Positions 1-64,000 of a stretch of DNA of 64,000 bases are shown in pieces; positions within the stretch are counted from its first letter, which is position 1, and every line of letters starts with the position of its first letter. The notes under the pieces are model-generated. The model was not told the DNA's origin. It saw only the letters and a program-made list of their open reading frames with translations, and ran no database searches. Source of the DNA: Klebsormidium nitens. Its lineage: Eukaryota > Plantae > Klebsormidiophyceae. The translations under genes and the position numbers were made by a program. The stretch spans positions 124,001-188,000 of the forward strand of contig DF237030.1 in NCBI GenBank assembly GCA_000708835.1, given 5' to 3'.

Positions 1-692
1 GTCAGCCAAATCTGATTAGGGACTGGCAAGGTGGTTTCATCTGGCGGTCATGAGATCCTTTGGCTTTAGAGGCACAACTCAATTCCAGATTGATTCCAGT
101 GGGATTTGTGTATGTGTCAATCAGAGGCGCCACATCGGCATCAGGTCCAGGTAAAAGAATCGGGGTCGTCTTGTCTGCTCCAGAGGGGACGTCACCCCTC
201 TTTTTATGTCGCGCGCAAGTGTGGACTCCCAGTGCTTGGGTGTGTCGTCCTCAAACACCCGATTCGTACTTCTCCAGGTCCCGTTGATGTGGGATTAAGG
301 AGTGGTTTACGACTTACAAGACACGGCCGGAAATGAAGCTTACCGCCATGTATGCTTATCACGTTCCTGATGTTCGAGCCCCCGATATCAAACGACGTAA
401 TTTTGTATTACTGACCCTTCTCCAGGTCCCTCCTGGATGCAACATTCGAGAGGGGGTCCAAACACAATTATGGGTTCTGATTACAAGAAAATTAAGCGAC
501 ACACTGTTGTGTTTTCAAATTCCGCCAGGTTCTCGATGGATCCAACAGCAAGGGGGTCGTCCTTTTGTACAAATAGATGAATTCCGCACAACTCACTGGA
601 TACGGCCCCCTCAGGTAAAGCTCCTACGCCAGAAGCCAAAGTCTCTGTGTCAAGACCAAAGGACGTTACATCCTTACTGTGACTTTCTTCAG

Positions 693-3600
693 GTTCCTGC
701 TGGCTTCAACATCAAGGGGGTGGTCCTGTACAACCCGCAAGACAACTCCCCCTGGGGCAAGTTCACGGGCGCGCTCGCCGACTTCCTGAACAAGGACAAT
801 CTGACGTTTGGCGGGAACTATCTCAACATTGCCGTCAAGCTCTTCGGGATGGGCTGGATCACAACAGGGCAGGTGAGGGAGAGCCGTCCACAGTGACAAT
901 GTTTTGAGCAGTCATTGGTCTGACCTGTCACATGAGGTCGGACAGAGGCACTCTCTCGTGAGGCACGTGTTGGTGGATGAAAGAGAATGTCAAGGAGACA
1001 GGATCGATCACAAACGAAGCCAAGCGTCTAGAGGTTAGGACGTAAACAGCGTGTTGGACGAAAGAATACAAACAATAGCCGGAGACGATTGAAAGTGAAC
1101 CAGTAACAGGAAAAGTAAAAGGGAAACGTAGTGAAAGCAAACGAGGTCCAGAAGTCTCTGCGCAGTGGTACGTAAAGACGCGTTGGTGGATGGAGAAGGA
1201 CGATAAGGAGACAGACTCGATCACGCTAAAGCAGAACAACGCGAACCAACAAAGATCACACCATTTGCACGTAGCAGTATGTAAGAACATGTTGACGAAC
1301 AGAGAAGAGATGGTAAGAGAAAGCGCGATCAGAATACACTGAAGAAGACACAGTAACATATGCAAGTTCGATTCTCTCCTGCGCAGTCGTACGTGAACGA
1401 CCTGTTGTTGGACGGATGAATAGTAACAGAAAGGGAAATGGAATTGTTGTTCAAAAATAAGCAAACCACCTGCGAACTAACAAACACTGAGTTATATTCG
1501 CGGAGTGGTAGGTGAACGTTGTGTTGGTGACGTGCGAAGCAGGATGGACCGCCAGAGTCGATGAAAGCGAATTGGAAAAAACAGCAGAACCAAACACGTT
1601 GGTTTTTCCCGCGCAGTGGTACGTGAACGATGTTTTGGTGGACGGCCACGAGTTTCCGGTGTACAGCTGGGTTCTCGACAACGAGTCCCAGATTGCGTTC
1701 ACCGGCAAGGCGCACCTGCCGCAGGACACGCCTCCCGGCCTGCGCCATTGGCGCCGCCTCAAGCTCATCCAGAACCAAGACATGTACGACTACCAGCCGG
1801 TAAGTTTCGCGTGGCTTTTCTGGGGGGTGAAACACTGCAAGTATCAGCCCCTGCATTTCTATGCGCTTTCTGGATGAAAGGAAACATAACATTAAGTCGC
1901 TTAAAATCGAAAGATGGTCCTTTGGAAGCGCGCTTTTGGGGAATGCGAAGCCGTTTCAGGACCCGGATGTGTCTGACTATCAGCCCGTGAGTTTGTCGTG
2001 TCTTTTTCGGGGTGATGTATCACACGTCTGTAACACGCCTTTCTGGGAAAGGAGGATGCATTCCTCGTACGAGAGCCGGAGTTGTAACATTGTCAGCCCG
2101 AATGCGCGAGTCCGTCAAATGGCTGTTGCCTTCGTCTAGTTTTTGGAAAATTTTGCGGCTGCTCCGGGAGCTAATCGGCAGCAACGGCCAGCGAGATGAA
2201 AAGGGATAAGTTCCTGCAAAGGGTGCAGTCGGGATTGACTGCGTGGCTTCAGTAGCTGGCAGTTTTGAAATCCGATATCGAAGCCTGCCGTTCCAAAGCC
2301 CGATGCGACTTCGGTTATTCGCGGCTTCAATACAAGCTTGGAAAGCAGCGCTTCAACACTTTGCTCGGCTGTTTCCTTCGCAGTACAACGACCTGAGCGT
2401 GCCCCCGGACAATGCTGACGTCAACAGCGCCGGATACAGACCTACCTTGGACCCTTATCCAGCGTGAGTGGGCTCCGGGTTGGCATGAAGCGTTTTCATG
2501 GCCAGTCATTCTATTCCGCATGCTTTCTCTTATATGTCGAGCCTGCGGACATTGATTCCCGTTACTTCCGCCCCGTCCCCAATCCGCCGACCATCTTTTG
2601 AACTCAGCTGCAACTGCGACTAGATTTGTTCTGCCCCTTCAAACTGCTCTGCTCGAATTTTCCCCTACATAAAGCTCTGACATTGTGAGAAACGTCCGCT
2701 GGTCTGTTCCTTGTGTCTTTCCCGTCATGCACCAGCTCAAGCCCCCCCGCAATCTTCCCTCACCCCCCGAAACCACAAGTCTAAGCTTCTACAATTCCGC
2801 TCGTGCAGGCACCAGTGGGTGGAGCGCAGCGGCCCCAAGCTGGAGCAGGTTCCGAAGGACGAGCAGTTCCGGCTGGACAAGCGCTACGACTTCGGGCACT
2901 ACACGCTCACCTCCGTCCTCACCGCGCTGCTCTCCGACCCGATGGCCGGCTTCCTCAAGCTCGTCTCGTCGTTCGGGTAGGGTTTCAGGGTTTGAAGAAT
3001 TGGGTTTCGCGGTTTGAAGAAGTGGGTTTCGCGGTTTGAAGAAGTGGGTTTCGGGGTTTGAAGAAGTGGGTTTCACTAGTCTGGGGTCTCAGCTTTGCCA
3101 AAAGGATTACGTTGGAAATCAGAAGAGTTTCAGGTTTTTCGACTTTCCTCAAGCTCGCCTGATCTTTCTCAAGCTCGTCTCGTCGTTCGGGTAGGCTTTC
3201 AGGATTTAAAATTTGAGATTCACAGGTTTGGGGTTTCGCCTTTCCGAAAAGGTTTGCGTTGGAATCCAAAGATTTTGAGGATTCTAAAACCCTGAAACCT
3301 TCGCCTGATTTCGGGTAGGGATCTTTCGGGTAGGGGTTTTAGGAGGGGATAGTTGGGGTTCTTGGATTTTACGGAGTTTCTACTGTCTAGAAGCTCGATC
3401 CGCCCTTTTTGGGCACGAGGTTCGAAGACTGTGGCTTATAGTTCTTCTCAAGCTCGTCTCATCTTTCGGATGGGGTTCAAGGACAGGCACTTTTGGGCTA
3501 TTTGAAACCCCCAAGCTGCATGTCAAATATCCGGAAGCTTCGCTCTTTTCGGTGGTCAGGAATAACGTTTCTGAGGTTCCAAACGTTCCTCAAGCCCTTG

Positions 3601-6600
3601 AAGATCTTGATTGAAACTGACAATGACCCCAAACGGCTGTTAGACCGAGGCTATGAGATGCAGATCCTGTTATTGCTCTTGCAGCATCTACCCAAAGTAC
3701 GTTTACAAGTCGCTGGGCGAGTACACCAAGAAGGTGTTCGAGGGCTTCGTCCACTACAAGAAGCCGTTCGTGAGCAAGTTCATGGACTGGTGGAGCGACA
3801 AGGCGTTCGGCTTCCAGACGGTGGCCGGCATCAACCCCATCCAGATCGCCAGAGTGGGCGCCAAGGAAGACCTGCCCTCAACCATCGACGTAAGCTTTCT
3901 TGAAAGTCACCACGTGGCGTTTCTGACGTCAGAGTTTGATTTTCTTGGCTTGAGCTTGTAGAGTTGTCATCTTCTCACGGCGCATTGATAAGCTTCGTGG
4001 CGCTGAGGCCGCATCCTGGAACATGCCGGTAGCCACTTTCGAGGCGGCGACCAACTTAGAAGCGTTTCAGCCTCTACTAAAGGGTTCTAAAGGCTTTCTC
4101 GAACGTGCTCTTCCAGAGTCAGAACTCAAAGTTCATTGACTTGAGCTTCAGAATCGTTGATCCAAAAACCCAGAAACCTTGATTCTGGAAAACCCTTGTG
4201 CAGTTTGAAGAGCTAGACGCTGCGCTAAGGCCCGCCAGGCCGCTGCCGGCACGACGCTCGCGGGCGCATTGACGGACGGCAAGCTCTTCCAGTTGGACTC
4301 CACCTTCTTGGAGGCATTCTCGAACCTCTTCAAAGAAGATGCTACACCCAAACTTCTATTGATTTCCTGGCCTGAGTCTAAAAACTTGTGTTCCTCGGAC
4401 CTCCATAATGCAGTTCGAGGAGCTAGACGCGGCGTTAAGGCCCCGTTTGGAAGCGGCCGGCACGACGCTGGAGGGCGCGATGAAGGCCGGCAAGCTGTTC
4501 AAGCTGGACTTTACGTTCTTGGAGGCATTCTCAAACTTCCCTACAAAATATGCTATCTCCAAAGTTCATTGCCTTTCCTGGAATGAGTCTGAAGGATCCT
4601 TTTCCTCCCATGCTGTTGCAGTTCGAGGAACTAGATGCGGCGTTGAGACCCCGTTTAGCTACTGCGGGCACGACGCTTGAGGGCGCGATGAAGGACGGCA
4701 AGCTGTTCAAGCTGGACTTCACGTTCCTGGAGGCGTTCCAGGGGGTGGTAAACGGGCACCAGCCGTGGAAGGAGCACACCACCGACAAGGGCGGCTACAA
4801 GATCAAGGCGCTCGGAGAAGACGTCTGGGTTAAACACATGTACTCGGTGAGGGGCAAACCTGTGATATTCTGAAACAGTCCTGCAAGCGAGAAAACATTG
4901 GGGTTTGTGAGTCACTGGAAATGGTACGGCGTGAAAAGTGCCCCTGGGGAGGGACGTCTGGGTGGAGCACATGTACTCGGTGAGCGGAGAACTTTTGAGA
5001 AGCCATGAAACCGAGAAGCTCTGGAGATTGTATAAGACTGAGAAAGCACGACGTGAGGAATGCCGCTGGGGAGGACGTCTGGGTGCCGCACATGTACTCG
5101 GTGAGGGGCAGACCTTGATATCCTCTGAAGCCAGCGGCAAAGCATAAATTCACTGAAAGCTGAAAGCTTTGGAGTTTCAGAAGACACTACGAAGGGAACG
5201 ATCTAAGAAGTGTCGCTGTGCAGGACGTGTTACGGTATGTGTTGTAAGTGGTCTGGAATCCTGAATCTCATGAGTTGTAAACACAAACAATTCGATCATG
5301 CTCAAACCCCTTCGTGTCAGCCTGTAAGCCGACAGTAACCCTAGTTTCTAACCTTTATTTACAGCAACCCCGCCACCTGCACACGCCCGCGGCGATCTTG
5401 TTCGAGGACCCCGATCCCGAGTATGAGGGCATTCCGGTTCCGGTCGCGATCAAGCTGGAGCGCGACACGCCGCTGATCACCGGCAAGAGCGGGCCGGACC
5501 TGCAGTCCACCGACTGGGCCTGGACGCTGGCCAAGGTGAGGGCACCGATTGGTGCCACGTGTCCATGAATATTGTCGCTTTGGGCTGCTTGTGCGTTAGC
5601 CTCTTCGCCGAGGAATTTTGGCAGGGCTCTTAGGGAGGAAGGGTTGCCTTCATTTGGAGCCTCAAGCTGGAAAGAGCTGCTTGAGCCGTCTCATGCTAAG
5701 CCCTCTCCCTGTTGTGCATGCTTTTCTGATTTTGCTGCCTCGTGCGCTGGGTGCAAGTGTCCTCATTTGTGTCCTCATTTGTGTCATTTGTTGTACGTTA
5801 TAGAGCCTCCACTTGCCCAGGGCCGCGTGGATAAGGTGCTCGTGTCAGCATCATCCCTTCATCGAAGCTTCGAAATCACCCAGCAAGTTTCTGACAATCG
5901 GCAATTCAGAACAGATTGACGCAAATTTTAAGAGTTCTCTTCATCAGCCATCGGTACGGGGAACAGCCCATCGCAAAGTCACGATGCCCATAAGCGATGC
6001 ATTGTTAACTTGGTCATTCCTCTCGCAGGCCATCGTCTTCAACGCCGATTCCGGCACCCACCAGTTGGTGACTCACTGGCTCAAGTGCCACGCATGCTCG
6101 GAGGTGAGGCTGGACCCACCTCCAACCTAATCGTGGATCATGTAACTAGAACCGGTGACTCTTTCCTACCCACAAGCGGGAAGAAGAACCGTTCTGAGCA
6201 TCAATGTGACCAACGGCAATGTTCAATCGGCTTGTGTGCCATACATGCGGGTGATTAGATCGCTGTTGACCAAGAGTTTTCCAAGCATTATGAACCCCGG
6301 GTTAGCCAGTTGATTCGGTGCGGAAAAACCGCTCGATGCCGCACGTTCGTCGGCTGAGGCAGCGTCAGCGATATGAACAACCCACCACTCTGAAACCGAG
6401 GGTCTATTCAAAGAAATGCTATTCGATCAAACACTAAAACTGTCAATCATCGATCTTCATTCTCGTCACGTGCACGTGCATTGGAGGGGCTGACCCCTTG
6501 AAAGCCTTGACAGCTCACGCATAGATGGACAGGGGAAAGCGAAGGGCCAAGCGGCTGAACCTATACCACCACAGTAATCCCATGCACATGATTGATCCCA

Positions 6601-9600
6601 TTATCATTTGACGGCGACCCCTACCTGGTGTCGCAGACTGTGCTGGTCGCCCTGCGGCGGCAGCTGTCGGAGCTGCACCCGCTGTTCAAGCTGCTGCTGC
6701 CCCACTTCCGGTACACGATGAACATCAATTCCAAGGCGCGCGTGCAGCTCATCTCCGCGCAGGGCACCGTCGAGACCAACTTTACGCCGGGGCCCTACTC
6801 CATGCAGGTCAGCAGCTTTGCCAGGGGATTACGTTCTTGGGTTTTCCAACCTGATAAGCTCAAAGAAATGCCAGACTTTTGAGCCTTTCAAGGTGCGCGC
6901 AGCGTTGAGACCAACTTCACGCCGGGACTCTTCTCGATGCAGGTCAGCAGAGTTGAACGTTGGAGTTCTCAGGCGCCCAGGAATTCTTGTGGGATTCCAC
7001 AGTCCGGAAATGTTCCATAATTCTTGTTCACGGGGGAAACTGCAAAAACAATATTTAAGTCGCAGGTCTGCGCCATGCGTGTCACCACTTCTGAATGACC
7101 AGGCGTTTTATGTCCCTTTTAACACGGCATCTCGTCCGAGCAAGGTCCGCTCGTTCTCCAGGCCGCGGTTGCTAACCTACTCGGCAGACACTTCATTGAG
7201 TGATCTCAACATATGAGTTGGCTCAAGTACTCTAAATGATTCATGGAGTTCATGAGGAAACCTACTCGCTCTTGGGCTTCAGCTCTTTCAGCTAAGAATG
7301 CGGAATCTGACAGTTCAGGGTTGAACGAGATCGGACCTCCATACGCCGCTATTACCGTCAAACCGGACGGGTGCATCTGGTCGAGTGAAGGCACCGCCTG
7401 GCCTCTCCGGACACCACACGTAGAACTCCCAAGCCCGTATCACAGGCACACGAGCAACAATAAATTTGTAAGCCCATCGGATCTTTATTGAAAATGCAGC
7501 CTGTTTTTTCTCGCAGGTGTCCGCCTTCGGGTACCGCTTCTGGAACCTCAAGGACGAGGCCCTCCCCGTCGGGTTGAAGAAGCGCGGCGTGGATGCCGAG
7601 TCGGGCGCGCTGCCCAACTACCCCTACAGGTAACTGCCGGTTTCTTTTCTGTTTACGCAGAAAACTTTTCTTCTAAGGAAATTGAGTTGGAGTTTGTTTG
7701 AGTTGGAGTTTGTTTGAGTTGTCAACTACTCATACTGGAGACTACCGCTTCTTTTCCAAAAAAAAGAAATCGCTTCTACAATGTAAAAGGCTGAAGGTTG
7801 TTGTGCCGCCCAAGTACTCGTACACGTGACTCTGGCCTCCTTCCACCAGATGAAAGCACTTCCATTTAATGAGATAAGATTAAGGTTATTGCGCTGCCCA
7901 ACTATAATTGACTGCGGCATCCTTCTCATTCAAAAGAAAGCGTTTCACTTAGATAGAGAGAATGGTTACAGGATGTTTGCGCTGCTCAACCAATTCTTTA
8001 CCGAACGCTTGTAAACTAAAGTTGGGTTAGAGTAGCAATGACGTTGGTGGACCAGTGTTCCGCGTTGAGAAGCGCAGGAAATAGAGGGACGGAAGGTAAG
8101 AATCTCTGCTCAAGACCCCGATCCTGAGCTGCTCGGGTCGCCATCAGTTTCTTCCGGTTCTCCGCCAGTGACGTCATCACTCCAGGTTACTCACAAGATG
8201 ACAAGCGCTCCCCGTGCAGAGACCACGGCATGAAGATGTGGGACGCCATCGAGGCTTACGTCACGGAGTACGTGGAGCTGTACTACGGGCCGGAGGGCCC
8301 CGCGTCCGAGAAGCGCATCGCCAACGACGGCGAGCTGCAGGCCTTCTGGACGGACTACAAGCGCGGCCACGGGAGTGAGTGTTTCGGGCTCTAAGTCCGT
8401 TCTCTAGTGATTCATTTGGAGAGTACGTGTGTGCAGCTATCGAAGTGCCCAGATAGTCACAGACAATAAGCGCGGCCACGGGAGTGAGTAGCTTGGACCC
8501 GTTTTTTCCGAATCCTACTAGTCGTGAAAGATTAGTCTTGGAGTATGAGTCCAATTTGTCGGCAAGTGCCCAACCATTTTGAGTATATGCAGGTAGGCGT
8601 TGGAAGTCTATTGTCTAGGTGCATAGTCCAGTTGTCGGACGTCCGCTTGCAAACTTCTGCGGCGCCGACTTCGGCCCTTTGTCTCGAGTCTCTGATCGAC
8701 CCGTGTCGCTGCGAACCCAGTCAACGTATTCCTAATTCTTCGGTTTAGACGACAATCCTGTTGTTGTTCTCTCGATGTTCCGCATCCTGTGGTAGGCTCT
8801 CGTGATTTGAATTGGGCTTTCGCAACCAAAGTGTCCGTTGACTTATTCGGAAACCGTGAAGACACTAAGGCGCCATTATTGGTGTGAGGAGGTTTGTTAT
8901 CGCGGCAAGCAATACAACTTGGAACAAATGTTGATCAACCTCTGCCTTGCTCGGTGCAGGTCTGGACTCGTGGCTCAAGGAAAACGGAAGTGAGTTGCTG
9001 CTAGCCCCTTTCTTTTCCGGATTGTGTCCCTTGCTTGTCAGCAGATGAGTTCTCCGATGACTCTCTGCCTTGACGTTGAATCCTATCAGCTTTTCTTCGT
9101 CAACACAAAACGCATGGCCTTTCGGCAACACTCAGCTTCGTGCTTCTGAGCAAGCCTCTCAACTCAAGGTTGGGATGTCAGTTCTACCGGTGCCTGCGCT
9201 GCGTCCGCTCTCTCTCGAAGCTCGCTGAGAAAGCAAAGCGACAGGTCTTGCTGATACGATAAACCTTTGCTACATGAGTGATTGAGTCTGACCTTCCTTC
9301 CTGCGGCAGTGATGGCGTAGAGTGGCGAAGCTTAGGCAACCGCTCCATGATAGCTTGTCAAAAGAATTTGTCAGTCCAAGTTCAGATACTTCGTCAGCTG
9401 TGTTGGTACCCCGTCCCATTCCTTCAATGTAAAGCGGCAGATCTGCCGGCGCTTTCTGTCGCAGCTTTCAGCACCCGCTTCAAGGCAGCTTCTTAGGGGA
9501 AACTGCAAATCTACAATTTCCTTTTCTGACTCGGCCCCCCTTGCTCTTCTTTGCGGCAGAGCCTGAGGGCCTGGAATGGCCGGCGCTGACTACGACCTCG

Positions 9601-10755
9601 GACTTGGCGCGCATCTGCACCACGTGGATCTGGGTTGCCTCCTGCCAGCACTCCGCCGTCAACTTCTGCCAGTACGACTACTCGGTAAGGCATTGCGGAA
9701 TCTTAGCGCATCCTTATTCCCGCAGTTTGTTAGCGAGGCTATCGTCTTTCGCTCGGCTGAGAGATAAAGAGTGTTTTTCCAATTAATTCAAGAACAGGTT
9801 TTCTATTAGTCGTCTGCACTTCGTGCGGCAAACTACGCCCGTTCTGAGGGCTTTGCAGAGACTGTCGCCGCACAGACGTTGTGCGGCAGTCAAAGCTTCA
9901 AAACAGCTGAGCCAGGAGTTCTAAAATCTGAACGGTCGAGATCGTTGCAGTGGGCCACGTCGCCAAAGTACGAGTCATCAATTTGGGGGATCCCTTTTTG
10001 TCGATAGCGACTTGCTTATTTGCTTAGCCCATGCTTTCTGAATCTCGGTAAGTCCAGCTTCGCACACCTGATCAACCTTTTTTCTCCGGTCAATCCCACG
10101 CACATTGCAGCTAAGCAATTGTCGAGTCTTTCTTGACCCTGTTGTTCTCCTCCTAACCACTCTGCTTTTCCCCCGTAACCTCAGGGTTTCGTGCCTAACC
10201 ATCCGGCCAGCATCCGCAAGCGGTACCCGTATGGCGAGAAGGTCGACGAGTCGACCTTCATGGACCTCATGCCGCCGCCCTCCGAGATGTGGAAGGTCAT
10301 GACCGTGGTCGAGGTGCGTGCCACGTGTCCCTGCTCACAGATAATTACGGAACTTGGGTCAAGCTTTTGGCTCTAAGGGTTTAGATTATAACGTTCGAAC
10401 CTTCTTCGTCGGCGCACCTCTAACCGAGTTTTTACTGTGACTAAAGCGAAGCCCTCAAACCGTGATCCTGACCCTGCCTTCGCTTTTCCAGACGCTGGTG
10501 AGCAAGTCGGTGGAGGAGCAGTTCATCGGCGAGAAGCCCGACAAATACTCCGAGTTTTGGTTCCTGGATCCGGAAGCCAAGGCGATCTACGACCGCTTCG
10601 GCGCGCGCCTGGAGCAAGTCCAGAAGGAACTAGAGGCGATGAACGAAACGGCGTCGATTCCGTACAACTACCTCCTGCCCAAGAAGGGCGCCAAGAACCC
10701 GGATCCGGAGCTGGACCCCTTCGGCTTTGGAATCCCCAATAGCGTGGCGATCTAA
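693..10755 (+). CDS. LOX: Lipoxygenase (PLAT + LOX catalytic domain), 5'-partial, 14 exons in window
   Basis: Phase-consistent GT-AG exons: 693-872, 1617-1799, 2384-2463, 2809-2976, 3685-3889, 4622-4846, 5365-5535, 6029-6103, 6637-6807, 7517-7629, 8220-8374, 9560-9684, 10185-10313, 10492-10755. The spliced protein has FPVYSWV, HLPQDTP, YDYQPYNDL, VPKDEQF, AGINP, HQLVTHWLKCH, RRQLSELHPLFKLLLPHFRYTMNIN, QHSAVNF and the C-terminus GIPNSVAI*, all canonical LOX motifs including the iron ligands. No start codon was identified; earlier exons probably lie upstream of the window. Confidence 0.95.
2980..3074. repeat. 22-bp intronic minisatellite (GGGTTTCGCGGTTTGAAGAAGT) x ~4.3
   Basis: Units start at 2980, 3002, 3024, 3046 and 3068 (partial), right after the LOX donor at 2977. 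Confidence 0.9.
3990..4621 (+). repeat. ~208-210 bp tandem duplications of the LOX exon-4622 acceptor plus 5' exon half
   Basis: Copies begin at 4204 and 4414 (both after CAG), with a more decayed copy near 4000. The real exon begins at 4622. The 4414 copy translates FEELDAALRPRLEAAGTTLEGAMKAGKLFKLDFTFLEAF versus real FEELDAALRPRLATAGTTLEGAMKDGKLFKLDFTFLEAF. Confidence 0.9.
7682..7721. repeat. 16-bp tandem repeat TTGAGTTGGAGTTTGT x2.5
   Basis: Direct reading of the intron after LOX exon 7517-7629. Confidence 0.8.
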
Positions 10756-12344
10756 GTTATGGTGGCCTGAGGTGTGGACGAAGGGGAGGAGTTGTTCTGT
10801 AACTAAGTCGGGTCCGGAGATGCTTATTTGATGTATATTCTGACTGATGTATATTCTGAGGGTCGGAGGAGAAGGGTGGAGCGGAAAGAGAGTGGTTGGA
10901 GTCTGAGAATAAGGGCTCAGTGTTGGAAGAGTCCTTGCGAGGAACATTCCAGTGACGCCCGGGGGGAGTTGGCCAAGCGGTGAAAAGTTGTCAGTCGTAG
11001 CAAACGTCAGGCGTGCTTTGTACAGTCTTCTAAGCTCCCCAGGAAGTTCCTAGGGGTGACAATGATTGCGATAACTAGTAAGTCAAAAGAATCTGTAGTC
11101 CTCGAGTGCTAGGGTTTTGCTCTAACAGATGAAGAGGCGCCCATTTGTCGTGCGGACGTTTGTCAGCGGACGCCCAGGAGCTCTGACGTGGCGGCCTCTG
11201 TTTGCTTGGTTTGTGTGCACAACTTGAAAACAATAGCTTGTAGATCTGAGTTCCGCTAGAGATACTAACGTAAATATGGGGTGGAACAGACCTTCGCTCG
11301 TCGGCGTGTAATTAATGAATAGATATGGACTCATGTGTTTCTGTTAAACAGGCTCTTAGATAGTTGGTAAGTACATACTTATTTACGTAAATTTTCAAGT
11401 TTGCTACGAAAATTTCTTTATAGATCGTGTGTTGTATTCGTCAGCCGTCCGTTCACTTGAGACCTCTTTTCTTCTTTTGACGACCTTTAAGCTAGCCTAG
11501 CTAGGCCGGCCCATTTTCACTTCAAACCACCAGATATCGAGCGACTGCGACGGTACTATGCGTCCAGGCGGCCAATTCTCATATGACTTGCTACATGCAC
11601 ATATGTAGTAATGATCATGAGCTGGCCGCCGACTCACTCGTCAATCATGACCATGCCACAGCATAGACGTTGCCGGCCGCGGCATGGAAGAGAAATGATG
11701 AATGACTGAAAGGCCCATGAGGTTACTATGATATGCAGTCGGTTATCTTAGCTTTGGACATTGGGACCATGTCGCAAAGAAGTCCCCCGGCGCCGCTGCA
11801 CAACGAACTATCGACCACTTGTCACCGTCGCGTGTAATTGGACCACTTTCCTACTTCTATCCGACTAATTTCAGCAAACTCGACCTGTAAGTACTCAAAA
11901 TTTCGTATATCAGGCATGGATCTGACAAAGTTCGTTTGTGACTCTTCCTCCTAGCCAGATGCCAAGCATGGCTGCATCCACAAAGCAACCTATCTTACCT
12001 ACCCAAAGCTTCTCAAAAAGCAGACTTGCATGGCCGCACTGGGTGATCCATCTAAACCTCGGACGTCTCAAGCTAAGCTCCAAGCAACGAGCATGCAAGA
12101 AGATTTGGCTGGTACTTACATCTACTCCAGACATGACAGCTTCATCCCAGACCTTCGCTCCTACGAAAGTCTGCTTGTCTACGCTCGGTTGCTTGCCAGG
12201 TGCTGTCTAAAAGTACACGGCCATGCGAGATAAGTTCCGTACAATCTGACGGCTTGCTAACAGGTTCCCATAGAGTTTGTGCAGAAGCTACGGGCTACGC
12301 TCTATATAAACACTCCTTTAAAGCAGGCTCCCGTTGAAAGCGGC

Positions 12345-15300
12345 TCAATTTCCGTTGGAAAGTTCTAGAACCTCCGCAGCATTCAACAAGTCGTCCCCTG
12401 CCACACCCGAAGAGATGGCCGTCAAAACGTAGCTCCCGTCTCGAAGCCGCAAGCTAAGCGCTCTCCGCAGCGATTGCCGCCCCTTCACCGCCTCCCAAAG
12501 CGTGCAGCTATACTGAACGACGACACTGAGTAGAGAAAAGGTTATCGACTGGACGAAGATCGGTTCGTCGATGAAGATGCGCGTGGCGCGCGAGCTGCCC
12601 AGCATGTATAGCGCGGTTTGGAAGCCGGCCTGGGGAATGGACTCTAGAAGTAGCTCTACGAGAACGCGCGACTCGTGGTACGCCCGCGCGCTGTACGCGA
12701 TATCCCCGAGAACTAGATGCGCGCCGAAGTGGTTGAGGATGGCAGAAACGTCTAGGAAAACGACCGCTGGGACGCCTAAAGGAAGTAGCACAAAAGCTAG
12801 AAGCTTTTGGGTTATGCTGCTAGGGCCGGCCGGGCTTTCCTGCGGCGAACTAGGTGGGGGGGGCGGCCAGATCCACCTCATACGCGGACGCAGTGGGGAC
12901 ATAAGCGGGCGGCTCCGGCGCAAAAGCAACAAGCGATGCATTACCCAGAAGCTAGCAACTAGGTACGGGGCGAGAATCGAAGCGAGGATGACCCACATCG
13001 GCCACGCGCCCCATACTTGGGCGAGGACCAAGACGTCAGTGATCAGGTCGACGAGGCATACGATATGCGCCACAATGCCCCATACGCTCTTGGCCACAGC
13101 GACGCAGGCTCCCCCCGGCTTGGTTGACGTATTAAGCGCGGCGCCCTTTCGACGGGAGCGCCGCGCAGCGACGCAGGTAAGCAGGGTCGACAGGAGGAGA
13201 AGGCCTGCAGAAAGGGGTAACGCAATGAAAACCAGTACTTTCAAATCAAGAACGAGGAAACGATTAGTCCGAGTCAATCAGGACTAGTTCTGTTCCGTTC
13301 CACGATTCCACAGCCGTTCGTACCACCTCTTTGGCAAGGTCAGGCTGCACTCCTTGACTTAGCTGCAGGTAGTTCAGGATCTGCGAGGGGGTTTGCAAAT
13401 GTTACCACCGTTGAGAATTTGTGCGGACCTAGACTTGCCAGAAGCGCAAGCCGAGGAACGGCAATACTTCCCATCAAGTGCATTTCTGTCGACTTTGAAT
13501 CCCTTCAACATGAAACGATGAATGAGTCGTTCAGCTTTTGTGAGACGGTATGATTGAGAAGTTGACGGACCAGTTTCGAAGACGGTTTGTCAGACCGGAA
13601 AAGTAAGCGGTCGGCCTTGAGAGCGGCACAGCACATCCTGCCAGTATCAAAATCTGCAATCGACTCTATATCCAAACGAGCCGTCCGCACAGAAGAGCAG
13701 AAGCGCACTTGAGAGGCGTGGATGAAAAGCAAAAGTAACATAGAAAGGGAGATGTAAGCAACTGACGCTGAGACGATGCAAGATGTCCACAACTCCCCTA
13801 CACGCTTCCTCTTGACCAGGGACTGGACATCTCATAAACGATTTCTCATGTTCCAATTGACATCATGAAGCGACTTATAAACGCACCTGCGAACACGCAA
13901 TATGCAATCGCAACCACTCGCCCCGCTTCCGGATTCCGGCACAGGTTTCCCCGCTGTACGCGCGCAAACCCGACGCCGGTATATGCCTCCCCTTCCGGCC
14001 CGAGGTCAATTCCGTCAAGAAAGTCGGTGCTGTTCAGAAAATACTTCCCATACTTGTTCGTCAGATAAGCCGACGAGACGTACTCCCCGTCTACCGTGAG
14101 CCCTTCCTCCACCACCGAAGGGGGATCCCCCGCCAAGAAAACGGAGATCTTCCCCAGGCACACGCGCCGCCTTGCCGCCCGCGACAGTTTCGACCCCGTC
14201 CCGATCAGGTTCACGGCGCACCCGGCAGCCTGCCCTGAGCACGCGTCCCAGAAGCGGACCTCGGTCAGCGCATCGCCCGCCCACTCGACGTACTGACACG
14301 TGGCAGGCGTCAGGGAGAGGTCGAGGGCGGAAGCACCGTGGGTTGGGAAATTGAGCCGGAGGTACCGGAGCTCGCTAAACTGGCGCATCTCGGGGGTTGG
14401 CGCCGCAAAGTAACCGAAGGATGTCACATAGTTGTTCCCGCGCATCATGCCGAGAAGGGGTTCAGGAACTGGGCCGGAAAGGTTGGTGTTGTCGAGAAAG
14501 AGCGCGGTCACGCGCGTCTCATTCAGCTCCACCGGAATGGGCCCGGTGAGGTTGTTTCCCGACAGGTCCAACCGGGAAAGCGTCAGCTGAGAGAGCTCCC
14601 GGGGGATCCCCCCGGTCAGCCGGTTGTCGTGAAGGTCAAGGTAGCTGAGCCCGCCCGTACCATAGTTGACGATGTCGCCGAGTGTTGGGGGAATCGGCCC
14701 CGAGAGCGCGTTGCTGTGGAGATCGAGCTTCGAAAGGAGCCCCCCCGGGCCCAGTTTCCCTAGCTCCGAAGGGATCCCCCCGGAGAGGCGGTTGTTGGCT
14801 AGGATCAGATCGAAGAGCGAATCTAGATTGCTGAAACTGGCGGGAATGGGGCCAGAGAGCTGGTTGTTGCTCAGATCGAGATCAAAGAGGTTGCTCAGTT
14901 GGCCCCACTCTGGCGGGATTGACCCAGAAAGATTATTGTTTGAGAGGTACATATAGTGCAGGTTCTCGCATTGCGCTAGCTCTGGGGAAAGCGGGCCTAA
15001 GAGCAGGTTTCCGTGAAGATCCAACACGTCCAGACCAGTGAGGGCGCCAATCTCTGGCGGAATTGGCCCACTGAGTTGATTGCTATGCAGGCTTAGCTCA
15101 TAGAGATTGGTTGCATTAGCAAGGGTGGCGGGCAGAGGAAGAAGAGGTTGCCTAGCTGACCAAGCGACTCGGGGATTGGTCCTGAGAGCGAGTTGTTGTA
15201 AAGGTAGAACCGGGTTAGTGCAGGAAGGGAGCCTAGTTCAGGAGGAAGGGGGCCGCTGAAAGTGTTGTCGTGGAGCGACAGGTGTCGCAACCGCTTAAGC

Positions 15301-15824
15301 TGTCCCAGCTCTGGGGGGATTGCACCCGACAGGGCATTCCGAGAAAGGTTCAAGTACTGCAGATTGGAGAGCGAGCCTAGCTGGGGTGGGATCCCTCCCG
15401 ATAAGCTGTTGTTGAAAAGATACAACCGGTTCAGTTGGGGCAAACCGCCAAGTCCAGGAGGGATGGGACCACTCAGAGCATTGTTGGAGAGGTTCAGGGT
15501 TTGGAGGTTGGTTAGGCTGCCCAGCTCATAAGGTATGCCGCCCGACAGGCTATTGTTGGAGAGGTCCAGGTGCGCAAGCTGTGCAAGGTTGCCAATCTCT
15601 GTGGGGATGCCTCCGCTGAATGCGTTGCACGAGAGGTTAAGGTATTTCAGATTGGTCAGGCGGTGTAAACCCCTTGGGATGGGGCCGCTCAATCTTCGAT
15701 TGGCTAGGTCAAGGCTAGTGCCCAAGTTGGTAGCGTTGCCCACTGCTTCATCAATTGTGAGAGCAGAAGCCGCCACAGCAAAGTCCACCAACACAACTAA
15801 AAGAGCTAACTTTGAAAACCCCAT
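12345..15824 (-). pseudogene. LRR receptor-like protein with C-terminal XK-related-like multipass membrane domain; frameshifted in LRR9
   Basis: Signal peptide MGFSKLALLVVLVDFAVAASA (ATG 15824; alternative 15833). About 18 plant-type LRRs (LxxLxLxxNxLSGxIP) and a Cys-containing stalk follow. A GT-AG intron at 13205-13886 joins ...AYCVFAG to LLLLSTLLTC (TM helix). The last exon has VDLITDVLV, ELLLESIPQAGFQTALY and SITFSLLSV, and ends at TGA 12345. The frame changes at 15133-15134. No kinase domain follows. Confidence 0.8.
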
Positions 15825-16579
15825 GTGGCTCATTTCAGCTCGCCTGTGCTGCTCTACGCGCATGCTCTTCTTATCGTTTCACCACTCTCTCTGAATCTAT
15901 GAAAGTTTTTCCTGCAAGAACCTGAAGACTGGAGATGAGAGCAAAAATTGGACATTAGATGTGCCAAAGAGAAGCATAATCTCGAGAAGGTGCTTGAGAA
16001 GCTGAGAGGTGCCACCGTGCCAGCTATACTTCAAACCCGTTCTGTGCATGAGCTCCTGGTTTTGTGCGCGAAACCTAACTCGAAATCTAAGTTAGCATTG
16101 AACCGGGCCGGTGCAAATGGAAGGATGCCGGCCGCCGGGCGCTCTGATCCAAGGCCGTTGTAGAAGAACTGGCCGGTGGGAATCACCAACTTGAAACGGT
16201 GAACAATGTGCCGGTTCGGTCACGTCCTGATTACGGGCAAACCCCACGGGCAACGAGCAGAGGGAGTTCCCTGCTTCGGAGCTGGGTCATTCTCGACAGT
16301 CGCAGAACCCTTCGATGAGCTGATCCGACGGCTCCGGTGTGCTGGTCATGCAGCACACTCAGTTTGCGACTTCAACGAGTGCCAGCGCTTGCAAGATGCG
16401 TTGCCAGCATTCAAGAATTGCTTGCTCAGAGTCAGAGTCAAAGGCGAGATTCACGAGAGCTGACACAGTGACAGAGAAAGTGCTCAGTCAAATCACAATG
16501 AGATTCAACTCATCAATTGGTGTACGTTTGTTGGCAGTATAAGCTGGACGCTTGCCAGAATCCAATCAGATTTCAGACA

Positions 16580-18505
16580 ATGGCGACTGGGCACAGCGAA
16601 GCGCAGGTTGAAGAGATTGTGAGCAGCATCTTTCCAAGGAACCCGGGTTCTGTAGATCTGATGAGACCGGAGACCTCGCAGGTTTTGCAGAGCATTTTGG
16701 AAGAAGCGCATTCCAGAGATGAGACTGTTAGGCTCTTGGCAATCTGACGCTTCAAGGATATCTTCCGGCCATTCCAGGAAACGACGTCTGCGCAAAGTGC
16801 AGTGCACGCAGCTGTCTTCCTCTTGGAAAGAGGTTCATGAGAGCAATCAACCAGGGACTGGAAGACTCACTTGCTGGACGGTGGCTTCTGGTGCCCAGCG
16901 CGGAAGACATAGAAATGCTGGCTGCTACTGCTGATGGCTCAGTCCCTGCTCTGATGAAGCCGTCAATCTGTGCAAATGCGGTAGAGTGCCTTGCGGTCGA
17001 CAGCCGCACTGTGAAGTACAAGCTGAAATTTTCACCGCGCCTGCCTTTCCTTCTAAAAACCCTCTTCTCCAAGGAGTTCACTCTACCATATGATCAGGCT
17101 TCAAAGCCCTGGACAGCCCAAATAAAACAAGCGGTCATCTGTGCAATCCCCAGGCTTTTTTCCTCTGATGCTTTTCCGAAGGAGATTGGCCAGAGCACGG
17201 ACTTTCTCATGGCAGTCATGCAGAGCGCTGTTGCATACTTTCAGGACAAGATTGTGGTCAGGCATGCCGCTTCAATCATCCACACTGCTCGACTCTACTG
17301 CTTTGTTAGATCGTCTGAGTCCGTAACCCCTCTCGAGGAAAGCTTCCTCCGCTTTGCAGCAAAGCTTTTCACAGAGTCTTCCGACAAGACGTGGATTTTG
17401 TGTATCCTTGAGACACTATCTACTTTCATTGCGAGTCGTCTCCACAGTCTGGCCAAAGGCCAGAAACCCTTCCCTGAGATTCCAGCACTCAGATCGTCGG
17501 TTCTTGCCCTGCTTCTTTGTGAGGACGAGCTTCACAACAGCGTTGATGCCAGGAGGCTCGCTGATTTTGCGGGGTACCTGAATCACTCAGCTGCTCTTGC
17601 TGCCAAGAGAATCGAGGCCTTTCCAGGCAGCCATTATTCAATGGAAGAGGTGAAGCAGAGCGCACGAGAAGACCAGGCAGCAGTGCAGAGAGCATCACAG
17701 CTGAGGGGGATTCTATCATCCCCCTCGGAAATCGAGGGGAGCGGCCACATGTACATGTCAAGATCGCGGGACAGGGATGCAGCAGAGGAGGAAGCGCTGA
17801 ACAAGGGCTTAGGTGCGGTGAGAGACATCAGAGCGCCAAGGAAGTGCTCAAGGCTGGGGTGCAAGAAGTTTGAGGACAAACCGTGAGAGTTCCGCAGGTG
17901 CGGGGCGTGCAAGCTCGCCGTCTACTGTGGACCAGGTTAGATGGTTGAGCATGTTTCTGACTCCACATGATTATGCTGACTGTGTTATCCAACTGTGACT
18001 TCTCAAAATGGATGATCTCTTGTGTCGTCTTTTTGATTCTACTTACTACCAATCATTGAAGAGAGTCTGTGCATATCACATAAGCGCAAGTTGAGCAAGA
18101 ACTTTTGACTTGACAAATCTGCTTGCCGCTTTTGCCAATATTCGATCCCCCCATTTACACAGACGGTGCCGACAAGTGTCGTCACCTGATCGAGTTCATT
18201 TCGTTGTGTCTCTTCGCAGTCGATTCTGTGGCGTTCTGCTGAGTTCTCCAGCAATACTTTTGATTTGGATTAAAAGGATTGCTGACATCAAATGTTGGAT
18301 ACCATTGCAAGTACTGAACATTGAACTTCTACCAGAAACCAGCACCACTGTGCTTTGGCTAGAAGCTTTTTGAAGATCCTCCAATCCTTTCACCGGTAAT
18401 CCCAAAAACTCTGCAATCAGGGGTCCCCTCATTGTGTTCTTTGCACGTTGTGCAGGGTGCCAGAAGGCTGCATGGAAAGCAGGCCACAAGCAAGTTTGCA
18501 AATAA
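16580..18505 (+). pseudogene. MYND zinc-finger protein, disrupted (frameshift ~16731, nonsense 17884)
   Basis: Reading through TGA 17884-17886 gives KCSRLGCKKFEDKP*EFRRCGACKLAVYCGP. Intron 17936-18455 then leads to exon 18456-18505, GCQKAAWKAGHKQVCK*, completing a MYND finger. Upstream, restoring one G at ~16731 (GTT AGG [G]CT CTT GGC) joins ORF 16517-16747 to the 16837 frame. The start position is uncertain. Confidence 0.75.
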
Positions 18506-19629
18506 GAGGATGATGTATCTAGCAGGGGACAAAATCTGGATTTGGATTGTGAAAAGATCGGATGATGGGGCGTCTTATAGAAGAATTCAATGAGGTGCAA
18601 TCTACTTTGTAAGCCGGTACTAGTAAGCTTTTCATACCAAGATTCGATAATCCTACGTTGTTTCCCAAAGCAGACTGCCGTTACCAAAACATGTTCGTGC
18701 AACACAGAAATCTAGAGACCCGCTTGGTTGGAGTTTGGGGGTGAGGACATTGTCTCGGTCGTGAGCAGTATTTGTCTCCAACAAATCACATCGACACTTA
18801 CACATGGCCATTGTATCTAGCCTAAAGAAATATAGTTAGCATCATTTGCGCATGTTATAGAGAGCCCTCGTCTTTCTAGCTGTCCATTTTCCCTGCATTT
18901 AGAGGAGATAGGCTTTAACTTCGCAGGAGTCCATTAGTCAATCGTACGATTGGTATCTGCGAAGATATGGCCAGTATATATTGCACGTCTGCATGTCGTA
19001 GTACACGACTAGAGGGCAGATCTTTTGCACTTAATCCGAGTTTCTTGAACTTGATAGTAGCCGGGCCATGAGTCCAATGCATACCCCGCGGCCAACTGTG
19101 CTATCCTCGTGCTATCTACCATGGTCCGACTACTCGGTCAGGTCATCGAGGTATTGACCGAGCTTAGAACAAGGTCGCAAAGCTGTGGCTCTGTATTGAA
19201 CATCTACAACTAGTCGTTTGTACGTGTCACGGTACTTCATGTATAGGGCCGTGTACTGCGGCCCTCACATGTGCATCATGACAGCAGCGTCAACCACATG
19301 CCAGGACCACTGCGAGCACACATAGTGCAAACGCAAATGATCCAATTGTAACTTATTGTCGGCCATGTCTCATGGCAAGCTATCTCTAGTAGTGCCGATT
19401 GAAGTGCCAGCTTCCGCCCGGCTTCCCGGCGGCTGAGTCACTGTGACGGATCAAACTTATGAAACTTAAACATGTTAAAGGAAGTTTCACACGTTCAAGA
19501 ACCGTCAGAAAGTTTTGAGTTGCAAGTCGACAAGTCGACACTGCCGCCATTTCAATATGGTCGCCCGCCCACCGTCGTATGGGGAGATGGCTGGGTGCAA
19601 AAGTGAAAAAGTTCGTGTCATGAAAAAGT

Positions 19630-19701
19630 TGCTCCCTCTGAGGATTGAACTCAGGACCTTCCGCTTACGAAGCGGACGCACTACCACTGTGCTAAAGGAG
19701 C
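19630..19701 (-). tRNA. tRNA-Thr(CGT)
   Basis: Reverse complement GCTCCTTTAGCACAGTGGTAGTGCGTCCGCTTCGTAAGCGGAAGGTCCTGAGTTCAATCCTCAGAGGGAGCA: acceptor stem pairs, anticodon arm TCCGC-TTCGTAA-GCGGA, GTTCAA T-loop, and a downstream TTTTT Pol III terminator. Confidence 0.95.
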
Positions 19702-19831
19702 TCGCTTGATGTGACGAGAATTGCCAGAACGTTTATGTCCCATAGTTTTGACAGGGCCCCTTGCATTAAAGAAGTTGTAAAATTCTTGAGCATGCCCACA
19801 TTGACAATGATATGTTCATCAGCATCTAGCA

Positions 19832-21347
19832 ATGGCGGCCTCCTCTTGTGTGTGCGTCTCTCTCAGCATTGGCAGCCGATTGCTCTCCTCGACTAAGGCA
19901 AGTTGCAGTCAGCAGGAATCAAGGAGGCCGGCATCTGTGCCTCTATGCAGCCTTGCTCTATCCACATCCAGCCATGGTGTCAGTTGCAAGAGACAAAAGA
20001 CTCGCACAACATTGCATAAGGGTAAACAGTTGAGGTGGCACAGTACTGTCAGTAGTCCTCAACTATCACGAAAAACCTCGTCTTCTTGCGCAGCTGATGT
20101 TGGCGATGGGGGCCAGCTTACCTCAACCATGATAAACGACATGAAAGAAAAGGTGTGTTCTGCAGTCATCAATTTATGACGGCAACTACAAGGAGGTCTG
20201 TATATCATTGAGGTTTCGAAAGGTGCTGGGTTCTCCGGCATTGAGTGTGGCAAGTACCCTCCGCTCTTCTATAATCTGAGAAATTGTGCTCGCACCATCT
20301 GACAGCAGTTCTACGACCAGTCTTGCTTGTCACAGTCAGGCAGCATTTGAAGAAGTAAAAAGCCGCATCAAAGATGGCACCGATGTAGGCTTTGCTAGAG
20401 AACGGCCAGACCGTTTCTTTCAACACATTATGCTGTGTTTTGAAAGAAGAATGAAAGATTCAAAATCCCCCGTTGTAGGCTACCACCCTTTTTACATTGC
20501 TGCAGATTGGTCAGGAACTAGAGGCGGTGAGTGTGGTGGTTCAGGACATTTCAGGTGATGGCCGGCACGTCAGGTGAGAGAGCCCCTGCAGGCCAGGTCG
20601 ACATTTTATGCTGATGCAACAGGCTGCTGTCACTTGGTGCTGGATGACTATTTCCATCAAAGTGGGAGGGGGAGAAAGTTGCATATTTTTGAAGTATCCT
20701 TCTGAACACTAGCTTCTTCACAAAAGCACCTGGCCGTAATGCTATGTTGCCATCATGATCTGTCAGTGCAATGAGGCCGAAGGCTTTAAGTCAATAAGTG
20801 GCCATGTTCGCATGGAGACGCAGTCCCAAGACATCATCGAATTGACAGCTAATGCAAGTTTTGAGAGCTAGGGGCGGCCATTCTTACCCTGGTGTATAGT
20901 CCCTTAACCTTCAGCCTTGATGGTCAGTTTGCAACAATGCACCCTTGGTTAAAAGGAGGTATGGCCATCAAATAGCCCGCAGATCAGTGTTTTGCTTGTA
21001 TTTCCTTAGAGGAATTTTGGATCAAAGCATGTACCGAACCTCCCCCCAGGAAGAATCCAAGTGTTTTGCTGCAGTCGTTAGAGTGCACACAGTTTGCGGT
21101 CGCAGGACAAAGGCATCCTTCAGGCCGTTTACGCATTTCGCCAAGGGGACCTTTTAAGCAACGTCTTCCTTCACCTCGCAGTATCGATGTCGTTTCGCCG
21201 GTGTTTGAGGGGAAAAGTAGCATGAATCGACAACGGATGGTGTACAAAGCAATCTGGCAGGAGCTGCAGGGGGCCGTGCATGCTGTAGACGCAATGACAA
21301 CCAAAACGCCAACTGAAGCAGGGGTTGGGCAACAACCACGGCAATGA
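19832..21347 (+). CDS. BOLA4: BolA-family protein, BolA4-like, with Ser-rich transit peptide
   Basis: Exons 19832-20021, 20094-20152, 20506-20573 and 21182-21347 splice in phase to ...[76 protein letters not shown], closely matching plant BolA4 as I recall it. Confidence 0.92.
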
Positions 21348-23772
21348 GATTGCCGTGCTAAGTGTGTAAGTGCTTTCTGAAGTGATGGCCAACGCTCATG
21401 GTTTGTATGAGCAGGGCAACAAGGCTTTACGCCATTCTCTAACGCGATAGATAGATCCATGGCCTATGTACAGCGACATGCCTAGATTGGCCTACGATAA
21501 ACAGGCAATCTCCTTTCGTTTGCATGCTGTTTTGGACAATCGCATGATTCGAACGATTTCATTCCCGACCTCAGTGCTACGCAGGCATCCGCTGCTAAGG
21601 TGCGCCCACCATCAGCATATAAGGTTGCATAACCGAACTGAAGCGAGTTCATTGATTTGAATGAACTTGACTGCTTCTCATGGAAGTGCATGTATTGAGC
21701 GTACTTCGTAATCATCAGGTTTCCAGGTCTGATCTCTTTTCGTAACATTGTGTAGCCGGTCCTGCGGCCATAGGTTCTCATGGCATATAATCTGATCAAA
21801 CCCGGCGACCACGCGTCATGCAATATAATTGTTTCTAATTTGACATCGAAGGCATGGAACAATGTAAGTGACCTGGTCTTTAGACCATTTTTTCCGCGAT
21901 GGCAGGCCGGGGCGGCTGGTAGCCAGCCAGCCGTGTTAGCTACTCTAGATGGACCACAGCTAGAGGCGCTGCACACTAGCTCCATGCCATGGGAGCCAAT
22001 GCAGCTGCGGCAGGCAGTCCAACAAAGAGCCCGATCATGAATTCATCAATTGTTCAATTATATTGCAGACTTGCCAAGTTGGAATCTCAGCATGTGATCT
22101 AGCTTTTGCTCAGTGCCCTTTGTAATTTTGTAAAGTAGCAACCGCATACAAAGAATACAGATGCAGATTGCGTGGTTTGATCAGAGATCGTTTGAATTGG
22201 AAAGAAATCGTTTCCAATGGCACGACTTGGTGCATAGCACTGGCATATCTCAACATTTGTCAACTTGAGAATGCGAACCTTTTCATATGTTCTAGACAGG
22301 TGTTCAATCAACACCATCCGACCGGCTTCAATTCGACAAGCCCAGATAATGGCCTAGTGCTGTTATACTTTTGTGCAAATCCAATACATTTAGAGAGTTG
22401 AAAAGTTGTACAACATGTAGAATAGGCAGTGGGGCTGACGGTGTATACTGTATATAGCTATCACCCGATGCCAAAGCCGCTGTTTGGGAAGGGTACCGTC
22501 AAGTTGCTGTGACAACGGGGTAGGAATGTTCCACAAACTTCACTCCCTCTTTCCCAAAAAGCCTCAAGCCACTGTCAAACTTTGACCCCTTCCGACTCAG
22601 TGGCCCTTTCATGAAAGGTTGTCCCAAGCCTCAGGAGCAGCAGATTGGATCAAGTTCAAGCCCTGCTTTTACTCCGCCCCGGCCAAGACCTCAAGTCCCC
22701 TTCCACCTCCGACCCACCTCGTCAAAGCAATGCATAACTAGCCAATACTCAGTGTCTCCCATCCAATAAGGACTGTACTTACTCCGTTGTATGTACCCTG
22801 CACGTCACCGAAAAAGCGACGTAAGGTATCCTGATTGGCCCACTTTCGTGACGGAGCAATGAACCGGTTGTCAGTCCCGTTTGGATTGTCAAGCGTACCA
22901 ACCACGAGATTGTACGGGTTCCTACAAATATCGCATGACATGCAGATCCAATCTTCAACTTCGTCCCGCGCATCGGTCACCTTTGACCACGTGGGTTCAA
23001 GATTATTCTCGAACGGGCGTGCAGCGTGCCCTTCAATGTATCATCTCAGTACAGCCAAGGGTATGAAACATGATTGGAGTCCACCTTGGGAGAATACCTT
23101 CTGGTCGACTGATTGATTGATTGACTGATTGGCGTATGAAATTACCTCGAAGTTCGACTGAACGGTTTTTACCGTTGATTTGTTGTAGGCCCATGCTTGT
23201 AAGGGGCTCGGTCTTCTGAGAGGAGAAAACAACTTTGACTGATTGATTGACATTCCGCAGCGGAAAGATTTTGCCTGCAGGGGTATTCTCGCTGCTGCTG
23301 GATAACGTTTCCAGTCTTTGGGTGGCCCCAGGTCCTTCTGGAACATTTGGCAGGCAGACAGGTAGCATCAGAACTCGTTGCAGGTATCCTCGATCAATTG
23401 CTTTCCGTTTGAACTCATTTTTTATGCAAGAATGACGGTCACATCTTGAAGGAGAACCAGTTCCGGGCTACGCAGGTTCACAAGAGGAACGTTCATTCTT
23501 CCATGTCCCTGCAAGAACTTCCAGCTTCTACTACCTTTGTTGAGCGAAAAAATGGCGCAGCACCAGAAGGAGGTGAGACTCAGCTTTTCTGCTGACAGCG
23601 CCAATTGTTTGATGATCATGCCGAGAGATGTATGGGACATGCTGCATGACAGGGGGGAATAAGAATCAGTTGAATCTCCAGATAAGCAGGTGAAGAAGGA
23701 GAACCTAGCAACTGACAAACATTTTACATGTGCCGTCCTGCCTGCTTTCTTGTAATAGTTTTGATTCTTCAG

Positions 23773-25870
23773 CCATCCAGCCATTTATATTAAGGATATC
23801 ACCAGGCCCATTTTGGCTTACCGCATATCAAAGTTTGCAACTGAAGAAGCCAATTAGTGACCACCCTCCAATCTGCTGCATCCCTGAGGCTGCATGCATC
23901 GGCGGGATCATCGTTCAATCTTCCTCAAACCTTGTGAACGCCCAAATTGCAGCACTCGCCGAGCTTGTCACATTTTTCGAGAAGGGCCGAAAAGAGGAGA
24001 GCTACCGTCAGGCCGACCTTCACGAGCGATCGCTCTTCCCGCTCGCGCCGCAGATTCTGGGGCTGCTAGAGGCACGCGCGCATTCCGATCTCGAGAGGGC
24101 GGCCGATTTTGTGACGGCCTCGCTGTACGTCCTGTCTGAGATTGTCAATTCGGAAGTATCTAGACAGGCGGAGCTTTCCGAGGTACCTCCGGAAGAAGGC
24201 GTATTAGAGGAGGTGGGAGTTCGGCTGCTGACGTGGCTGAAGCTGCACCTCTCCGCGGTGCGCGGCCGCCAGCTCCTCTTCTTCGCACTCACCACTGTCG
24301 GCCAATGCGCGCACGCCACGTGGGAGTCTCTGGCGGCTATCCTAAACGCGGGGGGGTTTCTCGTCTTTTGCAAGGAGTGCTTTGGCGGCAACTCGCAGCA
24401 GGCGACGCTCGAAGAGACGGAGGAGCTTGCGGAGTGCGTGCTGACGCCCCTCCGAGCGCCACGTGGCGTGCGGGGAGGGGCCGCACAAATCGCGGTGAAA
24501 GAAGCTCTGACGAAGGACGGGATGCTCACGTGGGTCTTCGAGCGCGCGGGGCGCGGGGTTCAACATAGACAAGCGCCCAAGCCTCCTCCCCCTTCTAGCG
24601 CTCTGCCAAAAAGTCCAAGTTGACGTCAGCGCCTTTCTTACGCCCGAGCTGTTTCGCCTTTTCGTCCGGCAGCTGAAGCGCAATTGGCGCGGTTTCCAGG
24701 GCATTCTGCCGACGTACGAAAATGAGAACCTCGCGCTGCGCAAGTTGGGCGGCGAGTTCAACCGGGTCGCGGGGCACGTTCACATTGTCGAGGCAATGCT
24801 CTGCGGCAGTCGGCGGGGCGGGGGTGGGAACTGGGACCCGGGCTACCTCGCGGACGTCCGCGCGGCAGTTTCGCGCGGAACGCGCCGTCCGGCGGCGGAA
24901 AACTTCATGACGTTCTGCGAGGCGGAAGGCGTTCCCGTGTTCGCGTCGCTCGTGGAAGAGCGGAACCGACTGGAGCGGTTTCGAGCCCGGGCGGAACTGG
25001 GGGGGCATGTAATGCCGGAGGCTGCTGACGTGGCGCGGCGGGTGGACGCCGTGTGGGAGCTGGTGGCGGACGCGTTCAGCCTGCATAAGTGCGCCAACTT
25101 TCAGGTACAATCGCTGATTTCTTTTCCTTTTCCTCTAACCTTTTGTTCTTTTCTCGCACATTCGTTTCATTCTAAAGTTGTTTCGTTTTCGTTTCGTCCT
25201 CTGAATCGGTGTTTCCATCCCCTTCCCCCTGGTTCCTCCGTAAAGTCCGCGTTTCTATCCGATCTGTTTTCACTCGTCTCCCTTCCCGTAATGATTTTCT
25301 CTCCTTTCTCTTCGGTCTCCTCTTTGACTTCCTTTACCAGGCCGGTACGTTTTAGCCAGTTTTTCGTTTCCGTGTTTGTACAGCTTTTTGCTCCTCCTCG
25401 AAAAAGGCTGACGTGTCATTGTCTAAGCGTGGTCTAGGATCTTTGACGGCTGGTCGACAACAGTTGACAGAATGCATGCCTGCACTCCGAGGAGCTTCTG
25501 CGAAATCCCAGAGTGGTGAAGGTGATTTGTGATGCTGACCACGCTTACAAAATTTCATTTGGGCACAAAATATCATCGCGATCCAAGCTCTCAATGTTTT
25601 CGTCAGCGGATCTTATTGTGCAGAGTCATCCCCGTTGGGCGTCGACCCGCCTGCTCTGTATGCTAGCAAAGCTCTCTTCCACTTAATTACTCTGCATTTC
25701 AACCATCGACAGCCAGTTTTCCGCTTTCGCAGGCGTGCTCGCGAGTGGAGGACCAGAAGGGAGTATTCATGAGGTGTGGCAGATGTAAATCCGCCCGGTA
25801 CTGCAGCCGAGAATGTCAAAGAGCGCACTGGTTAGCTGGGCACAAATGGGAGTGCCAGTTTTCGGCGTAG
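23773..25870 (+). CDS. Helical-repeat protein with C-terminal MYND zinc finger; +1 frameshift in a G run near 24558
   Basis: Coding-like frame 23773-~24557 switches to the frame of ORF 24745 (FNIDKRPSLLPLLALCQKV...). Donor after 25104 (HKCANFQ) joins exon 25733-25870, ACSRVEDQKGVFMRCGRCKSARYCSRECQRAHWLAGHKWECQFSA*, a complete MYND motif. A possible first exon at 23503-23572 is phase-compatible but low confidence. Confidence 0.7.
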
Positions 25871-26762
25871 GGTAACTACCGTCTGATTATGAAGTGAAAT
25901 TCAGCAAACCTCCAGTTTGAGATACAGTAGTATAGCGAGTCCCCGTATACAAAAATTTTTAGTGACCCACTTTCCGGAGGTCCTGTCAATCATTCGTGCA
26001 GTGCCTGAGACCAGGTAAGGTACATTCCAGCCGCCACATTCCCGGTACTAGCATTACGGCTACTATAGTTTCAGTGACGCATGCCCCTGGCCGAAAGCGA
26101 AGTACTTTACTTGACCTGGCACGAAGTATATCGCTCCTCCTTGTAATGTTTAGATATGATGTTCTTCCTCGAAACATGCAGGTTTCACTCTTCGTTCAGT
26201 TCTTCTGTATGCGATTACAGCCATGCAGCGTGCACGCTGATGCACGCTTGGTCGAGTCAAACTGATTTTTGGAAGAATTTTACATCGGCATAAATCCTGT
26301 TTCCCCGCACGGCCAGGCTCCTCCGATCACATAATGTCTGTAGGCATGCACATGATCTGCATATATCCTGCAGAGTATATACCACAATTGTACAATGTGG
26401 GCGAAGTCGAGGCGCGGACGGTCCTTCAAGATCAATAGATTCATGTTTTTAAGAGTTGAGCTCGATGATATGAACACTTGTACGTCACGGTGTATCAGAA
26501 AAGTTGGACTCAACTGTGCCAAGACTGATACATGGCACCGCACGGTTGCTGATGCAATGATAAGCATGCATACCCGCACGTACGTATCAATGTGGACCAT
26601 TCAATGCGCCAATTTTGACTGCAGCAGCGATTCCGCCAATCTGCCGTTGGTGCAACGTGGGGAAACTTGGAAGTGTTTTTGACAGTGTGGCCAAGTAATC
26701 AACTCCGCGTTCTGCTGTATATAATTCGCAATATATTATTCGCAGAGGCTTCTTTTCAAAAG

Positions 26763-29700
26763 CTACTTCAAATCCTGCACAAGCGCATTCAGTGCCTTGC
26801 TCGACAACCGCACTACCCGTTTCGCAATCTCTTCGACCGGGCCAACTAGATACGCACCACCAAGCAAACCTTCCCCCTCCGCCGCGGAAAGGGCCCTGTT
26901 GAGCCCACGCGCAATCCGCACGTGCTGGGGCAGCTTCCTCTTCAAGTACCGCAGGTACCTCAACAAGGCCTCCGGCGCGCCGTCCCACGTGGCAAGAGCG
27001 GGCGGCACGCGGAGGTACTGCAAAACGAGCGCCCCCGCGAAGCCGTACATCTGACACGCGGCTAGCTCCGCAACGAGACACGAAAAGGCGACCGCCGCGA
27101 GAGGGTTTACGCCGGGGCTTTGGGGACCGTTCGAGAGGAGCAGCTGCTGCTGGTCTCGCGCCAGGGGGGTGACCGCGAGGCACAGCGCACGTAGCAGGTG
27201 CGTCCCCCCCTCGTGGGCGATTTTGGGCAGTAGCTCGTGCGCTAGAACGAGCCCCAGAAGATCCGCATCCACCTTGTCGAACTCTCTTCTCGCTGCGGCC
27301 ACGAAATCCGACACGTGTGGGCACGGTTCAATCTCAGACACCTGTCCGGACTCGCCGCGACTTTCCGACTCCTTCGCTCCTTTCCCCACCCCCGCGCTTT
27401 CCCTTTGGATGTAGCTCGCAGACTCCTTGCGCTCTCCCCCGCTTTTCGTACCCGTCCATGACGTCAGCAAAGACACCGCCCTCTCCGTCTTGTCCGCCAG
27501 AGGTGACATCAGAGCCACTTTCGCTGCGGCCACGCTCCCAATCGTCTCCTCGGCTTCACGTGTCAGCTCCAGGGCCTCCGTGGGGCTGATGACGTCATCG
27601 CCGGTCCAGCGGTCAAGCACGACGAGGGCAGCCCGCGGGGTGCGTGACGTCAGCAACACGGAGAGGAGCAGCTTGGCCGACCTGCACAATGGCCACGTGT
27701 CAGCGGAAAGTGAGATGGACACGTGCCAAGAAAGGCAAGAACGAAACAGCCGACACTACAAGTAGGGCTATATTGTCAAAACGTGTGAAGCAGATAAAGG
27801 GTATTGCGAAAAGCAGGCAGAGCGTAGAATTGACAAGAGCTTCGATTCCATGGTCGCGGAGCCTGTCTTTCAAGTGCCAGAGTCCTGTGCCTATTAGCGA
27901 GCGTCCAAAGATCAGCAGCTTGCTAGTGCTTGCTTCTCACGGAAGCGGAAAAGACGGGTTCATGAGACATAAGAAAGAGCAGACAGTAGCTGCTCGTTTT
28001 CCGCAACAAAATCTGTAAAGCTAACCTGAACAAGTGACCACTATTGGATGTGACGAGACTGAAGACGAAAAACGAAACAGGGCTAACGGATGTACAGCTG
28101 GGGGAAAGAGGTTTCCTAGAGAGTCAAAAGGAATTACATACCGAGTTGCCAAACAACCAGAGATATTTGGGAGCCATCATCAGGGAAACCTGGGGACAAA
28201 TTCGCGGCAGACTCTCACCCGTGGAATCGACTAATCTTCGTCCCTTCTTCTTCACTCTCTTGTTCTGCCGCTGCCTCCGCCCGTCCAACAAGATCGCTTC
28301 CCTTCTTTTCCGCGTCTCGCTCTCCCTCGGACTCCAGAACCGTTGGCTTTTCTTCGTCCCTGCTGCGTTCCCCTTTCTCTTCCGTTTTCACAGAACTAGA
28401 CCCGTCTTGTACAATCGCCTTTCCGTCTTCCTCCTCGGCAGACTTCGCTCCCTCCGACCCTTCCGATGTTTCTGCTCCTTCTTGAATTGCACCTGTTCCT
28501 GCGCCACCCCCCTCTTTTCCCTGCTCAACGCCCCCCCCCGTTTCGGAACCAAACGCCGCCGAGTTCGCCTCCCACAGCCTCAGCAGCCCAAACAACGCCC
28601 CCACCCGCGCCTCAAACACCCCTGCTCCTGACGCTGACTCTTCCCTGACGTCACCCGACTCTGTGCTGATGTCAGCCGACGACCCACCGACGTCAGCGAC
28701 CAGCGTCCGGAACAGCGCCTCGCACGCCGGAACCGTGCTGACGTCATCCACCTCGCGGTCCGGCCACTCCCCCTGCACAATCTCGGCGGTCTTGAGTAGC
28801 AGCAGTGACGTTCTGGGGGGATGAGGCCCCTCGGCATTCGAGCCCGGAACTCCCCCCCCCTGCTTAGTTTCTTCGCTCCCGGGGGGCAGTCGCCAGCCTT
28901 TCCAAACCCGGGGATTGCCCCCCTGCCCCGGTTTGTCTTCCAACGAGTTCAGCAGCTCGAGCGTCCGGATCTTCCTCCGCAGGGGAACGGCCGGATCGTC
29001 CATAAACGCCTTAATCCGCGTCCAAACCTCCCGTCGAACGCTGTCGAGTTCACCCCCGTCTTCGCTGCTTTCTTCGTCAGCTAATCCCGCCAAGACCAAC
29101 TCCAAACCGTCTTGTGAACCCGCCTGCACTGACCCATTTCCGCGACTCAGTGCTTCCTCGAGCGCTGACCGGTAAACGGCCACTAACCCGCCGTTCCTTT
29201 GACCCGTTAACCCACCGGTATGCGCCTCTTCCGGACTTCCCCCCCCCTCACTCTCACTCCGCCCTTCTTCACTTTCTCCTTTTGCTTCCTGCCCGTGAAG
29301 TTCCGTCCACATCTTTTTGACAGGCCGGTAAGGAACCCCGACCAGAACGAGCGCCTTCAAAGCACTGTATCGGACCCCCCCTGGGGATGCCTCACTTTCA
29401 GCTCCGCTCCGAGTACCACTTTCCGGCCAGGACGGAACGGAACGCTCGGCAGCGGCAGCCTGGCTGTCGCTGACGTCACCGCTCTCTTTCACTTCTTTCA
29501 CCGCCTTCAAAACAGCGCCAGCCTCCGCAAAATCTGCCGCTAGTTCCTCAAGCCGTTTGTTTGCCCGCGGGTTCTCAAATGCTGCGGCTTTGAACAGCGC
29601 GCTCGCATCCTCGTAGAGCCGCGTCCGAAGCCTGAGCGCTTCTCCGGGTTCGGACGGACCCCCAGCTTCGTACGCCCACCGCAGGACGTCCGAAAACAGT

Positions 29701-32700
29701 CCCTCCAGGTCCTCCGGCCCCAAGTTTCCGATCGCACCTTTGCTGTCGTCGTAAGCGCTCGCCAGTTCTTGAATCCCAGGCACTTCCTTTTCGCTTCCAT
29801 TTCCGCTTCCGCTCCTGGCCGCTCCCGGGACCGCCACAGATCCCTCTTTGCTGACGTTGTCAGCCTCGGTAATGACGTCAGCAAACCGCCTCCGCACCGC
29901 AGCAAGGTGAATGCGGCCCGGGGTCGCATCGCTCCGCGCCGAGAACGCCCTCTCTAGTTCTTGGACGGTCCCCACCATGGCCTCCGCATTAAGTAGCGTC
30001 ACGTGGCTTTGCACCAGACCCAAAATTCCGCTCAGAGACCCGTTGCGAAACGGCTCTAACAGTGCCTTGAAGTCTGCTTCGGGTGCTGACGGCATGAGGA
30101 TGAGGTTGGCGCACCGGAGAGCGGGAAAGAAGTCTGGGAAGGAGAGCGCTGACCCCGGGGGACTCCAGCTCTTGGCGAAGTCGGTCTGTGCGTCGGGGGG
30201 GAGCTTACGCCAAATGGAGTCCTGGAGACGCCGCGGGTGTGATCATCAGCAATGTAAGCGAACAAGTTTTGGCAGGATAAGACCAGAGGCTCTACAGGTG
30301 GGCTCTTACGCCTTCGCAATTGTCATTTTGTTGGACTCCTCCACTGGCAGTCCGCTGACTCACGACGTATTGAAGTTCTTCCTCCGCTATGCGGAGCAAT
30401 AGGCCTGCTTCACTCTCTCTCTAGGTGGCTGCTTTCAGGTATCCCGCATCGAAGGCTACAATCAACGAGTTTCCATAGACTCTGCAACCCTCAAGAAGGC
30501 TGAAAGTGACGTCCTTTTTGGGAACTCCGCAAAGAAGGGCAATTGAAGCCGCACGAAGATGACGTTCCTATTAGCGCAAAGTGGTGGGAAGAAGAGCTCA
30601 CCATGAGAGAGAACACAAGTGCTAAGCGGTTGTGTCGTGTTCCGCCCAATGCCGGCCAGACGTCTGACGTCAGCGCATGCATCAGCTCCACCTCCCTTCC
30701 ACTTAAGCCCTCTTGACTCTCCCGGACGCCGTAAGCTACGTCCGTATCCGGCCAACTAGACAGAACCAAGGTTTGCACGTGACAAATCAGGACGCGCCAC
30801 GTGTCCACCCCATACCGCTCCGCCAGCGCCAGAGCCTTCCGGAGCGCTGCGCTCTGCTCTTCAAACGTCCTCGTTTCGGGGGGCTGACTCCCCCTGCGTT
30901 CCTGACCCCCTGGAGCGGTGACGAGCGACATAACGAGCTCCTGTTGGTGTTCTTGGTCGCCGCTAGCAAAGCGGTCAATGTCAACTCCCGGCAGAACCCC
31001 CTCCAAACCCTTGGCGTCCTTGAGTGCCGCCAGTCTCGCTCCGTAGTCCAAACCTTTTTTCCTTAACCCTGATTCCGCATCGCTCCCCCCCGCGCTTTCC
31101 TCCGAGGCCCTGTCCGGCTGTTTGCGCATCTTCGCCAGCAGCTCTTCCGTGCTGAGGTGCAGCAGATTCTCGATCTCACGAGGCCCTTTGTCTGCCGCTA
31201 GCGTCAGCGCCTGGATCCCGTAAAAGTGAACCGCCAGCCGAGTCGCTCGTTCCACCTCGGCAAACGCCTGCGCGTGTTGTACCACTTTCTCCACGAACGA
31301 GGCTCCCTCGTCTGGCCCCATCGCTAGCAAACAGCTAAGAGCGACGCTTTCATACTGGTGTCTTGAATGAGCGCTTGCCGGAGCATCCGAAGTTTCCGCC
31401 CCTCCTTCCGAAGCCCGGTCTGTTCCGAGGGCCCACGCGATACCCGCTAACTGTGCCAACAGCTCGTCACTCGCTGCGAGACCAGACTGGCTCAAAGCGG
31501 TGCGGATAAGCATCCCCGCAGAATGCCCTCGCTCTAGTTCGCCAAAGGACACCTCGCCAAGCCTGCTAGCCTTGTCGAAAAGGCACACCTTTGCCAAACC
31601 CGGCAAGTACACGCGAGCGAACGCGACTGCAATGGACGAAATTCCGGCTGAGTCGCTCACTCTCGCGACCTTTCTCAGAATCTCCATCCCGCTTCGGTCT
31701 TCCGGCTTCACATCTGCCGCCGCGCCTGGCGCTCTGAGCAAAACCCTCAAATAACCCTCCTGCAAACCCGTCTCCAATCCCGCCCCTATACCCCGTCTCA
31801 AGACCTCCTCGCACCGTAGCGCCAGATCCACGCCCTCCCAGACCCTCAACAGCTCATCCATCCCCCCGTCTTCCACGTTCGCAATCGCGAACCCCAAGAG
31901 CTTCTTCCGGTCAGCTGGGCCGACGCCCTGTCCGAGATTCTCGGAAGAGGTTCCGCCCGCCCAGTTTCCCATTGCTGCCGCAAGCGCCCAGGCGGGGTGG
32001 TAATTCTCGTCGACCAGCTCGAGGCAGACCGTGAGAGCAAATCGGACGTCACCGGACGCGAAAGCTGCGTCCGCGGCAAGGGACTTGATGCGGCTTTGCT
32101 CGGTGGAAGTGGAGAGGCCGAGTAAAGTTGACACGTGTAGCAGGTCGGGCAACTTCAAGTATGCCTGCGCAACAAGATGATCATTTAAGTACGTACGGCT
32201 TTCAGAGAAGTTAAACCGATCTCATGCGACTAGTGAGGGAGTGCGCACAATAGATGGGGAGCAGAGAGGCAGGGATGGAAAGGCGAGGCTTACTTCGGGG
32301 AAGGAAAGGAGAAGTGAAGACTGCCGTCGAAAAGTGAAAGAATCACAGCACTCACCAGAGTATCATCAAGAACGCAAAGGCGTCTTGACAGGCCTTACAA
32401 AACGAAGGGAAAGGAGATTGCAAAGGACAACAAGAAGAATGGTCCACTGTTATGCGCTGCTAGAGCTGGTCGCAACGTCCCCTTCTTTGAGCTCCTTGTC
32501 CTGCTGCGGTAATTGCAGAAAAGAAGATTGGCGACCATGGTACTCACTACGCCGGACAGGGGACGAAAACCCGCAAACAAGGAACTAACAAAGCACCATT
32601 GGCTTTGCTTGTCGTTCAGCCATTTGCAGCGCCTCCTCTTTGTCCTTGAGCTGCTTGTATTGCAGCGGAGGATAATGATAAATTCGAAGTGCGCCGACCA

Positions 32701-35700
32701 TGAAGCTCTTGAAACCGGACAGAGGACGGAAGAACGACCAAGAAGCTGCTGTTTGCTTACCTTGTCGTGCGCAGCAAGAGCCATTTGCAGCGCCTCTTCC
32801 TTGTCCTTGAGCTGTTTGTACTGTAGCGGGAGGAGCTCGACACCCAGCTTGGGCAGATGAACCGTGAGGGCCTCCATAAGATCGCGGTCAGCGGCCGCGG
32901 CCGCATTGCCAGGTAGCAGGTCCAGGCACTCGCGCGCATGCCGGATGTCGATACTGCCAATAGACACAGGCAAGGATTAATGGGGAGCTCAAAAGGAATC
33001 ACGAGAAGTTCAAGAAACCAACGGCATCGAAAATAAGTTCCTCTCACGTTGCCAGGTAGCAGGTCCAGGCACTCGCGCGCATGCCGGATGTCAATACTGC
33101 AAAAATCCCGAAAAAGAGAATGATTGAGAAAGTTCGCAAAGGATAAACAAGAATGCAAAGAAGAATCTATGAGAGGTTCAAGTAGCAGAATGCTTCAAGA
33201 CGGGATCCTCAAAGGCCCGGAATGGCCTAAAGGGTAGCGACTGGAAAGCAAAGTCTCTTCATAAGCAAGCAATCCTGAGAAGTACTTCCGGAAGAGCGAA
33301 GGTACAAGAAGATCTCAAATGTGCTCTGAGATGTACACGGCGCGGAACGACTGCGTCACATCACTTTCGCAGCTTCTGACCAGCTCGGGTGATGTCAGCA
33401 GCCGTTTCCATCGTTGATGTGTTCCGGAACGAGGAAATCACCCAAAGAATCCCAACCCACTCAACCACCCAGATCTCGACGCGTCAACACTCAAGATCCA
33501 AAACAATTGAGGCCCATTGCGACCGGAAAGATGGTCTGAGAAAATTGACGATATTCCCAACCTGTCAAGCGCCGCCGCCGAGTAGAAGTACTCCCGCGCG
33601 GCCCCCAGGACCAGCGTCTCCGCCTTGTCCGCCAGCAGCGGGGGCCGCTTTTTGCCCCCGGAAACGTACCCCCGGGCGAGCGAAAGCCTCCCCGCCCGCA
33701 GAAGCGCCCGTACGAATTCGGACAGCAGGTACTGGGTGTCCAAAAAGGTGAAGGCGTCCGATTGGAGAGCGGTGAGATCGTTCCAGAGGGCGTCCCATTG
33801 TGCATCCGGGCCGTTGGATCGGGAGGCCCAGGCCAGGAGCCGTCGGATGAGCTGCTTCACACCGGAGGGGTCGGCGTCGCAGGTGAGGAAGAATGCGAGG
33901 GGGCGCGCCATCTGCCGATGGAATCTCAAAAACTTTAGGCAATTGAGTGAAGCGGCACCTGTGAGCGGGCTCCGCCAGTATATCATTCAGTCAACGTTGA
34001 GGAGATTTCGGCTTTTCTGTCGTGTCATGAAGGAAGCTTGAAAAAAGACGCGGAGATATAATTGCCTTGAATGATCACGACTTCTCCATAAGCACAAGGG
34101 CAGGAAGCACACGCGGAAGTCGTCCCCTTAGTTGGGTTCGGTCGCCCATCAGTTCGAAGAGAGGTTTGTCACGGGTTTCTGTCCCTAAGATACGACTTTG
34201 CGTCAAACACTGTATGCTGGAGGTGTTTTCGCAGAGAATCAGCTTCTTGAAATGCTCTTTCGCCAGAACCGCCCAGATATTAGTGTAGCAGCGGCTTAGG
34301 ACAATAAGAAACGTGTCGAGTTTGCACACAAGCGGAGTATCAAACCCCAACGCTACGTCATCACCAAACGCCATACAATAAACCCCCTAGGATGAGTACA
34401 TTACGAATTGCTCAGGAGCGCCAGAAACCACCGATACACTTACCTGTTGCTTCGCCAGAATGCGCCCCGCTCTCACATGCCGCTCCGCCCGCAAAACCCG
34501 TTTCTCCAACCCTTCCAGCCGCTCACGCGCCGCCACGTCAGCACCCGCTGCCACGTCATCACCCAGCTCCTTGTGCCCCGCGTCCTCCTCCAACGCCGCC
34601 CCTTCCTCCCCCTCAAAACTCTCGAGCGCGTTCTCGAACTCGGCAGGGGGGGCGTTTGCACCCGCTGTCTCCCCCCCCGTCCTTGGAAGATTCGCGAGTA
34701 TCTCAGCCATCCCGCCTTCCTCCCCCTTTCCAGGGCCGATCTTCTTTGGCAGCCGCGAGAAAAACCCCGCAACGCCTCGTTGCCCCGCCGCGCGTTCTGC
34801 CGCGCTTTGAAGGAACCCGGCGACTCTTGCGCGCTTGCTGCCCGCAGGACCGAGCGCCAAAGCGGCGATGCTCGGGGCGGGTTGCGGGGGGCTGCCCCCG
34901 ATCATGGCTTGCGGGCCTGCGAGAAGACAAATGCGCATCAGCAACCTTGCAGAATGCGACTTTTAAGACGACAATGTAAGGTAGTCCGTGTCTCCCATTC
35001 CTCTAAGGAGCTTGCTGAAAGACTTTGACTCAGCAGCTGTCGTGCCGTCTTGTTCAGATTGATAGAGGCAACCAGTGTAACTCTAGCTGCGGTCCAGCAA
35101 CTCGGCAAGTCCGTAAAAAGAGCGTGGGGGCAAGGTAAATAGTTCTCTGCCAGGACCAACGCCATCGCTACTGATTATCCTCATAACGCAGTCTAAACTT
35201 GCCTCGACCACCAGAGGGACCACTTGAAAGAGACATCCTTACCTTGCTTGACACCATCTCCCTTCCCGCTGACGCCCTGAGCCCTGGGGCTGCCGCTCGG
35301 TGTCAACGACTTGGGCCTCATCAGGTCACCCAGCAGCGCCGCCATCTCGTCCCAGGCGTCTGTCGCCTGGCAAGTGTAAACGCACTCCAGCGCGGTTTCC
35401 AACACCTGCTCGTGGCTCAGCAGGCGCTTATTCACACCGGAGCCAGGGAGCGCGGTGGAAACAAGCCCCAGCGCCCCTTTCTCGGCCTGCTGCAGCAGCC
35501 ACCTACGGGGGAACGACTCGCTTGGGCTCATACTAGTTGCGTCGCCCCCTGTCTCCGGACTCGCGGTACTCTCGCCAGCTTCTTCCGGCCCGCCAGAACT
35601 TTTAGGCGTTTCCTCCTGCCGTTCAGCCCAGCGCCGGGCCACCCGGTCCGCCGGGCCCTCTAAATGTATCACCACGTCTTCCTTAGTCGCCCCGCTCATA

Positions 35701-38700
35701 ACGTTGCAGTAACGTTCGAACCCGTCCATTCCCAACCACTCTACGAGGCTCAGATCGACCGCTCCCGACGCTTCTTCAGACGCCTTCCCGCTGTAAACGA
35801 CTTCGTACAAGTCTTGTACGTCTTCGGACAGCCGCTCGAGCCCTCGGACGCCCAGATCGGTGCCCAGAGTGAGCAGATACAAGCTGTGTTCCAAAAGGCC
35901 ACTTTTCGAGTCGATCGCCACCGCGCGAGCCTTGTACCACTCAGAGAGCTCGTCGCCCGAAGGCCAAACAAGGCCTTTGCTCAACTTCGCCAGCTCCTCC
36001 GTGCTTTCCGCTGCAGCAGCGGGTAGCGAGCCGCTTTTGATGGCCGCTAAGGTTTCCTCGGATTCGATCCAGTCGGGCCGTCGGGAAGTTGACGCAAGCA
36101 GCGGTCTCGGCCCAGGCAACAGGCTCCGGATGCTATAGGGAACCACAGTCTCGGGCATGGCGTCCAGAACCTCTAGCCAATCCTCAGCCAGGCTGTGGGT
36201 ATGCCGCTTGAGCAGGACCTCTAGAGGCCCTGCGCTGCAAGCCTGCGCAAACTGGACCGCCAGATCCTTTAAGCTTCCCGCCTGGAACGCTGCAAACTTG
36301 TCGGCCGAGAAGCGGTTGTTGTGGATCACCAGAAACGTCGCCAGAAGGTCGCTGCTCCGCAGCAGCTGCAGCCGCCGTTCTCGGAACCACCAGGCTTCCC
36401 CGTCCCCGCTTGACTGTGCCCCCGCAGCCTCGGCCACCTCCGGAACCTCTAGAGCTTCTTCCTCCACCTCCCACCCGTCCCCCTTTTCCGGATACCGCCA
36501 TTTGCCAGTCTCCTGCAGCCCGTACTGCAGTAACGCCCGCATCGCTTCCGCGGTTTTCGGAACCCGTCGCAAACACTCCCCGATAACCCACCGCCGGTCG
36601 CGTATCTTCCCGAGGTTGTCTCCGATGCTCGCGGGACCGAAGTCGGACCGCTCCCAGCGCGCCTTGTACGCGAGATCCGTGTCCAGGCTGTAAAGCTTTG
36701 CGAGGGAAAGCGCCGCGCCATACTCTTCGTGCCGGATGTGCACTGACATCATCTCCAGGGGCGAGCGCTCCACGAGTGACGTCAGCCGCCACGTACGGAT
36801 GGGCGGGGCGAGGGCGTCTGTTCGTCGGAACCAGCCGGAGAGGCGGCCGAGAATGCCGGCCTGAGAGGGCAAGAGAGCACGTTCAATAAACAACTACCCG
36901 ATATTGAGACAAAACCGAAAAATACAACGGGGAGGGACCGCGAAAAGAGCAAACGAGCAGGGATATATTTTTTGGGCGGCCGTCGACTGTCAATCGTAAA
37001 CATAAAGCAAGTGCCACAATTGGATTCCAGGAGCGCAATCAGGCGACCAGAAATTGAGCTCTTGCATACGTCTTAAAGATGCCGCCTACATATGGAAAGG
37101 CGTGACAACAGGATAACCAGTCGAAGACCGAACGATTTTGAAAAACTAATACTCTAGATGGATCGCAGGAGATGAAGGCTGCAAAAACTTGACGAAAGGC
37201 GGCAGCCAGGAGATGTTTAGTGACGAGCTCAGGGCGTCACACGAGCTCATGACGTCACACGCCGACCTTTCATCCATATAATCCAACCTTGAACTTACCA
37301 ACTTTGCGAAAGTCGTTGTCCATCTCAAAAGCATTGCCGATACGACTCCTGACCCGACAAGATATGCTCACCGGCGCAGTCGTCGTGGCTCCTTGCTGCA
37401 CACCCTCATCACGTTTCTCTCTCTCCTCCTCTATCTCCTCGATCCCGTCCAGTACAAAGGCCCTCTTTTTGACAACGCCAGTCACCCGCGGACTGGCTCC
37501 AAACTTCTCGGCAGACTCGCCCAGCATGTTTACAAGGCCCGGAGGCTTGCCCACTGTGACCGCGCCGTCTGCCCGCGACAGGAGCAAAGCATCGTCCGAC
37601 CACCACGCCACATCATGGACGTTCGCACTCGCTTCCGAGCCCCCCGACTGCGAGTTTTCCCCCGCTCCTAGTTGCAGAGGCGATGCAGACTCCCCCGCTG
37701 CTTGCCGTCTGGCAAGGGCCGTTCCGTCGTCGTCATCGGTTCCCGCGCCAATCTGAACCAGAGAAACGGGCCCTTTGCCCTCCGGACCCAAATTCAAGAC
37801 GCGCAGAGACTTCGACGAATCCAGGGTTGACACTTGGCACCCGTCAGGCGAGCAGAGCGCCTTCGGGAGGGCAGGAATTTGCGCCCAGGCGGGCCGGCGC
37901 AGGGTTTCGAAGCGGGAGGGTTTGACGGCGCCGGCAGAGAAGAGGAGACGGTGGAAGGGCGCAGAGGAGGTGAGGTGCCAAACGGACACTGAGAAGGGCA
38001 CACCTGGGAGAAAAAGGGGCTTGCGGTTAGATTGGGCGTCGCATTTATAAGCACACTAGTGAGATTGGGTCCTGAGGGCGGCTTGAAGAGGCCGATTGTA
38101 ACCCGTCCGATGAATTCAAATTAGCTGTTCACACCACCCCTTTTGAGTGCAAGCGCACTTGCTGTGCCCGCTTTAATTCTTAGCGGCAGGACTGAAGGGC
38201 AGAAGGGGCAGAACATTTAGGCGACTGCTTAGACAAAACGTATGCAGTCCAATGTTGGTGGAACCCTGAGGACCCTCTGCAGGACAGAGGAAACACAATC
38301 CAAGTGTATGCTAGCCTTGACGAGTGGCTCTGGGCTTTGTTGCTGAGATATGAGAACACTGAGCGGATGCTCACAAGGCCACCCAACCGCTTGGTACACT
38401 CGACATTAGCTGACCCCCTTTTCTTCTTGACTTGCGTAAGGAACATCATTTGCGTCTCATTGACCAGAAACACAGGGTGCCAAACATTCAAACCCGCTTT
38501 ACTCAAGAGTCAGACATCAGCGAATCTTCAGATTGTCAAACAAAAAATCGATCTTATGTCACTTAATGTGAAACTCACTCTGTCCAGAGGCGTCGGTGAA
38601 GCATCCTGGCCCCAGCACTGTCGCCGTTGACTGGCTCGCACAGTAGGCGAGGCAGAATGCCCCTTTTGGGTGCTGTTCGCGCATGTCGATTTGAGGCCGG

Positions 38701-40483
38701 TAGTACTCGGAAGTGAGAGAAGACAGCTGTCCAGTGGCTGGAGACGCTGCCTCGAACGGTGTCCGCCAGAGGATGGCCTCCTTGCCAAGCGCCAGAAGCT
38801 CAGGCCTGACAAATACGGAGCGTAAGATAAGATGATAAAATGAATTGCTATCGGACAAAAAAGACCCCCGCTGCAGGAGTGAGTCAGAGTCAAAAATTGA
38901 AGCGCCAAACGACGTTTGTATTTATGGTTTGTCGTATCAAGGTGGGTCTGGCAAATCCGTGGCTCTTACTTGGTCACAATAGTATTGTCAAATACATCTG
39001 AGGAACAAGCGGCGAGCAAGGGCAAAACCAGGGACAGCCCTCCAGAAGGCAAGGGGGCATAGGGTTACATGCAAATCGAGATCTGCGACCACTACCGAAG
39101 GCCCTAGTATCTCTACAGAAGCAGAGTGCTTATTACGAGTATCACGTCGACGTTGTGAAATATCCCCCCTGAGAGACAGTCAGTAGACCCATTAGTAATT
39201 GGCTGTTAGTGCCACTATACCAGACACGGTCTCAGTCACTTGCAACTTCACATGAACCCTTTGCACAAACAGAAAGGCCTTCGAAAAAGATCTGCAACAC
39301 CCACCCTTTTGCTTTGGCAGGGGCCGTCCCCCTAGCCCCATCCTGTCCCCCCCGCAATACAGCGCCAGCAAGCCCCCCCGCTTTGACCCATTCCGGCCGC
39401 GTGAGTTCTGCCTCTTCCTTGCCCCCCCGGTTGAGTATGTGGACAAACCCCGATGAGAAAGCCACTGCCAGACGCTCAGGCTCGACGCCGGCCGGGGTCC
39501 ACGATGCGTGAGTGGCTCGAATGACGGGGGCTCCGCGAGCTGGGCCGAGTGCAGAAGAAGCTGGACAAAGAGATCAGTCTTGTTTTAAAGTGTGCAGATG
39601 AATTATAGGTTGCCCTGTTGCTTGCCTACGAGCTGCAAATTGTTCGGACCGCTGCAGATGAGTGTTTGTAAGTTGGGGGTCTCTTTCTTTGAAGTTGTGC
39701 ACAGGTGGTGGTATGGAATCAAAGCTGTCTGAAGAGTCACCTTCACGATGAGAAGAATGTGACCCAAAATCGGACATCTGCATGTCATGGCAGCTTTTGT
39801 CTCTGCTTGTCTCTACTGATCACTAGGAGGCTTAGAAAGTAATTGACCACTCCTCCTTTCTTATAGTATGTTTCTAATCTGCCAATTGAAGTCAAAGGTG
39901 GCTGATATTCAGTCAAGCACAAATACACAACCACCACCATGACGAACATACCTTGGAAGCTGCCCTGCGATCTCTCAAAGTTGTCCTCCTCAGTAAAGAT
40001 GGATGCGGTTGCATCACGGACAAGCGCAACCGCTGTCCCCGATGATGATTGGATGGGCCACCATATAGTTTGTGACTCCTGCACGTTGAAGAAGAGAAAA
40101 GGAACTTGCAGAACCTGAAAGTTTTCCCAACGTGAAAAGAATGTCGAAGGAAACAGCTTGTGATTGTCACTTCAAGATGTGCGTGGTGCTGGTGCTGAAC
40201 GGCCAGCTTTGGCTGTCTTACAAGTGGATTATAGCTGCAGCAACTAGCAGCCATCACGTGATCCAATTTTTGAGACAGGGCTTTTTAGTATCGAGCGTGG
40301 CCAGGACCAGTCATTTGCGCGTTTTGCATTGCATGCTCCATGTAAGCCCCCATCACATGAGGGGCGGTTCTCAAGACCGGTCCAACACATAACCTCTTAC
40401 AGAACAATCCTTACCTCACCACCGTCTTGAGCAAGCTCTGTGTGCTCAAATATTTCGTATAGAAGACGCGCGTCAGCAGCCAT
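26763..40483 (-). CDS. MIP2: MAG2-interacting protein 2 / NBAS (Sec39-domain ER tether subunit)
   Basis: Exons read by hand: 40415-40483 (MAADARLLYEIFEH), 39952-40078, ~39240-39570, 38642-38805, 37372-38003, 35243-36860, 34444-34916, 33562-33911, 32761-32953, 30602-32164, 28219-30221 and 26763-27681; a few small exons remain unresolved. Motifs VAWWSDDAL, WRLTSLVERSP, LLKRHTHSL, RVLRAERHVRAGRILA, AAREYFYSA and LPKLGVELLPLQYKQ match Arabidopsis MIP2/NBAS as recalled. Confidence 0.92.
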
Positions 40484-40979
40484 TCCTGGAATCTGGGGCT
40501 GCACAAGGGGCTGCTCTACCTATTAATATTGTACTACATTGGTTTCAAGGGCGGCCTGGCCTTGAAAACAAAGGAAGCTAGAGTGTGGAGCCGGGGGCAT
40601 CCGCCACCTTTGAACTTCGTGCCTTCGCAAGGCACCACGTTTGAATATTTCACTGTGAGTTTGAGCAATTTTCTCGTGCTGAGTTTTTCCGCTGTCCGAG
40701 GCAGGCACGCGGAGGCCCGCTTACGCTAGATTCTGAAAGCCCGTGATGCTTGACACTGCTTGCACTTCTGCCATGAGACAATGTAGGTAGGTACCTCTGC
40801 TGCATGCAGAACTCTACTAGCGCATGAGCTAGGGAGGCAGTTGAGGCAATCCAGCAAGCTTCTGCATTTCAGGACCATGGCTCCCGGTTATCTAGGCAAC
40901 TTGTTGTTCTACATATTCTGATTTGTGAAGTAGCACCCTCACTTGGGCGGTCGAACGGCGGCCCTCCTTGTCTGCAGGC

Positions 40980-43562
40980 ATGGGGGTACTACCAGTTGTC
41001 AACTTTGTTTTCATGCGGTATGGCAGGGAGGTCGAACGCCGGAGGATAGCTGTTGCCCCAAGCACCACCCTTGGGAGCCTGAAGGTACAGTGGGCGAATA
41101 GAGCCCCGCAGAAGTATCCTGCAGGACTCAGTTGTTATTATGTGAACGTTGAATTGCCAGATGAGTGGCATCCTGCAGCTGGGGAAACGTACACTGTCAT
41201 TGCTGCAGATAGGAGCGATGCGCTGAGAAGAGTCGCTGAGGACGCATCGCAGATTCACCACAAAATCATCAATGCTGGCAGAAAGGATGGGGAAGACGGA
41301 GTGTCTGGCCTCCATGGTTGGCAAGTGCTTTATGCTCCGCAAGGGTTCAATCAGGACGGCCGCTTTCAAAAGGCTGGAGAAGCCAATGCTTATTGGGTGC
41401 TCCATAGGGAGTCGTTTGATGCTCTTGAGAGCGAGGTCCAGGGACTCCTCTTCGATTCACGTCCTTCTAGGAGCTCTTTCCTGTTGTGCGGCCCCATCGG
41501 CAAGAGTCACTGGGTCCTGGCATTTGTTAACAGCCTCATTAGAAGAGCTCATGACCGGTTGGTGGAGAACGAACAGCTGAAACGGGGGAGCGAACCTGCT
41601 GGAAAAACAGGACGAGAAGTCCGCTTTCGAGTAGTTCCGGTCCTGGACTGTCGAGAACTGCAGCACAACTTCACGCTGGCACTTGTAAGGGGGTTGTCCA
41701 TAGCTTTTGGAGATGATCAGCAAGCACTTGATGAGATCTGCCAACTAGAGACTGCAAAGCAGTTCCGAAGCTTTGTGGCTTGTCAGCCAGCAAGGGTGCT
41801 CTTTGTGCTCGACCAGTACGAGTGTGTCCTCGAACCGGGCAACGACACTCTGAAAGGATAAGTGGAGACGCTCTTGTTTGATCAGAGGTCTTTGCTCGTT
41901 GCTAGTGCTAGCAGTATGGCAGTGAGAAAGTTGGTTTCAGCTTCTCACAAGTACCACAAGTGGGTCCAGCTCGACCCCGCTCTCACAAAGGTAAGAATTA
42001 CCCATTACTAAATCCCAATTACCCTTGACTAAATCCCAAACAACAATCTTGAAAACTTGCATTACGTTCTTCTCTGGGCGGCCTTCATCTGGTGGTGGGA
42101 TTGATCCACCAACAATTCCCCTCCTGACTCGATCTATTGTGTCTCGTTTGCAACCAATCAAGGGGCAACGGAGTACAGATTTTGTCGGCAATCATTCGCG
42201 CGAGATGCTTTACCACTATCTTTGTCACAGACACGCTCTCATCAACTGTCTTTAGAGATCTGGCTGCTGTCTTGGTGGCCTGCGGCTGCTTCCATGACCG
42301 TTGACTCGAAAAGTGTCTGACGTTTACGACTGCGTTCAGCACAAGATGCTTGGCGCCACCAAGTTGCCCCTCATGTTTTGCCTAATCATGTGGGATAAGG
42401 ACACCCTTCTGACTGCTCCAACTGACCGCAACTTATCCATTTGCAGAAGGACCTGTTTGCTTGGAACCTGGTGTTTGGGACGAAGGCCGTGCTAACCGAG
42501 GAGCGATACCGGGACTGGCTGGAAATCCTGGACAGGAACCCGCTTCTGCTACATGCATGGTACACGACATGCAGGGAGGCAGGGGTACCCGTGCGGAGTA
42601 TCGAGGGTAAAAGTGAGGAGGAGGCGGCTGAAATATTGGAACAGGTCAGTCATGAAGGATGTCGTTACATAAGCAGTGGCAATTGTTGATGATATGCTTT
42701 TGCCCTTGTAATGATTGGTAGATCTTGAAAAAGGTTTTTGAAAGGAGAATCTTTGAGCGTCTGGCATGCCACTGTGAACCAGTCACAGCCCTGCGCCCTT
42801 CACTTTTCTATCCATGAACGACGGATTGTTCCAGCATTTCTACAGGTCTGCTAATCCGGGGCCGTTCAGAAGTTCCAACGCTTCTGATTGTTTGATGGGC
42901 TGGTCTATCTTGACGCTGTCCATCGTCTGATTCAGGCTTCGCGAGCAGCAAGGGCGGAGGTGGATGTCGAGGGTTCGGCGGGGGAAGTCTCTACAGGGAT
43001 TGAATGCGGTGGATGAGATAGAAAAAACGGGGCCGAGCAGGCGTTCAAGAACCAGACTAACTCTTCGAGAAAGCGGCAGCGCTATGAAAAGGGTTTGGTA
43101 GAAGATTACGGGGAATGGTCTGCTGAGGGGCGGAAGCCAGAGGCATGGCAACCAGGCCTTGGCCAATCGAAGCCTATCAGGGAGCCACGAGAGTTATCTG
43201 GTGAAGCAGCCTCAGGGGGAGGGGACGAGGGGATGTCTCGATGGCCTTCCTTTGAGGATCTGCATGCAAGGTTCCTTCAGCATGAAAACGTGCAACAAAT
43301 ATATGCCGGTTTCCAGAGAAGCTATGCAGAGGCAAAGAGCGAAGGAGAATTCTCGGTTAAAACGTGGAAGACGACGCACCTGGACCTACTGATGAGCGGC
43401 GAAAACTTTCAAAGGGTCAGTGGCATCGGCCGCATCTGTGGTCGGCACTTTGAGCTTGATAGGTCCGGGTTTCGAGCCAGACCTACGAGCACTTTGGTGA
43501 GGAAGTTCTTGGCGCGATTCCTAGAGCAAATAGCAGAGAGCGGGGACGACACTTCTGACTGA
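40980..43562 (+). pseudogene. Crinkler-like protein: ubiquitin-like header + CR-NTPase-like domain, with in-frame TAA
   Basis: Exons ~40978-41990, 42447-42644 and 43080-43562 are phase-consistent. The N-terminus VNFVFMRYG...STTLGSLK...LSCYYVNVEL is Ubl-like. FLLCGPIGKSHWVLAFV is a shortened Walker A, followed by RVVPVLDC, VLFVLDQYE (Walker B-like), LVASASS and RNPLLL. TAA at 41859-41861 interrupts an otherwise open frame up to the donor at 41991. Confidence 0.6.
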
Positions 43563-44931
43563 GTCCGACATTGTTAGCTTTTGGATTAGTCAAAATCAAA
43601 TACCTGGGCCCGTGGCGGTGACCGGTGCAAGATCGAGATCATCTTGCTTCGACTTTTGTTTTATGCGATGTGGGTTTGGGCCAACCTCTGAAAGGTTTCC
43701 AGCACTGGCAACAAGCATACCTTGTAATCCATTTTGTGGAAAGGTTTCGACAAGCGGTGCGCGTGTTTGAGGGGACAACGACGTACATGGAGCTTCGTAT
43801 ATGTATATCCATGGCATCATCTCTCCGCGAGGCTCGCGGCTGCGCCATGGGCCGCATATCATATATGACTGCTACTAGCAGGCATGCAAAGAGCTGACGG
43901 TCACTATGATAAGATGAGGTGCTTTCAGATATCAGGTTTTGCACGGCCCGCGTGCAGCCGTCATTCGAGTTTATACGTCTCAATGCATGTGCTAATATAT
44001 ATACAAACCAGGCGCCATGAAAGTCCAAGAGTCATGCATGATCCCAGATGAAGCGCTTAATCCCGGCAGACGTGCCCCGCCCAACTCAACTTTTATATAG
44101 CTAACTAGAGTGCATGACAGCGAGCATGTCACTGATACTAGACGATCCGGCAGAATGATGACGGTGGTCACTACAATATAAATCGCCGGGCCGGCGGTAT
44201 GGCCCAACAGCCTGTCAAGCATGCCCGTTCTCGCGCCACCACCTTGAGTCTAGTATAAGATTTAAGACTTCCGACGGTGGGCCCGAGTCAAAATCTTACA
44301 ATACCCTTCTAGTGTTTGTCGATCCTGCCCTGCCGCCGCATCCTTCAATGCAACATGGGGTTATGAAGGATCACGACCAATCGATTGACGTTGCCGTCAT
44401 AAGCTTATTGCAGTTTCGATTCTCAGAGCGAGTCTGTAAGACCTGGTGAATTCCTCCATATTCTCGACGATCGGACGACAACTAGCGCTATATATACCTT
44501 CCGACCGTATGAGGCTGTAGAAGTCTTGAGAATGTTCCCAGTGCGTTCAAACGACCGCTTCCTGCACTGGCCAGCCTCCAAATCTAAAAACTTTCTTGCG
44601 GCATATACAAGATTCGTTTTTGCGCATTATGCGTGCTTGAATTACAACATCTTTGCCCGCATTCATTTGTGGACAACACAATTGGTCTGTTCAACCCAAA
44701 AGCACAGGAATCAACCAGTTGCCTAAGAAAACTACGTGTTGAGGTCGTCGACTGCTTCCCCTGCAACAGCAAGCGACGCGTTACCGGTCAGTATGATGCC
44801 TGGCTACTAACTTGCCATTGACATATCAAGCGGGCCCGACACTATCTCGCGTGAATCAAACCAGTGGGGCATTGAGGCTTTCAACGACAGCTTTCGAATA
44901 TGGTGACCGAGGATTGTTAGGGGGAACGCCG

Positions 44932-51499
<6,568 letters not shown>

Positions 51500-52292
51500 A
51501 GCGGACTCCCTTCAAGAAGATGGCGCTCGTGAAAGCCTTGGAAAGATCCTGTGAAGAAAAGCAAGGAGCAAAGCTGTTTTGGAGCTGATCCAAAGACTTT
51601 GGCCTGTGCAAAATGAGGGGCAAAATGAGGTGCACACGGCAGGGGAGATTCGGAATCAGGGCAACGTAGCAGAGACCGCCAGGTGTCCACCAGAATACGG
51701 CAGACGCTTCTTTGAGTGCCATTTGTCGTTCTCGTAGTGGCGTGAAGACATATGGTCATTGAGACTCTACAAGCCGTCGATTGTATTGCTCTGCAAGGTG
51801 TGCGTATCGCATCGCACGGTGCAGATGCTGGGTGGCGTTCGCAAACAAAACCCACCGGTTACGCGCGTTGTTTAACCTGAAGCGAACTTTGGCCGCCTTT
51901 TTCGACTTTGAAATTCTCAGCCATCATCTTTTCTCAGATTGCCTGGGCGGCGCCTGTCAGTGTCAGTGTAAGTAGTCCATCTTTGTCACACATCCAGCGT
52001 TGCTGCAGCAGATTGCAGCAGCATTGCGGCATTTCAATTGCGCAGCACGAGCAAGTCACATAGGCAGCATTGCATATTTGCAGGGTGTTTGTGTCTTGTG
52101 CGATCGCCAGTTTTCTTTGTCTGTTGCACTCCAATCACAAGATGCTTGTTCATCTATCGGTTTGGTTTCTGCGGAGCGCGGCACTTGTGACCGCCATTCC
52201 CCTAATGCTGAGGGGGGTGGTTCGCTTATGGCATCAGGGGATGGATCTCTTAACCATCTGGAGGACGGCAGGGCCCGCCCTGGCCTCTCACA

Positions 52293-52317
52293 TTAGGGTT
52301 TCACGAAATTAGGGTTT
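52293..52317. promoter_or_regulatory. Tandem telo-boxes (TTAGGGTTT x2) with nearby GGGCCC
   Basis: TTAGGGTTT at 52293-52301 and 52309-52317; GGGCCC at 52271-52276. They lie in the divergent BAM2/DRC5 intergenic region about 200 bp upstream of the DRC5 ATG. Confidence 0.45.
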
Positions 52318-52509
52318 GAACAAGATCCTGCTCACCAACAATCCAAAGAAGCAATTTCACAACGGCATCAGTGGCTCAAGCAAGCTATCCTTACGTACTC
52401 AAGCAGCGAGTGGGTGATCAGAGGCGGAAGCCTTGAGAGAACGAAATCATGCAATCAAGTAGGGAGGGCACATGATGATCATTCTTTAGAGAGAGTAACC
52501 ATCCTAGCA

Positions 52510-55500
52510 ATGGCAGAACCGCGCCTCAGTGAGAGTGGGGCCCCCATCCCCCAGGAGAAGCCCGCCACTCCGGGCCTCTCTCGACTCAGCACCTCTCGTT
52601 CCCCGCCCCCAGACAACCCCACGTCAGAGGCTTCTAGAAAAGCCACCCCCACGCCACCACCTGGAACCGCCCCAGGCACTCAGAGCAACCCCTTCTCACG
52701 CCTCAGGTCTCTCTCCCGGCGGCCGTCCACCCAGCCAGGCCCTGCCGGGGGCGACGCAGACGAATTAGCAGGGAGCAATGGGGCGGCCGAGCGGGAAACA
52801 AGGCCCCAGCGGCCATTTATCGTGCCCCAGCTGACAGAGCTGTGCGTGAACACGATTTCGGCCAGCTTTGAGCAGCGACCGACGTTTGGGAAGATGCCGG
52901 ACAAGTTTGTGAAAGCCGTGACGAAGCGGGTGGCGCTGGATCTGCCGCTGGAAGTGGCGGGCCAGGTGAGGGCTGTGAGCTGAGATAAACGATGATCGCT
53001 CGAGGATTGAGCTGGTCACTAGATGATCAAAGAGCATACGGCAGAATATGCCAGCTGACTCTCAATTTTCTTTCACCATTCCGTTCACTGTCGAAGTGTT
53101 ATTGTGAGCTGCAGGGTTGTTATGAAAGGGAGATGAGGACGAGCAAGTTTGATCATAATGAAGGACTCGGGGTTGCTAGACGTCGAGGTCGATCAGGACC
53201 ATCAGGATCCTGATGTATGCCAGAGTAACGAGACCTTGCTCTGCACCTTTTTGATTGCTGATCATCGAACCCAGCTCAGTCCCGAATAAAAACTTACAGA
53301 AGCCACCAGGAAAGTCCACAATAAAGCTGTCTTATCAATAGAGGGTGGCTTACAACTTAGCATAGGGTCAACATGTTAGCTTATCTTTCATATCTGCCGC
53401 AGGCCAATAACGAACAGCTTGCTTCTACCAATTATTGAGCTTTCATTCCCTCCACCACATCAACTTGCATATACGATGTTCAATCAGTTGCTTGAACAGG
53501 CGCCATGATCCATGCCGGTTTGCGCAGCGAATGCAGAGAATCTGTCTTCGGCCGAGCAATTGTCACTCAGCTCGTTTATGGTTGAGCCTGATTGTTCCTT
53601 TTACGTAAGTGGAACACGGAACAGACTTTGAGGATCCAGATAGACCTTCATCCTGTCGATCTCTCCAGCTGATCGAGGATGAGGACTACTGGCGCAGGCG
53701 CACTGCGCTGCGGTGGCGCAACTGCGACGTGAGTGTCCTGGGAAAGACGTGGAAGCAGCTCTATATGGAGCGGAACCTAGAAGCTGCCCTCGAAAGGTGA
53801 GGCTCTGTTTATTCACCCTTTTTTGGACACTTTGTCTTACTGTGCCGTTTGTAGCGAATGCTAGTTCGGCTCGGCGATGCACCTAGCGGTGAGCTGCTTC
53901 AATTGCGGGCCAGGTGGGTATCAGAAACCGAGCCCGTAGGAACGCAAGCAGAACGGGAAGATTTCCAGCTGCTTTCCTTCCGAGGTCGTGCAAAACAGTG
54001 TTGAGATTCGAAGCCGCACCTTAAACTGAGGACTGTCTACGTCAAGCGTCTGCTTTTCCTAAACGGGGGTATTTTTGAGCTTCCCTTCTACTCTGGGTGC
54101 ACCAGGACTCGAGCGTTAGTGGGCAGGGTAATCTGCTTGGAGCAGCTGACCATCTTGAGCCCGGACCTGGCATCGAAGCAGCTCGGAAGCCTGCTTTAGG
54201 CTGACAGAAAATGAGCCCGGAATGACTTTCGAACCAGCTTCGAAGCCTGCTGAAAGGAACCATGATCGATTCGAGCTTGCTCGTTCTTTGATGTTGTGCT
54301 GATGCAAAAGATCGATGTTGCGCGCTTCGACCGGAATTTCTTCCAAATACCGCAAAGAATCCTGACCCTCATTCTTCCAGACGGTCGCCCTCTTCCAAAT
54401 CGCTAACCGTTATCTCAACAAGCCTCGCTTCGTAGCATCCGCTGCTTTCGTGAACATAGAGGAATGCACATGTTTCGAGAACATCATCCAGCCTCCTTGT
54501 AACGCCAAAGACTATTCGCCGCCGTTCCGGTTCGACTATCCGTTCCGCTTTGCAGTTACGACCCCGCCGTGACGGAACTGGAGTCCCTGCGGCAACTCGT
54601 CGCATTTGCGGCGCCCTTTGTGCAACAGCTGGTCATCAAGCAGCTGCCGTCGCACCTGGACCTGGGCATTCTTTTCGAGGGGTTCCTCGGAAAGTGAGCT
54701 CGTTTCACTGCTGATTCTTGTCTGGTAAAAAGAAGAGTTAGCCATGTTCTTTCCCTCGGAGATTGAAAAGCTCTCGCCATATGTCCGCTGTAGAGGACAC
54801 ATTGGAGCTTCGCCAACCGAGGCTCCGCTTGGATCGGGGTTCTCGGAAAGACAGTCCTTTCCTCCTCACAGCAAACAGAACTCGTCCTCCCAATGCAGCG
54901 TTCTCCAGTCGCTGTCCGTTTCATACGGCCTCCGCAATGTGGGCATGGACTACACGAGCGACCTATTCGGCATGAAGCTGGCCGACTGCCGCGCGCTCGC
55001 GGCCGCGCTCCCGCGCGCGCGCGCGCTCACCGCCCTGGCGCTCGCGAACGACGTCCTGGACGACGACAAGGTCAAGGCGCTCGCGGCCGGGCTGGCCGAC
55101 AACCGGACGGTTACCAAGCTTGACCTGAGCCATAACAAGGTGGGTTCGCGACAGTAGCTGGTCAGGCGAAGTAACTGCGTCTAGTTTGCGGGAAAAACAG
55201 CGGTGAGACCCAACTCTGCAGAAGTCAGATGTTTCTGCTATGAAATCACGGTTTGCAACGAGAAGACAGAAGAGCACTAAATTTGGACTCTGTGTAACCC
55301 GGAAAAAGAATGAGGTTTCTCGACGATCGTTTCGGCCTAAATGGAGATGCCGGCTTTTGCAGGGCTGCACTCCTTTCAAGGAGATTTTGGATTAAGCAAT
55401 TGCTTATTGTAGGCTTTCCAGATAGAACTTTCAACATCGTAATGTTGCTCGCTATTTGGAAAGTTCATCTTCTTCGAGATCTGGCTCTTGACTTACAGAC

Positions 55501-57378
55501 AAGGGCTGTTGGTTGCTGAGACGGACAATCCCGCGTAACCCCTCGTCCTTGAGATCGACGGTCCGCAGAATTCGAAGGATACGGGAATATCTACTGCTCT
55601 GACGTCCCTCATCATGGCAATCTGCAGATTGGGGACCGAGGGGCGCGCGCCCTCGCGAAGGCGCTCGATGAGAAGAGCGTCCTGACCACGCTCAACCTTT
55701 GCGACAACAAAGTGGGAGCGGAGGGTGAGACCCCGACCGACATACTGAGAATGTAGAAGCACATGATTTGACATTATTTCCTCACAAGTCTCGACGGACT
55801 TTAGATTTTCAGCGGATACTGAAGCTTCAAGCCGCTGAAGAGCAAGCGAACTAAGACCAATTCCCATCCTACCCTTATCTGCGCACTCAGTGTCGGCGAT
55901 TAGGCTCTGCCTTGTCACTCTTTACGTTGTCACTTTTTGCGTACACCAGTTGCCTGCAAGTCTCGAACTCTGTATAACTGCTTAAGTGTCCTGACCGGGT
56001 GAAGATTGTCCCCGCTCCAGGAGGCAAGGCGCTCGCGCGCGTGCTCCAGACCAGCCCCTCGCTGACGTCACTCAACCTTCGGCTGAACAGCCTGGGCGAC
56101 GAAGGTGGCGCGCACATCGGGCAGGCGCTCGCCGAAAACAGCACACTGAAAGTGAGGATCCTGTCTTCTTCGAGACGTTTGCTTGAGACTTTCAGAACTC
56201 ACTTCTGAACATTCTTGCAAAATTGTTTCCAGAAAAGATGGACGTAGGCAATGCTCTTGCAGAGAGTTCAGCTTTGTGTAGATGCTTGGTCGGAAGTCTG
56301 TCTAACCTAGCTGTGGGACCTTGAAAACGAGAAGGCTTCTATCAGAGCGGACGGATGAGCTGCGCATCTGCAGCTTTGGCGGATGACAGTGACGACTGAC
56401 TCGACTAACGTTTGGGAGGGAGTGCGCAGGCTCACGAATTTGACTCTAGGGCGTGTTGAGAAGCGCTCGCTTGAATTCACATGCTAAAACTCGGATGGCC
56501 ACAGATGATTGCCACCCGTCATCTCAATGCTCAGTAGAATCTCACGAATGCGAGAGATGCGACTTGCAAAGATTTGCTTTTCAAAGATTCTCACGACCTC
56601 TGCCGTCCGCTCGCTTCTGTGCCTTTTTTGTCAACCGCAACGTCATCGCCGTTGAGCATGACTGGTCAGTGCTCCTAACAGCCCGCCAATTGGCCCCCGA
56701 AAACCTCTCGACAAGGCCTAGTAGTCGGTCTTATGAAAGTAACACGAATGTTGCTCAAAGTTGTCCCCTTTTTCCTCGAACAGGCCTTGCATCTGGGCAG
56801 CAACTTTTTGGGCCGTGGAGCAATTGCCGCCATAGCCGACGCCCTCCAGACGAACAAGGCCCTCCCGCTGGCGTCATTGGACGTCACGTGTAACCCGGAC
56901 ATTGGCGTGGAAGGAGGGCAGCTCTTGAGAGAAGCGCTGGTGAGACCACGTGTCATCTTTCGGTTGGACTGATGTTGCTTTCGCAAGCACGGTCTGAGTG
57001 GCTTCGTTGCAATGGGCAGATCTCAAGATGAGGCGAGGGAGTAAACCGACTTTTAAGTGCAGCGCCTCAGAGACACGAGCGTTCACATCTAACGATGCAG
57101 GCTCGTCATTGGTGATTGAGCATTGACGACGGAGCGAGATTGTGTGATGTCACCTGCGCAACGCATCTAGCAGCTGGTTTTGCGCGCTTCTATGCTTATT
57201 CGGGGCAACGAGCTTTTTGTTGCAGTCTCAATGTTGAAGCCGCCTTGAGGAGCAGTCTGATTGCATTTTTCCGTTTGAGCAGGAACAAGCCACGAGTGTA
57301 AAAGAGTGCGACGTCAGGCTATCGAACATGGGGGAGGACACAGAAGCCGCGATTGCGGCATATGTAGAGTCTAGATAG
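52510..57378 (+). CDS. DRC5: Dynein regulatory complex subunit 5 / TCTE1 (RNI-like LRR)
   Basis: Phase-consistent exons 52510-52965, 53669-53796, 54556-54693, 54899-55139, 55628-55724, 56021-56151, 56784-56939 and 57283-57378. Motifs LIEDEDYWRRR..RWRNC, WKQLYMERNL, LPSHLDL, YGLRNVGMDY...FGMKL.DC, LDLSHNKIGDRGARALAK and LNLRLNSLGDEGG match TCTE1/DRC5 as recalled. Confidence 0.9.
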
Positions 57379-58570
57379 ATCAATTCCGGTAGTAGAGATC
57401 ATTTATGGTAGAACAAGTTTGGCGCGCAGCAGGCCCCTGTCTACGAAGCATTGGTTGGACATACAGGTAGACGTTAAGGCCAACGTACGGTTCTATAATG
57501 AGATAGGTTCATCCAAATAAGTGTGAAGGCTCTTTCCAAAAATTGCTTTGACCTCGCTTTGACCAACTGCTAGGACATGTGCAACAGGATTTACGAGCGG
57601 ATAAACAAGCCAAACAATTGGACACTTTAGCTGAGCAAGATTGTAAGCTGTATGATAGACCGGGTAAACGGCAGACGTTGAACGGGGATCCTTTTCAGAC
57701 AATGCACTTTCAGAGTCAATCCGATTGCAATCGAGTTTCATGACATTTTTCGTATCCCTGAATCCTGCTGGCCGGTGGAATTCTTAGACAAGTTATAACA
57801 GACTACGAATGTGTTTATTTGCAATGGAGCTTGTCCCGGGTGCAGCCCTACGAGTGCCTCATGCAAGGTAAACCACATGCATTATGCAGATTGATTGAGT
57901 GATGCACTCAGGTACGTACCGCGTTGACTGGTATCCGTCTTTGCTGGCAGTCTCATCATTACTCTCCAATGCACTGTACAGCCAACAATCATGATTCTCA
58001 GATTCTTGGAAAGGTAAAAACCTTGGACTCTGAACGGCTTGAAACCTTGGAGAGTTGGTAATTACGGAGGAAATTTCAAGTTTCAACTTCGGCAGATACG
58101 GAGATACGCTTAAACTCGCGAATCCACTAACTTGAAGGCAAATGCCACAAACACATGTGTCATAGCCTATAGATACGGTACATCATACACATGTGACAAG
58201 CTTGAATCGCTGTTTTCTTTGCGACGTCTCCATGGGGCCCAGATTCTCTCAGAATCTCTGTTTCTCTCTTTCTCTCTTTTCACTTGTTCCAGTTTCCTAG
58301 CTTTGCAGATGCCGAGCTCTCCAATTCTAAAATTTGGCTTTTTGAAATGATGCTCTTGAACAGCACAGCTTGCAAGGCGAGAGGTGGTCAGGCGTGCGGC
58401 GAAGCGTGAATGGTGGGGGAAGACTGAGTGATATTGAGTGAAAAAGCGGGCAGCATTGCTTCAGGGGCATCAACGAGAGAAGCAGGGGTAGGAGTAGGAC
58501 TAGAAATCTATAAGCTGGAAAAACCCCCGCCGTAGAAGATCTTTTCCTGAGTTGTTAGTCACTAAGTCAG

Positions 58571-61500
58571 ATGGACCCACCCAAGGTCTCGTTTGAAGCG
58601 CCTGGTGTTCGTTCCCAGACCCAGCGCAGTGTCACTGCAACAAATAGCGGGCTCAGCAGAACCCCGAGCGACCAGCTCCCAGAGCAAGCCAGGAGCTCAA
58701 GGGTGCAGTTCAGCGACTTATCCAAGCGTCTGCTGACTAAAGCGAGAAGGGGGGCGACCAGCTTTGTCTTTTCTGACCGCATGAACAGTGAGAAGCTGGA
58801 TAGATATGGTTTGGGGCCGATAGCTTATGAGGAGCTGCCGGATGAGGAGGTCCTGGCTGCCCTGGCCGCAGAGCATGAGTTTAGGGTGCGCTACACATGC
58901 AAGGGCCTGGAGCTCTGCTGTTTTATGCTCTTCGGCCTCGTCTTCTTTGTCGCTGTGGCTTTGCAGGCAAGCATCTTCTCTCACTCCTACCAGTTCTTTT
59001 CATTTTCTTGCCCCGTCTTACTCTTGAGTAGAATAAAAAGAAAAAGCTGAAAAGCCCTTGTTTTTTCAGTGCACTATGCGGGTTGAGCTGGTGTTTGACA
59101 AGGACGTGCCACACTTCCTAGGCCCTGTCTTTTGTTGTAGCTTCTCTTGAAGCACCTGAAACTTTCAAGATCGGAAGGTTTACAATCGGCAAGCTGTCGT
59201 TTCATGTTCTTCATAACGTTCTCTTCTGCATGGAGTTACAGTGGCCCCTCTTTCTCCCCACGTCTCCCATCGTCCACAGACACACTGACTTTTGGCGTTG
59301 CAAGGTCCAAAGGTTTACATGTACCGTATCTCAGATCACCCTGCTAACCTGTCTCGCAAGCGTTGGTGGTGCACGTCATTGAGGTGGTTAAGACGTATAA
59401 GGAAAGCTTTTGGGATCCAGATTGACATTCCGAAAGTTGCGGAAAGTCCTCTCCCTTGCCTTGAGGGGGGAGGAAACGCGTTGATTGAAAGCTGGGGATT
59501 ACATGGTTGGGGAGCGGTCACATCGATAGTCCTTTACGCAGAATCTGGTCTGGATTCTCCCAGTGATTTTTATTAGGAGGAGTACACTCAACTGTCAGAT
59601 CAAGGGGGTTGCTAAGATGCAGCATTATGCTTGTACTTCTACTCTCTTATTTTTCCGAAACTTGTTTGGACCTGATGCATGCGGCCAGGAAACTTGGTTG
59701 CAGCTCCTTGCCCTCTGTGAGACTTATTGGAACGGTTCGTATTCAGAGCCTTAGCTTTCACTACAACCAGGTCAGTGTGTCAACAAATCTCTCGTTTGCA
59801 GTGAGCGTCTCCCCCAACAAACCTCTGGTCAAAGAAAGCTCAGCGTATCTCAAACTTGTTGCTGCCCCCAGCGCTGCATAGATTCGTTTAGTCATGTGTT
59901 TGCCCTCCTGTTGCAGTGGAGTGCACCAGTTGTCTTTCCTTTCAGCCCCCAAACTTTTAAGAACCCCAAAAAAGCCTGACAACTTGTGAGTTGAGATTCT
60001 GGAACCGCCGCCCCTTTCCTGCAGATCCGGGCTGCGCACTCGTTTGGCGTCAACAACACTATCTTCTCGCGGCTTCCGCTGGACCCCTACTCAGGGGGTC
60101 TGTTGAAAGAGTTTCCCTCCATGGACTCGCTCGTGAATTGGGTGAACACCTCACTTGTTTCCAACATCTGGATGGACCCAGGGTGAGAGCCCCCTTTACT
60201 TCCATGATGACGCCTCCTCTTCACGTTAACAAACTGCATCTCATGCTATTGCACCCTTGCTTTGAAGTTTTATCCTGGGGTCTTGGGTTTGCGAGCCTTA
60301 CCTGCTCAAACACAAAAGCCGTCATCCCCATTATTTCACCTTCTCTGGATGCAAGGAACAGAAGTCTAGACTTCAGATTGCACTGACTGATTCGATTGCT
60401 TGCCTGTGCTTTGGTAGGGGCCTGGATGATCTTTTTCATCCGAAGTATTAATGAGAAGCATGTAAGTCTTCAACCCCGCTGGCGATTTATCGTCTCGGAA
60501 AAGATCAGGCTCACTCTTCGGTCCAGCACACTCCAGACTTTCTTCTCTTCAAGCAAGCAAGAACAATTTGCCTATAAATAACCAGTCAGTATTGCTGTTT
60601 CGGCAGCTGCGGGAATGGCGTCTGTGACTATCCAATGGAACTTCCTGGTGGCATCTACGCTGATCGGGGCTGTCCGGAAGACTGCGGCGACGTTCGGGAT
60701 GCATCCGTTCAAGTACTCCTGTCGGGCGAGTGAGTGCCTCATCCTTCTTACTGTTTCTCGATTTGAGCGAGACTCGCTGCTGGCATAGATTCGTGGCTGG
60801 CAAGTGACATCATAGTCGCTCTGGTGTTTCTGACATGGGTCAAGCGAGAGCCGCCTGTGTATAAAAGCCGCCGTCAGGTTGGTGAAGCACGTAGGAAAGT
60901 AGTCTTGATGTTGGGTCATTGTGCTGCACCGCAATGCGAAAGTCGTCTGGAAGGGACAGATTGCACTGCCCATGTATGCTCACGGCAGTTCCTTTTCACG
61001 AGCGGACGATATTGATTTGCTTAAGCATTCTCCTCTCAGCAAAATTTTCACCTTCTCAAGGATCAGACGTGTTCATGGCCCTGCGTTTGGTCGTTTCCTG
61101 CAATGCGTCTGCCTTCAAGTTATCTCGGAAGGCGTTCCATCAGTCTCCCAGGGTGGTCTACCGCCCTATCGTGTCTTGCAGGGTGACCAGAAAAGTTGCA
61201 GATTGCGTATCATCAGCGAAGCCGAGAATTCGCGGTCTGTCTCTCATTCTAGTTTCGCTTGGTGCTTGAAGTGTCCCCCGTTTGTGCCAGGGCTGCTGCC
61301 GCCTATCTGAAATCCACCGCCACATATCCAATCCAGATGTGCTGGACCTTTGGTGGCGCCTCTGACTGCATGTAAGGTTTCAATCCTCTGATTGTTTTGT
61401 TTCAAGCTTTGCTTCTCGTTCCTTTACTTGTCTAAACTCAGAATTCAGGAAAGCAATAATGTATCCTCGGCTGGCGGTGATACTAGGGCAGAAAGTTTCA

Positions 61501-63638
61501 CTTGTATGGGGTCCCATCGTTTTATAGGGGCAGGCACGTGCAGATCAAGGTCTACTTCGAGGCTTTGCTCACTCTCTCCCTTTCTAGGGCGGACCCCGGG
61601 TGGAAACTCGAGGGGTCCGGTCTTTTACGGCGCAGAAGATTTCAGGATCCTGATGTGTAAATTTTGGGTTTGAAGCGTCAGAATTGTGTTCTGTATCGAT
61701 TCCTGTACGCTCCACAGTTTTGTCCGACAATCTACATCTTTGTTTCTGCTAACGCTCTTTGATCCTGCTTTCGACAAATACAAATGTCATCGAATCATTT
61801 ATCATCAGATTTAAACAAGTCGCTACCCCCTGCTTATCCCCCCATTCTGCTCGCGTTTGATGGACGAGTCTCGTCCGTGCAGTGAAGGCACACCGCAGCC
61901 TGTTCAATTGCTCTTCAAGGACTCCATACTGATCCAGGTACGCTTTCATCGATTCCCATCTGGACGTTCGCTCGTCATCTCATCACGGAGACTTGAAAGC
62001 AAAAGCAGCGGCACAGTGCGTCCCCGTCTTTGCAAAGCTTGCATTGAAGGTTTCACCAGTGAGCCGTTTACGATACTCCCAGCTGATTGGTGGATTGCGA
62101 CCCTTGCCTTGATCTGCAGTACAACCGACAAAGGTCGGCAGGTTTGCAAAGGCTGTGATTGGGTCAGAAGCGCCCCGTGGCGCCTCGCTTTAGAAGCTCA
62201 AGTCCAGAAAAGAACAGGGATTAGAAAGGAAGGAACGGGCAGAAGATTGGAAGAAGAACAGGAAATTGACTTGAATAGAAAGCAAAGGAAGAACCTTCAA
62301 AGAATGTGCGATGCAAGGCCCGGGAGTAAGCGTGTGGTCCATGATAGCGCGAAATCCCGACAGAGTATTTCTGATGCAGATTGACTACTTTTTGAACGAG
62401 AGTCCCGATGCCACGTGGCACATTATTGTACCTTTCGGAGGTCAGTCCGTTTGATTGTTCCAATGGAAGGTCCGGGGTCGATCGAAAAGCGCTGTGTTCT
62501 TCTATTGTAAACTCCGAATATAGCGCAGACAGGTAGGATACCGTCCCTGCTTCATAGCTTTGCAAATAAGTTTCTTGTTTTTTGAGCAATTTGAAGAGCG
62601 AACGTGGACGTCAGCCCTTTTGTTTGACGTATGACTTGACTTGAGCGGCGTTTGCTCACAGGTCAAGAGGCGCAAGTATCTCTGGCGTCGCGAGAACAAA
62701 CTGTCCTGGTGAGCAGCTCGGTCATGCCTCTTAACTGGAAAAGCAATTCTTCGCATTTGAGAGCTGAGACTATCTCAAGGAGTCACTGACTCTAAAGCTT
62801 TCTAGATTAGCTCATCTTGACACAGTTAGAGTTCTGGGTACCTCTTGGAGACTGGAGAACTCGCTCATGTGCAGAATGGGACGAACTATTCCCTAACTCT
62901 CCCCCTTCACCTCAGGTGTTTGGCGGCCCAAACGGCTACACGCACATTCCCCAAATTAAGACGTGGTGGCTCTGGCCTTCGGACGGCAACCGGACGGTCG
63001 TTTTGGACGGCCGAGCGCTGCTGGACAACGTGGAAGCCGCGGACGCTTGCGTCAGCCTCGGGTTCAACTACACGGTCCAGTGCCAGGTGCCCTTTGCTGG
63101 TGAGTAGGCAGTTTATGCAGGTTTTGTCTTTGCAGATCTTTGTTTCTTCTCTTTTTCGCGTGTGCTATCAAGCAGCAAAGCTTGTATTAAGCGCTGCATT
63201 GGACTGTCGGGAATTCACTCCGCTTTCGAAAGAACAAAAGTTTTGCTTTAAGTACACAGCGCAGCGCCAGGCTGCTAGCTCGTACGTTGTTTTGAGCTCC
63301 AGCATGATTCCACCTCCTACACGCGGTTGCTGTATTGGCCTACAAAAGCAACGAAAGCCATCACCGTACGAGTCTGAGACGAAGCAGAGTCTACTCCCGA
63401 AGGCAACAAGTTTTATCAGAACCCTCGCGAAACCGTTACAGAATCGTCTTTCAGCAGACAATCCTAAAGGGCTAATTCTGCTTTTTCCAGGCACCATCCT
63501 TCCGCCCGCCGACGGTTGCTGCGTCGGTCTCAACAATCAAACGATCGCCCTGGAAGGCATCAACCCGCGCAAGCTCTACCAGCAGCTGCTCCTGACGACG
63601 CCACGTGTCATTGGGGCGGCCGACAAGCAATCCAACAG
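58571..63638 (+). CDS. Polycystin-2 (PKD2/TRPP)-like membrane protein, 5' part, continues beyond the window
   Basis: Exon 58571-58966 ends in a TM helix (GC donor). It joins 60025-60182 and 60607-60729 in phase to give SLVNWVNTSLVSNIWMDPGCGNGVCDYPMELPG...GCPEDCG, resembling the Cys-rich first extracellular loop I recall from green-algal PKD2-like proteins. Further exons are 62916-63099 and 63491-63638; those between are unresolved. The pore domain is not in the window, so channel identity is inferred. Confidence 0.55.
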
Positions 63639-64000
63639 GTAGGCAAATCTTGGAAGTCGAGCCAGCTTCTTTGTACGGTTGATCGTACTTTGTCATCTAT
63701 GTATCTTCGGATAAGTCCTGCCTGCGCGTCGAAAGAACCGACTTAGGCAACATCCATGTCGTCAGAAATCCAATCTTGCATCCATACGCATGACTTAAAT
63801 CTCCAGAGTCCCAGAGACCCACAAACAGTTTGCCACACTGCTTTCCCAACATCGGCTCGGGTTCGGCTCCCTCACTGCAGCATCTATGTCGTTTTCCGAC
63901 TGCTTTGATCGGGCCCTGGAGAGTCACGAGGAAGACCTGAACGAATGTCGCTGCTGACGTCAGCTCGTCAGGATGCTGACGTCAGCTTGTTTGCGCGGCA

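Follow-up and report, generated by a model that had tools for sequence, protein, structure and literature searches.

In the usual view, surface receptors of the plant lineage depend on kinases for their signalling or, in the case of receptor-like proteins (RLPs), on kinase co-receptors. XK-related (XKR) scramblases have been treated as an animal family of two-repeat proteins; the two related repeats comprise 8 transmembrane (TM) helices and 2 partly inserted helices, and scrambling is switched on by caspase cleavage or by phosphorylation of the C-terminus. The PDB entries 7DCE and 8XEJ name, in their titles, a complex of XKR8 with basigin/neuroplastin. Acidic residues on TM1 and TM3 are a hallmark of the XKRs, and their TM3, which is hydrophilic and acidic, is kinked at a conserved PQL (PMC8298096). 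Here we describe a locus of the green alga Klebsormidium nitens that carries features of both kinds of protein. It is likely, in our assessment, to be a transcribed but frameshifted member of a green-algal family whose type-I receptor-like proteins combine a leucine-rich repeat (LRR) ectodomain with a half-XK output module, the latter a remote homologue of the N-terminal domain (ND) of XKRs. In the literature on XK-related, scramblase and LRR proteins of Klebsormidium, algae and plants we found no published description of an LRR plus XK-like design.

Layout and transcription of the locus

The locus lies on the minus strand of a 64-kb window (the whole stretch of DNA that was analysed). Its features, in the order of transcription, are the following.

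15864..16030, minus strand: 5' UTR; the upstream transcript end varies from 15941 to 16030 among RNA assemblies
15093..15863, minus strand: upstream ORF in frame A, 256 codons plus stop, with the signal peptide and LRRs 1-7 (Pfam LRR_1, E 6.9e-34)
15762..15824, minus strand: predicted signal peptide MGFSKLALLVVLVDFAVAASA, starting at 15824 (read from the sequence)
15125..15135, minus strand: frame break inside LRR 8 (sequence; identical in RNA contigs from 4 studies, 0 gaps)
14449..15123, minus strand: LRR block 2 in frame B, about 8-9 LRRs (Pfam LRR_1, E 1.5e-24)
13918..14448, minus strand: Cys-containing juxtamembrane stalk, about 177 aa (conserved in relatives)
13888..13917, minus strand: N-terminal part of the receptor TM helix (TM0), in the last codons of exon 2 (sequence)
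13205..13886, minus strand: GT-AG intron, 682 nt (sequence and spliced RNA contigs)
13164..13204, minus strand: second part of TM0, then the basic stop-transfer stretch RRSRRK (sequence; helix 2-24 in the AlphaFold model)
12471..13112, minus strand: half-XK module, exon 3 residues 32-245 (AlphaFold, pLDDT 84.4; top structural matches XKR9/XKR8/XKR4)
13112-13017, minus strand: TM1 of the half-XK module (AlphaFold model)
13035..13049, minus strand: DLITD, the acidic TM1 motif (D53, T56, D57; sequence)
13001-12912, minus strand: TM2 of the half-XK module (AlphaFold model)
12815-12729, minus strand: re-entrant helical hairpin of the half-XK module (AlphaFold model)
12686-12600, minus strand: TM3 of the half-XK module (AlphaFold model)
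12630..12656, minus strand: ELLLESIPQ, the acidic TM3 motif with P-Q (E184, E188, P191, Q192; sequence)
12566-12483, minus strand: TM4 of the half-XK module (AlphaFold model)
12345..12470, minus strand: basic helical cytoplasmic tail and stop codon (sequence, model)
11754..12344, minus strand: 3' UTR (RNA contigs end at 11754-11872)

A preliminary description of this DNA had proposed that splicing out 13205-13886 joins the LRR exons to the membrane exon, and the transcripts agree with it to the nucleotide. The intron has GT..AG ends, the reading frame is kept across the junction, and in each of four runs from four studies (X4, X5, X6 and X16) a single RNA-derived contig of 3.4-3.6 kb has the intron 13886..13205 removed exactly, spanning 11754-13203 and 13886-~16000 with 0 mismatches and 0 gaps. 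These contigs place LRR and membrane exons on one transcript across 13204/13887; mRNA of the locus was detected in 20 runs from 7 studies. Note that prokaryote-style gene callers divide relatives of this locus into an LRR gene and a membrane gene of 230-300 aa, as would be expected if the LRR exons and the membrane exon were two separate genes and the splice an artefact of reading. However, both parts occur in one intron-less contig per run in four studies, which already refutes that reading; moreover, the TM helix and the reading frame run on through the junction, and annotated K. nitens proteins hold LRR and membrane parts in one chain. We therefore give two separate genes practically no chance.

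The signal peptide, 24-residue LRR array and single TM helix that mark a plant-type receptor are all found at the locus, the first of them as a prediction. The LRRs are regular 24-residue repeats of the plant type (Pfam LRR_1, E 7e-34 and 1.5e-24), and counting 7 regular, 1 truncated and 8 regular repeats together with irregular ones gives about 16-17; the plant-type array of the preliminary description thus stood, and its number of about 18 came down. Its signal peptide was recovered as well, as was the stalk with NLCRNP, which we find within GNLCRNPEA, and the TM helix behind the stalk, which is split by the intron. Other motifs of the stalk are CQYVEW, FWDAC and VCLGKISVFL. An alignment shows the stalk to be conserved among relatives; it had no Pfam match and no atlas neighbour at >=0.8, and a search with the stalk region returned 2 matches, both of them family members and too few to judge whether the stalk is shared with kinase-bearing receptors.

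Like plant LRR receptor-like kinases (RLKs) and RLPs, the algal protein has a signal peptide and plant-specific 24-residue LRRs (LxxLxLxxNxLSGxIP), and its juxtamembrane region leads into a single TM helix with a basic stretch behind it. It differs from them in its stalk of ~180 aa between LRRs and TM, which is family-specific, and in what follows the membrane helix. Consistent with the claim that the receptor is kinase-less, Pfam gave no Pkinase match in any exon, and neither the kinase domain of an RLK nor the short cytoplasmic tail of an RLP is present in the locus; a polytopic module of ~215 aa with four TM helices stands after the TM helix instead. The intended product would be a protein of ~950 aa composed of a signal peptide, ~17 LRRs, the Cys-containing stalk, one TM helix and then a module of four TM helices and a re-entrant element.

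The frame break in the eighth repeat

The reading frame changes at ~15135-15125, within the truncated LRR 8, and frame A runs into a stop codon at 15095-15093. LRR 8 is shortened to ~15 residues, compared with 24 in a regular repeat, and the string GNLFFL in frame A goes on as PLPATLANATNL in frame B; the repeat has thus lost ~8-9 residues to an internal deletion that is not divisible by three. An intron hidden at the break was considered and rejected, since RNA contigs and genome run collinear through it. Because the deletion shifts the frame, a protein begun at the normal start is terminated after 256 residues, and the locus as sequenced is unable to make the fusion protein. (The 256-aa upstream ORF, read from each of three start codons, had no exact match in the protein collection.)

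Neither the genome nor the RNA assemblies contain an uninterrupted reading frame at the locus, which is probably a recent transcribed pseudogene or null allele and would yield no more than a short secreted LRR fragment. Note that all RNA runs may derive from one laboratory strain, in which case the frameshift may be peculiar to it. Beyond the break, 704 codons are fully open and the intron is still correctly spliced in an mRNA found in many runs, as they would be if a full-length LRR-half-XK protein were still made here, whether by ribosomal frameshifting, by way of an edited or alternative transcript of low abundance, or because the frameshift is absent in the natural population. Yet four independent RNA assemblies match the genome across the break (although contigs cannot exclude rare variants), the deletion has cost the ectodomain ~8-9 LRR residues, and in frame B no ATG precedes a signal peptide, the earliest one falling within a later LRR. 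We consider a full-length product at this locus very unlikely.

The membrane module compared with XK-related scramblases

The preliminary description had called the membrane domain XK-like on account of a D.ITD and an E..LESIPQ motif, and had noted several more hydrophobic helices after the receptor TM helix. Both motifs are there, as DLITD at 13049-13035 and within ELLLESIPQAGFQ from 12656, and the AlphaFold model contains 4 TM helices and 1 re-entrant helix. Of 27 members, 21 keep D53, 17 are acidic at position 184 and 25 keep P191; in the chlorophyte subfamily most of the TM3 acidic residues are lost. The locus copy carries the buried acidic TM1 and TM3 residues and the TM3 P-Q of the XKRs, the two sharing an acidic TM1 (D..TD), an acidic TM3 (E...E) and the P-Q pair. 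Other motifs, namely WG.WP after TM1, RWIWPPP and GSSRATRIY.D, are specific to the algal family.

Sequence profiles gave a divided answer. The membrane domain of the locus itself has no match to the Pfam XK-related family (PF09815, profile length 337, gathering score 24.8 bits) even at E<=10, whereas two relatives match it below the gathering score: P0034 with 20.2 bits (E 3.2e-4, profile 3-174) and P0032 with 17.3 bits (E 2.5e-3, profile 4-190). Both matches are in one register, with the start of TM1 on the start of the profile, and both cover its first half only (3-190 of 337). In the Klebsormidium-type alignment A1, no family other than PF09815 is matched by two or more members; in the chlorophyte subfamily 0 of 27 members match it. 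Searches of PDB sequences with the family profile returned no XKR chain at E<=10, and those with the most XK-like member returned no XKR, RidA, a lectin and a phage protein being the noise seen in such searches. A wider homology search with the family profile found family members only, none of them with a precomputed PF09815 label. Among language-model neighbours, an XK-related cluster was found at 0.89, with 193 shared features.

For the structural comparison we used the AlphaFold model of the locus (pLDDT 84.4, pTM 0.80) and a second, independent AlphaFold model built from the chlorophyte subfamily alignment, each compared with 48,161 PDB chains. The locus model matched rXKR9 (7p16) at rank 1 with Z 12.1 (rmsd 3.5, 153 aligned), hXKR4 (9boj) at rank 2 with Z 10.1 and hXKR8 at rank 4 with Z 8.8, values that, being below ~13, are attainable for helical bundles by common arrangement. 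A second comparison with this model gave Z 11.8 for 7p14, Z 10.7 for 7dce (model 34-244 on chain 7-191) and Z 10.1 for 9boj. With the chlorophyte model, ranks 1-3 were taken by XKR9 (7p16, Z 12.3, chain 2-189), XKR4 (9boj, 10.7) and XKR8 (8xej, 9.8). The best unrelated chain reached Z 8.9 with the locus model and 8.3 with the chlorophyte model; the top XKR thus stands ~3-4 Z above it, although XKR8, at 8.8, is level with the unrelated 8.9 in the locus model. Foldseek, one of the checks named in the preliminary description, was less decisive: XKRs alone had TM > 0.3, with probabilities of 0.66-0.97, but all E-values were > 0.1.

Both predicted models show the fold of the ND, that is, TM1-TM2, a partly inserted helix and TM3-TM4, and the structural match is confined to the N-terminal XK repeat. 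A second XK repeat is absent; ~45 residues are left after TM4 at the locus, and no second repeat is found in aligned family members. The XK-like domain of the preliminary description is therefore upheld by fold, motifs, the register of sub-threshold profile matches and language-model neighbours, but it comprises one repeat and falls short of the Pfam threshold. In other words, the membrane part is a half-XK module and not a formal member of PF09815.

These data can also be read as convergence, the module being a lineage-specific four-helix bundle that resembles the XKR ND, with its D..TD and E..LES.PQ strings due to chance or functional convergence and with neither ancestry nor activity in common. 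The Pfam scores below the gathering threshold, the PDB sequence searches empty of XKRs, the Foldseek E-values and the generic four-helix bundles at Z 8-9, just under the XKRs, are what one would expect of such a bundle. However, all three XKR cluster representatives lie in the top 3-4 of 48,161 chains with two independent models, and the best XKR exceeds the best unrelated chain in each (12.1 vs 8.9 and 12.3 vs 8.3), XKR8 at 8.8 excepted. The re-entrant helix that separates TM2 from TM3 is part of the match, the two Pfam matches share a register that sets the start of TM1 on the profile start, and the motifs lie on TM1 and TM3, the same helices as in XKR9. In addition, the alphafold2_ptm weights are older than the first XKR structures, which, by the dates in the structure matches, were released in 2021. 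Convergence is accordingly the unlikely reading, and remote homology to the XKR ND the one we retain.

XKR8, XKR9 and XKR4 (PF09815; 7DCE/8XEJ, 7P14/7P16 and 9BOJ, respectively) share with the algal module the ND order TM1-TM2-re-entrant helix-TM3-TM4, the re-entrant helix being IH1. They have two repeats where the algal module has one, without the C-terminal domain (CD) and without IH2; the module also has no recognisable caspase-cleaved inhibitory C-terminus, and, unlike XKRs, it is fused to a preceding LRR ectodomain and additional TM helix. The half-XK family occurs in green algae, the XKRs in animals. By analogy, the XKR8-basigin/neuroplastin complex and the algal protein may be likened in that both pair an XK-type membrane domain with a single-pass type-I ectodomain protein; in the former the chains are separate and the ectodomain is of the Ig type, whereas in the latter an LRR ectodomain and single-pass helix are covalently fused to the half-XK.

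The algal family and its possible output

The membrane exon defines a family with 56 representatives at E<=1e-3 and 16 at E<=1e-30. Intact LRR plus XK-like relatives, which the preliminary description had suggested looking for, do recur: all 10 long relatives tested have N-terminal LRRs and none of the 10 has a kinase, and on one strand of a metagenome contig an intact LRR ORF of 840 aa is separated by an intron of ~120 nt from a membrane ORF of 249 aa. Named members are GAQ78274.1, GAQ84842.1, GAQ78110.1, GAQ78170.1, GAQ93027.1 and GAQ81742.1 from K. nitens and DBA95257.1 from Trebouxia. The closest named relatives of the locus are K. nitens paralogues, with ~40-50% identity, and no paralogues were found elsewhere in the 64-kb window. 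(Two K. nitens members are annotated as 'FLS2', an automatic naming based on the LRRs only.) A stand-alone half-XK protein of 230-300 aa was also considered; the one case examined turned out to be the last exon, called as a gene by a prokaryote-style caller.

As to how intact members might work, binding of a ligand by the LRRs would draw at least two half-XK modules to one another. The number of TM helices per half-XK module is even, so two copies fit side by side in the same orientation, like the ND and CD in XKR9. Assembly would then alter lipid handling at the plasma membrane, by scrambling or by handing lipid over to a partner, without phosphorylation. That half-XK proteins scramble lipids or permeabilise membranes is something we purely infer; we know of no demonstrated case of lipid scrambling by a half-XK. 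The more specific proposal, that intact members are ligand-gated lipid scramblases in which LRR dimerisation would complete an XKR-like unit of two repeats able to scramble plasma-membrane lipids or to open a path for lipids or ions, strikes us as a long shot.

A conserved algal family that joins LRRs to a single XK-like repeat bears both on the idea that plant-lineage surface receptors signal via kinases and on that of XK-related scramblases as an animal family of two repeats, and it suggests a kinase-free receptor output that acts on the membrane itself. A natural 'half' of the XK fold also offers a handle on lipid movement and on the evolution of the fold. If intact members were ligand-gated scramblases, streptophyte and chlorophyte algae would possess a kinase-independent output for surface receptors, and the XKRs of animals would have been derived by duplication of such a half-module.

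Gene structure and the frame break

Reading of the minus strand together with Pfam searches bore out the features listed in the preliminary description, namely a signal peptide, LRRs, a stalk with NLCRNP, a TM helix and further hydrophobic helices. The parts of the gene are as follows, frame A being the upstream ORF and frame B the reading frame after a break.

15863 to 15093, minus strand: ATG-initiated ORF in frame A, beginning with a signal-like peptide and carrying LRRs 1-7
From 15824, minus strand: hydrophobic signal-like peptide MGFSKLALLVVLVDFAVAASA, read from the sequence
Down to 13887, minus strand: open frame B, with further LRRs, the stalk and the N-terminal half of a TM helix
13886 to 13205, minus strand: GT..AG intron of 682 nt, joining frame B to the membrane exon in frame

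Frame A contains seven regular 24-residue plant-type LRRs (Pfam LRR_1, E 6.9e-34) and frame B eight or nine additional ones (E 1.5e-24), after which come a stalk of ~177 residues with conserved cysteines and the C-terminal end GNLCRNPEA, and then the first half of the TM helix. The membrane exon (286 residues, ending at 12345) opens with the remainder of that helix and a basic RRSRRK stretch.

Sequence from the locus is present in 20 public RNA runs from seven studies; the fraction of its words recovered is 0.81 in most of those runs, matching what is left of the sequence without the intron. Four runs from four studies were aligned to 11300-16700. In each of the four, a single contig of 3.4-3.6 kb spanned 11754/11872-13203 and 13886-15941/16030 with no mismatches and no gaps, skipping 682 nt with the plus-strand ends CT..AC; the transcript extends over ~11754-16030. 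Because single contigs span both parts, the LRR and membrane exons lie on one mRNA and the splice proposed initially, removing 13205-13886, is exact. Separate contigs with deeper coverage end or start at 11300-11511 and 16429-16700, and thus neighbouring transcribed genes closely flank the locus on both sides.

The periodicity of the LRRs is disrupted at ~15135-15125, the eighth unit having only ~15 residues. Across the break the LRR sequence reads GNLFFL in frame A and then PLPATLANATNL in frame B, and a stop codon closes frame A at 15095-15093. An assembly error or a hidden intron as the source of the break was ruled out because RNA contigs from four runs and four studies are collinear with the genome through it, though contigs of this kind could miss rare variants and one laboratory strain may be the source of every run. 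Judged from the sequence, a normal start at this locus is predicted to yield a 256-residue secreted LRR fragment, owing to the frameshift. An mRNA with a stop well upstream of a spliced intron, as is the case for the frame A stop, is a candidate for nonsense-mediated decay; the mRNA of the locus is nevertheless detectable in all runs examined. That 704 codons are still open downstream suggests that the lesion is recent.

Elsewhere in the window, a 566-aa ORF at 35196-36893 (minus strand) matches Sec39 (E 1.5e-6, 27.5 bits; cut-off 22 bits) and, more weakly, KNTC1 ARM repeats (24.6 bits, under the 27.3-bit cut-off). The ORF probably belongs, as an exon, to a trafficking gene of the NAG/Sec39 type and is unrelated to the LRR and membrane-module gene. 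Long minus-strand ORFs at 28218-30095 (626 aa) and 30494-32158 (555 aa) matched no Pfam family at E≤1e-3.

A kinase-less receptor-like family

With the 286-residue exon as query, an exhaustive HMMER search returned 56 cluster representatives at E≤1e-3; for 16 the E-value was 1e-30 or lower. All ten long representatives scanned have N-terminal LRRs and none of the ten has a kinase, in agreement with the kinase-less LRR receptor first described. The nearest named relatives of this copy are K. nitens paralogues (~40-50% identity). Six K. nitens members were found (GAQ78274.1, GAQ78170.1, GAQ84842.1, GAQ78110.1, GAQ93027.1 and GAQ81742.1), the first two of which carry the automatic name 'FLS2'; the family also includes a divergent chlorophyte subfamily, with Trebouxia sp. 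DBA95257.1 among its members.

An intact LRR + XK-like relative lies on the JGI metagenome contig Ga0590115_0001293 (L001, 3360-6750). Here an 840-aa intact LRR ORF ending in a TM helix, a GT..AG intron of ~120 nt and a 249-aa ORF for the module (half-XK, as it resembles the N-terminal repeat of XKR proteins) all lie on the same strand. Since this intron follows the basic stop-transfer stretch whereas that in the window lies inside the TM helix, intron position varies among family members. The 249-aa protein was rejected as a stand-alone form, since the LRR ORF lies upstream on the contig and a prokaryote-style caller had taken the last exon for a gene; the remaining short 'stand-alone' matches, which are numerous and metagenome-derived, may also be last-exon gene calls.

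Invariant residues, in membrane exon numbering, are W68 (WG.WP, directly after the first module helix, TM1), D152 (in the re-entrant hairpin) and G203 (GSSRATRIY.D, between TM3 and TM4), with P191 and F217 nearly invariant. Klebsormidium-type members form two classes by the residue at position 188, E (this copy included) or R; in the chlorophyte branch position 188 is Q and E184 has been lost. Conserved together with the module across the Klebsormidium-type family is the stalk (13918-14448, minus strand, ~177 residues), with the motifs CQYVEW, FWDAC, VCLGKISVFL and GNLCRNPEA. It had no Pfam match, no atlas neighbour at ≥0.8 and no otherwise recognisable relative, which makes it an as yet uncharacterised domain on the extracellular side that accompanies the half-XK module.

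Other RNA contigs (37-3079 nt) touch only 12558-12624 (minus strand, encoding GFQTALYMLGSSRATRIFIDEP), the most conserved stretch, with 2-3 mismatches over ~40-47 nt before continuing into unlike sequence. These most likely are paralogue transcripts, and other family members would therefore be expressed too.

Likeness of the membrane module to XK-related proteins

The D.ITD and E..LESIPQ motifs named in the preliminary description were found on the first and third module helices, respectively, where this copy has D53, T56 and D57, and E184, E188, P191 and Q192. Acidic residues on TM1 and TM3 and a TM3 kink at a conserved PQL have been described as characteristic of XKR proteins (PMC8298096), and the residues of this copy match them. 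The membrane exon of the window itself had no Pfam match. In the Klebsormidium-type alignment (27 members), XK-related (PF09815) was the sole family matched by more than one member: P0034 (E 3.2e-4, 20.2 bits, residues 40-239 on profile 3-174 of 337) and P0032 of K. nitens (E 2.5e-3, 17.3 bits, residues 44-252 on profile 4-190), both below the gathering score of 24.8 bits. The two alignments share one register, in which the first module helix begins at the profile start, and cover only the first half of the profile. The chlorophyte alignment had no PF09815 match; DUF6041 and two more families each matched 2-4 of its members, at E-values no better than 0.06. A family profile search found no XKR chains among PDB sequences, and the language-model neighbours of the module core include an XK-related cluster (0.89, 193 shared features).

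In an AlphaFold2 model derived from the alignment of 27 sequences (pLDDT 84.4, pTM 0.80), the receptor helix is followed by two long helices, a helix-break-helix hairpin, another pair of long helices and a tail that is also helical. When this model was compared with 48,161 PDB cluster representatives, with no Foldseek pre-filter, rat XKR9 ranked first (Z 12.1, rmsd 3.5, 153 residues), human XKR4 second (Z 10.1) and human XKR8 fourth (Z 8.8), while generic four-helix bundles scored Z 8.9 or lower. According to the tool's own caution, Z values of ~13 can arise among helical bundles through a common arrangement. A second comparison gave 7p14 (Z 11.8), 7dce (Z 10.7, model 34-244 on chain 7-191) and 9boj (Z 10.1). 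For a replicate model, built from its own alignment confined to the chlorophyte subfamily (pLDDT 82.4), the top three of the 48,161 chains were XKR9 (Z 12.3, chain 2-189), XKR4 (Z 10.7) and XKR8 (Z 9.8), the next chain scoring 8.3. Foldseek gave no significant E-value, but the XKR rows were the sole ones with TM >0.3, at top probabilities of 0.66-0.97. The AlphaFold2 weights used are older than the XKR structures (released from 2021 by listed dates), and thus the models were not copied from them.

XKR9 comprises a pair of related repeats, with four TM helices and one partly inserted helix in each (PMC8298096), whereas the algal module matches the N-terminal repeat only. We consider it likely that the module is a remote homologue of that repeat. 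The XK-like membrane domain of the preliminary description thus holds in fold and motifs, but as half an XK domain, under the Pfam threshold and in a broken copy; the module is a 'half-XK', outside PF09815 as Pfam defines that family.

In the ESM Atlas, the nearest neighbours of 12348-13205 by features (0.89-0.92) are unnamed eukaryotic clusters of 260-270 aa with members recorded from Mucoromycota and Foraminifera, and one of these clusters leads by shape as well (TM 0.47-0.50). The clusters may represent half-XK-like proteins that occur on their own in organisms other than green algae.

Topology and proposed output

With the LRRs outside, the receptor helix would run out-to-in and the basic linker would be cytoplasmic; TM1 would then run in-to-out and TM2 out-to-in, placing the proline-rich loop and hairpin on the cytoplasmic side, with TM3 in-to-out, TM4 out-to-in and a cytoplasmic basic tail. 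This arrangement agrees with the orientation of XKR proteins, whose N-terminus is cytoplasmic. The partly inserted helix of XKR9 has been placed in the inner leaflet (PMC8298096).

Neither an LRR-XK fusion nor XK-like proteins in Klebsormidium, algae or plants are described in the literature searched. In intact members, the ectodomain would sense a ligand and the output would be exerted within the membrane. Alternatively, the module could bind or conduct cations, or serve as a platform for docking. We prefer a model of ligand-driven dimerisation because two modules of four TM helices each could pack in parallel, as the N-terminal repeat and the second repeat of XKR9 do. Actual scrambling by intact members seems to us unlikely; dimerisation would assemble an XK-like unit that alters lipid distribution, either scrambling lipids itself or passing them to a lipid-transfer partner.
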